Source: Fulvivirga sp.
GTDB taxonomy: Bacteria > Bacteroidota > Bacteroidia > Cytophagales > Cyclobacteriaceae
DNA length: 64,000 bases
Assembly: GCF_040218215.1 (NCBI RefSeq)
Contig: NZ_JAVJQL010000030.1
Location: 1,823-65,822, forward strand
Reading direction: 5' to 3'
Part shown: in pieces, positions 1 through 64,000 of the stretch
How the letters are laid out: each line of letters begins with the position of its first letter
How positions within the stretch are numbered: position 1 is the first letter of the stretch
The notes under the pieces: generated by a model
Told to the model about the DNA's origin: nothing
What the model saw: only the letters and a program-made list of their open reading frames with translations
Databases searched by the model: none
Program-made: the position numbers and the translations under genes

Positions 1-1
1 C

Positions 2-1966
2 CGGTTGATCTATCGCGATGATGATCTTTTGTATGTCAGTATCCATTCACTTCATAAAATTTCTAAATATTCCGGTAAGGAAGGAGCGCCCCCATCAATT
101 AGTAAGTTGGGTTCTCCTGAGTGGGAAAACAAGAAGAAAAAGGCTAAAAAGCAGGTGCTGGATATTGCCAAGGACCTGATTAACCTGTATGCAAAAAGGA
201 AGCAGGCACCAGGTTTTGCGTTTACAAAGGATAGCTTTTTGCAGGCTGAACTTGAGTCTTCATTTATATATGACGACACGCCTGATCAGGGCAAAGCCAC
301 TGCCGATGTAAAAGAAGACATGGAGCAGGCACACCCCATGGACAGGCTGGTTTGTGGTGATGTTGGTTTTGGAAAAACTGAAGTAGCGATAAGGGCGGCA
401 TTCAAAGCAGTAACTGATAGTAAACAGGTAGCTGTACTGGTACCAACTACAATTTTGGCCATGCAACACTTCCGAACTTTTAGCGAAAGGCTCGGCAATT
501 TTCCGGTTAAGGTCGAGTACATCAATAGGTTCAAAACGCCACAGGCAATAAAAGAAACCCTTAAAAGGGTTAAAGAAGGAAAGACCGATATCTTAATAGG
601 TACTCATCGAATAGTTAGTAAAGATGTGCAGTTCAAAGACCTTGGACTCATGATCATTGATGAGGAGCAAAAATTCGGTGTCAAGGTAAAAGAGAAGTTA
701 AAGGAAATGCGGGTAAATGTTGATGCCTTAACATTAACCGCCACCCCAATCCCGAGAACATTGCATTTTTCCCTCATGGGTGCACGCGATTTAAGTATTA
801 TTTCAACACCACCACCAAACCGCCAGCCGGTGACTACAGAAATTCACACTTTCAATGAAGAGGTGGTGCGCGATGCCATAAGTTTTGAATTGAGAAGAGG
901 CGGACAAGTCTTTTTTGTTCACAACAGGGTAGGTGATATTGAAGAAGTTGGAAATATTATTTTGAGACTTGTGCCAGATGCCAGAATAGGTATTGCCCAT
1001 GGTCAAATGGACGGGGCTAAACTTGAAAAGGCAATGATGAAATTCATTGAAGGCGAATATGATGTATTGGTATCAACAAATATTATTGAGTCAGGCCTTG
1101 ATATTCCAAATGCCAACACAATTGTCATCAATCAAGCTCACACCTTTGGCCTTTCTGACCTGCATCAAATGCGCGGCCGTGTGGGCAGAAGCAATAAAAA
1201 GGCCTTTTGTTATTTATTAACACCACCTACCATCGGCTTATCATCAGATTCAAGAAAGAGGTTGAGCACCTTGGAAGAATTCTCTGATCTTGGTGACGGC
1301 TTCAAAGTAGCCATGAGAGATTTGGACATCAGAGGTGCTGGTAATTTGCTGGGGTCCGAGCAAAGCGGATTCATTACCGACCTTGGCTTTGAAATGTATC
1401 ACAAAATTTTGGATGAGGCTGTTCAGGAATTGAAAGAAACCGAATTCAAAGATCTTTTTGTCAAGGAACTATCTCAATCATCAAAAGTTCTGGTTCAGGA
1501 ATGCAACATTGAAACGGATCTGGAACTGATTATTCCTGAGGCTTATGTTGCCAATATTTCTGAAAGACTAAGCCTATACTCCCAGCTAGATGGATTGAAG
1601 ACGGAAGAGGAGCTAACAGGTTTTGTCCAATCATTAACCGACCGCTTTGGATCAATGCCAGATTCTGTTGAAGAACTAATTGAAACAGTTCGTCTTAGAT
1701 GGCTGGCCGAAAAACTTGGTTTTGAAAAACTGACTATTAAGTCTGGAAAATTGAAGGGTTACTTTGTTTCATCAGATAACGAAACATATTTTAAGTCAGA
1801 GGTTTTTGGAAGTATACTTCAATATGTGCAAATGCACCCAAAGACCTGCCGTTTGAAAGAGTATAAAGAAAAATTAATCCTGACAATGCAGGAGGTAGAA
1901 TCAATCAATGAAGCAAAAAGAATTTTAGAATTGATCCTACCAGTTAAATCAAAGGTAAAGGTCTGA
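2..1966 (+). CDS. mfd: Transcription-repair coupling factor (5'-partial)
   Basis: CarD-like RID, then GDVGFGKT, DEEQKFG, TATPIPRTL and QMRGRVGR SF2 helicase motifs, TRG motif and C-terminal TRCF domain; the frame is open from the window start. Confidence 0.97.
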   Translation, partial: RLIYRDDDLLYVSIHSLHKISKYSGKEGAPPSISKLGSPEWENKKKKAKKQVLDIAKDLINLYAKRKQAPGFAFTKDSFLQAELESSFIYDDTPDQGKATADVKEDMEQAHPMDRLVCGDVGFGKTEVAIRAAFKAVTDSKQVAVLVPTTILAMQHFRTFSERLGNFPVKVEYINRFKTPQAIKETLKRVKEGKTDILIGTHRIVSKDVQFKDLGLMIIDEEQKFGVKVKEKLKEMRVNVDALTLTATPIPRTLHFSLMGARDLSIISTPPPNRQPVTTEIHTFNEEVVRDAISFELRRGGQVFFVHNRVGDIEEVGNIILRLVPDARIGIAHGQMDGAKLEKAMMKFIEGEYDVLVSTNIIESGLDIPNANTIVINQAHTFGLSDLHQMRGRVGRSNKKAFCYLLTPPTIGLSSDSRKRLSTLEEFSDLGDGFKVAMRDLDIRGAGNLLGSEQSGFITDLGFEMYHKILDEAVQELKETEFKDLFVKELSQSSKVLVQECNIETDLELIIPEAYVANISERLSLYSQLDGLKTEEELTGFVQSLTDRFGSMPDSVEELIETVRLRWLAEKLGFEKLTIKSGKLKGYFVSSDNETYFKSEVFGSILQYVQMHPKTCRLKEYKEKLILTMQEVESINEAKRILELILPVKSKVKV

Positions 1967-2200
1967 AATATCTATTTGATCAAGGTAGGCATCAGCCAGA
2001 TCAATATTCTTAAAAGCATGAATACCTAATACTTTTCCTTTTGAAGGAGAGTAGCATACTTCAACAAAGTAGTCCTTCATATAATACAAGTAGTATTTAC
2101 TATCCTGCTCGGTTCTGTAAACTATGTAATCTGCAAAGACGGTGATAAAATCACACTTCTTGTCGAATGGTAAAATTTGAAAATCGCTTATGGATATCAT
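1949..2200 (-). CDS. Small hypothetical protein (83 aa)
   Basis: ATG ORF whose LYY..DYFVEV.Y...and YLDQIDI segments resemble a common Bacteroidota small-protein family (recalled, not searched). Confidence 0.75.
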   Translation of the reverse strand: MISISDFQILPFDKKCDFITVFADYIVYRTEQDSKYYLYYMKDYFVEVCYSPSKGKVLGIHAFKNIDLADAYLDQIDISDLYL

Positions 2201-2301
2201 AACTGAATTATTTTGCTTCAGCTATGATGTTATAAATTCTATGCCAAGGCCTAAATAGGGGTTAAATGGCCTTATTTCACGTTAAGTTGCAGAAAACAAA
2301 T

Positions 2302-2335
2302 CCAGATTGGGAAAGATTAATCCCAGATTGGGAAA
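2302..2335. promoter_or_regulatory. 13-bp direct repeat CCAGATTGGGAAA x2 with a 21-bp period; candidate LytTR binding site
   Basis: Exact copies at 2302-2314 and 2323-2335, right after the LytTR gene and upstream of the 83-aa gene. Confidence 0.45.
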
Positions 2336-2337
2336 AT

Positions 2338-3051
2338 CTAGAAGCTCATAAGCTCCTTAAAGCGCTGAGTTTGGCGCCTGGAAACATCTACATCATGACC
2401 GCCTTTCATGTATATCTTGATACTTCCACTAAACCAAGGCTCTATTCTTTCTACCCATTTTAAGTTTATAATCTGTTGCCTGTTGGCCCTGAAAAAGGTC
2501 TGGGGATCAAGACGGGTTTCAAGATAATTTAATGTTCTTGGAATCATCGGCTTATTATCTTCAAAATACAGCTTGGTATAATTACCATCTACCTCAAAAA
2601 GTCGAACTTCTGAAAGCTGAACAAACCAGCACTTTTCACCATCTTTTACAAATACCTGATGGTTTTCGGTCATTCTATCTTCTGATCTGGCGCTTACCTT
2701 TTCTTTCTTTTCGGCTACCTTATTAATGGCGCCCAAAAGCCTGTCCTTCTGAATTGGCTTTTGAAGGTAATCCAAGGCATTGTAGTCAAAAGCCTTTATT
2801 GCATATTCATCATAGGCTGTAGTAAAAATTACTTCTGGAACTTCCTCAAGGTCTTCAAGCAGTTCGAAGCCATTTTTTCCGGGCATCTGAATATCAAGGA
2901 AGATCAAATCAGGTTTCTTCTCTTCGATCATCTCCTTGGCTTCAATAGCATCACCCGCTTCACCAATTACCTCAATGGTTTCAAATTCTTTTAATAATCT
3001 TTTTAATTCATTTCTCGCCAATCGCGAATCATCTATGACCAATGCTCTCAT
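2338..3051 (-). CDS. LytTR-family response regulator
   Basis: Receiver domain (IDDS, FLDIQMP, FTTAY, DYLQKP) plus LytTR domain (FFRANRQQIINL, VSRR). Confidence 0.95.
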   Translation of the reverse strand: MRALVIDDSRLARNELKRLLKEFETIEVIGEAGDAIEAKEMIEEKKPDLIFLDIQMPGKNGFELLEDLEEVPEVIFTTAYDEYAIKAFDYNALDYLQKPIQKDRLLGAINKVAEKKEKVSARSEDRMTENHQVFVKDGEKCWFVQLSEVRLFEVDGNYTKLYFEDNKPMIPRTLNYLETRLDPQTFFRANRQQIINLKWVERIEPWFSGSIKIYMKGGHDVDVSRRQTQRFKELMSF

Positions 3052-4112
3052 ACTAATGGTATTTTAAATTTTGCCTGAACCATTTCTTCATTAAGGTTCT
3101 TTATTTCAAGGTCTGAGAGTTTACCAAAAATCAGTTTTAACCTGTCAGACGCATTTTTTAGTCCAATGCCTGTTCCTTTTGAAATATTATTTATTTGACC
3201 GGTATTTATAACTTCAACTACCAGCGCATTATCATCCAAATATGATTTTATGTTTATTATTCCACCCTTTGGCAGGTTGGATATTCCATGCTTTATGGCG
3301 TTTTCTACCAAAAGCTGCACGGCCATTGGAGGTATTTGCCTATCAAGGGTTTCAGGCTTAATCTCCAATTTGTATTGGAGCCTGTCTTCAAACTGGATTG
3401 ACTCAAGATTGAGATAATTTTGAACTACTTCAAGTTCCTGCTCCAACCTCACCTTTTCCTTATTGTTAAACTGAACGGAATAACGTAGTAAATCAGAAAC
3501 ATGCGTAATCATATCCCTGGCCTTTTCCGGATTTTCAATTACCAAAGACCGGATATTGTTAAGACTGTTAAAAATAAAGTGAGGATTGATCTGCGATTTC
3601 AATGCTAACAGTTGTGCATCTTTAACTGCAGCCTCAAGTTTCCATTTTTCAACTTCACTATGTTTGAAGTTCATAAAAAACTTAAACAAGAAATACATCA
3701 ACGACCAACCCAGCATTACTATGGTCAAATTAGAAATAACAATAACTGCCACTATTAGTGTTTGCTGATCTTCTTCGGAAGGGGGCAAAAACAATTTATT
3801 AATAGGCACTACTATGGCCGTCCAAACAACGGCTATAACAAAAGAGCCAACCAAAAGCCGAATAGCAAGCTTAAAAAGTCCCTGACTTTCCCAGTGGTTT
3901 TGCTTTATATAATTTCGATAAAGGTGCGAAAGCAAAAAACCAAAAACAGCTGTGTTTAAGTATCCAACCAAAACCTGCCACTGAAAGTCGCTGAAATAAT
4001 AAGCTATGAATGCGTAGAAAAAATAAAATATGGACCAGCCAGTAACCTGGAGTGTCCAATACAACTTGGTACTATTTATTTCTTCTTGTTTCATGTTAAT
4101 ATTTGGTACCAA
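3048..4112 (-). CDS. LytS/YehU-type membrane sensor histidine kinase
   Basis: N-terminal TM helices, LKSQINPHFIFNSLNNI H-box, LVENAIKHG N-box, GIGL G-box; 4-bp overlap with the response regulator. Confidence 0.95.
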   Translation of the reverse strand: MVPNINMKQEEINSTKLYWTLQVTGWSIFYFFYAFIAYYFSDFQWQVLVGYLNTAVFGFLLSHLYRNYIKQNHWESQGLFKLAIRLLVGSFVIAVVWTAIVVPINKLFLPPSEEDQQTLIVAVIVISNLTIVMLGWSLMYFLFKFFMNFKHSEVEKWKLEAAVKDAQLLALKSQINPHFIFNSLNNIRSLVIENPEKARDMITHVSDLLRYSVQFNNKEKVRLEQELEVVQNYLNLESIQFEDRLQYKLEIKPETLDRQIPPMAVQLLVENAIKHGISNLPKGGIINIKSYLDDNALVVEVINTGQINNISKGTGIGLKNASDRLKLIFGKLSDLEIKNLNEEMVQAKFKIPLV

Positions 4113-4423
4113 TTACGTCTGTTTTGAGTTTTAAGAATACACAATTATAACCTGTGGTTTGCTCAGTCTATAAATGGTTAATTCCCTTGACAAGAAAATG
4201 ATTTAATAATCACTTAATATACTATTTCTTAGCAAATTCAGTTATTAGCTTAAAATCTGTTATTATTACAACTGATTTTTTAGTGTAGGAAAGTAAAATT
4301 TTATTATTTGTGTAAAAATTATCAAATAGAAATGTTATTTTGCTCCCAAATAAACTTGTCAAACGTTAATATATATCGCTATATTAGTGTTTGCATTTAA
4401 ATTTTTTGAATAATTAAACAAGT

Positions 4424-5677
4424 ATGAAAAGAACTGCAGGCTTATTTAAAAGTGCTTTGTTGGTTGTTGGTGGTTCCATGATGTTAACTTCTTGTTTCCT
4501 AGGTGGAGGTGGTGGAAGGCCGACAAGTTCTCACCCAGGTGCACTTAGTACCGCAACAGGACTGGCTTATAATGACGAAGACAACAACGGTTTTGAGGTA
4601 AAGCCTTATGCCGGTCAACCAGAAGGACCAAATCTTGTTTTTATTGAAGGTGGTAGATCTATCGTAGGTTCCTTTGAGGAAGATATTCTAAATAGAAGAG
4701 ATAATATCGAAAGAACTGTTTCAGTTGCTTCATTCTACATGGATGAAACTGAAATTGCCAATATCCACTGGTTAGAGTACCTACATTATCTTAATGTATC
4801 TGACTCTTCAAGAGAAGTTTACATAGCTGCTCTTCCTGATACCACAGTATGGGAAGCGCGTTTAGCATATAATGACCCTTATGTTGATCATTATTTGAGA
4901 TATCCTGGGTTTAGATATTTCCCTGTTGTTGGAGTTAGCTGGGTTCAGGCTAGTAACTATGGTGACTGGAGAACAACAGCTGTTAACCAAAAATTATATG
5001 AAGATTCTGGTGAGGAACTTCCTGAAACTTCTGGTGGTAGAATTCCATTAGAGTCAGGTATTGTACTTCCTAACTACAGATTACCTTCTGAAGCTGAGTG
5101 GGAATATGCTGCAACAGCACTAATTGGTACTCAGTGGTTAGATGAAAATCAAACTCACCAAAGACTATATCCTTGGGATGGTCACGCATTAAGAAATCCT
5201 TATGGAAAAGAAATGGGTTATTTCTTAGCTAACTTCAAAAGAGGAAGAGGTGACTATGCTGGTATAGCAGGTAAATTAAATGATGGTGCTTTGATCACAT
5301 CTTATATTTATGAGTTCCCTCCGAATGACTTTGGTCTTTATAATATGGCCGGTAATGTTAGTGAGTGGGTGCTTGATGTTTATCGTCCTATGTCATTTCA
5401 GGATTTTGATGATCTTAACCCAATCAGAAGAGACGGTTATATGGATGAAACTAAAAACGAATTTACTGGTGAAGAGTATTACAACTCAGATTCTGAAAAT
5501 AACCCTGAAGGCTTTACTTCATTAATTACTGATGAGGCAAGAGTTTACAAAGGTGGTTCTTGGAAAGATGTTGCTTATTGGATGTCACCAGGTACAAGAA
5601 GATACTTAGATCAGGATTCATCAACTGCAACAATCGGTTTCCGTTGTGCAATGATTAGAGCTGGTTCTAACTACTAA
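4424..5677 (+). CDS. gldJ: Gliding motility lipoprotein GldJ (FGE/SUMF1-like domain)
   Basis: Lipobox LTSC; FYMDETEIANIHWLEY, RLPSEAEWEYAA, GLYNMAGNVSEW and GFRCAM motifs; not followed by gldLMN, which favours GldJ over GldK. Confidence 0.85.
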   Translation: MKRTAGLFKSALLVVGGSMMLTSCFLGGGGGRPTSSHPGALSTATGLAYNDEDNNGFEVKPYAGQPEGPNLVFIEGGRSIVGSFEEDILNRRDNIERTVSVASFYMDETEIANIHWLEYLHYLNVSDSSREVYIAALPDTTVWEARLAYNDPYVDHYLRYPGFRYFPVVGVSWVQASNYGDWRTTAVNQKLYEDSGEELPETSGGRIPLESGIVLPNYRLPSEAEWEYAATALIGTQWLDENQTHQRLYPWDGHALRNPYGKEMGYFLANFKRGRGDYAGIAGKLNDGALITSYIYEFPPNDFGLYNMAGNVSEWVLDVYRPMSFQDFDDLNPIRRDGYMDETKNEFTGEEYYNSDSENNPEGFTSLITDEARVYKGGSWKDVAYWMSPGTRRYLDQDSSTATIGFRCAMIRAGSNY

Positions 5678-5694
5678 AAAAAGAAACTTTAAAG

Positions 5695-5729
5695 AAGCCC
5701 CGGTCAATTATTTTTGGTCGGGGTTTTTT
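5695..5729 (+). terminator. Rho-independent terminator after gldJ
   Basis: Stem CCCCGGTCAA/TTGGTCGGGG (two G-U pairs) followed by a T run. Confidence 0.8.
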
Positions 5730-6411
5730 ATTTAGCGGCTGCTATGGCTGCTACAGATAAGGTTTTTGCCCCTTTTTCTATTAGAGAATTAGCACAAGCC
5801 TCTATTGTGGCACCAGTTGTTATTACGTCATCGACCAACAAAATATGCTGATCTAATACCGAATCATCTTTAATAGTAAAAATGCTCTCAACATTCTTCC
5901 ATCTTTCAATTCTGGTTTTGGAAGTTTGAGTAGTAGTAAATATTTTTCTTTCCAGAACCTTCCCTTTTACAGGAATGTTCCATCTTGATGCCAGCCCATC
6001 GGCAAACATCTCACTTTGATTGTAGCCTCTAATTTTTCTTTTCTTAAAATGAAGTGGCACAGGTATTATAAGGTCAAATGGTATAGCGTCAAACTTATTA
6101 CTAAGTTCTATTGCATATCTTTCTCCCAACTCAAAGGCTAGTTGTGGCTGGTTGCTATATTTTATTTGGTGTAGTAGCTTTTGCACTATTCCATCCTGTT
6201 GGAATGTATAATATGCCAGCGCATGTTGAAAATCTACCTTTCCATAGAATTTTTGAGCTACAAAATTAGTTTCCTCTTCGTGGCTCTTGGTTTTTGGAAC
6301 GCTGGTCAAACAATGAATGCAAACCTGTTGTTCATCTCTTGCTAGTGACCCTGAGCAACCCAGGCAATATCTTGGGAAGAAGAGCGAAATGAAATCATCA
6401 ATCATTGTCAT
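5728..6411 (-). CDS. ComF-family phosphoribosyltransferase-like protein
   Basis: N-terminal CxxC...CxxC, VPLH...RGYNQS and LLVDDVITTGAT PRPP-binding motifs. Confidence 0.93.
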   Translation of the reverse strand: MTMIDDFISLFFPRYCLGCSGSLARDEQQVCIHCLTSVPKTKSHEEETNFVAQKFYGKVDFQHALAYYTFQQDGIVQKLLHQIKYSNQPQLAFELGERYAIELSNKFDAIPFDLIIPVPLHFKKRKIRGYNQSEMFADGLASRWNIPVKGKVLERKIFTTTQTSKTRIERWKNVESIFTIKDDSVLDQHILLVDDVITTGATIEACANSLIEKGAKTLSVAAIAAAK

Positions 6412-6419
6412 TGATTAGA

Positions 6420-6427
6420 TATATTTG
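6420..6427 (+). promoter_or_regulatory. Bacteroidota -7 promoter element TATATTTG
   Basis: Matches TAnnTTTG, 23 nt before the ATG at 6451. Confidence 0.55.
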
Positions 6428-6450
6428 TTGAATGTCTTAATATATAAAAT

Positions 6451-6795
6451 ATGAGTGCTGTTTCCGAATTTAATGATTATCGTGCTAAAATGAATGAGCG
6501 CATTTTAAATGCTGATAATAAAGTAATTAAAAGGATTTATAACCTAGATACAAACGCTTATGCTGAAGGGGCGCTAGACTTAAAAACTAAAGAGCTGTTA
6601 GGTCTTTCGTGCTCTATGGTCTTAAGGTGTGATGACTGTGTTAGATATCATTTGGGTAAATGTTATGAACTAGGGTTAACCGAAAAAGAGGTTTTCGAGG
6701 CCTTTGCCATTGCAAACCTTATTGGTGGTACTATTGTTATCCCACATTTAAGAAGAGCTACTGAATACTGGGATAGCCTTAATGAGAATAAATGA
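6451..6795 (+). CDS. Carboxymuconolactone decarboxylase/AhpD-family protein
   Basis: GALDLKTKELLGL...LRCDDCVRYH (CxxC) motif. Confidence 0.88.
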   Translation: MSAVSEFNDYRAKMNERILNADNKVIKRIYNLDTNAYAEGALDLKTKELLGLSCSMVLRCDDCVRYHLGKCYELGLTEKEVFEAFAIANLIGGTIVIPHLRRATEYWDSLNENK

Positions 6796-7157
6796 TAAAA
6801 AAAGATCTTGATTTAGAGCGTAAGTGGCAGGCATTGAGGCTTTCATTGCAAAAAGTAATTGGCAAAAGACCAAAAGACCTTAATGCTATCCTTTTTCTGA
6901 TTGGAGTGCAAGAATTGGGAAAAGGCAAGCATTCGTTTGACAAAGAAGAAAAGCAAGATCTTATGCATATTGCAATTTGTAAGGTGCTGAGTCTTTCTGG
7001 TTTTTATGAATTAGAGGGATTAGATGAGGAGGGTTGGCCACATTGGAAATTGGTAAAAACATTGCCTCATTTTGATCTTCTGGAGCAGGAAAAGTTATTG
7101 AAAATGCATGTTATCGAATATTTTCAAACAGAAATGCCATTAATGGAAGATTCATAG
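6792..7157 (+). CDS. Conserved hypothetical protein
   Basis: ATG ORF overlapping the upstream stop; AILFLIGVQELG and KQDLMHIAIC segments typical of a Bacteroidota family. Confidence 0.8.
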   Translation: MIKKDLDLERKWQALRLSLQKVIGKRPKDLNAILFLIGVQELGKGKHSFDKEEKQDLMHIAICKVLSLSGFYELEGLDEEGWPHWKLVKTLPHFDLLEQEKLLKMHVIEYFQTEMPLMEDS

Positions 7158-7216
7158 GATAGCAACATAAACTTGAGTATCATCAACTACGTAATAGCTG
7201 TATCAGAGACTACTGA

Positions 7217-10200
7217 ATGAGTGACAAGGAAAAAATATTATTCAAACAGCTAAGTGCCTACAAGCGTAAGTACTTTTTAAACCTTTTACTTAAAGGTTTA
7301 ATAATTAGTACTGCAATCCTGCTTGGCCTGTTTTTAATCTTTAACTATCTGGAATATACATTTCAGTTTGGGATTAATATCAGGTCTTTTCTGTTCTTTT
7401 CATTTGTAATCACATCGCTCTATCTACTCGGAAGGTTTGTTATAATACCAGGTTATAAAATTGCCAATATCGACAAAGCAATGAATAACGAAATTGCTGC
7501 AAGACAGATTGGTAATTATTTTCCAGAAATAAAAGATAAGCTTCTGAATATCATACAGTTAAGAAGTAAATCAGGCGATTCTTTCTTTGTCACTGCTGGA
7601 ATAAACCAGAAAATGGAGGGGCTTCCATCCATCAGTTATGATCAGGCTATTGAGCTAAAGTCGAACAACAGGTTCTTGCCATGGCTGCTGGTACCTTTAG
7701 CTTTAATTCTCGCCATCATACTTTTCAATCCGCAAATGATATTGACAAGTACTTCGAGAATAACTCAGTTCAATAAAGATTTTATTCCTCAGGCTCCGTT
7801 TGATTTTAATTTTCTTAATGAATCAAACAAGGCCTTTAAAAATGAAGACTTTACCATAAGTCTAAAAATAGAAGGCTCCTCCCTGCCTGATAATGTTTAT
7901 ATAAATAATGATGGCCGAAAGTTTAAAATGGCATCGGTCAGCAATGACTTGTTTACCTATACATTCAACAAAATTCAAAACACTAAATCAATAAAGTTTG
8001 AGGCCTCAGGATTCCAATCAGAGGCCTATGAAGTCAATGTTTTTCAGAGGCCAGATTTAAGAAACTTTAATCTTTACTTTGAGTACCCCAAATACCTCAA
8101 TAAAAACACTGAACGTATTTCTAATATTGGTAATGCACAAGTACCAGAAGGAACAAAGATTAAATGGCAAATAAACACACTTGAAGCCGACCAGGCATAC
8201 ATACAGTTTGACTCAAAAAAATCAGAGGATATTCCTATGGACCTTACTGATAATCAAATATTTGAGTACAATAAAGTTATAAAGTCATCAGATAAATATC
8301 AGCTTAAATTATCTAATGATCATAGCCTGAACAAAGACCCGATTATCTATAACATAGATGTAATTAAAGATGAATACCCAAAAATAGTTAGCGAGGTATA
8401 TCCAGACACGACATTATATAGTCAAATCAGTTTTGCTGGTAATGTTCTTGACGATTATGGTCTTACTCAGCTAAAGTTGCTTTACAGCTTTGACAATGAA
8501 AACTACAAATCTATCAACATACCAATATTGAATGGACAGACCAGTCAACGCTATTTTTATAACTGGGTAATAGACTCATTAATTACTGATTCGGGAAAGC
8601 TGAGCTATTATCTGCAAGTCTGGGACAATGATGGAGTTAACGGAAGAAAATCGACAAAAACAGCCACCTACAACTTCTCGCTACCTAATAAAAAAGAGAT
8701 AAAAGATAATATTGACAAAGTAGCCCAACAAACGGAAAGTAAAATTGACAAGACCCTTCAGGATGCTAAAGAATTGAAAGAGCAACTTGAAGAAGCTGAA
8801 AAAAGAATAAAAGGTAAAAAAGAGCTCAATTGGCAAGATGATAAACAAATCAAAGATTTATTAAAGAAACGCGAAGCCCTGAATGAAGCCATTGAAGAAC
8901 TGAAAGAGCAGAATAGAAATAATAGCATCAAGAGAGAAAAGTTCTCCCAGCAGGATGAAAAAATAAAAGAGCGTGTCCAAAAGTTGCAAGATCTGATGGA
9001 TGAACTTCTTGATGACGAAACAAAAAAACTTTATGAAGAACTGAAACAGCTTCTTGAGCAAAATCAAGATGTAGAAGATATACAAGAGCTGCTTGATAAA
9101 ATAAATAATAAAGAGACCAACCTCGAGCAGGAGCTAGAAAGAACTTTAGAATTATTCAAGAGAATGAAATTCGAGTTCGAATTGAACGAAGCCCTTAATG
9201 AACTTAAAGAACAAATCACCGATCAGGAACGCCTTATGCGTGAAACAGAGAAGCAGAAGGGCGAGGGAACCGAAAAATCCAGCACTCTCGAGGAACAGGA
9301 AGAAAAAAATCAATATAAAGAAGATAATTTAAAAAATAAGGATTCTGATTTCTTGAAAGAAAAACAAGAACAATTACAAGAAGAGTTTAAAGAATTACAA
9401 GAGGATTTAGAAGAGCTAAATGAGCACAATCAGTCGCTAAAAAATCCTGAATCTTTACCTGATACCCAAGAAGAGCAAGAATCTGTGGAAGAAAATCAAC
9501 AACAGAGCAAGGAGAATCTTGAAAATAATCAAAAACAAAAATCTAAAGAAAGTCAGAAAAAAGCGCGGGATGCGATGAAGCAAATGGAGCAGAAATTGTC
9601 TCAAATGCAAAGTAGTATGGAGATGGATGCCATGCAAGAAAACCTTGATGACCTCAGGGCAATTGTTTACAATCTCTTAAGGCTTTCCTTTGAACAAGAG
9701 AATCTTATGAATGAATTCACTGGGGTTAAGCAAAGCGACCCTAGGTTTATAGAACTTTCTCAAAAACAGCTTAAGCTCAAAGATGATTCACAAATTGTTC
9801 AGGACAGTTTATTAGCTCTGGCAAATCGCGTTTTCCAAATCGCATCTTTTGTAACGCGTGAGGTAACATCTATGAATGAGCATATGGATAAATCTGTAGA
9901 GGCCATTAAAGAAAGAAAGAAACCTATAGCAGTATCTGAACAGCAGTTTGCTATGACATCTATTAATAACCTTGCTCTATTGCTTGATGATGTTCTTCAG
10001 CAAATGCAGTCTTCCATGGCCGATGCAATGGGTAAGCCGCAGAAAAAGAAAGGCAACCAGAAGACACCAAGTTTAAGTGAGCTACAGCAACAGCTGAATG
10101 GCAAGATTGAAGAACTAAAGGAAAGTGGCAAGTCTGGAAGACAACTATCAGAAGAGTTGGCAAAACTAGCTGCAGAGCAGGAAAGAATAAGGCAGGCACT

Positions 10201-10588
10201 AAAAGAAGCACAAGATAAAGCAGGGCAGAATGAAAACGGCAAAATGCCTGGCCAAGGTATTCCTGAAAAAATGGAAGAGACAGAAAGTGATTTAGTTAAT
10301 AAACGACTAACCACAGAGACCATTCTTCGACAGAAAGAGATATTGACCAGGCTACTAGAAGCAGAAGATGCTTTAAGAGAAAGAGATCTGGACGAAGAAA
10401 GAAAAGCTGAAACGGCCAAAGATTATGAAAAAGCAGTGCCCCGTGCTTTCGAAGAATACTTTAAACTTAAGGAGCAGGAAATAGAGCTTTTAAAAACTAT
10501 TCCACCAAAACTATATCCTTATTACAAAAACGAAATTAATGAGTATTTTAGGCGAATCGGTGAATTGAATAACACGCAATCAGAATGA
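7217..10588 (+). CDS. DUF4175-like large membrane-anchored coiled-coil protein
   Basis: 1123 aa; N-terminal TM helices, Ig-like middle (DDYGL), Q/E/K-rich coiled-coil C-terminus ending in YFRR. Confidence 0.8.
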   Translation: MSDKEKILFKQLSAYKRKYFLNLLLKGLIISTAILLGLFLIFNYLEYTFQFGINIRSFLFFSFVITSLYLLGRFVIIPGYKIANIDKAMNNEIAARQIGNYFPEIKDKLLNIIQLRSKSGDSFFVTAGINQKMEGLPSISYDQAIELKSNNRFLPWLLVPLALILAIILFNPQMILTSTSRITQFNKDFIPQAPFDFNFLNESNKAFKNEDFTISLKIEGSSLPDNVYINNDGRKFKMASVSNDLFTYTFNKIQNTKSIKFEASGFQSEAYEVNVFQRPDLRNFNLYFEYPKYLNKNTERISNIGNAQVPEGTKIKWQINTLEADQAYIQFDSKKSEDIPMDLTDNQIFEYNKVIKSSDKYQLKLSNDHSLNKDPIIYNIDVIKDEYPKIVSEVYPDTTLYSQISFAGNVLDDYGLTQLKLLYSFDNENYKSINIPILNGQTSQRYFYNWVIDSLITDSGKLSYYLQVWDNDGVNGRKSTKTATYNFSLPNKKEIKDNIDKVAQQTESKIDKTLQDAKELKEQLEEAEKRIKGKKELNWQDDKQIKDLLKKREALNEAIEELKEQNRNNSIKREKFSQQDEKIKERVQKLQDLMDELLDDETKKLYEELKQLLEQNQDVEDIQELLDKINNKETNLEQELERTLELFKRMKFEFELNEALNELKEQITDQERLMRETEKQKGEGTEKSSTLEEQEEKNQYKEDNLKNKDSDFLKEKQEQLQEEFKELQEDLEELNEHNQSLKNPESLPDTQEEQESVEENQQQSKENLENNQKQKSKESQKKARDAMKQMEQKLSQMQSSMEMDAMQENLDDLRAIVYNLLRLSFEQENLMNEFTGVKQSDPRFIELSQKQLKLKDDSQIVQDSLLALANRVFQIASFVTREVTSMNEHMDKSVEAIKERKKPIAVSEQQFAMTSINNLALLLDDVLQQMQSSMADAMGKPQKKKGNQKTPSLSELQQQLNGKIEELKESGKSGRQLSEELAKLAAEQERIRQALKEAQDKAGQNENGKMPGQGIPEKMEETESDLVNKRLTTETILRQKEILTRLLEAEDALRERDLDEERKAETAKDYEKAVPRAFEEYFKLKEQEIELLKTIPPKLYPYYKNEINEYFRRIGELNNTQSE

Positions 10589-20596: not shown

Positions 20597-22506
20597 ATGC
20601 TTAAAAAACTTCTTAACTTAAAAATACGAGTCAAGTTACTTCTCGCCTTTGGCTCAATATTACTATTATCAGTAGTTCTATTGTTAACGGCCCTGAGTTC
20701 GATTGATGACATTATTAAAATGAAACAATTAACTGAGCGCGTGGATAACATGAATCTGAAATTCTCCAACTCTAATACCATAATTAAAGAGTTTTCAACT
20801 AAAGGTTTTAAGCAACAGGAATTTTTAAAAACAGGAAAAAGCCCACTTATCGAGAAGTTCGATGAGCAAATTTCGGAGGTCAGGAATAATATGGAGTTCA
20901 TAGAGAATAATATTCCGGACCAAAAGGCATTAAGGGATCAAATAGAGCAGCTGAAATCAGAAATTGAAAAATTTGAAACAGACTTTTCCACTTTAACCAA
21001 TGTCTATATTAGAAGAGGCTTTCAAGACTATGGCATAGAAGGTGAATTAAGAAAAGCTATCCATGATGTAGAAGACTCAGATCTTGATTTTGATAAAGCC
21101 CAAATGCTAATGCTTAGAAGACATGAAAAAGACTTTTTTTTAAGAAAGGACTTAAAATACGTTTCCAAGTTTAATGCTGATATTGAAAAATTTAAGACCA
21201 GTGTCTATAGTATTGAAGGTGGCACAGACCTAATTGCCTTTATCGATGTATATCACAAAAAATTTAACGACATAGTTATTATCGAAGAGCAAATAGGCCT
21301 GACCAGTGAGGACGGAATACTGGGAAAATTGACCGCAGATACTGAAACGATTGGGTCAATTCTTAACAACACTACCAATAGTGTAAAGGAACACGTCTCT
21401 AAAATCATAAACAGTGCCGGCTAATTTTGATAGGACTATTTGTTTTGCAGCTTATAGTTGGAGCTGTTTTAGTCCTTTTTTATTCTAATATCCTTACTAA
21501 ATCTATAAAGGAAGTTCGATCTGCTATGACTAAGTTGGCTAATGGAAGTTTCCCAGATACTTTAACTATTAAAAGCAAAGATGAACTGGGTCAGACCAAG
21601 GTGGCTTTAAATAATCTGGTTTTAAGAATGCATGCAGCAGTTGATTTTGCCAAGGAGTTAGGCAATGGAAATTTTGAAGGTGAGTATGATGAGAAATACA
21701 ATGATGATGTACTTGCTGTCTCTATTATATCAATGCAAGAAAAACTCATCACTTCAGAAAAAGAACAAAAAATTATCAGCTGGTCAAATGAAGGTCTGGC
21801 TCGGTTTGCTGATATCTTGAATATGGATTTTGAAAGCCTGGAGACTATGGGCGATAAAATAGTGAATGAAGTAGTCAATCGCTTAAAAATTAATCAAGCT
21901 GCCTTATATCTTTTGGACAAAGATTCAAACATTCTAAACAGGGTATCTACCTATGCTTATTCCAAAAAGAAGTTTTTGACTGGTACGGTCGATGTTGGTG
22001 AAGGTCTGGTTGGTCAGTGCGTTTTGGAAAAGGAAAAAATATTGATGACGGATGTTCCGGATGGCTACACTACAATCACTTCGGGTCTTGGAGAAGCAAC
22101 ACCATCGGCTATTTTAATTATGCCTTTGAAAATTAGGGATGAGGTAATAGGAGTGTTGGAACTTGCTTTATTTCATGTCTTCGAAACTCAAGAAATTCAG
22201 TTTGTTGAAAAAGTGTCAGAGAATATTGCGAATGTTTTAGTGAGCAAGCGAATGGCTGAAAAAACTAAGGCGCTACTTAGCGAATCTCAGCAAAAAGCAG
22301 AGGCCCTGGCCTCTCAGGAAGAAGAGCTCAGACAAAATGCCGAAGAGATGCAAGCCACCCAGGAAGAAATGGAAAGGCAGCGCGCAGAACTTAATGAAAA
22401 AATTGAAAAACTGGAAAGCGAACTGCATGCCAAAAACCAGCACATAGTTAACCTGGAGGATAAGCTTTTAAGAAATAGAAAAAAGGAGAAGGTGTTTGAA
22501 AACTAA
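20597..22506 (+). pseudogene. Membrane receptor (TM-periplasmic bundle-TM-HAMP-GAF-coiled coil) split by a one-base frameshift near 21418-21421
   Basis: ORF 20597-21424 holds TM1 and the periplasmic domain. Frame 1 is open from 21403 and reads RLILIGLFVLQLIVG (TM2) into ORF 21427-22506. May be a sequencing error. Confidence 0.75.
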
Positions 22507-22531
22507 GCCGTTCCTTAAACACGGCTTAGTT
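22501..22531. terminator. Probable bidirectional terminator between convergent genes
   Basis: 11-bp perfect inverted repeat AACTAAGCCGT/ACGGCTTAGTT. Confidence 0.75.
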
Positions 22532-22539
22532 TGTAACTT

Positions 22540-25230
22540 CTATTCGCTTTTCAATGAATCCACTGGATTGCTAACGGCTGCTTTTATTGACTGATAGCCC
22601 ACTGTAATCCAGGCAACGAGAAATGCTGAGAATCCTGCGATTAGAAAAATTTCAAATCCCAAAGTGATTCGATAAACGTAACTATCCAACCAAGTGTTGA
22701 TAGCCCACCATGAAATAGGTGCAGCAATTACAAACGCAAATAAGACTAGTTTGGTAAATTGTTTCGATAGCATTAGTACAATCTCTTTTACAGATGCGCC
22801 CAGCACTTTTCTTATGCCTATTTCTTTGATCCTTTGTTCAGCCATAAATGCGGCAAGAGCAAATAGCCCTAAACAACCAATGAATATGGCAAGTCCTGAA
22901 AATATGGCAAAAAGCTCACCCAACTTGGTTTCAGACTTGTACATATTGTCAAACTGATCGTCTAGAAAGGTGTAGTTAAAGGGCAGGCCATTGGCAAATT
23001 CATTCCATTTTGATTCAATCAATTGCAAAGCCGATTGATAGTCTTCCGTGTTTAGACGAACAGAAAGTAAGCCAGTGCTTCTTCCCATTCTCATGGCTAC
23101 TGGTCCTATATTTTCTTTCATTGATTCGAAATGAAAATTCTTTACAACACCAATAATTTTATAATTCTCGAATTCCTCATTGATTACTGATCTTGTGGTT
23201 TGATCAAAAGCATAAGTCTGTATCCACTTATCATCAATGTTTTCATAACCAAACCTTCTCATGGCTTCTTCATTAAAAATAAGACCAACAGAATCTGAGG
23301 CTATAGTGTTGTCAAAATTTCTACCTTCAATAAGCTCCATTTCAAAAGTTTGTACATAGTCTTCATCAACCTGCCACATTTGTAGACTTATGGTATTATC
23401 TTGGGATGGGCTAACACCTTTTTCCCAATATGTATTATCGTTTCGATTATAGCCGTTAACCGGAATAAAACCGCTATAAGAACATGACGCTACTGAACTC
23501 AATTTTTCAATTTCCTCTTTAAACGAATCTCTTTTATCGCCAAGCATGTATGGGTCATTAACCATAACAAGCTGGTTTTTATTAAATCCCAACTTTTTAT
23601 TTTGAATAAAGTCAAGCTGCTTTTGAATGGCCAACGTTCCAATAATCAAAATAATACTAATTAGAAATTGAAAAATTACGAGTCCGCTTCTTATAGCAGA
23701 GCCACCTGCACCACTACTTAATTTCCCCTTTAAGGTATTAATAGGCCTGAAAGAGCTTAGGAAAAATGCGGGATAAGTTCCTGCTATAACACCAATGAAC
23801 AGCGCAAAACCTAAAAGGGCTAAATAAAATAAAGGGGTGCCGGGAAAAGTCAGTGACTTATCGGCAAGATGATTAAATAACGGCAACATTACAGCTGCTG
23901 CAAGACAGCCAATAATTATTGAAATGATACTTATAATAATTGACTCAAGCAGAAACTGTCTTATCAAATGTGAGCGCACAGAACCAAGGGCCTTACGGAT
24001 TCCTACTTCTTTAGACCTGTTTGCAGAACGGGCTGTAGATAAATTCATAAAATTGATACAGGCCAAGCCAATGATAAATACGGCAATAACCAAAAACAGC
24101 AAAACACTATCTTCATTGCCCATAGTACCAATGTCAAATATAAAATCTGAAGTAAGGTATATATCTTCCATTGGCTGTAGCACCATATTTACTGAATTCC
24201 CATTGGCCTTAAATTCTTCAATTGTTGAACCTACATATTGAATGAGTTCAGGCTCGGCTTTGTTTTCATAAAACAGCTGTATTTTTTTCTGAAGCGCCTC
24301 TTTGTTTACACCCTCTTTGGTTTTGAAATAGGTGAAAAAATTGTTGCTTAGCCATTGTTCATTCTGGGCCTCAGGTGTGGAAGCCAAAGACATTAAAATG
24401 TTGAATTGCAGGTGCGAATTGGCAGGCATGTCTTCAAACACTCCGGTCACTTCATAGTTATACTCTCCATCAAGCAGTAGCGACTTGCCAATTGGTGAAA
24501 CGCCTTTAAAATATTTTTCAGCAATAGACCTACTAATAGCTACTGTGTTTGGGCGGTTAAGTACATTTTTAGAATTTCCTTCAATTAAGGGAAATGAAAA
24601 AAGATCAAAGAAAGTGGAATCGGTATAAATCACCTGAGACTCTTTAAAGCTTTCGTTCATTTGAGGTGTTTTAACTAGCCATGTGCCATTGAATCGAAAC
24701 CTGACAGCAGTTTCTATTTCCGGTATTTCATTTACCAATGCATTTGCAAATGGGGCTGGTGCAACTGGGTAGCGAAATTCATTATCACTAAACTTGCCGG
24801 TACGAACAATTCTGTAAATCCTGTCTCCATCTTCGTGAAACTTATCAAAGTTCATTTCATTGGCTACAAAAAGATAGATCAATAAACTGCATGCTACACC
24901 AGCTGCTAATCCTGCAATATTGATGGCTGAATAAAACTTGTGCTTTACAAGGTTTCTAAATGCGATTTTGAAATAATTTCTGATCATGATTTTTGTGTTG
25001 TTGTTAGAGAGTTCTATTGTTTGCTTTTGCAGCTCATTCAACTTATTGTCGTTACCAAAGTCTTTAATGGTTTCATCGTAGGCTTCAATAAACCTTTGAC
25101 CATCTTCCATTTTAGCCTCAACTAATGTACAAATGTGATCAACGAGCTCATCACCCAAATCGTCATCCACAATTCCCCTATAGGCAATGTCCTTTATGAT
25201 ATAGTTGATATGTTCATCAGACAAGATCAT
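22540..25230 (-). CDS. MacB/FtsX-type duplicated ABC permease with extra N-terminal cytoplasmic domain
   Basis: NYFKIAFRNL, SANRSKEVGIRKALG and EQRIKEIGIRKVLGAS; two MacB_PCD-FtsX halves; ~80-aa N-terminal extension. Confidence 0.92.
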   Translation of the reverse strand: MILSDEHINYIIKDIAYRGIVDDDLGDELVDHICTLVEAKMEDGQRFIEAYDETIKDFGNDNKLNELQKQTIELSNNNTKIMIRNYFKIAFRNLVKHKFYSAINIAGLAAGVACSLLIYLFVANEMNFDKFHEDGDRIYRIVRTGKFSDNEFRYPVAPAPFANALVNEIPEIETAVRFRFNGTWLVKTPQMNESFKESQVIYTDSTFFDLFSFPLIEGNSKNVLNRPNTVAISRSIAEKYFKGVSPIGKSLLLDGEYNYEVTGVFEDMPANSHLQFNILMSLASTPEAQNEQWLSNNFFTYFKTKEGVNKEALQKKIQLFYENKAEPELIQYVGSTIEEFKANGNSVNMVLQPMEDIYLTSDFIFDIGTMGNEDSVLLFLVIAVFIIGLACINFMNLSTARSANRSKEVGIRKALGSVRSHLIRQFLLESIIISIISIIIGCLAAAVMLPLFNHLADKSLTFPGTPLFYLALLGFALFIGVIAGTYPAFFLSSFRPINTLKGKLSSGAGGSAIRSGLVIFQFLISIILIIGTLAIQKQLDFIQNKKLGFNKNQLVMVNDPYMLGDKRDSFKEEIEKLSSVASCSYSGFIPVNGYNRNDNTYWEKGVSPSQDNTISLQMWQVDEDYVQTFEMELIEGRNFDNTIASDSVGLIFNEEAMRRFGYENIDDKWIQTYAFDQTTRSVINEEFENYKIIGVVKNFHFESMKENIGPVAMRMGRSTGLLSVRLNTEDYQSALQLIESKWNEFANGLPFNYTFLDDQFDNMYKSETKLGELFAIFSGLAIFIGCLGLFALAAFMAEQRIKEIGIRKVLGASVKEIVLMLSKQFTKLVLFAFVIAAPISWWAINTWLDSYVYRITLGFEIFLIAGFSAFLVAWITVGYQSIKAAVSNPVDSLKSE

Positions 25231-25565
25231 CCAAGCTGTGGCTTGATTTGCAATACTTTAAACATGGTAGCTATGAAGGCCTCAAAGTCTTCAATTTTTT
25301 GAGCAGCAGTGTTAGTGCCTGTTGGGGTAAGCAGGTAATATTTTCGAACCCGCTTGCCCATGCTTATTTTTTCAGTGGATAATAAACCTTCAGCCTCTAG
25401 TTTATGAAGTGTAGGATAGAGCGCACCTTCTGTAAGCGTAAGCATTCCACCAGATAATTCTTTAACGCGCTGAGTAATTTCATAACCATACATTTTTCCA
25501 CTGTCAGCCAGTAATTTAAGTATGATGGTTTGCAAGGTTCCTTTTAATAATTCTGGGGAATGCAT
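25227..25565 (-). CDS. PadR-family transcriptional regulator
   Basis: MYGYEITQ, EGALYPTLHKLE and RKYY.LT.TG motifs; 4-bp overlap with the permease. Confidence 0.95.
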   Translation of the reverse strand: MHSPELLKGTLQTIILKLLADSGKMYGYEITQRVKELSGGMLTLTEGALYPTLHKLEAEGLLSTEKISMGKRVRKYYLLTPTGTNTAAQKIEDFEAFIATMFKVLQIKPQLG

Positions 25566-25575
25566 AATTCTTTAA

Positions 25576-25594
25576 TACATTAGAGTCTTATGTA
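25576..25594. promoter_or_regulatory. Candidate PadR operator TACAT-N9-ATGTA
   Basis: Inverted repeat TACATTAGAGTCTTATGTA, 10 nt upstream of the padR start. Confidence 0.55.
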
Positions 25595-25709
25595 ATACGA
25601 AGGATGTGGATTTGGGTTACACTTGAGATATTCACCCGATTCACCTGGAGAATATGTGCTTGGAGAAAATCAAGTCATCGAGTGACTTTAGCGGTGAATG
25701 TAATAGCTT

Positions 25710-27539
25710 TTACAATGCCTTTAAATAGGCCGCATTATAATGTGCGCACAATTTTGACCAGTCAAAATTTTCTGCCAAATCTTCAGCTTTGTTTCGTATT
25801 GAAATTCTTTGTCTTCTTGATGACTGGGTAAATTGATACATCATTTCGGCTAGCTCTTTGACGACAAGCTCGGGCTTGAGTTTGTGTCTTCTTAACAGAT
25901 AAGCTCCAGACTGCTCGTGACCAGAAAAATTCTTCCCTAAATAATTTCCAAAACCCGTAAGATCAGAAGTAATAGCAGAAACCCCTTGAGCCAGACATTC
26001 AAGAGGAGTGTATCCCCATGGTTCGTAGTAACTTGGGAATATTCCCAAGTGACACCCTCTGATAAATTCATTATAATCAATTCCGAATAAAGGACTTGAA
26101 GAATCTATAAAATCAGGATGGTATACAATTTTTACTTTGTCCAACGGGTTGTTGACCAAGGGTGCTTTTCTCAAATACTGGATGATTTCGTCATCATCGT
26201 CATTTTTTAAATTATGTGTTACTACTATGGGCCACTGGTCAGACTTCCATGATTGTAAAACCCTGCGGTATCTCAACTTCCAATAGTCATCTACAAAATC
26301 ATTTAGTGCGGGCATGCGGAAATCATCTTCTTCTATAGTGGCGTCATAAAACAAGCGCTCACCAATTTGATCTTGTATAGCCTGACAGACTTTTCTAAAT
26401 TCTTCCAAAACACCCTGCTGTTCCATCACCACTGGGTTGATCGACCAGCTTGGCCTTTTGGTAATAAAAAACATCACCACATTTTTATTCGACTTTTCCT
26501 TTTTCAGTCTTTTGTTAAGCAATGAAAGCGCTTCTAAAGTAATATCGTATCCTTTGTTCCTAAACTCATATCGCCCTGAGGTGAAAAAGTATAATGTATT
26601 GTCAAGATCAAACGGAGTGGAATGGAAGAAGTGACCCATCACAAACTCGTTAATATCTTCTTTATATTCCTGATGCAGATTCTGCACTTCATGATAGGCT
26701 ACAAAGCGTTCTATATTTAGCCCATTGGGTGTTATGATGTCTGGCTTTCTGTTATAGAATGCCTCACATTCACTGGCGGTAACATCACTTACAGTTGTAA
26801 AAACTGTAGATTCATTAGCGCACAGTCTTTCAATTTGAGCAATGGGTAGAATATTATATTTTTCGGCTTCCAGTTTCCAGTCGTATAGATCAAGTTTATT
26901 ATAAAACTCAAGATCATTCATTGCGAGGTATCGCCCTAAAGCCGTTGCGTGCGTGGTGAACACGGTTCTTATGTTAACCTTATTTTCAGACAACTTTAGA
27001 ATGGGTATGGACGACATCCATTCGTGGAAATGACCAATCAGTTTGGTTTTACCAAGACTTTCTGAAAGATAGGTATAGAATACGGAGGCAACATGTGCAA
27101 AAGCCAAAACCTTTTCTTGAAGCTCATCATCTGCAATTGCGATATCATGAGTTTTTTGCAGCTCACTTTTTAAAGCGGCAATGTTTTTAAGAGAAGAGAA
27201 AACATCAATAAGCACTACCTTGGGCCTACCACTTACAAGCCAGGTGCCATAAACTACTTCAACACCATCGTCTTTTAGCTTTTTAACAGCTTTGCCTAAG
27301 GGTCCAGAGTGATTGGTGATAATATCAATTTCTGCATTTACCTGCTGACCAACCAAAGGGCCAACCAGGCAATAGCGATCTCCCCATTGGCTGGATATCT
27401 CTGGAACTTTAGACCTGATAACAGTATAAATTCCTCCAAGCTGATTGCACACCTCCCAGGCACATTCGGCTAAAAATGAATTATTGAGAACTTGTGGTTG
27501 CTCACTGGCTTTGGTTTTCTTCTGAATCTCTGACCGCAT
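25710..27539 (-). CDS. Glycogen synthase, GT3 (fungal/animal-type) family
   Basis: EVCNQLGGIYTV, HFHEWM, FTTHATALGRY, GRYEFRNKG and FPSYYEPWGYTPLEC motifs. Confidence 0.92.
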   Translation of the reverse strand: MRSEIQKKTKASEQPQVLNNSFLAECAWEVCNQLGGIYTVIRSKVPEISSQWGDRYCLVGPLVGQQVNAEIDIITNHSGPLGKAVKKLKDDGVEVVYGTWLVSGRPKVVLIDVFSSLKNIAALKSELQKTHDIAIADDELQEKVLAFAHVASVFYTYLSESLGKTKLIGHFHEWMSSIPILKLSENKVNIRTVFTTHATALGRYLAMNDLEFYNKLDLYDWKLEAEKYNILPIAQIERLCANESTVFTTVSDVTASECEAFYNRKPDIITPNGLNIERFVAYHEVQNLHQEYKEDINEFVMGHFFHSTPFDLDNTLYFFTSGRYEFRNKGYDITLEALSLLNKRLKKEKSNKNVVMFFITKRPSWSINPVVMEQQGVLEEFRKVCQAIQDQIGERLFYDATIEEDDFRMPALNDFVDDYWKLRYRRVLQSWKSDQWPIVVTHNLKNDDDDEIIQYLRKAPLVNNPLDKVKIVYHPDFIDSSSPLFGIDYNEFIRGCHLGIFPSYYEPWGYTPLECLAQGVSAITSDLTGFGNYLGKNFSGHEQSGAYLLRRHKLKPELVVKELAEMMYQFTQSSRRQRISIRNKAEDLAENFDWSKLCAHYNAAYLKAL

Positions 27540-27690
27540 TAGAGGTATTGTTTAAATGTAATATTGCTCATCTGTTCTTATGAAGACCTTTTTCATGAAA
27601 ACGATTGTTTAAATAAAAATCGATGTTTTGCACAGTTTTGATTAACTTCTAAGGTTTTTCCACAGGCTTTCACAAATAATTTTAAATTAG

Positions 27691-27721
27691 TATGCATGCA
27701 TAACAAATTTTACTATATTTG
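27691..27721 (+). promoter_or_regulatory. marR-fad operon promoter: palindrome TATGCATGCATA (27691-27702) and -7 box TATATTTG (27714-27721)
   Basis: Both motifs are read directly from the sequence, upstream of marR. Confidence 0.55.
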
Positions 27722-27768
27722 TTATCCTTCAAAATAGGGAATCCTATTTAAAGTTATACAACATACTA

Positions 27769-28224
27769 ATGAAAAGAGAAGAAACAATTGATCATAATAT
27801 TAAAACTGCCTGGCATGCCATTTCTCGCATGTACAATCAGCAAGCAGTTAAACAAGATATTACTACATCAATAGGTTTTGTCTTATTAAATATTAGTTCG
27901 AAGGATGGGACTCCTGCAACCAAGATCGCTCCATTGATGGGACTCGAATCTCGAAGTTTGACCAGGGTTCTAAAAAACATGGAAGAGAAGGGGCTAATCT
28001 TCAGAAAGCCGGATGCGACTGATGGTCGGTCTGTAAGAATCTTTTTAACGGAATTGGGCAAGAAGAAGAAGGAGGTTTCCAGGGAAACTGTTCTCACGTT
28101 TAATACCAAGGTGCGGGAAATTGTACCTGAATCTAAACTTGAAGTGTTTTTTGATGTCATCAACGACATCAACAAAATCATTGATAATAATAAAACCTAC
28201 GAAAACGCAAATAATCAAAACTAA
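27769..28224 (+). CDS. MarR-family regulator
   Basis: wHTH with SLTRVLKNMEEKGLI and D.RSVRIFLTELG. Confidence 0.93.
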   Translation: MKREETIDHNIKTAWHAISRMYNQQAVKQDITTSIGFVLLNISSKDGTPATKIAPLMGLESRSLTRVLKNMEEKGLIFRKPDATDGRSVRIFLTELGKKKKEVSRETVLTFNTKVREIVPESKLEVFFDVINDINKIIDNNKTYENANNQN

Positions 28225-30626
28225 TGACAAGACGTATAAAAAAAGTAGCAGTATTAGGATCGGGAATCATGGGTTCCCGTATTGCATGTCACTTTGCCAA
28301 TATTGGCGTAAACGTTCTTTTATTGGACATTGCTCCTAAAGAGCTGAATGACGATGAAAAAGCCAAAGGTCTAACCTTGGAAAATAAGGCGGTTAGAAAT
28401 AGAATTGTGAACAGCGCATTTACATCGGCTGTTAAATCTAATCCGGCTCCGCTTTATGATAAGAGTTTTGCCAACAGAATTTCGCTAGGAAATTTTGAAG
28501 ATGACATGTCTAAGATTAAAGACTATGACTGGGTAATAGAAGTTGTAGTTGAAAACCTGGATATTAAAAAGGTTGTTTTTGAGCAAGTTGAAAAACACAG
28601 AACTCCAGGAACACTTATTACATCTAACACTTCAGGTATTCCTATTCACTTAATGCTTGAGGGTAGAAGTGATGATTTTCAAAAGCATTTCTGCGGCACA
28701 CACTTTTTCAACCCTCCAAGATATTTAAAGTTGTTGGAAATTATTCCAACCCCCAAGACAGATCCTGAAATCACGGATTTCTTAATGCACTATGGAGATC
28801 TGTATCTTGGTAAGACCACAGTACTGGCAAAAGATACTCCCGCATTTATTGCTAACAGGGTAGGTATTTATGCTATTCTTAAAGTGATAGAGTCCATGAA
28901 GAAATTGGGCTTAAATGTAGATGAAGTTGATAAACTTACCGGCCCGGTAATTGGCCGCCCCAAGTCTGCTACATTCAGAACATCTGATGTCGTTGGTTTA
29001 GATACTTTGGTAAAAGTTGCGAATGGACTTTATGCTGGTTTGCCAAATGATGAGGGTCGTGATACTTTCAAATTGCCAGATGAAGTTGGTAAGCTAATGG
29101 AAAAAAACTGGCTCGGTGATAAAACAGGTCAGGGTTTCTATAAGAAAACTAAAGATGCCAAAGGCAAAACAGAGATACTTACTTTAAACCTGGAAACATT
29201 AGAGTACGAGCCAAAGCAAAAAGCATCATTTGGCACACTAGAAGCCACCAAGCCGATAGACAATTTAAAAGAAAGATTTAAGCCATTGTTTAGTGGTAAA
29301 GATAAAGCGGGAGAATTCTACAGAGATTCATTCTATGCTTTGTTCAAATATGTGTCGAATAGAATTCCTGAAATAGCGGATGAGCTTTACAAAATTGACG
29401 ATGCGCTTTGCGCAGGTTTTGGCTGGGAAGTAGGCCCTTTTGAAACTTGGGATTCAGTAGATGTAGAAAAGACAGTTGCTAAAATGGAAGAGATGGGCTA
29501 TAAACCTAATGATTGGGTTTATGACATGCTTAAGGCAGGCATAAAATCTTTCTACATGGCAAAAGATGGTATCAGACATTATTATGATATCTCTTCAAAA
29601 TCTTACAAACCTGTACCCGGTGCAGAGTCTTACATTATCCTTGATAATATAAGAAAGAGCAATGTGGTTTGGAGTAATTCAGGATCAACCATTTTTGATC
29701 TTGGAGACGGTGTTCTTAATGTTGAATTCCACACTAAGATGAACACACTTGGTGGAGAAGTAGTGGAAGGTATTAACAAAGCCATTGATATGGCCGAGAA
29801 AGATTACCGAGGATTAGTTATTGGTAATCAAGGGGCACAGTTTTCTGCCGGAGCGAATCTTGGGATGGTATTTATGTATGCGATCGAGCAAGAGTTTGAC
29901 GAAGTTGATTTTATGATTCGTCATTTCCAAAACACAATGATGCGTGTTAGATATTCTTCCGTTCCTGTTGTGGTTGCTCCTCATGGCCTGACACTTGGAG
30001 GCGGTTGCGAAATGTCACTTCATGCAGATATGATTCAGGCTGCTGCTGAAACTTATATTGGTCTGGTAGAAGTTGGTGTTGGATTGATTCCTGGTGGAGG
30101 AGGCACAAAAGAACTTACGAAAAGGGTTTCGGATGCCATTGAGACTGGTGATGTAGAACTTAATGCTTTACAAAATTCGTTTATGAATATAGCTACTGCT
30201 AAAGTGGCAACTTCTGCAGAGGAGGCAAGAGGCATGCACATAATGAGGCCTCAGGATAGAATAAGTGTTAACAAAGACCGTCAGATAGCAGATGCAAAAT
30301 CAGCGGTTATCGAATTGGCTGATGCTGGTTATACCAAACCAATACAGGCTAGTAATATTAAAGTTCAAGGAAAATCGGGCATGGCATTATTCATGGCAGG
30401 TGTTAGTGGCATGAGGATGGGAAATTACATTTCAGACCATGATATGAAAATTGCTAATAAGATTGCCTATGTGATGTGCGGTGGAGATTTGTCATATCCT
30501 CAGGAAGTTACGGAGCAGTACTTGTTAGATCTTGAAAGAGAAGCATTCTTGTCATTGACTGGTGAGAAGAAGACATTGGAGAGAATCCAAAGCATTTTGA
30601 CTTCTGGTAAACCATTGAGGAATTAA
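28224..30626 (+). CDS. fadN: 3-hydroxyacyl-CoA dehydrogenase/enoyl-CoA hydratase (FadN-type)
   Basis: VLGSGIMG, SNTSG, THFFNPPRY, FIANR and a C-terminal crotonase (LGGGCE). Confidence 0.92.
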   Translation: MTRRIKKVAVLGSGIMGSRIACHFANIGVNVLLLDIAPKELNDDEKAKGLTLENKAVRNRIVNSAFTSAVKSNPAPLYDKSFANRISLGNFEDDMSKIKDYDWVIEVVVENLDIKKVVFEQVEKHRTPGTLITSNTSGIPIHLMLEGRSDDFQKHFCGTHFFNPPRYLKLLEIIPTPKTDPEITDFLMHYGDLYLGKTTVLAKDTPAFIANRVGIYAILKVIESMKKLGLNVDEVDKLTGPVIGRPKSATFRTSDVVGLDTLVKVANGLYAGLPNDEGRDTFKLPDEVGKLMEKNWLGDKTGQGFYKKTKDAKGKTEILTLNLETLEYEPKQKASFGTLEATKPIDNLKERFKPLFSGKDKAGEFYRDSFYALFKYVSNRIPEIADELYKIDDALCAGFGWEVGPFETWDSVDVEKTVAKMEEMGYKPNDWVYDMLKAGIKSFYMAKDGIRHYYDISSKSYKPVPGAESYIILDNIRKSNVVWSNSGSTIFDLGDGVLNVEFHTKMNTLGGEVVEGINKAIDMAEKDYRGLVIGNQGAQFSAGANLGMVFMYAIEQEFDEVDFMIRHFQNTMMRVRYSSVPVVVAPHGLTLGGGCEMSLHADMIQAAAETYIGLVEVGVGLIPGGGGTKELTKRVSDAIETGDVELNALQNSFMNIATAKVATSAEEARGMHIMRPQDRISVNKDRQIADAKSAVIELADAGYTKPIQASNIKVQGKSGMALFMAGVSGMRMGNYISDHDMKIANKIAYVMCGGDLSYPQEVTEQYLLDLEREAFLSLTGEKKTLERIQSILTSGKPLRN

Positions 30627-30704
30627 TTAAGCTTCAAGAAATAAGCTTTTAGCTACAAGCTTAGGGCTTACAGCTAATAAATAACTACTAAAAACTAATA
30701 AAAG

Positions 30705-31880
30705 ATGAATGCATATATAGTTAAAGGATTTAGAACAGCAGTAGGCAAAGCTGGTAGAGGCGGGTTTAGATTTACTAGACCAGATAACTTGGCTGCAGAT
30801 GTTATCAAGCATTTGGTAAATTCTGTTGAAGGATTTGATCCAAAAAGAGTTGATGATTTAATCGTAGGAAATGCAGTACCAGAAGCTGAACAAGGAATGC
30901 AAATGGGAAGAATTATTGCCCTTTTGTCACTTCCAATAGAAGTACCAGGAATGGTCATTAACAGATATTGTGGGTCAGGTCTTGAAGCAATCAATATTGC
31001 ATCAGCAAGAATTCATGCCGGGCAAGCAGACTGCATAATAGCTGGAGGCACTGAATCTATGTCAATGGTACCAGTGATGGGTTACAAAACTGCTTTGAAC
31101 TATGAAATAACTACAAAAAACCCCGACTACTATACAAGTATGGGGCTTACGGCTGAGCAGGTAGCTAAAGAATATAATGTCTCTAGAGAAGACATGGATG
31201 AATTTTCGTATCAATCGCATGTTAAGGCAACTGCAGCTATAAAGAATGGAAACTTTAAAGATCAGATTGTTCCTATTACAGTCAAAGAAACATACTTGGA
31301 TGCCAATTTAAAGAAGCAAACCAGAGAATATGTAGTTGACACTGATGAAGGTGTTCGACCAGATACAACTGTCGAAGCTTTAAGTAAGCTAAGACCCGTA
31401 TTTGCCGCTGGCGGATCAGTAACCGCAGGTAATTCTAGCCAAACTTCTGACGGTGCAGCATTTGTAATGGTTATGTCAGAAAGAATGGTGAAGGAGTTGA
31501 AATTGGAGCCAATAGCAAGATTAGTGAGTTATACTGCGGCAGGTGTTGAACCTCGCATAATGGGAATAGGTCCAGTAGCAGCCATACCTAAGGCATTGAA
31601 AATTGCCGGTTTGAAGCAAGATGATATAGACCAAATTGAATTGAATGAAGCTTTTGCTGCACAGTCTTTAGCTGTCATTAGAACATTGGGTTTGGACCCT
31701 TCAAAAATAAATCCAAATGGAGGAGCTATCGCTTTGGGTCACCCACTTGGTTGTTCAGGAGCAAAACTATCAATACAGCTTTTTGATGAGATGAAAAGAA
31801 GAAAGCAAAAGTATGGAATGGTCACAGCTTGTGTTGGTGGAGGACAAGGAGTGGCAGGAATATACGAGCTGTTAAACTAG
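30705..31880 (+). CDS. fadA: Acetyl-CoA C-acyltransferase (thiolase)
   Basis: INRYCGSG, ELNEAFA, GAIALGHPLG and CVGGGQG motifs. Confidence 0.95.
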   Translation: MNAYIVKGFRTAVGKAGRGGFRFTRPDNLAADVIKHLVNSVEGFDPKRVDDLIVGNAVPEAEQGMQMGRIIALLSLPIEVPGMVINRYCGSGLEAINIASARIHAGQADCIIAGGTESMSMVPVMGYKTALNYEITTKNPDYYTSMGLTAEQVAKEYNVSREDMDEFSYQSHVKATAAIKNGNFKDQIVPITVKETYLDANLKKQTREYVVDTDEGVRPDTTVEALSKLRPVFAAGGSVTAGNSSQTSDGAAFVMVMSERMVKELKLEPIARLVSYTAAGVEPRIMGIGPVAAIPKALKIAGLKQDDIDQIELNEAFAAQSLAVIRTLGLDPSKINPNGGAIALGHPLGCSGAKLSIQLFDEMKRRKQKYGMVTACVGGGQGVAGIYELLN

Positions 31881-31917
31881 ATTTTAAAAGAATTATAACA
31901 TTGAAATATTAATTAAG

Positions 31918-33720
31918 ATGTCAGCAACTATTGAAACTAAACAAAGCATCAAAGGCGGAGAATTTCTTATCAGAGAAACCGCTGCGGAGGATATTTTTAT
32001 CCCCGAAGAATGGAGTGAAGAGCAAAAAATGATTGCTCAAACTTGTCATGATTTTATTGAACAGGAAATTCATCCAAAGCTTGATGAAATCGATTCAATG
32101 AAAAACCCAGACCTTATGCCTTCTCTTTTGGACAAGGCTGGAGAGTTGGGTCTTCTTGGAACTAGTGTACCAGAAGCTTATGAGGGCTTTGGAATGAACT
32201 TCAATACTTCAATGCTGGTAGCTGAAGTGTTTGGAGCAGCTCACTCATTTGCCGTTGCTATTTCTGCTCACACTGGTATTGGTACATTGCCAATATTGTA
32301 TTATGGTAATGAAGATCAGAAGAAAAAATACTTGCCAAATCTTGCCACAGGAAAATGGAAAGCGGCTTATTGTTTGACAGAACCAGATTCTGGTTCGGAT
32401 GCAAATTCTGGTAAAACTAAAGCAGTGCTAACTGATGATAAAAAGCATTATGTTATCAATGGCCAAAAAATGTGGATAACCAATGGCGGTTTTGCGGATG
32501 TTTTCATAGTATTCGCAAAAATTGATGATGATAAAAACCTTTCTGCTTTTATTGTTGAAAAATCATTCGGTGGCATTACTATGAATGAAGAAGAAAAGAA
32601 AATGGGTATCAAGGGATCTTCTACCCGTCAGATTTTCTTCAACGACTGTAAAGTGCCTGTTGAAAATCTGCTTTCAGAAAGAGAAAACGGCTTTAAGATT
32701 GCGGTTAACATTTTGAATATTGGAAGAATAAAGTTGGGTGTTGCTGCAGTAGGAGGAAGTAAAGGAATTATCAGCAATGCGGTTAACTATGCTGGCGAAC
32801 GTAAACAGTTTGGAACTTCTATTTCGAACTTCGGAGCAATCAAATATAAAATTGCCCAAATGGCCTCTAAGGTGTTTGCTTCAGAGTCTGCTCATTATAG
32901 AGCTGGCCAAAACATTGATGATGCCTATGACACATTAGTTGCAGACGGAATGGAAAATGCACAAGCCAGACTTAAATCAGTTGAAGAGTTTGCCATCGAA
33001 TGTGCAATACTTAAAGTACACGGTTCTGAAGTACTGGACTACTGTGCTGACGAAGGTGTGCAGATTTATGGTGGTATGGGTTTCTCAGCTGAAAGTCCAA
33101 TGGACAGGGCTTATAGAGATGCGCGTATCAACAGAATTTTTGAAGGTACAAATGAGATCAACAGAATGCTTTGCATTGACATGTTGATGAAAAGAGCCAT
33201 GAAAGGAACTATTGATTTAATGTCTCCAGCTATGGCAGTTCAAAAGGAGTTGATGTCCATTCCAGACTTTGGTGCTTCTGATGGCGATGAGCTATTTGCT
33301 AAAGAGAAAAAAGCATTGGTCAACTTGAAAAAGGCAGGATTGATGGTAGCAGGAGCGGCTGTTCAGAAATTTATGCAGAAACTCGGAGAAGAACAGGAGA
33401 TATTAATGAATATGGCCGATATGCTCATTGAAGGATATGTAGCGGAATCATGCTTACTAAGAGTTGAGAAATTGGTAGCTCAAAAAGGAGAAGAGGCAGT
33501 GGCAACTCAAATTGATATGATGAGAGTTTATCTGCATGAGGCTATCGAAAGAGCAGCGTCATCGGGCAGAGAAGCTATTAACTCATTTGCTAGTGGCGAT
33601 GAGCAGCGCATGATGTTAATGGGACTGAAGAGGTTTACAAAAATAGAACCTATGAACCTTAAAGATGCCAGACGTAGAATTGCAGATTATATAATTGCTA
33701 AGAATGAATACCCGTTCTAA
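31918..33720 (+). CDS. Acyl-CoA dehydrogenase
   Basis: CLTEPDSGSDA, NGQKMWITNG, GVQIYGGMG and RIFEGTNEI motifs. Confidence 0.95.
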   Translation: MSATIETKQSIKGGEFLIRETAAEDIFIPEEWSEEQKMIAQTCHDFIEQEIHPKLDEIDSMKNPDLMPSLLDKAGELGLLGTSVPEAYEGFGMNFNTSMLVAEVFGAAHSFAVAISAHTGIGTLPILYYGNEDQKKKYLPNLATGKWKAAYCLTEPDSGSDANSGKTKAVLTDDKKHYVINGQKMWITNGGFADVFIVFAKIDDDKNLSAFIVEKSFGGITMNEEEKKMGIKGSSTRQIFFNDCKVPVENLLSERENGFKIAVNILNIGRIKLGVAAVGGSKGIISNAVNYAGERKQFGTSISNFGAIKYKIAQMASKVFASESAHYRAGQNIDDAYDTLVADGMENAQARLKSVEEFAIECAILKVHGSEVLDYCADEGVQIYGGMGFSAESPMDRAYRDARINRIFEGTNEINRMLCIDMLMKRAMKGTIDLMSPAMAVQKELMSIPDFGASDGDELFAKEKKALVNLKKAGLMVAGAAVQKFMQKLGEEQEILMNMADMLIEGYVAESCLLRVEKLVAQKGEEAVATQIDMMRVYLHEAIERAASSGREAINSFASGDEQRMMLMGLKRFTKIEPMNLKDARRRIADYIIAKNEYPF

Positions 33721-33741
33721 TTAGTATACAAGTTTAATCTG

Positions 33742-33777
33742 AGGCCCGGTATTGGTTTATTCCAATCCGGGCCTTTT
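33742..33777 (+). terminator. Rho-independent terminator of the fad operon
   Basis: AGGCCCGG(T)ATTGG / CCAATCCGGGCCT stem followed by Ts. Confidence 0.8.
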
Positions 33778-33782
33778 AATTT

Positions 33783-33968
33783 TTATGCTAGATTTTTCTT
33801 ATTGTAAAATCTTTCTGGCCTGCGCATGCGTTCGATAGTTATGCGTAAATAAGTTTCGTCTACGCTTACTTCCAAATTGCTTGTTGAAGCGGATGTATGA
33901 TTAGGCTTTTCAAGATTTGATAAGCTGAAAATGGATACGAGGCTTAGAAACACTATTAAATTTTTCAT
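33783..33968 (-). CDS. Possible small secreted protein (61 aa)
   Basis: ATG start and MK + hydrophobic signal-like N-terminus; fills an otherwise empty gap. Confidence 0.5.
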   Translation of the reverse strand: MKNLIVFLSLVSIFSLSNLEKPNHTSASTSNLEVSVDETYLRITIERMRRPERFYNKKNLA

Positions 33969-34082
33969 AACTTCTGTTATTTAAAATAAACCGAGGTTTA
34001 TTATTGTTTAACAATAGTGAGTAAAACAACAGCCGTGCCAAAACTTAAATTATTATATCAAATCGCTGTAAATCAATTGGTG

Positions 34083-34724
34083 ATGCACTTCATTTTGCTG
34101 ATATTAATTGCATTCATTTACGGATGTAACAACCAGAGTGTTCAGGATGAAGCAAGTGAAGAAGGTAATGAGCTTTTAACTAAAGTTGTTGTAAGAAGAA
34201 GTGCTGTTGATTTCACACTCGTTTTGGAGTCTGATTCTATGTCAAGGAGTTTAGCTTTTTATAAAAATGAGGACTCTACTACTTACCGTCATATGAACTA
34301 TCAGTTTTACACTGATAGTGAGGTGCTGCTAAAAGATGAGCTAGTGCTGGTCAATCAACTTTGGTCTATAGCCGAAGATAGCATCAAATTAAACTTAAGG
34401 TCTTTAATGCTTGGCTATCCATTGGAGTACAAAGATGTTTTGCAAAATCAGATAATAGCTTTTAGTGAATCCACCGAGTGGAAGGAAGTAAAGGACGGGG
34501 AGTTGAATGAAAACTATCAACTCATGCGCGACATCATGAAAGCACAAAATGTTTATTATCCCTTGGACAGCTTGTTAGAAACCAAAGGTCTGCTCATAGG
34601 AGAATTTTCTACAGAGAAGCATGGCTACGTTCCTAGAGACGAACTCAAAAAGTTAGGTTTTGATGAATCCTTAAAAATACCAGTGCCTTTTATGGTATGG
34701 ATTAGTGTGAGACAATCAATTTAA
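34083..34724 (+). CDS. Hypothetical lipoprotein
   Basis: Start reassigned to ATG 34083 (MHFILLILIAFIYGC lipobox); the track ORF begins at 34017. Confidence 0.75.
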   Translation: MHFILLILIAFIYGCNNQSVQDEASEEGNELLTKVVVRRSAVDFTLVLESDSMSRSLAFYKNEDSTTYRHMNYQFYTDSEVLLKDELVLVNQLWSIAEDSIKLNLRSLMLGYPLEYKDVLQNQIIAFSESTEWKEVKDGELNENYQLMRDIMKAQNVYYPLDSLLETKGLLIGEFSTEKHGYVPRDELKKLGFDESLKIPVPFMVWISVRQSI

Positions 34725-36897
34725 CTGATTGTTTAAATGCTTTTCCTTGAATGTTTATGATATAGGAGCCATTTGGTAATTGACTTGTGTTATATTCAAA
34801 ATGGCCATCTACTTGGCTTAGGTTAGAATGGTCGATTAACAGACCTTGGATAGAATATACACTAATCTCTACTTCCTTTTGGATTCCGAAGGAACCTCTG
34901 ATTTGTACTTTCTCGTTTGAAGGATTTGGGATTGCAGCCACTTCATATGGATTGATTTTATTTTCACGGGCCGTTACTTGACCAGAAAAATATCTTAATG
35001 CGAATTCAAAAGCGTCATCCCCAATTTGCTCACCAATAATTCGTCCTCGCAAATCATCTGCTGGAGGATGTATGCCTCCCCATATTCTGGATAAGCTCGT
35101 TTGATCAGATGCATCATTATAAGTTGCCCATTGAAGAGTAACATCAACACTTGGGCCTTCTTCGAAAACTAAAAATTCATTTTTTGGTGCTTCAAATGTC
35201 CCCATTCCTCCAGGAAAATATTCATCACCTGTTAATAAAGTCAAAACCTTAGCTGCCGCTCTCGAAAATGTAGAATGACCAGAAATGTAACCAGCAAAAG
35301 GGGGGGTAACAAAAGAAGGGCGCTGATAGGGCCACCAATTTTCAGCCAATATCCATCCTACTCCAGCTTCATCTACCAATGGATCGTTAATGTAATTTGG
35401 GCCCTTCCATGCTTTGACTTTTATCTTTCCAATATTAGCAGGATTAGCATTTACCAAAGGGTCATCTGGCGCAACAACTTCTACAAAGCCTGGCTCAAGA
35501 GGAATGCCTTGAGGAGAATAGTTATCACCATTTGGATCAGAGCTCTGTCCATTATCTGCCATAAAGCGAATGGCCGAAATTGGTCGGATATAATCGTACC
35601 AACCTTTTATTCCCCATGCTGTTATTGCCACGTCATGCATTGCTCCTCCTAAAACGAAATAGCATTTAACATCCCACTCCAATTGAGAAAGAACTTCACC
35701 TTGGCCGTTAAATTTTCTAATTAAGTCTGGTTGGTCGTTAACGTAATGTAAGATTGTAAACCAATGACCAGGTGGCGTTTCAGAATCAGGACCATCTGCC
35801 CAAAACTCAGCTAATACCCTGGTATAATCCCCTCTAGGCACTATATTGCTTTCATATGGCAGACCTGTTTTTGGATTAAGGTCCCTTCCCTGACCGGGAT
35901 CTCCACCTTCTAATTCATTATAAAAATTACGATAATCGAACAATTCTGTTGGAATATTTTCAATACCTCCAAGATTACCGGCCGCTCCAGGCGAAATATC
36001 CCACATCACATCATCAGTCGGATCAAGATGACTCGACCATTTAGCAACAAGCCCAAAATTCCATTTGTATTCATCAGATAAACCCCCGCCATCCGCTTCT
36101 AGTGAAGGCGGAGTGCCTGGATCGTGATAAACATGATATGTGTCGTCATCCCTTTCATGGATCGTTAAATCCCTACCTTTTAAGGCAAACGAAAGTACCT
36201 TACCCCATTCAGGACTTAAAAAACTTGGTACTGCCCCAGGAATTATTTGACCACTTTGGTCGATGAAAATGTCAAAACCCAATGGTTGCCATCTATTTGG
36301 ATCGGACAGGCTTTCGTTGCCTGAAAACACAGGATATAATGGTTCATTTATTGGCTCGTAATACTTGTTTTGGTAACCATTTTCCTCATTGCTGCCATCA
36401 ATATTTCCATAAGCAATAATTTGTTCAGCTATATAATTTCCTAATGCCGCTGGAGACCCAGTGCTATAATCGGTAGACGTGAAGAATGAAGAATAACCTA
36501 ATGAAAAAAATAAGTCGTCTAGCGAAACAAGTGTTTCTCCAGCGCTAGGAGAATTTTTAAACCTATGACTTAAGAGTCTATAGCATGCATAACTAATGGC
36601 TTCCTCTTGGGCAGCTTGCTTATCCTCAGGTATTGCTATTCCATTAAACGGAATATTAAAACCATGAACGCTATTTCCTAAAAAATAGGTGTTAGTATTT
36701 TCTTCAAATGCAGCCCAGGCATCATATGTGGCTGCTGAAGTGTGAAAAAGATTTCGTGCGTGAACGGTGGGCCTTGCAAAATCTTTTCTAATTGCATCTA
36801 ATAAAGCCTCATTCCATTTTCTGGCAATAGAATGTTGGGCCTGAGCTAACGAGCAAATGATTGAGAGAGCAATCAAAAATATAAACTTTTTGATCAT
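34702..36897 (-). CDS. Vanadium-dependent haloperoxidase/PAP2-like protein with T9SS C-terminal sorting domain
   Basis: Signal peptide; K-x6-RP (KGWYDYIRP), GYISGHS and SRIWGGIH active-site motifs; CTD-like tail (IPNPS...IYSIQG...LPNGSYIINI...KLIV). Confidence 0.85.
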   Translation of the reverse strand: MIKKFIFLIALSIICSLAQAQHSIARKWNEALLDAIRKDFARPTVHARNLFHTSAATYDAWAAFEENTNTYFLGNSVHGFNIPFNGIAIPEDKQAAQEEAISYACYRLLSHRFKNSPSAGETLVSLDDLFFSLGYSSFFTSTDYSTGSPAALGNYIAEQIIAYGNIDGSNEENGYQNKYYEPINEPLYPVFSGNESLSDPNRWQPLGFDIFIDQSGQIIPGAVPSFLSPEWGKVLSFALKGRDLTIHERDDDTYHVYHDPGTPPSLEADGGGLSDEYKWNFGLVAKWSSHLDPTDDVMWDISPGAAGNLGGIENIPTELFDYRNFYNELEGGDPGQGRDLNPKTGLPYESNIVPRGDYTRVLAEFWADGPDSETPPGHWFTILHYVNDQPDLIRKFNGQGEVLSQLEWDVKCYFVLGGAMHDVAITAWGIKGWYDYIRPISAIRFMADNGQSSDPNGDNYSPQGIPLEPGFVEVVAPDDPLVNANPANIGKIKVKAWKGPNYINDPLVDEAGVGWILAENWWPYQRPSFVTPPFAGYISGHSTFSRAAAKVLTLLTGDEYFPGGMGTFEAPKNEFLVFEEGPSVDVTLQWATYNDASDQTSLSRIWGGIHPPADDLRGRIIGEQIGDDAFEFALRYFSGQVTARENKINPYEVAAIPNPSNEKVQIRGSFGIQKEVEISVYSIQGLLIDHSNLSQVDGHFEYNTSQLPNGSYIINIQGKAFKQSVKLIVSH

Positions 36898-36908
36898 TGA
36901 ATTTCTAT

Positions 36909-37931
36909 TTAATTTCTCACCAACTCATGGCGCATATTAAAAATGTAGTTCCTCAAAGCGTCTTGCCATGTTTTTGCAGGATCCCACTTTTTTCCGATAA
37001 AGACGTTTTGAGAATATATGTGCTTGATGTAAAACTTATAAACATTGGTGTTTAAAGTATGCGTAGTAACTTGAGTTTGCCCGTTTTCAATTACCTCGCT
37101 GACATAAGCTGACTGGTTTTCCCCTAGCGGATACTCGAGGAGGCTGCGAACACTTGCTACTGTAGAATGACAATAATAGAGCACATATTGTAAGCCTTGT
37201 GATCGGAGTTCCTTTTCGTCTGAGCCCAGCGGAACAATTTTCCATTTATATGGGTAATCGAGCATCACCTTTGCTATTTCGCTACTATCTGCAAATTGAG
37301 GGATAGCTAATGTTTCTGACGCAAAGTTGAGATCATAAAAATCCGATCTCCGCTTTTGAATCACATGCACCATCTCACCAAATTCCGGGGTTTCAATAAT
37401 GAGAAGATTAGTACTTTCAATTTTTGAGTTTGCAGCCTTGCGATATACATCTTCCATCATGGCAGCTAAATCTTTACCATCTATTTTCCAGGCGTTTTGA
37501 TTTTGCTGGATTAAAAACTGGCGATCAGTGAGTTTTACAAGGATTAACCTATAAAAGCTACCATCTGTCAAAATAAAGGCAGCATGCTTAATATCCCGTC
37601 CATCAAAGGCATCTAAAAACGCATGATAGGATTCATAGCCACTAAGCAAATCATCAAAATGATAATAGGCAACGGCATCAATACCAGATTTAGCCATACC
37701 TTTTTGAACAACGGACGCTACACTTTTCCATTCCGGCCGAATGCCTGATTGCTGATCGTTTAAGGTTTTAACAATAACAACAGTCTTGGTAGATAGTATC
37801 TCTTCTGGCAGTTGATCTATGAAATTAAGTGATTCAATCCGCTCATTTATGATAACTTCCTGAGCAACTGTAACCGTACATAAGGTGGAGAAAAATAAAA
37901 GAAGAAACAGAAATGATTTTGTTTTATTCAT
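36909..37931 (-). CDS. Secreted hypothetical protein
   Basis: Start reassigned to ATG 37931 (MNKTKSFLFLLLFF signal peptide); no family recognised. Confidence 0.75.
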   Translation of the reverse strand: MNKTKSFLFLLLFFSTLCTVTVAQEVIINERIESLNFIDQLPEEILSTKTVVIVKTLNDQQSGIRPEWKSVASVVQKGMAKSGIDAVAYYHFDDLLSGYESYHAFLDAFDGRDIKHAAFILTDGSFYRLILVKLTDRQFLIQQNQNAWKIDGKDLAAMMEDVYRKAANSKIESTNLLIIETPEFGEMVHVIQKRRSDFYDLNFASETLAIPQFADSSEIAKVMLDYPYKWKIVPLGSDEKELRSQGLQYVLYYCHSTVASVRSLLEYPLGENQSAYVSEVIENGQTQVTTHTLNTNVYKFYIKHIYSQNVFIGKKWDPAKTWQDALRNYIFNMRHELVRN

Positions 37932-37974
37932 GAAAGATGAACGTACAATAGAGCACTTAATTATGAACATCAAT

Positions 37975-38391
37975 TTAAACAGCAAAAATCTGGCTTTTGT
38001 CCTTAAATGCCTTGAACTCAAGTGCATTGCCGCATGGATCTAGAAAAAACATAGTGGCCTGTTCGCCAGGAAGTCCTTTGAACCTTATATGCGGGTCAAT
38101 AATGAATTGGATGCCCAATTTTACCAGTTTTTCACTCAATGCTTCCCATTGATCCATTTCTAAAATAATCCCGAAATGTTTCACAGGGACAGCATCACCA
38201 TCAACCTTATTGGTCGCAGCAATGCCCACTTCATCAGGTGCTAAATGAGCCACTACCTGATGGCCGAAAAAATCAAAATCAATCCACTGATCGGAGCTTC
38301 TTCCTGTTTTGCAGCCAATCACATTTACATAAAACTCTCTGGCAGCCTCAAGATTGTCGACAGGAAAGGCCAGGTGAAAAGGTTGTATCAT
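37975..38391 (-). CDS. VOC/glyoxalase (extradiol dioxygenase-like) protein
   Basis: [25 protein letters not shown] and [16 protein letters not shown] motifs. Confidence 0.92.
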
Positions 38392-38404
38392 CTTTTATTT
38401 TCGT

Positions 38405-38731
38405 TTAATCTGATATTCCTACGAATATACCATCTTCTCTGCTCTCCACCGAATAGGTGGTTAAATCATGGGTTCTTCTTTCACATTCTACACCATGCTT
38501 AAGGCTGAACCTGTAATTATGCCAAGGGCAAATTATTTCTCCCAGGTAATTCACCTTACCCTTACTCAAAGACTCTCCATTATGGGGGCATTTGTCATCG
38601 GTTACAAAATAACCATCATTATGCCGAGCCATGCAAAGCCTTTTGTTTCCTATTTGAAGTAATACGGCACTTTGTGGGCTAATGGTGTCATTAGCTGCGG
38701 CTTCCGATTCAAATACTTTGTACAATTTCAT
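38405..38731 (-). CDS. Rieske [2Fe-2S] ferredoxin
   Basis: CPH...CPWH Rieske ligands; start reassigned to ATG 38731. Confidence 0.9.
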   Translation of the reverse strand: MKLYKVFESEAAANDTISPQSAVLLQIGNKRLCMARHNDGYFVTDDKCPHNGESLSKGKVNYLGEIICPWHNYRFSLKHGVECERRTHDLTTYSVESREDGIFVGISD

Positions 38732-38910
38732 AATTCTTAGATTATAATAGCCGTATGGTGAAATTATCAAATCTTGTAGGCAAATAACATGATAACCAAA
38801 GGTATTTGACTGCAAATGAATTTGATGAAGCTAATAATACCATCATGTAATTGATTTAAAAAATACAGGAAAAGGAGCTATATTCAATTTTGATCAGACC
38901 TAAAAATATT

Positions 38911-40203
38911 ATGAAAAGAACAATCACACTATTGCTTTGTGTATTTGCATACAATGCTTTTGCTCAAAGTGCCTTGAACAAGAAAACAGATAAACTTGCT
39001 GCGGAGGTGGAGCAAAGGATGATCGAGTGGCGCAGGGATTTCCATGAATATCCTGAACTATCGAACAGGGAATTTAAAACCGCAGAGAAAATAGCGGCAC
39101 ATCTAAAATCCTTGGGGATACAAGTTCAAACCGGGGTAGCAAAAACAGGCGTAGTTGGTATTTTAAAAGGCGGAAAACCTGGCCCGGTCATAGGCCTGCG
39201 GGCAGATATTGATGCCTTGCCAGTTACAGAAAGAACGCCAGTTCCTTTTGCCTCGAAAGTAAAATCTACTTACAATGAAATGGAAACCGGAGTAATGCAT
39301 GCCTGCGGCCATGATACCCATATTGCCATATTGATGGCCACCGCAGAGGTGTTGTCCAAAATGAAAGCTGATTTGAAAGGCACCGTTAAGTTTATCTTTC
39401 AGCCTGCCGAAGAAGGAGCACCTGAAGGAGAAGAAGGCGGAGCAAAATTAATGGTGAAAGAAGGCGTGTTAAAAAACCCCGATGTTGATGTGATTTTTGG
39501 TTTGCATATTTCTGCAGATACCCCGGTCGGAATGATAAACTACAAGCCTGGAGGCACCATGGCGGCCTCAGATCGTTTTATCATTAAGGTCAAAGGCCAG
39601 CAGTCTCATGGTTCAAGACCATGGGGTGGCGTAGATCCTATAGTAGCCTCTGCCCAAATTATCAATGGATTACAGACAATTGTGAGTAGACAAACAGAAT
39701 TGACCAAAGAGGCTGCCGTTATTTCCGTTGGCGTGATAAGAGGAGGTGTTCGTAATAATATCATTCCTGAAGAGGTGGAAATGATAGGTACCATCAGAAC
39801 GCTTGATACTGACATGCAGAAGATCATTCACGAGAAAATAAAACTGACAGCAACTAAAATAGCCGAGAGCATGGGAGCCACCGCGGATGTTAATATTATT
39901 ATTGGTTATCCAGTAACTTATAATGATCTGGAATTAACAGCTAAAATGGTACCTTCTATAAATAAAGCTGCAGGCGGTAATGTGCAGGTTGTTGATGCCG
40001 TGACAGGTGCTGAAGACTTTTCGTTTTTTCAACAGCAAGTACCTGGATTTTACTTTTTTGTTGGAGGAAGACCTTTGGAGGAAAAACCATTTAAACTTGG
40101 CGGTCATCATACTCCGGATTTTTATATTGAAGAAGCTGGAATGTTGACTGGATTAAAAGCAATGCTTAACGTTACAGTCGATTACATGGAAATGAAAAAA
40201 TAA
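38911..40203 (+). CDS. M20D amidohydrolase, secreted
   Basis: RRDFHEYPELS, LRADIDAL, MHACGHD, FQPAEEG, GAEDFS and HHTPDF motifs; signal peptide from ATG 38911. Confidence 0.92.
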   Translation: MKRTITLLLCVFAYNAFAQSALNKKTDKLAAEVEQRMIEWRRDFHEYPELSNREFKTAEKIAAHLKSLGIQVQTGVAKTGVVGILKGGKPGPVIGLRADIDALPVTERTPVPFASKVKSTYNEMETGVMHACGHDTHIAILMATAEVLSKMKADLKGTVKFIFQPAEEGAPEGEEGGAKLMVKEGVLKNPDVDVIFGLHISADTPVGMINYKPGGTMAASDRFIIKVKGQQSHGSRPWGGVDPIVASAQIINGLQTIVSRQTELTKEAAVISVGVIRGGVRNNIIPEEVEMIGTIRTLDTDMQKIIHEKIKLTATKIAESMGATADVNIIIGYPVTYNDLELTAKMVPSINKAAGGNVQVVDAVTGAEDFSFFQQQVPGFYFFVGGRPLEEKPFKLGGHHTPDFYIEEAGMLTGLKAMLNVTVDYMEMKK

Positions 40204-41109
40204 ATGCTGCAACTGTACAAGGAGCCCTTTATCCAGGAAATTGAAGATCAACTTTTCAAGGATAAAGGGCTTCGTGTTTATATCAAGCGTGAAGACCAAA
40301 TCCACCCCACTGTTTCTGGTAATAAGTGGCGCAAACTCAAGTACAATTTGCACGAAGCCAAAACTCAAGGTCACGACACACTTCTGACTTTTGGTGGTGC
40401 CTATTCAAATCACATCTATGCTACTGCTGCCGCTGCTCATGAGGCCGGATTTAAGTCTATTGGAATAATTCGTGGTGAAGAACTTGAAGATAAGCCTCTA
40501 AACAAAACACTTTCCTTTGCTACTGAACAAGGGATGCAGTTGGCTTTTGCAGATAGGGAGACCTATAGACAAAAGTCAGAATCAAATTTCATAAAAACCT
40601 TAGAGGAGGAGTACGGAAAGTTTTATCTACTTCCAGAAGGCGGGACAAATAACCTTGCTATAAAAGGTTGCGAAGAAATTTTAAGTGACAATGACAAACA
40701 GTATGATATTGTTTGCTGTGCGGTGGGCACAGGTGGCACAATTTCAGGTATTATAGCTGCCAGCCTTCCTGATCAACATGTCCTGGGGTTTTCAGCGCTG
40801 AAGGGGGATTTCCTGAAAAGTGAAGTTCAAAGGTTGTTGGAAAATTATTCAGCAAAGAAATTCAAAAACTGGTCAATCAATACAGATTATCATTTTGGAG
40901 GCTACGCCAAGACTAATCATGAGCTACTAGACTTTATTACTGATTTTGAACAAAGGCATCACGTACCATTAGATCAGGTTTATACTGGTAAAATGATGTT
41001 TGGAATTTATGACCTTATAAGCAAAAACCGCTTCAGGTCGGGAGCAAAAATCTTGCTTATACATACCGGTGGATTACAGGGAGCATTGAATAGCGGAATA
41101 AAATATTAA
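40204..41109 (+). CDS. ACC deaminase/D-cysteine desulfhydrase family PLP enzyme
   Basis: SGNKWRKLKYN, TFGGAYSNH, GTGGT, LDQVYTGK and HTGGLQG motifs. Confidence 0.92.
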   Translation: MLQLYKEPFIQEIEDQLFKDKGLRVYIKREDQIHPTVSGNKWRKLKYNLHEAKTQGHDTLLTFGGAYSNHIYATAAAAHEAGFKSIGIIRGEELEDKPLNKTLSFATEQGMQLAFADRETYRQKSESNFIKTLEEEYGKFYLLPEGGTNNLAIKGCEEILSDNDKQYDIVCCAVGTGGTISGIIAASLPDQHVLGFSALKGDFLKSEVQRLLENYSAKKFKNWSINTDYHFGGYAKTNHELLDFITDFEQRHHVPLDQVYTGKMMFGIYDLISKNRFRSGAKILLIHTGGLQGALNSGIKY

Positions 41110-41195
41110 AAGTTTTTAAATGGTTGGTATTTGAAAGCAGCTTTTCTTTTTCTACCTTACTCACTTCTCATTCCAAATATTAACTTCTTTAAAAC

Positions 41196-41594
41196 ATGAA
41201 AATCATAGATGAATTTAAGGCCTTTGCTGTTAAAGGTAATGTAGCCGATATGGCTGTTGGTATAATATTGGGGGTAGCTTTTGGTAAAATTGTAACCTCC
41301 TTGGTCAACGACATAATTATGCCCCCTATCGGAATCTTAGTTGGTGGAATAAAATTTTCAGACCTTTCCCTGGTACTTAAGGAGGCGGTAGGTGAAACAC
41401 CTGCGGTTACACTTAACTATGGCAACTTTCTGCAAGTAACCTTCGATTTTTTACTTGTGGCTTTTGCTGTTTTTATGATTGTTAAGGCAATAAATTCTGC
41501 TAAAAGGAAGGAAGATGCGGCTCCTGCTGCTCCTGCCGCACCACCTAAACAGGAAGTATTGCTGGAAGAGATTCGCGACTTGCTAAAGAAATAA
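41196..41594 (+). CDS. mscL: Large-conductance mechanosensitive channel
   Basis: [21 protein letters not shown] and [10 protein letters not shown]. Confidence 0.97.
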
Positions 41595-41610
41595 GATATA
41601 TGCTCTGCGC

Positions 41611-42216
41611 TTACTTCCGCTTGACAGAAGTAAGCCAGGCTCCAATCCCCCTGCGGCTGGGTTTGTCCAGAAGCATTCCGGCCTCACTAGCGCTCTTAAC
41701 AGATTCTATAGTGTAGAATGCTTTTGGGAGATTGTTTTTAATTTCATTCAGCATTTCAGGAACATGATCTCTTTTAAGTACTGCAAATAACAACTGCTCG
41801 TGTCCTTCATTACTTTCAGCATTAACAATAGAATATCTAAAATCCTTAGCCCTAAGAAAGTCAGTGACTTTCGTTAGATCTTCAGCAGTTATTATTCTTA
41901 TGATCACTTTCCCCAAGGCTATTTTCTCTTCTATGAGCATGCCCACCAAAATACCACCAGCGAATCCTGCCGGATATGCCACATAGCAATATACATTGTC
42001 CATGTGCTTAAAGATCTGGCCAATGGCCAACAGCCAAATGAGTGATTCTAAAAATCCCAGAATGGTAGCGATATACTTTTTGCCACCCATTACGAAAATA
42101 ATTCTCACCGTATTGATGGAAACATCTAATATTCTGGCGAAAAAGATAAGAATGGGAACAACTACTAATCCAAAAGTATCGCTATCAATGCCGAATGTGC
42201 TAAAAAAATCTTCCAT
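41611..42216 (-). CDS. DUF2179/DUF5698 (UPF0316-like) membrane protein
   Basis: IFFARILDVSI.TVR, GFLESLIWL and AYPAGFAGG. Confidence 0.88.
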   Translation of the reverse strand: MEDFFSTFGIDSDTFGLVVVPILIFFARILDVSINTVRIIFVMGGKKYIATILGFLESLIWLLAIGQIFKHMDNVYCYVAYPAGFAGGILVGMLIEEKIALGKVIIRIITAEDLTKVTDFLRAKDFRYSIVNAESNEGHEQLLFAVLKRDHVPEMLNEIKNNLPKAFYTIESVKSASEAGMLLDKPSRRGIGAWLTSVKRK

Positions 42217-42222
42217 AATATA

Positions 42223-43590
42223 TTATCCAAAAAGGTCAGAAAAAACGTCATTTATTTTTGAGAAAGAAAGGATTTTCATCTTGTATTTTGAAGTATCCAA
42301 TCCTTTCAGGCCATACTTAGAAATATAAATAGTTTCGAACCCTAATTTCTCGGCTTCGGCTATTCTATTGTCCAGCCTGTTAACAGTTCTTAACTCACCA
42401 CCAAGGCCAACTTCAGCAGCAAAGCAGGCTTTATCTGAAATAGATATTTCTTCCAATGAAGAAATGATAGAACAACATACCGACAAGTCCATAGCCGGGT
42501 CTTCAACTTTAATGCCTCCCGCCATATTTAAAAACACATCTTGAAGACCTAGTCTGAAGCCACAGCGTTTTTCTAAAACGGCCAATAACATGTTCAATCT
42601 TTTAGAGTCGAAACCTGTAGAACTCCTTTGTGGAGTTCCATAGGCTGCTGTACTTACAAGAGACTGAATTTCAATCATTAAAGGCCTGTTGCCTTCAATA
42701 GTGGCACCGATAGTAACACCTGTTAAGTCGCCTTCTTTTTGAGAGATTAAAATTTCAGATGGATTACTTACCTGCCTCAGCCCAGTGCCAATCATCTCAT
42801 AGATGCCCAACTCTGATGTTGATCCAAACCGGTTTTTAGTGGTTCTTAATATTCTATAGGTCAAATGCCTGTCCCCTTCAAACTGCAGTACGGTATCTAC
42901 CATATGTTCCAATACTTTAGGGCCGGCAATTGCACCATCTTTAGTAATATGGCCTACCAAAAAAATAGGTGTTGCGGTCTCCTTGGCGTATCTGATAAGT
43001 TCAGCGGTACATTGCCTAACCTGAGAAACACTTCCGGCAGATGACTCTGCCTGATCAGAATGTAATGTTTGAATAGAATCTACAATCATCAGGTCTGGTA
43101 CAAGCTGCTCGGCTTGAGTAAATATTTTTTGTGTGGAGGTTTCTGATAGTATAAAACAATCACCTTTAATATTATCTGTCATTCTATCAGCGCGCATTTT
43201 TATTTGCTGCTCGCTTTCTTCACCAGAAACATAAAGGATTTTGCAGTTTAGGGTGAGTCCTATTTGCAGCATCAGCGTAGACTTACCAATTCCGGGTTCG
43301 CCTGCAATTAGAATTACTGACCCTGGAACTATGCCACCACCAAGAACACGGTTCAATTCAGTATCCAGGGTGTCTATCCTACTGATTTTTTCTGAGGTGA
43401 TAGAATTGATGGGTTTAGGAGTGTTGCCCTTTTTTGAAGTTCCTGAGGTTTGCCAGTCGTTTTTTGAAGGTTTTTGAACAACCTCTTCAACAAAACTATT
43501 CCAGGCTTCACAAGAAGGGCATTTACCTAACCACTTTGCAGATTCATACCCGCAGCTTTGACAGAAATATGTGGATTTAACTTTAGCCAA
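42223..43590 (-). CDS. radA: DNA repair protein RadA/Sms
   Basis: CxxC...CxxC zinc finger, GEPGIGKST, KNRFG and Lon-like C-terminus; TTG start. Confidence 0.97.
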   Translation of the reverse strand: MAKVKSTYFCQSCGYESAKWLGKCPSCEAWNSFVEEVVQKPSKNDWQTSGTSKKGNTPKPINSITSEKISRIDTLDTELNRVLGGGIVPGSVILIAGEPGIGKSTLMLQIGLTLNCKILYVSGEESEQQIKMRADRMTDNIKGDCFILSETSTQKIFTQAEQLVPDLMIVDSIQTLHSDQAESSAGSVSQVRQCTAELIRYAKETATPIFLVGHITKDGAIAGPKVLEHMVDTVLQFEGDRHLTYRILRTTKNRFGSTSELGIYEMIGTGLRQVSNPSEILISQKEGDLTGVTIGATIEGNRPLMIEIQSLVSTAAYGTPQRSSTGFDSKRLNMLLAVLEKRCGFRLGLQDVFLNMAGGIKVEDPAMDLSVCCSIISSLEEISISDKACFAAEVGLGGELRTVNRLDNRIAEAEKLGFETIYISKYGLKGLDTSKYKMKILSFSKINDVFSDLFG

Positions 43591-43713
43591 TGATCTATTG
43601 ATTTTGAATCAAAATTGATGATTTAATTCATTGAATGAAATAATATCTCAAAAGATTGGGTATTTCATTTAATGAAGTTGTTGCCCTAGTTAAAATTCAC
43701 GTTTTTTGCCATT

Positions 43714-45234
43714 ATGAGCAAGAAAGTACTTTTAATGATATTAGATGGCTGGGGTCTTGGAACTGACCCTGAGATTTCTGCCATTGCGAAAGCAAACACT
43801 CCATTTGTAGATTCTTTATATAAAAAGTATTCACATAGCAAACTAGAGGCTTCAGGCCTGGCCGTAGGTTTGCCAGAGGGACAAATGGGTAACTCTGAAG
43901 TAGGCCATATGAATATTGGCGCTGGCCGTATAGTTTATCAGGACCTGGTAAAAGTTAACCTTGCTTTTAAAGAAAAGACAATTAATGATAATGAGGTAAT
44001 AACTGAGGCCTTTGATTATGCAAAATCTAAAAATAAGAAAATCCATTTCATAGGGCTCCTATCTGATGGTGGGGTTCATTCACACATAGAGCACCTCAAA
44101 GGGCTTTGCACATTGGCTGCTGAAAAGGGCTTGCAAGATGTATTTGTGCATGCTTTTATGGATGGCCGTGATACCGACCCTAAAGGAGGTGAAGGATATA
44201 TCAATGATCTGGAAGCCCATATGGGAAGAACCTCAGGAAAAATAGCTACAGTGATTGGCAGATACTATGCCATGGATCGAGACAATCGCTGGGAGCGTGT
44301 GAAACTCGCCTATGATTTAATGGTTAAAGGCGAAGGAGAAAAAGTTAATACAGCAATTCGAGGATTGTTGATGGCTTACCAAAATGGCGAAACTGATGAG
44401 TTTATAAAGCCGCTGGTCGTTACCAATGGAACGGACAAACCTATTGCAACCATTGAAGAAGGTGATGTGGTTCTGTGCTTTAACTTTAGAACTGATAGAG
44501 GCAGGGAAATTACACAGGCATTAACTCAACAGGATTTTCCTGAGCAGAACATGAAGAGGTTGGATCTTCATTATGTGACCATGACCAATTATGACAATAC
44601 CTTCAAAAATGTGAAGGTGGTTTTTGATAAGGATAATTTAGTTAACACGCTAGGAGAGGTACTTGAAAAGGCAGGAAAAACCCAGGTTAGAATAGCAGAG
44701 ACTGAAAAATATCCTCATGTTACATTCTTCTTTTCAGGTGGAAGAGAAGTACCTTTTGAGGGCGAGAAAAGATTGCTTTGTCCATCTCCAAAAGTTGCTA
44801 CTTATGACTTACAGCCTGAGATGAGCGCAAATGATATCAAGGATAAGATTATTGAGGAGCTGAATTCTAATAAGCCTGATTTTGTTTGCTTAAACTTTGC
44901 TAACCCTGATATGGTAGGCCATACCGGAGTTTTTGAAGCAGCGGTTGAGGCTTGCGAAACGGTTGATCGATGCACAGAAGCAGTTGTTAATACAGCTCTG
45001 AAAAATGATTACATGACCATTATAATTGCCGATCATGGCAATTCTGATATTATGATTAACCCTGATGGTTCACCAAATACGGCACACACGACAAATCTGG
45101 TTCCATGCATATTTGTGGATAATGAATTTAAAGGAAAAGCTACTGATGGAAAATTAGGTGATCTAGCGCCAACTATTTTGAAGGTTATGGGCGTGGAGGC
45201 CCCTAAAGAAATGACAGGCAATATTTTGATCTGA
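43714..45234 (+). CDS. gpmI: 2,3-bisphosphoglycerate-independent phosphoglycerate mutase
   Basis: ILDGWG, GNSEVGH, AETEKYPHVT, NFANPDMVGH and ADHGN motifs. Confidence 0.97.
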   Translation: MSKKVLLMILDGWGLGTDPEISAIAKANTPFVDSLYKKYSHSKLEASGLAVGLPEGQMGNSEVGHMNIGAGRIVYQDLVKVNLAFKEKTINDNEVITEAFDYAKSKNKKIHFIGLLSDGGVHSHIEHLKGLCTLAAEKGLQDVFVHAFMDGRDTDPKGGEGYINDLEAHMGRTSGKIATVIGRYYAMDRDNRWERVKLAYDLMVKGEGEKVNTAIRGLLMAYQNGETDEFIKPLVVTNGTDKPIATIEEGDVVLCFNFRTDRGREITQALTQQDFPEQNMKRLDLHYVTMTNYDNTFKNVKVVFDKDNLVNTLGEVLEKAGKTQVRIAETEKYPHVTFFFSGGREVPFEGEKRLLCPSPKVATYDLQPEMSANDIKDKIIEELNSNKPDFVCLNFANPDMVGHTGVFEAAVEACETVDRCTEAVVNTALKNDYMTIIIADHGNSDIMINPDGSPNTAHTTNLVPCIFVDNEFKGKATDGKLGDLAPTILKVMGVEAPKEMTGNILI

Positions 45235-45809
45235 TGGGGCGCGTTTTATTCTTTTTACTGGCCATTGTGTCATTAGCTTGCGGTGACCTTAAACCTAAAG
45301 AAGTAGACCTTTATTACAATATTCAGTCCTTGATGGGCGATCAGGCTGCTGCATTGACGAAGGATGAAGTGGAGCTTCAGAAATTTGCTATAGTTAATGG
45401 TGACTCATCAACAAGTGTTTTTGTGCCTGATAGTCTTGGTTGGGCAGATGAATTTCAGATTATCATGGATGCTGATATTAATAAGCCAGCATTGCGGGGG
45501 CAATATACCATTTCTGAAGGCGATGCAGAAAACAGCAATTTGAAAATTTTAGCATATAGTGCCAATAGTGAAACGTTGCCTATTCAATCCTTTAAAGTAT
45601 TCTATCTTGAGAAGATTGAAAACCTTAAAAGAATCGAGATTAAGATGAAGGAGTCAAATTCAATTTTTCAGGCATCAAAAAATATAATTCTGGATTTGGA
45701 TGAAATAAAAAAGCAAAACAGAATTACCCATTATAGTATTAATGGCTATCAAAAAATGCTACTTCAGGACCGCGTTGACTTTAACGTCAGTTGCAGTCTT
45801 AAATATTAA
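45234..45809 (+). CDS. Hypothetical lipoprotein
   Basis: Lipobox SLAC; coupled to the gpmI stop. Confidence 0.75.
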   Translation: MGRVLFFLLAIVSLACGDLKPKEVDLYYNIQSLMGDQAAALTKDEVELQKFAIVNGDSSTSVFVPDSLGWADEFQIIMDADINKPALRGQYTISEGDAENSNLKILAYSANSETLPIQSFKVFYLEKIENLKRIEIKMKESNSIFQASKNIILDLDEIKKQNRITHYSINGYQKMLLQDRVDFNVSCSLKY

Positions 45810-46723
45810 AGTCTAAGCAACGCCTCTAGAAAACCCAGATTTTGTTTCTTGTTCTTAATTATTAAAACAGGAATATTTCCTTTAATACTTAAAACTTTAT
45901 CGGCAACGCTTCCAAGAAGTACACTTGCCAGCCCGGTTCTACCTTTTGAAGTCATTATAATTAAGTCGCAACCAAACTTTTTAGCATCTTCATTTATCTT
46001 ATCGGCTGGCTGATCATCATTATCTAGTGTAATGATTAGCTCTGTTTCAGCCTCATCGAGTTCAGTTTCCTTTACGAATAAAAGCGCATTGTTTTTAGCA
46101 TGCCCTCTCATAATTTCAGAAAACTCTTCAAATGTTTTTCCGATAGTGTGATATCCGGAAGGTACAGTATAAGTGTTTTGAAGCGCTATTTTGGCACCAG
46201 TCTTTTCCGAGAATAGTTGTGCTTCGTTTATCGCAAATCTGCTTGATTTTGAGAAATCAACAGGCACCATAATTTTCGAGATTTTGATCGTAGCATTTTC
46301 AGGCACCATTAAAATTGAACAATGTGCCAATTTGGCCAACCGCCCGGGCAGCAGTCCACTTCCTTTAAGGGTTCCCTTGCGGCCAGTTATAATAAGGTCA
46401 ATTTCTTTTATGTCAGACCACCTTAATATTTTATCTTCGGCATTGCCTTCCCTTACTTCAATTTTTACCTGCGTGCTTTCCGGACATTTTAAATACTGAT
46501 CCAGTTTATCCTGAATTATCTTTTCCAAAGATTCATCCGCTGGTGCTAGTAGAGCAGGAAACTCTTTCAGTATTTCATTAGGAATTTCCAAACTGGGAGC
46601 CACATGATAGAAATAGAGGGCATCAATTGATAAAATTTCTGTCAGATATGATGTATAAGCAATTAACTGATTGTCCATCTCAGTTAAATCAAGGGCAACT
46701 AAAACTCTTTTTATAGGAAACAT
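45806..46723 (-). CDS. Tandem universal stress protein
   Basis: Two USP domains (VLVALDL; IMVPVDFS...GRTGLASVLLGSVA). Confidence 0.92.
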   Translation of the reverse strand: MFPIKRVLVALDLTEMDNQLIAYTSYLTEILSIDALYFYHVAPSLEIPNEILKEFPALLAPADESLEKIIQDKLDQYLKCPESTQVKIEVREGNAEDKILRWSDIKEIDLIITGRKGTLKGSGLLPGRLAKLAHCSILMVPENATIKISKIMVPVDFSKSSRFAINEAQLFSEKTGAKIALQNTYTVPSGYHTIGKTFEEFSEIMRGHAKNNALLFVKETELDEAETELIITLDNDDQPADKINEDAKKFGCDLIIMTSKGRTGLASVLLGSVADKVLSIKGNIPVLIIKNKKQNLGFLEALLRL

Positions 46724-46834
46724 AGTTATTGCGATTTGTCGTTGCTTAAAGTTAAATCAAATTTTGGGAATGACTAAACCAATTATGTAATCTCAGTTTT
46801 TAATTTATAATTAGTCAAACCCATCTAAACTCGA

Positions 46835-46842
46835 TAAATTTG
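46835..46842 (+). promoter_or_regulatory. Bacteroidota -7 element TAAATTTG
   Basis: TAnnTTTG, 23 nt before the ATG at 46866. Confidence 0.55.
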
Positions 46843-46865
46843 CAGCCTCATTTTGTAACTACTTC

Positions 46866-48662
46866 ATGGCTAATAAAAGAGGAAAAGACCCCCTTAAAGA
46901 AGAAGATAAAAGACCCCTTAATAAAAGTAATTTTAAAAAACTGCTGGGTGTGTTCCAATACATCACTCCGTATAAAACCACTTTTATTGTTGGGATGATA
47001 TGCCTGATATTTAGCAGCACTACTCTGTTGGTGTTTCCTTACCTGGCAGGAAAGCTCATGGATGTAGCGTCTGGCAAACCATGGATTGTTAATTCCATAA
47101 CGCAAATAACCCTTGGGCTAATTGGAGTATTGTTCTTTCAAAGTATCTTCTCGTTCTTCAGGGTATATCTATTTGCCCAGGTTAGTGAGCGGTCTATGGC
47201 AGATGTTCGAAAGGCGGTATTCAGCCAAATGGTTATGTTGCCTACCACCTTTTTTGACAGCAGAAGAATTGGTGAATTAATCAGTCGAATTACATCAGAT
47301 GTTTCAATGCTTCAAGATACATTTTCAACTACTCTTGCTGAGCTGTTCAGGCAAATAGCGACATTAATCATTGGAGTGGGTATTATATTCTATATTGCGC
47401 CTAAGCTTACACTTTTTATGTTGGCCACATTTCCAGTGCTTGTGCTAAGTGCACTTGTTTTTGGCAAATCGATCAGGAAGCTGTCAAAAGCTACTCAGGA
47501 TAAATTGGCTGAAGCCAATACTGTAGTTGAAGAGACATTACAGGCCATTAATGTTGTAAAGGCTTTTACCAATGAGATTTTTGAGAAAAAGAGATATGCA
47601 AAAAGCCTTGATGAAGTTGTAAACATAGCACTCAAAACAGCAACCTATAGGGGAGCATTTATATCATTTGTCATCTTTGCTCTTTTTGGAGGCATTGTGG
47701 CCGTAATGTGGTACGGGGCTACTTTGGTAGAGTCAAGCGCCATGACCGTTGGTGATCTACTTTCGTTTGTTTTGTACACTACCTTTATTGGAGGTTCTAT
47801 TGCTGGATTGGGAGATATTTATGGTCAGGTTCAAAGGGCTATAGGTGCTTCAGAAAGGGTGTTGGAAATTATAGATGAGCATAGGGAAGATATTAATGAG
47901 TTTACTCATAAATCCAAGCTTAAAGGAGAGATAAGCTTCAAGAATGTGGTGTTTGCTTATCCTACCCGGAAGGAGTTATCCGTATTGAAGGATATCAGCT
48001 TCAATATTGGTGCAGGTCAGAAAGTTGCATTGGTTGGACAAAGCGGGGCTGGTAAATCAACTATCATCCAATTGCTTTCCAGGTTTTATGATGTAAGTGA
48101 GGGAGAGATACGAATGGATGGCAAAGTGCTCGCAGATTATGATTTGAGCTTACTCAGACAAAATATTGGCTTGGTCCCTCAGGAGGTGATGCTCTTTGGG
48201 GGTACTATAAAGGAAAATATAGCTTACGGAAAGCCTAATGCTACTGACGAAGAAATAAACGAGGCAGCAAAAAAGGCAAATGCATTTGAGTTTATTGATA
48301 AATTTCCTGAGAAGATGGAAACTATTGTTGGTGAAAGAGGGGTTAAGCTATCAGGAGGTCAAAGGCAGCGAGTAGCCATTGCAAGAGCAATCTTAAAAGA
48401 CCCTGCAGTTTTGATTTTAGATGAGGCTACAAGTAGTTTAGATGCCGAATCTGAGCACTTGGTGCAGCAGGCACTTGATGAGTTGATGAAAGGAAGAACA
48501 ACTATTATGATTGCTCACAGATTGGCCACCATTCGTAAAGCAGATAAAATATTCGTTTTAAAAGAAGGCGAAATTGTGGAGCAGGGGAGTCATGAGGAAT
48601 TATCTTCAGATACTACAGGAATTTATAGTTACTTGTCCCGCCTTCAATTTCAATTGAATTAG
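46866..48662 (+). CDS. ABC exporter, fused TMD-NBD (MsbA/ABCB-like)
   Basis: Six TM helices; GQSGAGKST, LSGGQRQR, ILDEATSSLD and IAHRL motifs. Confidence 0.95.
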   Translation: MANKRGKDPLKEEDKRPLNKSNFKKLLGVFQYITPYKTTFIVGMICLIFSSTTLLVFPYLAGKLMDVASGKPWIVNSITQITLGLIGVLFFQSIFSFFRVYLFAQVSERSMADVRKAVFSQMVMLPTTFFDSRRIGELISRITSDVSMLQDTFSTTLAELFRQIATLIIGVGIIFYIAPKLTLFMLATFPVLVLSALVFGKSIRKLSKATQDKLAEANTVVEETLQAINVVKAFTNEIFEKKRYAKSLDEVVNIALKTATYRGAFISFVIFALFGGIVAVMWYGATLVESSAMTVGDLLSFVLYTTFIGGSIAGLGDIYGQVQRAIGASERVLEIIDEHREDINEFTHKSKLKGEISFKNVVFAYPTRKELSVLKDISFNIGAGQKVALVGQSGAGKSTIIQLLSRFYDVSEGEIRMDGKVLADYDLSLLRQNIGLVPQEVMLFGGTIKENIAYGKPNATDEEINEAAKKANAFEFIDKFPEKMETIVGERGVKLSGGQRQRVAIARAILKDPAVLILDEATSSLDAESEHLVQQALDELMKGRTTIMIAHRLATIRKADKIFVLKEGEIVEQGSHEELSSDTTGIYSYLSRLQFQLN

Positions 48663-48674
48663 TAACTTTGAGCA

Positions 48675-49082
48675 ATGCGTGTTAAGGAAATTTTGAGTGA
48701 CTACGATCTAAAGTCTACTTCCTGTAGAAATGAAGTTCTATCAATGTTTCTGAAAGCCAATCAGGCACTTGGCCAATCTGATATTGAGAAGGAGGTTGAT
48801 CCTTCACATGATAGGGTAACGGTCTATCGAACTTTAAAGACTTTTTTGGATAAGGGGTTGGTGCACAAAGTACTTGATGATGCGGGTATCACTAAATATG
48901 CACTATGTAATGAATGTGCAGAAAATGCTCATAATCATGAACATGTACATTTCAAATGCGAAATTTGTGGACAAACATCATGTCTTGAAAAAATAGCAAT
49001 ACCCACAGTAAATTTGCCAAAAGGATATAAAATCATGGAAAAAAACCTATTAATTCAAGGTGTTTGCGCCAAGTGCAATTGA
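48675..49082 (+). CDS. Fur-family metalloregulator
   Basis: DRVTVYRTL, HNHEHVHFKCEICG and C-terminal CxxC; TAACTTTG -7 box at 48663-48670. Confidence 0.92.
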   Translation: MRVKEILSDYDLKSTSCRNEVLSMFLKANQALGQSDIEKEVDPSHDRVTVYRTLKTFLDKGLVHKVLDDAGITKYALCNECAENAHNHEHVHFKCEICGQTSCLEKIAIPTVNLPKGYKIMEKNLLIQGVCAKCN

Positions 49083-49258
49083 TAATGAGACTACTTTTTT
49101 TTCCTTTTTTGAATAAACAATCCGTGTAAGATTTTTTCTATTATTTAATTTATTATTTTTACAATTGATATATTGGTAATAATGTTTTTGGTTCAGATTG
49201 TTACCTAAAATTTAATTGATAAATTGTCGTTTATTTAGTTCGGTAATAATCCCAAAGA

Positions 49259-50278
49259 ATGCTGTTAATTTCTCTTTTCAATAGTTCGCATGACTCCATT
49301 CTCTTCGGCTTATTTGCGGTTATTATTGTCGTTTTCCTAGTAATTGACTTAGGGGTTCTTAATAAGAGTGCGCACAAAATTTCCACTAAATCTGCCCTAT
49401 ATCAGTCTATATTTTGGGTAGCTATATCTATAGGATTTGGGTACCTTATTTATTGGTATGGAGACGGGGCCGATGCCTCTATTACTTTCTTTACAGCTTA
49501 CTTAACAGAGTACGCCTTATCAGTAGATAACATATTTGTAATCCTTTTGATCTTAAGGTACTTTTCTGTTAAAGATGAGTACTATCACAGCATTTTGTTT
49601 TGGGGAATATTGGGAGCACTGGTTTTCAGGGCAATATTCATTTTTGTTGGTGCTTATTTGATAAGTCAGTTTTATTGGATACTCTACATATTTGGAGTGT
49701 TTCTTGTCTATTCAGGTATTAAAATTTTCTTTGAAGATGGAGAAGAAGAAATTGATCCGGGTAAGAACCCACTTTTAAAGCTGGCTCGCAAATATCTTAA
49801 AATAACCAAGAGCGATTATGGCGGAAGATTTATTATATGGAGAAATAAAAAGCTTTTGTTTACACCGCTATTTTTGGTGATAATCTTAATTGAAACAACA
49901 GATTTAATATTTGCTGTTGACTCTATACCAGCTGCATTTGCCATCACTCAAAATGAGTTTTTGATTTACACGTCTAACATTTTTGCGATTCTTGGTTTAA
50001 GAGCCAAATTTTTTCTGCTAGCAGGTATTATCGACAAATTCTACTTATTACAAAAGGGACTTTCTTTTATCTTAATATTTATAGGAGCCAAGATGCTGCT
50101 TGAAATTATCCACGTGGATATTCCTATAAACATTAGCTTTTTAGTGATTATAGTAGTGTTGGGAGGCTCAATAGTTATGTCTCTGATTATTCCTGAAAAA
50201 GGAAAGAAAGAAGATGCCCCCGAAGAAAAAAATGTAGATGTTGAAAAGCAAGTTAGTCCTGAGAAAGAACTCTTGTAA
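49259..50278 (+). CDS. TerC/Alx-family metal homeostasis membrane protein
   Basis: EYALSVDNIFV, LFWGILGALVFR, IETTDLIFAVDSIPA and TSNIFAILGLR motifs. Confidence 0.93.
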   Translation: MLLISLFNSSHDSILFGLFAVIIVVFLVIDLGVLNKSAHKISTKSALYQSIFWVAISIGFGYLIYWYGDGADASITFFTAYLTEYALSVDNIFVILLILRYFSVKDEYYHSILFWGILGALVFRAIFIFVGAYLISQFYWILYIFGVFLVYSGIKIFFEDGEEEIDPGKNPLLKLARKYLKITKSDYGGRFIIWRNKKLLFTPLFLVIILIETTDLIFAVDSIPAAFAITQNEFLIYTSNIFAILGLRAKFFLLAGIIDKFYLLQKGLSFILIFIGAKMLLEIIHVDIPINISFLVIIVVLGGSIVMSLIIPEKGKKEDAPEEKNVDVEKQVSPEKELL

Positions 50279-51530
50279 TCGTCTCTTTTGGAATAACTTT
50301 CAACAAATTTTCATAGCTTAGAAATTCATCTGGCAGCATCACCACTCTAAAATGTGGGATTGACTGAAGAATGGTCAAAAAGCTACTACGTATGAGGTGC
50401 TTGTCAGCATCAGATAGTTCAGATGAGCTCCCCTTTTTTATAGTGGCCAGCAACGTTACATCTTCAGCCACCATATTTTCAATTTTATTAAGGTGATTGG
50501 AGCACATTTTTATGAGTCTGCTCATGTATTCATCACTTACTGCCGCATAGTCTATTTTACCTTGAAGGCTATCAAGCTGACTCCAATTTTGAAGTAAAAA
50601 CCCTTCAACGGCTATCATACTTTCTTCTAAATCTTCATCTGAAAACCCCAACGTTTCTTTGAAGGCGACCAAAAACTTTCGTTCAGCATCCTCTACTTTT
50701 TTATCTGACCACACAGTAAGAATGGCCAATTCAAGCAAAAACTTGCGAATAATCCAAGGGTCAGAGTCCTGAACCGGGATTTCCTGAATTCCCATGCCAT
50801 GATCAAAATACTCTTTGGCCACCCTGCGTTTTTCGGCAGGTAGCGTAGTGGTAGTAAGAAAATGCTCAAATAATGTCCTCTCTTCCTCTTCCACTTTTGA
50901 ATTTGCATGTGCTGAAGCAGCAATTACCTTTACAGACGTAAAACTCATTTCTTCTTTTTCGCCTTTAAAGAAGTCAAGAAGAACATCATCAGGATGTGTG
51001 TGACTCCACTGCCCGAAAATATAAATATCAAGAAAGAGCTGATTTCTGCTAAAGAAATTTTGCCAGAAATTATTCTTTTTAGAACCAATCTGAGCAACTC
51101 TTTTTTCCAGTATTTGCTCTGTCAGTTCGGTGTCGTTCTTTTTCTTGCCAAGCCAGGTTTTAGATGATATACTGAGCTCCGGATAGACACCTTTGTAAAA
51201 GTTGTTGATTCCGGTTAGTGTTTGACTAATATGATTGTCAAAATCTTCTTCGGTCTCAATCTTTTCCCCGGAATAAAGTGCTGCTATATTAAACAGGCTA
51301 TCTGCCATCAACACTTTAATTCCCTCATCCTCACTCCATGAGGCTTCATCTGCAATGCCAAAGGCATTTACAGGATGTCCATACATGATACCTGTTGGCT
51401 GAATGATGCCATAAAAGGACTGATCTGGATGCTTACCTAATTTGGATTGGTTGAACTCTTTGGTTTTAAGAAATGCCGATTTTCGATACTCGATGAAGTC
51501 AGTAAGCCAGCCTGATTTTGACGGATTCAT
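50253..51530 (-). CDS. TerB/DUF533-like protein resembling the Bacteroidota LETM1-related family
   Basis: MNPSKSGW N-terminus and LLELAILTVWSD...E..FL helical repeat; family assignment from recall. Confidence 0.65.
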   Translation of the reverse strand: MNPSKSGWLTDFIEYRKSAFLKTKEFNQSKLGKHPDQSFYGIIQPTGIMYGHPVNAFGIADEASWSEDEGIKVLMADSLFNIAALYSGEKIETEEDFDNHISQTLTGINNFYKGVYPELSISSKTWLGKKKNDTELTEQILEKRVAQIGSKKNNFWQNFFSRNQLFLDIYIFGQWSHTHPDDVLLDFFKGEKEEMSFTSVKVIAASAHANSKVEEEERTLFEHFLTTTTLPAEKRRVAKEYFDHGMGIQEIPVQDSDPWIIRKFLLELAILTVWSDKKVEDAERKFLVAFKETLGFSDEDLEESMIAVEGFLLQNWSQLDSLQGKIDYAAVSDEYMSRLIKMCSNHLNKIENMVAEDVTLLATIKKGSSSELSDADKHLIRSSFLTILQSIPHFRVVMLPDEFLSYENLLKVIPKETITRVLSQD

Positions 51531-51569
51531 TGTGAAAATTTACAACAAAAAGTTAACAATAAGAAAACC

Positions 51570-52475
51570 TTATTTCGGTATCACTACTCCTTCAGTATGC
51601 GCTATTGTCTGATAAAGTGCTGATATTTTTTTAGTTACAGGACCGATAGAATTACCAATCTTTCTGCCATCTATCTGTAACACAGGGGTTATCTCGCCCA
51701 TAGTGCCAGTTACAAACACTTCATCTGCCGTGTACATTTCAGAAATTGAAATACGCTTTTCTTTTATCGCAATATTATTTTTTTCACACAGGCTAATGAC
51801 ATTGGCACGGGTTATACCTGGCAGACAACTGTCAGCAAATGGGGTTTTTACAGATTCTTTGTTAATGAAAAAGATATTAGTGGCATTGGTTTCGGAAACA
51901 AACCCATCAACATCCAGCATAACAGCATCTTCTACGCCAGCAAGATTGGCTTCTATCTTGGCCAAAATGTTATTGACCAGATTGTTGTGATGGATTTTAG
52001 AATCAACACACTGCGGAGGGTTTCTTCTGATTGAGGAGGTTATTAGGCTAATACCATTATTGTCATAGACAGGTTTTTTCCACTCTGCCAGCACTATAAG
52101 TGTTGGTCCATACTGATTGTAGTGTGGGCTCATTCCTGAAGTTACTTTTTTACCTCTGGTAAGCGTGAGCCTGATATGAGCCTCATCATACATGCCATTG
52201 GCTTTTAAGGTTTTTAATACCTCTGCTTTTATTTCATTTTTGTCCGGAATTTGTGCGAATGCCATGGCTTTTGCAGAGTTGACCATTCTGTCGAGATGCT
52301 CATCAAGCATAAAAACCTTGCCGTCATAGATTCTCAGCCCTTCCCATACGGCATCTCCACCTTGCACGGCACTATCAAAAACCGAAATTTTGGCCTCATC
52401 ACGGTGTAGTAGCTCTCCATTGATGTTGATTAGAATGTTTTCATTTCTCGAGTCTGGCAGTTTGATCATATTCAA
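51570..52475 (-). CDS. Class IV PLP aminotransferase (BCAT/DAAT-like)
   Basis: GDAVWEGLR, HLDR, ETNATNIF, LPGITR and ADEVFVTGT motifs. Confidence 0.92.
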   Translation of the reverse strand: MNMIKLPDSRNENILININGELLHRDEAKISVFDSAVQGGDAVWEGLRIYDGKVFMLDEHLDRMVNSAKAMAFAQIPDKNEIKAEVLKTLKANGMYDEAHIRLTLTRGKKVTSGMSPHYNQYGPTLIVLAEWKKPVYDNNGISLITSSIRRNPPQCVDSKIHHNNLVNNILAKIEANLAGVEDAVMLDVDGFVSETNATNIFFINKESVKTPFADSCLPGITRANVISLCEKNNIAIKEKRISISEMYTADEVFVTGTMGEITPVLQIDGRKIGNSIGPVTKKISALYQTIAHTEGVVIPK

Positions 52476-53191
52476 TTAAGTTTTATCGCGTTTTCGTATA
52501 AATAGTCATAATAAGGAATGCACTCTTCAAGCAAAGGCTGCACATGAGAAGGTACTTCCGCCTTTTTCTTAGTGTAAGGCTCAAAACCCGTTGACTTGTG
52601 TACATTTTGATACCAATGCTTGGCCCAAACACCATCCTCTTTCCTTGGCTTAGCTTCCCATTCGAGCATATCAGGCTCGAATTTGATTTTCAGTATCGCG
52701 CATAATTTTTTTAAAGTGCTCTCCGGATTTAAAAGTAACTGCCTTGAGTCTATGACTGCCGGTGTTCTTCCTAAACCTTTTAGTTTTTTCAAAAGATCTA
52801 CCTGCATTTTCAAACCCGTGTCTCTCATAATTGGGTTAGGAATCTGGTTCACTAATGAAGGCAGCATTTCCCTGGGATCCCTGATGAGAAACACATTGTC
52901 ATAATCCAATAGCAACTCATCGCTAAGCCCTATCCAGTGATGCGCCATATTTTTTAAGAATAATATTGGTGTTGTTTTAGCCTGCTTGTTTAGCTGATGA
53001 ATTACCTTGAGCCCATCAGTTTCCATATTATTGATGACCTCCTGCTTTCCGGGGTGGTCAGCATCTGTCTTAGTTAGATAATGACCATATAGCGGTTCGT
53101 CCACAACATAAGTATCAGAGCGCTGGGCAAAAGAATACATCAGGGCTGTAGAAACATTTCGTGGCCCCGACCAAAGCGAGATTATTTTCAT
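52472..53191 (-). CDS. Sulfotransferase-like P-loop protein
   Basis: WSGPRNVSTALMYSF, DEPLY, LIRDP and DGVWAKHWY..VHKSTGF; 4-bp overlap with the aminotransferase. Confidence 0.85.
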   Translation of the reverse strand: MKIISLWSGPRNVSTALMYSFAQRSDTYVVDEPLYGHYLTKTDADHPGKQEVINNMETDGLKVIHQLNKQAKTTPILFLKNMAHHWIGLSDELLLDYDNVFLIRDPREMLPSLVNQIPNPIMRDTGLKMQVDLLKKLKGLGRTPAVIDSRQLLLNPESTLKKLCAILKIKFEPDMLEWEAKPRKEDGVWAKHWYQNVHKSTGFEPYTKKKAEVPSHVQPLLEECIPYYDYLYENAIKLN

Positions 53192-53249
53192 TGGGGTGTA
53201 AGCTATTAAAATTGGAGAGTAAATACAATATGAATATCTTCAAGTTGCA

Positions 53250-54257
53250 ATGCCCAGAAGTTTACAAAGATTAATTTTTGCTACAGCCCTATTTATCATC
53301 AGTATGTCACTGGGTGCTGTGGGTTATATTATAATTGAAGGCTTTGCACCTCTTGATGCCATCTATATGGCTGTTATAACATTTGCCACAGTTGGTTATA
53401 ATGAAGTAAACACCCTTTCTAGCGATGGAAAGATATTTACCATCATTTTTATCATGGTAAATCTGGGCATCTTTGCTTATACAGTGTCGGTATTGTCATC
53501 CTTCTTTTTTGAAGGGGAATTGAGGAGGGTTTTTAAAAATATAATAACTTCAAGAGACGTGAAAAAATTGAAAAACCATGTAATAGTCTGCGGGTTTGGG
53601 CGGAACGGTATTAAAGTATGCGAAGAGCTCAGAAATGATAATATTGAATTTATTGTAATTGAGTCTAACAGCGAAATCATTAGCTCATTCCCGGAGGATA
53701 AAAATTATTTTTTCATTAATGGCAATGCCACGCTTGATGAAGTGCTGATGGAAGCGGGAATAAAGGAGGCAAGTACTATTATTTGTAGCCTTCCACTGGA
53801 CGCAGATAATGTTTTTATTACCCTTACAGCTCGCGAGCTGAATAAAAAGATGAAGATTATTTCAAAAGCCAATGAACCAACTTCAGAGAAAAAGCTCTAC
53901 CGGGCAGGGGCTAATTATGTGGTAATGCCTGACAGACTTGGAGGTATTCATATGGCCAATTTGATTACTAAGCCTTATGTTATTGAGTTCCTTGAACTGC
54001 TGAATGGTGTTGGTGATAGCAAACTGGTATTAGAAGAGGTGAGCCACGATAAGCTTAAACTGGAATATCAGAATAAATCACTTCGCGAGCTTGATGTGCG
54101 TAATAAAACCGGAGCGACTATTATTGCCTTTAAAGATGAAGTAGAGGGATTTATATTTAACCCACACTCAGAAAAGGCAGTGCAGAAAGGCGATGTTCTG
54201 ATTGTACTAGGTAATACCAAAAACATCGTTCAGTTTAAGCAGGTGTTTGTGGTTTAG
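53250..54257 (+). CDS. Two-TM potassium channel with RCK (TrkA-N/C) domains
   Basis: TFATVGYNE selectivity-filter variant, VCGFGRNG Rossmann motif, TrkA-C tail. Confidence 0.92.
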   Translation: MPRSLQRLIFATALFIISMSLGAVGYIIIEGFAPLDAIYMAVITFATVGYNEVNTLSSDGKIFTIIFIMVNLGIFAYTVSVLSSFFFEGELRRVFKNIITSRDVKKLKNHVIVCGFGRNGIKVCEELRNDNIEFIVIESNSEIISSFPEDKNYFFINGNATLDEVLMEAGIKEASTIICSLPLDADNVFITLTARELNKKMKIISKANEPTSEKKLYRAGANYVVMPDRLGGIHMANLITKPYVIEFLELLNGVGDSKLVLEEVSHDKLKLEYQNKSLRELDVRNKTGATIIAFKDEVEGFIFNPHSEKAVQKGDVLIVLGNTKNIVQFKQVFVV

Positions 54258-54298
54258 AAATTCCTCGCAGGTGTTCAATGAGGTTTTATTGTTTTCAC
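54145..54298 (+). repeat. Copy A of a ~154-bp direct repeat (3' end of K+ channel gene plus downstream DNA)
   Basis: Hand alignment to 55065-55218 gives 21 mismatches over 154 bp (~86%). Confidence 0.93.
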
Positions 54299-54305
54299 CA
54301 GCACT

Positions 54306-54328
54306 CATCCTCGTTTGTAACGAGGATG
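54306..54328. repeat. REP-like hairpin CATCCTCGTT-TGT-AACGAGGATG
   Basis: Perfect 10-bp stem with 3-nt loop, upstream of the RAYT. Confidence 0.8.
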
Positions 54329-54378
54329 TTAGAGACCTGCATTTAAAATGCGGTAAAGGAAAATCAAAAAAAATTAAA

Positions 54379-54925
54379 ATGTCAGGAGATAGATATAAAA
54401 TACAAGACCAGCAGGCCTGTTATTTCATAACAATGACAGTAGTCTATTGGATAGATGTCTTTAGCAGAAAAGAGTATCGGGACATTATAGTTGATTCCCT
54501 GAATTATTGTACTGATCAAAAAGGATTGAAATTGTATGCCTGGGTAGTAATGAGTAATCACGTGCATATTGTTGGGCAGGTAGAATCAGAGTTAGGAATG
54601 TCAGGTTTTTTAAGGGATTTTAAAAAATACACCTCAAAGAGAATAATTGAGGCTATTGTAGAGATATCCGAAAGTAGGAGGGATTGGTTGGTCGATAAAT
54701 TTTCTTTTGAAGCTAAAAGGACTGGAAGAGCAGAGAACTATAAGCTGTGGAAGGATGATAACCATGCCATTGACATGAGTGATATTAATCTAGTGAACAA
54801 GATTGATTACATACATGGATAATCCTGTGCGGGCAGGTTTAGAAGAATTTCCTGATCATTATTTGTACAGCAGTGCAAGAGATTATGCAGGAATAAAAGG
54901 ATTAGTTAAAGTCACTATAGCCTGA
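54379..54925 (+). pseudogene. REP-associated tyrosine transposase (RAYT, Y1 HUH), +1 frameshift at ~54817
   Basis: YFITMTVVYWIDVF, HUH motif MSNHVH, RDFKKYTS, LWKDDNH, catalytic DYIH; the +1 frame continues DNPVRAG...YLYSSARDY to TGA at 54923-54925. Confidence 0.88.
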
Positions 54926-54926
54926 C

Positions 54927-55057
54927 ATACGTTGAAAACGTATAGCTCATTCATCCTCGTTGCAAACGAGGACGAGAGGGGGTTCATTAATATGCATACT
55001 CTGGCGCACATCTGTGATGCGTGACTTATTCTAATTGCACTCGTTAAAAACGAGCGC
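54927..55057. repeat. Cluster of four REP-like hairpins with 3-nt loops downstream of the RAYT
   Basis: ATACGTT-GAA-AACGTAT (54927-54943); CATCCTCGTT-GCA-AACGAGGACG (54952-54974); CGCACATC-TGT-GATGCGTG (55005-55023); GCACTCGTT-AAA-AACGAGCGC (55037-55057). Confidence 0.78.
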
Positions 55058-55064
55058 TAACGGA

Positions 55065-55218
55065 AGGGATTTATTTTCAACCCACATTCAGAAAAGGTAG
55101 TGCAAGAAGGCGATCCTTTGATTGTATTAGGCAATACCAAAAACATTGTACAGTTTAAGCAGGTGTTTGTGGTTTAGAAATTCCTTGCAGGTGTTAAATA
55201 TGATTCTATTGTTTCAAC
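55065..55218 (+). repeat. Copy B: orphan 3' fragment of the K+ channel gene (GFIFNPHSEKVVQEGDPLIVLGNTKNIVQFKQVFVV*) plus downstream DNA
   Basis: Direct repeat of 54145-54298 at a 920-bp offset; followed by a degenerate hairpin CTCGTT-ACA-AATGAG (55218-55232). Confidence 0.93.
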
Positions 55219-55436
55219 TCGTTACAAATGAGAGCTAGCGAAGCTTTAGGAGTTGCTTGTGCCGATAAGAATAGAAATAATAATTATGGCAGCTACTACT
55301 AGTAATGGTATTAGACATCCTGAAATGAATTTTGGGGGCCTTTAAGGTACTTGACTACCTGGTGCATCACCTCTGTATTTATAACTGGTAAAGGTCAATA
55401 GTTAATCAATATTTAGCTTTCAAAGAATTCATAAAA

Positions 55437-55961
55437 TCACTTAAACCCAATCTGCTTTCCACGCCAGCCCTTCGCTTCTATATCTTCTGCGGTTTTTAGC
55501 ACTTTGTCTTTTAGCTGTGTTTTATAGGTCTCCAGATTTTTGCCAATTTCCTCATCAAAAGCACCAATGATTTCAGCAGCTAGAATGCCTGCATTTTTAG
55601 CACCATCAAGTGCTACAGTCGCTACTGGTATGCCTCCCGGCATTTGTAGAATAGAAAGGATAGAATCCCAACCATCAATAGAGTTACTTGATTTTACTGG
55701 AACGCCAATAACAGGTAAAGTGGTAATGGAAGAAACCATACCCGGTAAATGTGCCGCACCGCCAGCGCCAGCAATAATCACCTTCAATCCACGCTCTTTG
55801 GCTGACTTCGCATAATCATACATTCTTTCTGGTGTTCTGTGTGCAGAAACAACAGTCAGCTCATATTCTACCTTAAGTTCTTCCAAAATTTCAGCAGCAT
55901 CTTTCATTACTCTTAAATCAGAGTCGCTGCCCATGATTATACCTACTAGTGGCTTGCTCAT
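55437..55961 (-). CDS. purE: N5-CAIR mutase
   Basis: [27 protein letters not shown] and [11 protein letters not shown] motifs. Confidence 0.97.
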
Positions 55962-55964
55962 AAT

Positions 55965-57104
55965 CTATGCTTTTACTTTCAATGTATTTTTTACCAGATC
56001 AACAGCCTTTTTGAGCGCTGCCGTATCATTATTTCTTATCGTAACATGCCCCATTTTTCTAAAGGGCTTAGTAGTCAATTTTCCATACAAATGGACATGC
56101 ACCCCTTTTTCTGCCATTACTTTTTCCAACCCTTCATATTTGGCGATGCCAGTAAAGTCCTCTTCACCCAGTAAGTTAACCATGGCCGAAGGCAGCAGGA
56201 TATCCGTATTGCCCAAAGGCAAATTGAAAATGGCTCTCAGGTGCTGCTCATATTGTGATGTAAAATTAGCTTCTATGGTTTGATGACCACTGTTATGCGG
56301 ACGAGGGGCTATTTCATTGACCAGCACTTTTCCATCTTTAGTCACAAACATTTCAACAGCTAAAAGGCCAACCATTCCCAATCGGTTGATCACTGTCTTA
56401 GCTATCTCTTGAGCATCAGATTCTATATCAGCACTGATATCTGCTGGCGAAAACAAATACTCTACCATATTGGCCTCAGGGTGAAAAACCATTTCCACAG
56501 CAGGGAAGGTTTTAACCTCACCGCTCTCATTTCTTGCAACAATGACGGCAATCTCCTTATTGAAATCTACCAGTTTCTCCAGCAAACTTGGTGCTTCAAA
56601 GGCCTTATCAAGATCGGCTTCAGTTCTAAGAATTTGAACACCCCGGCCATCATAGCCTTCTTTTCCCAGCTTGTTAACAGCCGGCAGAAAGTTTTTATGG
56701 GTGATTACAGTTTCCTTATTATCGGTCAGGATAAATTCTGCGGTAGGTATATTATTATCTTTATAATACTGCTTTTGGATACGCTTGTCTTTTATCAGCT
56801 CGACAACCTCAGGTTGTGGATAAACTTTTACACCTTCTTTGGCCAATTGCTTCAGGGCATCCGTGTTTACATTTTCAATTTCAATGCTGATGAGATCGCA
56901 ACCCTTACCAAAGTTGTAAACAGTGTCATAATCGGTGAGCTTGCCAACAATAAATTCTGAAACAATGTTTTTACAAGGAGCATTGGCATCAGGGTCAAGG
57001 ATTTTGATATCGATATTAAAATCCAGTGCAGACTGCACGAGCATTCTGCCTAACTGGCCACCGCCTAATATTCCTAGTTTTTGTTCCTGTATTCCTTTGG
57101 TCAT
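55965..57104 (-). CDS. purK: N5-CAIR synthetase
   Basis: GILGGGQLGRM, GYDGRG, NEIAPRPHNSGH and HLYGK...RKMGH motifs. Confidence 0.97.
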   Translation of the reverse strand: MTKGIQEQKLGILGGGQLGRMLVQSALDFNIDIKILDPDANAPCKNIVSEFIVGKLTDYDTVYNFGKGCDLISIEIENVNTDALKQLAKEGVKVYPQPEVVELIKDKRIQKQYYKDNNIPTAEFILTDNKETVITHKNFLPAVNKLGKEGYDGRGVQILRTEADLDKAFEAPSLLEKLVDFNKEIAVIVARNESGEVKTFPAVEMVFHPEANMVEYLFSPADISADIESDAQEIAKTVINRLGMVGLLAVEMFVTKDGKVLVNEIAPRPHNSGHQTIEANFTSQYEQHLRAIFNLPLGNTDILLPSAMVNLLGEEDFTGIAKYEGLEKVMAEKGVHVHLYGKLTTKPFRKMGHVTIRNNDTAALKKAVDLVKNTLKVKA

Positions 57105-59038
57105 TCTAATTCAATCGTATTTATCTTATCTCCAACCTCCATTTTATGCACTACGTCCATGCCCTCAGTCACTTTTGCAAAGATAGTATAACTTCCATCT
57201 AAATGAGGAGTAGGTGAATGTGTAATGAACCACTGAGTTCCCTCAGTGTCTTGACCTGCCGAAGCCATGCCCACACTGCCTTCTTCATATCTCAGGTTCG
57301 CAAATTCGGAACGGATCGAGTAATCTTCTCCTCCATAACCATCGCCACGATTACAGCCTCCTTGGATAACAAAATTAGGAACTACCCGATGAAAGTTCTT
57401 ACCATTATAATAACCAGATTTGGCCAATGCAATAAAATTAACCACGGAACCAGGCGCATCATTTACCAGCATTCTCAATTTGACAACGCCTTTATCCGTT
57501 GAGATTTTTACAATTTGTTCTTTGTCGATGCCTTTAATAGCCGGCCAATCAATAGGATGGTTATATTCATTTTCAGGCGCTGTGTATTCCTCATTATTAA
57601 AGAATGCAATGGCCCTATCTAGCATTTGAATGGCTTCAATATCTTTTGGCAACTGAAGTGTGCTTCTTACCTCAGTTAAAAACTTAGCAGAATCATAGAC
57701 GGCTTTAAAGTTCAGATCAGGGTCAGTGATTACTGATCCTGCCACAGCTATCATGGCAATGTCTTTGGTTTCAATGGCTTGCTTAAAAATATCTGCAAAT
57801 GGCGCTTCTAATTTTTGAGGGAAGTTTTCATTAACACGCATTGTCGCTAATGCAGTAATACCTGCTGTGCCGATAGCCTTAGGTGTCTCTGCAAAAGTCT
57901 TTGTTACCACAAATTCATGAGCCAGCGGGGAGTTTCCTAGCGCACCGAGTAGATCGGCTTTATAATAATCGGATGCTGCATTATTATATTCGCTAATAAT
58001 GGCCTCAATGACCGGTTGTTTATCCTCTGCAAGTTTCAGCTGTGTACCTAATAGGGCAGCATTTATTCTGCCGGGTAAACCTTGCTTGGTTAAAGAGGTA
58101 ACGGCTTCAAGATCATTTTCATTGGCCTTGTTAGCAACTATGCCGGCAGCTGTAATTCCAACATTCACATTTTCATCATCGAGGGATTCAAAGACTGCGG
58201 TTTTGATATCCTTAAATTCAAATTTTGTTAAAGATCTTAATGCATTGACTCGTACTCTGTAATCAGAGTCTTTGGCTATAGCTGTAAGTGCGTCTAATGA
58301 TTTAGGTTCAATAGCATTGCCAAGCGCCAATGCGCTGGCCATTCTCACAAATGGTGATTTGTCTTTAGAGGCAGATTTAATGATCAATCCTGACCGGCCT
58401 TTTAAATCCAAATTTCTGCTTCGGCCTAAGAAATGTGCTGCACCTAATCTTGTCATATAAGAATTAGAGCTGTCTAATAATGAAATGGCTAAATCAACAG
58501 AAATACCATCATGCACATTTCTGAGACCAGCTCTGTATAATCCCCAAGCCAGACCTTGCTTGTCATCAGAGGTTTTAAGTGGCCAATATTGAAGCTGTCT
58601 TAATTTTTCCTGAGTAATTACCTTGCCCAATGATTCTAGTAACTGCTGCCTTACATAAACGCTGTCCTCAACCTCCAGGCTGCTAACTATTGGAGCAATA
58701 GCAGCAGTGTCTTTCATTTGGCCGAGCGCATAGGCCGCAGCTTTACGTACTTTAGGCGAACCGTCATTCAAGTTAAAAGCCACATTTTTGATGGCGGAGG
58801 TATCTTGTATGGAACCAAAGCCTAGTGTAGCCTCATACCTAAGCGTGTCATTTTCATGTCTTAGATAGGGCAATAGTTGTTTGGAGTCTCTCTTATCAAT
58901 GAGATCATAAATTTTAACCAGCTCCTCATTTTCAAATTTATTGGAAACAGGACTCTCAACTTTTTCAACCTGGCTTTGACAGGCAGAAATGATAATGATA
59001 ATCAGTGCAACGGGCCAGCTCTTTAATAATTTATACAT
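57101..59038 (-). CDS. Lipoprotein with HEAT repeats and C-terminal cyclophilin-type PPIase
   Basis: Lipobox ISAC; HEAT repeats (VRKAAAYALGQ); FHRVVPNFVIQGG and SQW-like GTQWFITHS. Confidence 0.9.
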   Translation of the reverse strand: MYKLLKSWPVALIIIIISACQSQVEKVESPVSNKFENEELVKIYDLIDKRDSKQLLPYLRHENDTLRYEATLGFGSIQDTSAIKNVAFNLNDGSPKVRKAAAYALGQMKDTAAIAPIVSSLEVEDSVYVRQQLLESLGKVITQEKLRQLQYWPLKTSDDKQGLAWGLYRAGLRNVHDGISVDLAISLLDSSNSYMTRLGAAHFLGRSRNLDLKGRSGLIIKSASKDKSPFVRMASALALGNAIEPKSLDALTAIAKDSDYRVRVNALRSLTKFEFKDIKTAVFESLDDENVNVGITAAGIVANKANENDLEAVTSLTKQGLPGRINAALLGTQLKLAEDKQPVIEAIISEYNNAASDYYKADLLGALGNSPLAHEFVVTKTFAETPKAIGTAGITALATMRVNENFPQKLEAPFADIFKQAIETKDIAMIAVAGSVITDPDLNFKAVYDSAKFLTEVRSTLQLPKDIEAIQMLDRAIAFFNNEEYTAPENEYNHPIDWPAIKGIDKEQIVKISTDKGVVKLRMLVNDAPGSVVNFIALAKSGYYNGKNFHRVVPNFVIQGGCNRGDGYGGEDYSIRSEFANLRYEEGSVGMASAGQDTEGTQWFITHSPTPHLDGSYTIFAKVTEGMDVVHKMEVGDKINTIELE

Positions 59039-59066
59039 GCTAAAAAATTTATGCTAAGTTATGTCT

Positions 59067-60401
59067 TTAATGTGATACGTCTTTTATCGTTTCCCAAATC
59101 CTATCCACCCAGTCGATGTGCTGGTGCTTCATCAGGCAGCTTCTTAAGCAGGTTACATACTCTTGATCTTTTTCAATATTGTCCCATTCGTTCGAAAGAA
59201 GTTTAACTGGTATTTTTATTAGAGCCAGATGAACTCCTTTTTTAGCAGTCTTTTCAAAAATTTCATTTGATTTGGCACTGATACTACTAAGTGAACTTCC
59301 TGTTGGTGCCCAAACAACAATATCTATTTCAGGTTTAAATAGAGAAATGGATGCTTCATCATTTTCAATATGTTCATAAAGCTTTAAGGCCGCTGAATGA
59401 CATTTTTCAAGTCCATTGGCGAAATCACTTTTAGGCTTGATTGGAAAATATTTCATAGTGGCCCAAAGTGCCACAGCTGCTGCACCGGCTCTGGAACATT
59501 CGAGGCTGATTTCACCCAAATGTAGTTCTGCCGAGCTGAAATACGTGTACGGAGAATTATGTTGATAATAGCCACCCACCAAAGGGTCTTTGAAAAGGAT
59601 ACACCCACAACCATAGGGCTGCAGTCCATGTTTATGTGGATCTATTACAATACTATCAGCATGGTGGATATTAGCATATTGTTCTGTAGTTTCAGGAGCC
59701 AGGTTTTCTGCTAATTTGAAATAACCTCCATAGGCTGCATCTACATGAATTCTGAAATTATATTTTTTCTGCAGCGGAAGAATTTCGGTGAGTGGATCTA
59801 CCGATCCGGTACCTGTTGTACCTAATGTACAAACCACTGTACCCACATTTTTTGTCTTTAATATTTCCTCTAAAGCAGATGCATCCATTCTGCCCAGATT
59901 ATCACAACCTACTTTTGAAAACCCCAACCCAACCACCTCTGAAATACGCTCATGTGTATAATGTGCCATTTCTGAGGCCACAACAATCTTATCAGGATGA
60001 ATTTTTCTGGCGATCCAAAGTGCCTCCATATTAGCCATGGTTCCACCTCCGGTCAAATGACCTAAATGCTCTTGCCAGCCAAACATATTGGCAATTTCTG
60101 CCACGGCCTCTTTTTCAAGGGATGAACTCGCTCTTCCTCCATCTAAGGCATGATTGTTTGGGTTTATGTGCATTGCTAAGGTGTAAGCCAGTCGGGCAAT
60201 GGGGTGCGGAGGCTTAAGCATTTGGCCAGCATAATTGGGATCAAAATAGGGATAGTTGTCACCCATTTTATCAGCAACTTCTGATAGAACCTTTTCCAGA
60301 GAAGCATAATTTACGTTCGTCTCATGTATTGGATATCCAAAATTATTCTGGAGTTTTTCTAAAGCAGCACCTAATATTTCGAGTTCTTTTTGCCATTGCA
60401 T
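59067..60401 (-). CDS. Group II PLP-dependent decarboxylase
   Basis: GGTMANMEALW, GTTGTG.VDP, HVDAAYGG and DPHK (PLP lysine). Confidence 0.9.
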   Translation of the reverse strand: MQWQKELEILGAALEKLQNNFGYPIHETNVNYASLEKVLSEVADKMGDNYPYFDPNYAGQMLKPPHPIARLAYTLAMHINPNNHALDGGRASSSLEKEAVAEIANMFGWQEHLGHLTGGGTMANMEALWIARKIHPDKIVVASEMAHYTHERISEVVGLGFSKVGCDNLGRMDASALEEILKTKNVGTVVCTLGTTGTGSVDPLTEILPLQKKYNFRIHVDAAYGGYFKLAENLAPETTEQYANIHHADSIVIDPHKHGLQPYGCGCILFKDPLVGGYYQHNSPYTYFSSAELHLGEISLECSRAGAAAVALWATMKYFPIKPKSDFANGLEKCHSAALKLYEHIENDEASISLFKPEIDIVVWAPTGSSLSSISAKSNEIFEKTAKKGVHLALIKIPVKLLSNEWDNIEKDQEYVTCLRSCLMKHQHIDWVDRIWETIKDVSH

Positions 60402-60507
60402 AGGTCAATAATACCGCATTTAGGGGGCATTACAAACTGCTTTTTGCTCAAAGAATATTTTTTGGAACAATGTTTGGTTATGTTTGAAAAGATCAAACAA
60501 TGGGGTT

Positions 60508-61086
60508 ATGAAAATACTACTTACAATAATGAGCCTGGGGTTATTATTAACCTTTAGCGCATGCAGAATTTCTGATGAAGGTCCCATTGGGCCTCAAGGC
60601 CCTCAGGGTAATGATGGTCCTCAGGGCCCACAAGGAGAACCTGGAGAGGAAGCCTATGTTTTTGAATATGAAGGTGTTTCTTTTACCGGACCGGAATATG
60701 AAGTTATTCTGCCTTATGCTGATGATTTTACGGCACTTACTTCTGATGTCACTTTAGTTTATCTCTTGTGGGGAACAGATGAGGTCAATGGTGAGACAGT
60801 TGAAGTTTGGAGACCTTTGCCTCAGTCAATCATCACGGCCAATGGATTGTTGCAATATAATTTCGACTTTACCATTTATGATGTGAAGTTGTTTTTAGAC
60901 GCACAATTTCCCTTAGACAACCTGACTGCTCAAGATACAGATAACTGGATAGTTAGAATAGTGGTAGTTCCTGGAAAGTTCTGGAATGGTAGAAAAGGAT
61001 CAACACCAAGTTATGATGAAGTAGTTGAACTATATAATCTGCCAGACTTGGGTAAAAGGGAGAACATAATTGAAAGAAAGAGATAG
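60508..61086 (+). CDS. Lipoprotein with short collagen-like (Gly-X-Y) repeat
   Basis: Lipobox FSAC from ATG 60508; eight G-X-Y triplets from GPI to GEE. Confidence 0.8.
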   Translation: MKILLTIMSLGLLLTFSACRISDEGPIGPQGPQGNDGPQGPQGEPGEEAYVFEYEGVSFTGPEYEVILPYADDFTALTSDVTLVYLLWGTDEVNGETVEVWRPLPQSIITANGLLQYNFDFTIYDVKLFLDAQFPLDNLTAQDTDNWIVRIVVVPGKFWNGRKGSTPSYDEVVELYNLPDLGKRENIIERKR

Positions 61087-61107
61087 TATAAGACGGCTTT
61101 ATTTTTC

Positions 61108-61213
61108 AACCACAGAGAACGCTGAGTGCACAGAGAAAAACACAGAGAATTGAGCATAAAATTTATTTCTTTACAGTAAGACCGCTCTGTGGCTCTCTGT
61201 GCCCTCTGCGGTT
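61108..61213. repeat. Intergenic inverted repeat built from CACAGAG/CTCTGTG units
   Basis: Three CACAGAG units at 61108-61147 face three CTCTG(T/C)G units at 61185-61213. Confidence 0.75.
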
Positions 61214-63009
61214 TACTGCATTTTAATACCCATTTTTTCCATGAGGGCACTGGCATTAAAACTCTTGCAAATGCCATCATCTAACTTATATGGAAAGATA
61301 ATTTCAGTGCCATTGACTTCACTGTTAAAGCTATAGTTGGTAACGTTGTTTAATTCCTTTTCAAGTTTACCCAGCTCAAGATCATGGGTTGAGATTAATC
61401 CGAATGAATTGGTTGTAGAAAGCTGCTTGGCTAAAGAAACAGCCCCGTTGTGACGGTCATGTGAGTTGGTTCCTTTTAATATTTCATCCAGCATAAATAA
61501 AACAGGCTTACCTTTTTCAACCTCATCAAGCAGGGATTTTATCCGCTGTAACTCAGCATAGAATGAGGAAACATGCTCTTCTAAATTATCTTCCGTACGC
61601 ATGCTTGTAAACACCTGTAGCTCAGAAACAGTAAAGTTTTTAGCACAAACAGGTGCTCCGGAAAGTGCAAGTGCAATGTTTACACCTAATGTTCTAAGAA
61701 ATGTGCTCTTACCAGACATGTTGGAACCTGTAATTATTGACAGCGCCCCTTTACCCTCCAAAGCGTAGCTATTACTTACTCGCTCGTGCTTTTTTATTAG
61801 TGGATGAGCAATGTCCTCACCTTTCAAATTGTAATCTTCTGAACTGACAGTAGGGAATGAAAATTCAGGGTTGCTGTAAGCCAATCCACTTAAACTGCAA
61901 ATAGCTTCAAACTCGCTTATTGAATCAAACCAAAGGGATACGTCTGCGATATTTTTTCTTTTCCATCGCTCTGCCATAAACATGATGTGAAGATCGAATA
62001 GCGTTAATGAGTCAATCAGAACATAAAACAATCCAGATCGTGCATTTAAAAAATCTAGTATTTTATATAAATTGAGAATAGCGTTGGATGCTTTTTTATC
62101 CTCACTAACCAGTTTGTCTTTTAAGGAATTTAAAAGCTCACTTTCAAAGGTTGAGTCCTCCAGATGTTTTATCAGTGCGCTATAGCTGGCCAGCAAATTG
62201 ATATGATCTGAAACCGATAGTGATAGGTTTTGAATGTGCTTGCTGAAGCGGCTTAAAACTATTCCGTTAAGGGTAAGCATGCCCAATATATAATAGAAGC
62301 TTATGTCTGCAGCAAAGTATAGAATGACGCTGCTGAGTGTAATTACAGGAAGTACCCATGCTAATATGTTATAAGCTTTATTATAAATATATGGCTCATT
62401 GATCCACTTTATCAGTAGTTCTGGATTGGCCTTTTCATTTTTATGATGCAATCCGCTGGCCTGAAATTTTTGCCTCCAGTCTATTTTTGGGCTTAATTCT
62501 TTAACCGCTTTTTGCCTGCTTTCAATGATTTCCTTTTTTGAAAATTTTGAAAGCCATTGTGCCAATTTTCTTCTGCCACCATTTGTAGTGGATCTATTGA
62601 CTAGCTGATAAATGGAGTTAGAACCAAAAATATCAAGATCGTTGATGTACTGATGGTTTTTGTCTTTGAAATTAGCCCCATCTTCCTGATCCCTTAAATC
62701 GCCATTAAAAATTTTGAGTTCGTCTTCGTTAATTTTTTGAAGGATGCTTTCTTGCTTACGCTTATAAGATATTCGTCTGTGTATTTTGACAAAAACCCCA
62801 AATACAAAAGGGAAGGAAAAAGCGGTTATACCTAAGCCATAGCCCATTTTGGCATTGGCGAAATATACAGCAAGCACCAGGTAAAGAAGAAAAATGAAAA
62901 TTCTACCAAATGCAATAAAGTTATACTGCTTATTAAGCCTTGACCACTCAAGCTTATGATGGTCTAATTTTTCCTGAAATATTGCTTCTGGTGATGTCAT
63001 CAGTTTCAA
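61213..63009 (-). CDS. MutS-related membrane-associated ATPase (domain V only)
   Basis: TM segments, DLDIFG..S.YQL, TGSNMSGKSTFLR, LDEILKGTNS and ISTHDLEL; no mismatch-recognition domain. Confidence 0.9.
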   Translation of the reverse strand: MKLMTSPEAIFQEKLDHHKLEWSRLNKQYNFIAFGRIFIFLLYLVLAVYFANAKMGYGLGITAFSFPFVFGVFVKIHRRISYKRKQESILQKINEDELKIFNGDLRDQEDGANFKDKNHQYINDLDIFGSNSIYQLVNRSTTNGGRRKLAQWLSKFSKKEIIESRQKAVKELSPKIDWRQKFQASGLHHKNEKANPELLIKWINEPYIYNKAYNILAWVLPVITLSSVILYFAADISFYYILGMLTLNGIVLSRFSKHIQNLSLSVSDHINLLASYSALIKHLEDSTFESELLNSLKDKLVSEDKKASNAILNLYKILDFLNARSGLFYVLIDSLTLFDLHIMFMAERWKRKNIADVSLWFDSISEFEAICSLSGLAYSNPEFSFPTVSSEDYNLKGEDIAHPLIKKHERVSNSYALEGKGALSIITGSNMSGKSTFLRTLGVNIALALSGAPVCAKNFTVSELQVFTSMRTEDNLEEHVSSFYAELQRIKSLLDEVEKGKPVLFMLDEILKGTNSHDRHNGAVSLAKQLSTTNSFGLISTHDLELGKLEKELNNVTNYSFNSEVNGTEIIFPYKLDDGICKSFNASALMEKMGIKMQ

Positions 63010-63052
63010 TTTAACGCATTAGAATGGTAAGAAAAAAACTGACTTTCTTACA

Positions 63053-64000
63053 TTAAGATAAGACATTATATGCAATTAGTGCCGACAGGTACGCTATAAT
63101 GGTCATATAGGTAAACTGAATGGCTGGCCATTTCCATCCTTTCGTCTCCCTATAAACAACAGCTAACGTACTCATACATTGCATGGCAAAAACATAAAAA
63201 AGCAAAAGGGACACGCCCGTTGGTAAATTATATCGTGGTCCGCCTGTTTCCTGATTTATTTCAGATCGCATGCGACTTTTGATGGTACCCTCTTCCACAT
63301 CATCGCCAATACTATAAATAGTGGCCATGGTACTTACAAATACCTCTCTGGCAGCAAAGGAAGTAATAAGTGCAATGCCAATTTTCCAATCATAGCCCAA
63401 GGGAGTAATAACAGGCTCAATGGCCTTGCCGAAAATACCGGCATAGGATTTCTCCAGCTTATAGGCCTGTACTTTATTCTCAAATTCTTCTGCGGTTAGT
63501 CGTTGATCTTTCACCAACTCGGCAACCTCTACTTGTGCATTTTCAATATGGTCACCCGGGCCATAGCTTGCCAGCACCCAAAGTATAACAGAGATGGCCA
63601 AAATGATTTTACCGGCTTCAAAGACAAACGTTTTAGACTTCTCAAACATGGTTAACCCAACATTCTTCCACCTTGGTGATTTGTAGGTGGGCAGCTCCAT
63701 TATCAAAAAGCTCCTTTCCTTGGTCTTGAGCAACAACTTCATTATGCCTGCAGAACCAATGGCCATAAAAAATCCAAGAAGGTACAGGCCCATCAATGCT
63801 ATGCCTTGCATATTGATTATACCAAAAACCAATTTATCTGGAATGACAAGGGCTATTAAAATGGTATAAACAGGAAGCCTGGCCGAGCAACTCATGAAAG
63901 GTGTCACAAAAATAGTGATAAGTCTTTCCTTCCAGTTTTCGATAGTCCTGGTAGCCATAATAGCCGGAATGGCACACGCAACCCCTGAAATAAGCGGTAC
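63053..64000 (-). CDS. feoB: Ferrous iron transport protein B (5'-partial)
   Basis: PLISGFACAIPAIMATRTI, PFMSCSARLPVY, FLIMELPTY, AAREVFVST and FYVFAMQC motifs; open to the window end. Confidence 0.96.
   Translation of the reverse strand, partial: VPLISGVACAIPAIMATRTIENWKERLITIFVTPFMSCSARLPVYTILIALVIPDKLVFGIINMQGIALMGLYLLGFFMAIGSAGIMKLLLKTKERSFLIMELPTYKSPRWKNVGLTMFEKSKTFVFEAGKIILAISVILWVLASYGPGDHIENAQVEVAELVKDQRLTAEEFENKVQAYKLEKSYAGIFGKAIEPVITPLGYDWKIGIALITSFAAREVFVSTMATIYSIGDDVEEGTIKSRMRSEINQETGGPRYNLPTGVSLLLFYVFAMQCMSTLAVVYRETKGWKWPAIQFTYMTIIAYLSALIAYNVLS

What the first reader, a model, noticed from the sequence alone, without database searches (positions are those of the whole stretch)
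54145..55232. RAYT cassette bracketed by a diverged duplicate of the host gene's 3' end
Seen: the last 36 codons of the K+ channel gene plus ~40 bp downstream recur 920 bp later (~86% identical; 9 synonymous versus 3 non-synonymous codon changes), with the RAYT and its hairpins between the copies. Copy B begins ~7 nt after a REP-like hairpin and ends at another hairpin with a similar tail (GCTAACGGAAG versus GCTAGCGAAG). This is far too long and diverged for an ordinary target-site duplication. Inference: the synonymous bias means both copies were once functional alleles, so the cassette probably arrived from a relative carrying its own gene end. It would have integrated by homologous recombination on the left and a REP-proximal, possibly RAYT-catalysed, junction on the right. 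That would be a route for RAYT spread and allele replacement; RAYTs are generally regarded as non-mobile, and I do not know of this being described.
Basis: partly seen in the sequence, partly recalled or inferred. Interest (0 to 1): 0.8.

Follow-up and report, generated by a model that had tools for sequence, protein, structure and literature searches.

The report
Gene-end duplicate beside a REP/RAYT cassette
The repeat is real: two different natural versions of a potassium-channel gene's tail sit on either side of a small transposase cassette in a marine Fulvivirga. They are joined exactly at the edge of a repeated hairpin element, and the same kind of joint recurs in related strains and other Bacteroidota, which gives a handle on how such hairpin repeats reshape gene ends.

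Summary
Observation confirmed. Positions 54145-54294 and 55065-55214 are 87% identical, spaced 920 bp, and occur only twice in the genome. They bracket a frameshifted RAYT with its REP hairpins.

Interpretation partly supported.
- **Empty site.** Conspecific strains have an empty site whose gene end, tail, REP and downstream DNA equal the right two thirds of copy B and what follows it.
- **RAYT allele without a duplicate.** Another strain carries copy A's sequence with the RAYT and no duplicate.
- **Haplotype switch.** The window's channel gene switches haplotype at 54084-54097.

So both copies descend from functional alleles, and homologous exchange shaped the locus.

The right joint lies at the 3' boundary of a REP, with 2-nt microhomology. 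Two further REP-end-to-gene-end joints at other positions occur in the same species, one of them tentative. Of 174 related REP sites across Bacteroidota, 18% are followed by a copy of upstream DNA, against 2.6% of control positions.

RAYT catalysis is not shown. The joint uses another REP family, the offsets differ between joints, and this RAYT is broken. The RAYT cassette itself looks IS-like.

Tandem REPIN clusters that include flanks are already known in Pseudomonas. I rate this a new variant of a known kind, of moderate interest.

The parts
53250..54257 (+). K+ channel gene (Ion_trans_2 + TrkA_N + TrkA_C), intact, 335 aa. It is a mosaic: like the empty-site strain L050 up to 54083, and like the RAYT-linked allele of L048 from 54098.
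   Evidence: Pfam; SNP table; Fisher test
54145..54294 (+). Copy A: the last 37 codons, the stop and a 37-nt tail (tailA). This is the allele that is linked to the RAYT cassette in other strains.
54300..54981 (+). RAYT cassette: left REP-a hairpin (core 54308-54326), RAYT ORF, right REP-a hairpin (core 54954-54972), and a 3' tail ending GACGAGAGGGG at 54981. It is IS-like: copies lie at other loci and internally deleted mini-copies exist.
54379..54922 (+). RAYT gene, broken by an extra G at 54817 just after the DYIH motif. The gene is intact in L049 and in three metagenomes.
54982..55064 (+). Segment X: a 5' half that is unique in this genome plus a REP-b hairpin (55037-55057) with tail TAACGGA(AG). 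The sister species G014 has the same segment at 91% identity directly after its channel gene's stop codon.
55064..55067 (+). The novel joint: the 3' boundary of REP-b meets codon -37 of the gene end, with 2-nt microhomology (AG).
   Evidence: the same joint is in metagenome run X1
55065..55129 (+). Copy B, left third: 11 differences from every conspecific allele. Seven of them match the states of outgroups G014 or G005, so this is an old or divergent allele. GCA>GTA and GTT>CCT are private changes.
55130..55214 (+). Copy B, right part: identical to the functional gene end and tail of empty-site strains L050 and L052.
55215..55243 (+). REP4: a decayed REP-b hairpin with tail TAGCGAAG. It is present in the empty-site allele too.
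55437..55961 (-). purE, which forms the right border of the variable islet.

Best explanation
The locus is a structural allele of a hypervariable islet between the K+ channel gene and purE in a strongly recombining Fulvivirga species. Two different population alleles of the gene's 3' end are joined head to tail. Allele A carries the IS-like RAYT cassette and segment X. Allele B is the end found at empty sites.

Most likely the joint formed between two alleles, with incoming DNA from a conspecific meeting the resident chromosome. One ordinary homologous crossover lay inside the channel gene (54084-54097). One microhomology joint (AG) linked the 3' boundary of the donor's REP-b to codon -37 of the resident gene end. 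This is the pattern of homology-facilitated illegitimate recombination or template switching. Allele A supplies the working gene end, and allele B is the displaced relic. Later homologous patches overwrote parts of it.

Shown: the two allele classes, the empty site, the haplotype switch, the position and microhomology of the joint, and that such joints recur. Inferred: that joint and import were one event, and what breaks DNA at the REP boundary.
For: - Empty site L050 is colinear with the window minus 920 bp, at 97.7% on the left and 96% on the right.
- Copy B from 55130 to 55448 has 3 differences in 319 nt from L050, against 11 in 65 nt in its left third.
- L048 carries gene, copy A's sequence, tailA, REP1 and RAYT remnants with no second copy.
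- The haplotype switch in the gene goes from 10:0 to 1:13.
- Flanks are 99% identical with patches at 86-94%, so recombination is frequent.
- Three REP-end-to-gene-end joints in this species each link a RAYT/tailA allele to what is, or appears to be, a tailB/REP4-type allele. The window has X joined to position 54145. L049 has REP4' joined to the equivalent of 54181, with the order of the copies reversed. Metagenome runs X1 and X3 have REP2 joined to the equivalent of 54196; there only about 43 nt of the gene-end fragment were seen, not its tail or REP. Units of different allele class are what recombination between alleles gives directly. In-situ duplication would start with identical units.
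- L049 shows that 14%-divergent functional patches exist in this very gene.
Against: - No strain was found with allele A plus X followed by non-B DNA, which would be the postulated donor.
- X and the left third of copy B were only ever seen together, and both look old (X is 91% identical to the sister species). The joint may therefore predate the import of allele A.
- The haplotype switch could have arisen in the lineage of L050 or L048 rather than in the window's.
- The third joint rests on short Logan contigs with only 29-30 nt on one side.
- Nothing is known about natural transformation or other DNA uptake in Fulvivirga.
Confidence: 0.45

Rival explanations
1. An old in-situ tandem duplication of the unit (gene end + tail + REP-b), of the kind that builds ordered REP/REPIN clusters. 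It would arise by slippage or template switching at the REP boundary. The RAYT cassette then transposed into unit 1. The units became different alleles later, through homologous exchange or gene conversion with other strains.
For: - Contig L075 has six tandem units of a RibD_C-like gene's 3' end plus REP-a. The units are 93-100% alike and the joints show GG-GGGG microhomology, which plainly points to in-situ formation.
- 31 of 174 REP-a sites have upstream DNA repeated right after the REP, against 15 of 571 controls.
- Pseudomonas SBW25 has 16 ordered REPIN clusters that include flanks, three of them next to RAYTs (PMC3116915).
- X and the left third of copy B look old.
- The cassette is IS-like.
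Against: - All three joints in this species are between different allele classes.
- Bringing tailA-RAYT next to B-tailB-REP4 by homologous exchange would need a right-hand crossover in about 30 nt of 77%-identical REP. That again amounts to an illegitimate joint.
- The RAYT-bearing allele without a duplicate (L048) shares the identical tailA-REP1 junction.
Confidence: 0.3
2. The break at the REP boundary is made by an enzyme. A RAYT (an HUH Y1 nuclease) nicks single-stranded DNA a few nucleotides 3' of the hairpin. The free 3' end is then strand-transferred to an upstream site, or primes synthesis there. This yields units of flank, payload and REP that can also move between alleles, which is the reader's RAYT-catalysed junction.
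For: - The REP-a 3' boundary is sharp. The same end (GACGAGAGGGG) abuts four different sequences: X in the window, the gene end in X1 and X3, an internal RAYT fragment in L048, and unique DNA in L048.
- The boundary lies about 9-10 nt 3' of the hairpin foot. From my own knowledge, that is the geometry of the IS608 right-end cleavage site.
- Loci L064 and L067 show a payload plus REP-a bracketed by diverged direct repeats of 281 and 82 nt.
Against: - The window's joint is at a REP-b, a family associated with other RAYTs (on contigs C20 and C7), not at this cassette's REP-a.
- Joint offsets on REP-b differ between the window (7-9 nt after the stem) and L049 (4 nt).
- Microhomology at every joint fits host replication or repair equally well.
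- No biochemistry exists for this family, and phmmer found no solved homologue.
- The RAYT in the window is frameshifted.
Confidence: 0.15
3. Campbell-type integration. A circle made of gene-end fragment, tailA, RAYT and X, closed at the REP boundary, recombined homologously with the resident gene end.
For: Copy B is a chimera, foreign-looking on the left and resident-like on the right. A single crossover inside the repeat predicts that pattern.
Against: A single crossover also predicts that copy A is resident-like to the left of the same point. Instead, copy A carries the RAYT-linked states at 54182, 54198 and 54209, to the left of copy B's switch at the equivalent of 54209 or later. No circle junction was seen.
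Confidence: 0.07
4. Assembly chimera of two strains' alleles, or an ordinary target-site duplication.
For: The source may be a metagenome bin, and short-read contigs break inside the 35-nt identical stretch of the repeat.
Against: Two assemblies agree. An independent 2019 metagenome contig spans the joint. The repeat is 150 nt long and 13% diverged, and IS200-type elements make no target-site duplication.
Confidence: 0.02

Closest known systems
Ordered (tandem) REPIN/REP clusters including flanking sequence, Pseudomonas fluorescens SBW25 (Bertels & Rainey 2011, PMC3116915)
   Same: The units consist of a 5' flank plus a REP, repeated head to tail. Some of these clusters lie beside RAYT genes. 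How they form is unknown. REP clusters are regarded as recombination hot spots (PMC11708052).
   Different: Here the flank is the 3' end of a coding gene. The two units are different population alleles, 13% apart. A whole RAYT cassette sits inside unit 1. The REP family belongs to Bacteroidota. Joints can be mapped to the nucleotide and show microhomology.
Homology-facilitated illegitimate recombination in natural transformation (Acinetobacter, Streptococcus, Pseudomonas stutzeri; own knowledge; the term is used in PMC6382021 and PMC8116780)
   Same: There is one homologous anchor (the channel gene) and one joint at 2-4 nt of microhomology, and extra DNA is brought in.
   Different: The outcome here is a duplication of resident DNA rather than a deletion. 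The donor end lies at a REP boundary in the window and apparently in the tentative X1/X3 joint, while in L049 the REP end is on the resident side. DNA uptake is not documented for Fulvivirga. Nothing was tested experimentally.
IS200/IS605 elements and RAYTs (HUH Y1 transposases; Bertels et al. 2017, PMC5581495)
   Same: The ORF meets the NCBIfam RAYT model. Hairpins flank it. There is no short target-site duplication. Internally deleted derivatives with the same ends exist.
   Different: RAYT groups 2 and 3 are single-copy and vertically inherited. This cassette is multi-copy, at non-syntenic sites and polymorphic within a species. The 150-nt bracket is not a product of any known transposition chemistry.
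Integrative elements that carry a replacement 3' end of their target gene (e14 or phage 21 in icd, islands in tRNA genes; own knowledge)
   Same: The incoming segment supplies a working, mostly synonymously diverged gene end, and the resident end is left as a downstream relic.
   Different: There is no integrase and no attachment-site core, and the segment is only 920 bp. The exchange is homologous plus illegitimate, not site-specific.

Membership tests
RAYT (REP-associated tyrosine transposase) | Sequence membership: curated RAYT model above its cut-off, with IS200 model below it | tested here: met
   NF047646 scores 84.9 bits (window, read through the frameshift) and 95.4 bits (L049), against a cut-off of 80. 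The IS200 model scores 24-26 bits against a cut-off of 55. Pfam Y1_Tnp matches.
RAYT (REP-associated tyrosine transposase) | HUH motif and catalytic tyrosine intact | tested here: inconclusive
   The HVH and DYIH motifs are visible in the translation. The window copy is frameshifted one codon after YIH and loses the C-terminal 35 aa. The gene is intact in L049 and in runs X1-X3. I assigned the motif roles from memory.
RAYT (REP-associated tyrosine transposase) | Flanked by the REP family that it is associated with, and that family is dispersed in the genome | tested here: inconclusive
   REP-a hairpins flank it. In this genome REP-a occurs only at the two related cassettes and one mini-copy. 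The same REP-a end is dispersed in many other Bacteroidota, mostly without an adjacent RAYT.
RAYT groups 2/3 (domesticated, single-copy, vertically inherited) | One copy per genome at a syntenic locus | tested here: not met
   There are five RAYT-like genes in this genome. A 79%-identical copy plus a mini-copy sit on contig C6. Copies are at non-syntenic sites in G022, G017, G019, G014 and G005. The locus is occupied or empty among conspecifics.
Ordered REP/REPIN tandem cluster | Head-to-tail units, each made of flank plus REP, with the joint at the REP edge | tested here: met
   Unit 1 ends ...GCGCTAACGGAAG and unit 2 ends ...GAGCTAGCGAAG. Both start at the same gene position.
Ordered REP/REPIN tandem cluster | Units nearly identical, as expected of in-situ duplication | tested here: not met
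   The units are 87% identical and belong to different population alleles.
Homology-facilitated illegitimate recombination | A homologous anchor next to a microhomology joint | tested here: met
   The haplotype switch lies at 54084-54097, and the joint has a 2-nt AG overlap.
Homology-facilitated illegitimate recombination | Arises on uptake of foreign DNA | not testable with these tools
   There are no experimental data, and the donor allele was not found.
Transposon target-site duplication | A short repeat, identical at birth, directly abutting both element ends | tested here: not met
   The repeat is 150 nt long and 13% diverged. Copy A abuts REP1 but copy B abuts X, which is not part of the cassette.
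Site-specific integrative element with a replacement gene end | An integrase gene and a conserved attachment-site core | tested here: not met
   The only ORF between the copies is the RAYT.

The most novel reading that the evidence does not exclude
The 3' boundary of these Bacteroidota REPs is a RAYT nick site. The nicked end, by strand transfer or microhomology-primed synthesis, creates units of upstream flank, payload and REP. These units duplicate gene ends in place, and they can be recombined into homologous loci of other strains. That would be a flank-carrying way for REPs, RAYTs and small payload genes to spread and to replace gene 3' ends.
Probability: 0.15. Interest if true: 0.8.

Novelty: new variant of a known kind. 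Interest (0 to 1): 0.55.

Why it matters
How REP clusters form, and whether RAYTs ever move DNA other than REPINs, are open questions. This locus offers nucleotide-resolved joints at REP boundaries in several natural alleles of one species: empty, RAYT only, and two or three kinds of duplicate. The REP family is conserved across Bacteroidota, and about one site in six shows the same flank duplication. That makes the question testable by RAYT cleavage assays, long-read population surveys and duplication assays. It also shows that a 'domesticated' RAYT can be a presence/absence polymorphism shuffled by ordinary homologous recombination, with gene ends replaced as a side effect.

Tried and rejected
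- **Exact-protein look-up of the window's channel protein:** nothing on record.
- **RAYT homologue search:** the nearest relatives outside this locus are 80% identical or less, so it gave no further contexts.
- **phmmer against PDB with the intact RAYT:** no hit.
- **Raw reads:** none available, only Logan contigs, so depth and spanning reads could not be checked.
- **Own-genome survey:** no other REP in this genome is followed by a duplicate of upstream DNA.
- **Random hypermutation of copy B's left third:** rejected, because 7 of its 11 differences match outgroup states.
- **Uniform pseudogene decay of copy B:** rejected, with 11 differences in 65 nt against 3 in 319 nt (p=4e-7).
- **Single-crossover Campbell integration:** does not fit the allele map.
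- **Target-site duplication and assembly chimera:** rejected (see the rival explanations).
- **Shyamala et al. 1990 on REPs at duplication join points:** not held in the library. I know it only from the reference list of PMC11708052.
Full report
**1. What is there**

The window lies in a Fulvivirga genome (Cytophagales). The closest named relatives of the channel protein are Fulvivirga species, and G014 is F. lutimaris.

A 335-aa K+ channel gene (Ion_trans_2, TrkA_N, TrkA_C) ends at 54257 and converges on purE (55437-55961, minus strand). Between them, in order:
- a 37-nt tail (tailA);
- a hairpin, REP1;
- a RAYT gene;
- a hairpin, REP2;
- an 83-nt segment X that ends in a second kind of hairpin (REP-b);
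- a second copy of the last 37 codons, stop and tail (copy B, 55065-55214);
- a decayed REP-b (REP4).

The repeat is 150 nt long and 87% identical, with a spacing of 920 bp. It has only these two copies in the 5.1-Mb genome. The coding part differs at 9 synonymous and 3 non-synonymous codons, plus one at the boundary codon.

The RAYT passes the NCBIfam RAYT model. It carries an extra G at 54817 that breaks the frame right after DYIH.

**2. It is not an artefact**

- A second assembly (L041) is 99.99% identical over 8.5 kb and has the same structure.
- Logan contigs of other runs go from inside copy B into purE at 100% identity.
- A 208-nt contig from a 2019 biofilm metagenome of another study spans REP2, X and the start of copy B with one difference.
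- The same runs, and strain L049, lack the extra G. The frameshift is therefore private to this strain.

**3. Two REP families**

- **REP-a** (core TCCTCGTT-loop-AACGAGGA, right end GACGAG plus about 5 nt) flanks this RAYT. In this genome it also flanks a 79%-identical RAYT on contig C6 and an internally deleted mini-copy next to it.
- The cassette recurs at non-syntenic places in other Fulvivirga genomes, again with mini-copies. It behaves like an insertion sequence, not like a single-copy domesticated RAYT (compare PMC5581495).
- **REP-b** (AAT-GCACTCGTT-loop-AACGAGCGC-NAGCTGRG) has about 20 copies, including beside the more distant RAYTs on C20 and C7.
- The hairpin in X and REP4 are both REP-b. 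The joint with copy B is therefore not at this RAYT's own REP type.

**4. Relatives**

The public protein and contig collections hold several conspecific strains. Their flanks are about 99% identical to the window, with patches at 86-94%, which indicates frequent homologous recombination. The islet between the channel gene and purE differs in nearly every strain.

| Strain or genome | What lies between the channel gene and purE |
|---|---|
| L050, L051, L052 | Empty: 260 bp |
| L048 | RAYT remnants and a 157-aa ORF |
| L046 | A transposase fragment |
| L054, G005 | A C14 peptidase gene |
| G014 | A 77-aa ORF |
| L042, L044 | A 147-aa ORF |

- **L050** is colinear with the window minus 920 bp. 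From the equivalent of 54198 onward, its gene end, tail, REP4 and the next 230 bp match copy B and its downstream DNA (0 and 3 differences).
- **L048** has copy A's sequence, tailA, REP1 and a deleted RAYT, with no second copy.

Both allele classes are thus working gene ends in nature.

**5. Breakpoints**

- In the window's channel gene, sites that distinguish L050 from L048 go 10:0 L050-like up to 54083, then 13:1 L048-like from 54098 (p=5.6e-6). Which lineage recombined cannot be told from three sequences.
- Copy B is itself composite. Positions 55065-55129 carry 11 differences from every conspecific allele, and the following 319 nt carry 3 (p=4e-7).
- Seven of those 11 states match outgroups G014 or G005. 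The left third is therefore an old or divergent allele, not random damage.
- In the biofilm contig one private change is only half made (GCT rather than CCT). Read that way, the patch has about 5 synonymous and 3 conservative replacement changes, like a once-functional allele.
- L049 shows that patches 14% divergent yet functional exist in this same gene.

**6. The joint**

- X ends ...GAGCGC-TAACGGAAG, and REP4 ends ...GAGAGC-TAGCGAAG followed by native downstream DNA.
- Copy B starts at AGGGATTT. The gene reads ...GTAG-AGGGATTT at that point.
- The joint is therefore at the natural 3' boundary of a REP-b, with a 2-nt (AG) overlap.
- In F. lutimaris (G014), X (91% identical) follows the channel gene's stop codon directly. 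X is the sister-species type of tail plus REP.

**7. Recurrence in the species**

- L049 has the reverse order: the gene with a B-type end, tailB, REP4', then a second gene-end fragment starting at the equivalent of 54181, followed by tailA, REP1 and an intact RAYT. There the joint is 4 nt after the REP-b stem, with a 1-nt overlap.
- Runs X1 and X3 contain a joint from the REP2 boundary (54981) to the equivalent of 54196. This one is tentative, with 29-30 nt on one side.
- L048 and X3 have the REP2 boundary joined to an internal RAYT fragment.

That makes three gene-end joints at different gene positions. Each has a REP 3' boundary on the left, and each links a RAYT/tailA allele to a tailB/REP4-type allele.

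**8. Recurrence elsewhere**

- The 30-nt REP-a right end occurs in metagenome contigs and in genomes of several Bacteroidota classes, mostly without an adjacent RAYT. A looser pattern hit more than 119 loci.
- Of 174 non-redundant sites, 31 (in 22 loci) have the DNA that begins 1-7 nt after the REP end repeated within 4 kb upstream on the same strand. Among random positions in the same loci the figure is 15 of 571 (p=6e-11). Sites inside one array are not independent, and I inspected only three loci by eye.
- **L075:** a RibD_C-like gene is followed by six units, each made of a 25-157-nt fragment of that gene's 3' end, a hairpin and a REP-a. The joints fall at the REP's terminal G run, opposite GG-GGGG in the gene.
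- **L064 and L067:** direct repeats of 281 and 82 nt, 88% and 91% identical, bracket a payload that ends in REP-a.
- Most other cases are intergenic arrays of flank plus REP.

[quoted passage not shown] SBW25 has sixteen of them, three beside RAYTs, and their mechanism is unknown (PMC3116915). REP clusters are also described as recombination hot spots (PMC11708052).

**9. Mechanism**

- **Shown:** the two allele classes, the empty site, a haplotype switch in the gene, a microhomology joint at a REP boundary, and recurrence of such joints.
- **Inferred, most likely (0.45):** the joint formed when a RAYT-bearing allele met an empty-type allele. There was one homologous crossover in the gene and one illegitimate joint at the REP boundary. 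Later homologous patches followed.
   - The main argument is that all three joints in the species are, or appear to be, between different allele classes.
   - No purely homologous route can place tailA-RAYT next to B-tailB-REP4.
- **Rival (0.30):** an older in-situ duplication of flank plus REP, as in L075. The cassette transposed into it, and the copies were later converted to different alleles.
- **What breaks DNA at the REP boundary is open.** It could be a RAYT nick (0.15) or hairpin-induced slippage.
   - For a nick: the sharp REP-a boundary abuts four different partners.
   - Against a nick: the window's joint uses REP-b, the offsets differ between joints, every joint has microhomology, and this RAYT is broken.
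- A Campbell-type circle does not fit the allele map.

**10. Verdict**

Allele import by homologous recombination and a REP-edge joint are well founded. RAYT catalysis and a special route of RAYT spread are not shown.

This is a new variant of a known kind (REP clusters with flank duplication). It is made interesting by the copies of different allele class, the nested RAYT, and a tractable set of natural joints.

Noticed in passing
L075:2740-3600 (JGI contig Ga0206890_1123): Six tandem units follow a RibD_C-like gene. Each unit is a fragment of that gene's 3' end (25, 32, 107 or 157 nt) plus a GC hairpin and a REP-a. The joints fall at the REP's terminal G run, opposite G runs in the gene.
   Followed up: partly
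loci L055-L172 and later: A 30-nt REP-a right end (CATCCTCGTTNNAAACGAGGACGAGAGGGG) is conserved in Cytophagales, Chitinophagales, Bacteroidales, Sphingobacteriales and Flavobacteriales genomes, mostly with no RAYT beside it. That is unusually wide conservation for a REP. Hits in bins labelled 'Bordetella parapertussis' and Patescibacteria (L110, L081) are probably binning errors.
   Followed up: partly
window 55449-57300 (purE-purK): This stretch is 6-15% diverged from all four conspecific strains compared, while the DNA on either side is 99-100% identical. It looks like a recombination tract imported from an unsampled lineage.
   Followed up: no
L049:3940-4850 (equivalent to window 53282-54186): The K+ channel gene of a conspecific MAG carries a roughly 900-nt patch only about 86% identical to the species consensus, yet the gene is intact.
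   Followed up: no
G000 contig C6:224357-225684 (L003, L007): A second RAYT cassette (79% aa identity) sits on contig C6. About 360 bp upstream of it lies an internally deleted, MITE-like copy of about 300 bp with the same hairpin ends.
   Followed up: partly
L048:5190-5510: There is a tandem partial duplication of the RAYT 3' end. A 50-nt fragment plus REP2 is followed, exactly at the REP2 boundary, by a 145-nt fragment plus a second REP2.
   Followed up: partly
window 54145-55243: All REPs here are on the + strand. If the origin proposed earlier at about 16 kb is right, the + strand is the lagging-strand template. That is the strand on which IS200-type enzymes act (own knowledge).
   Followed up: no
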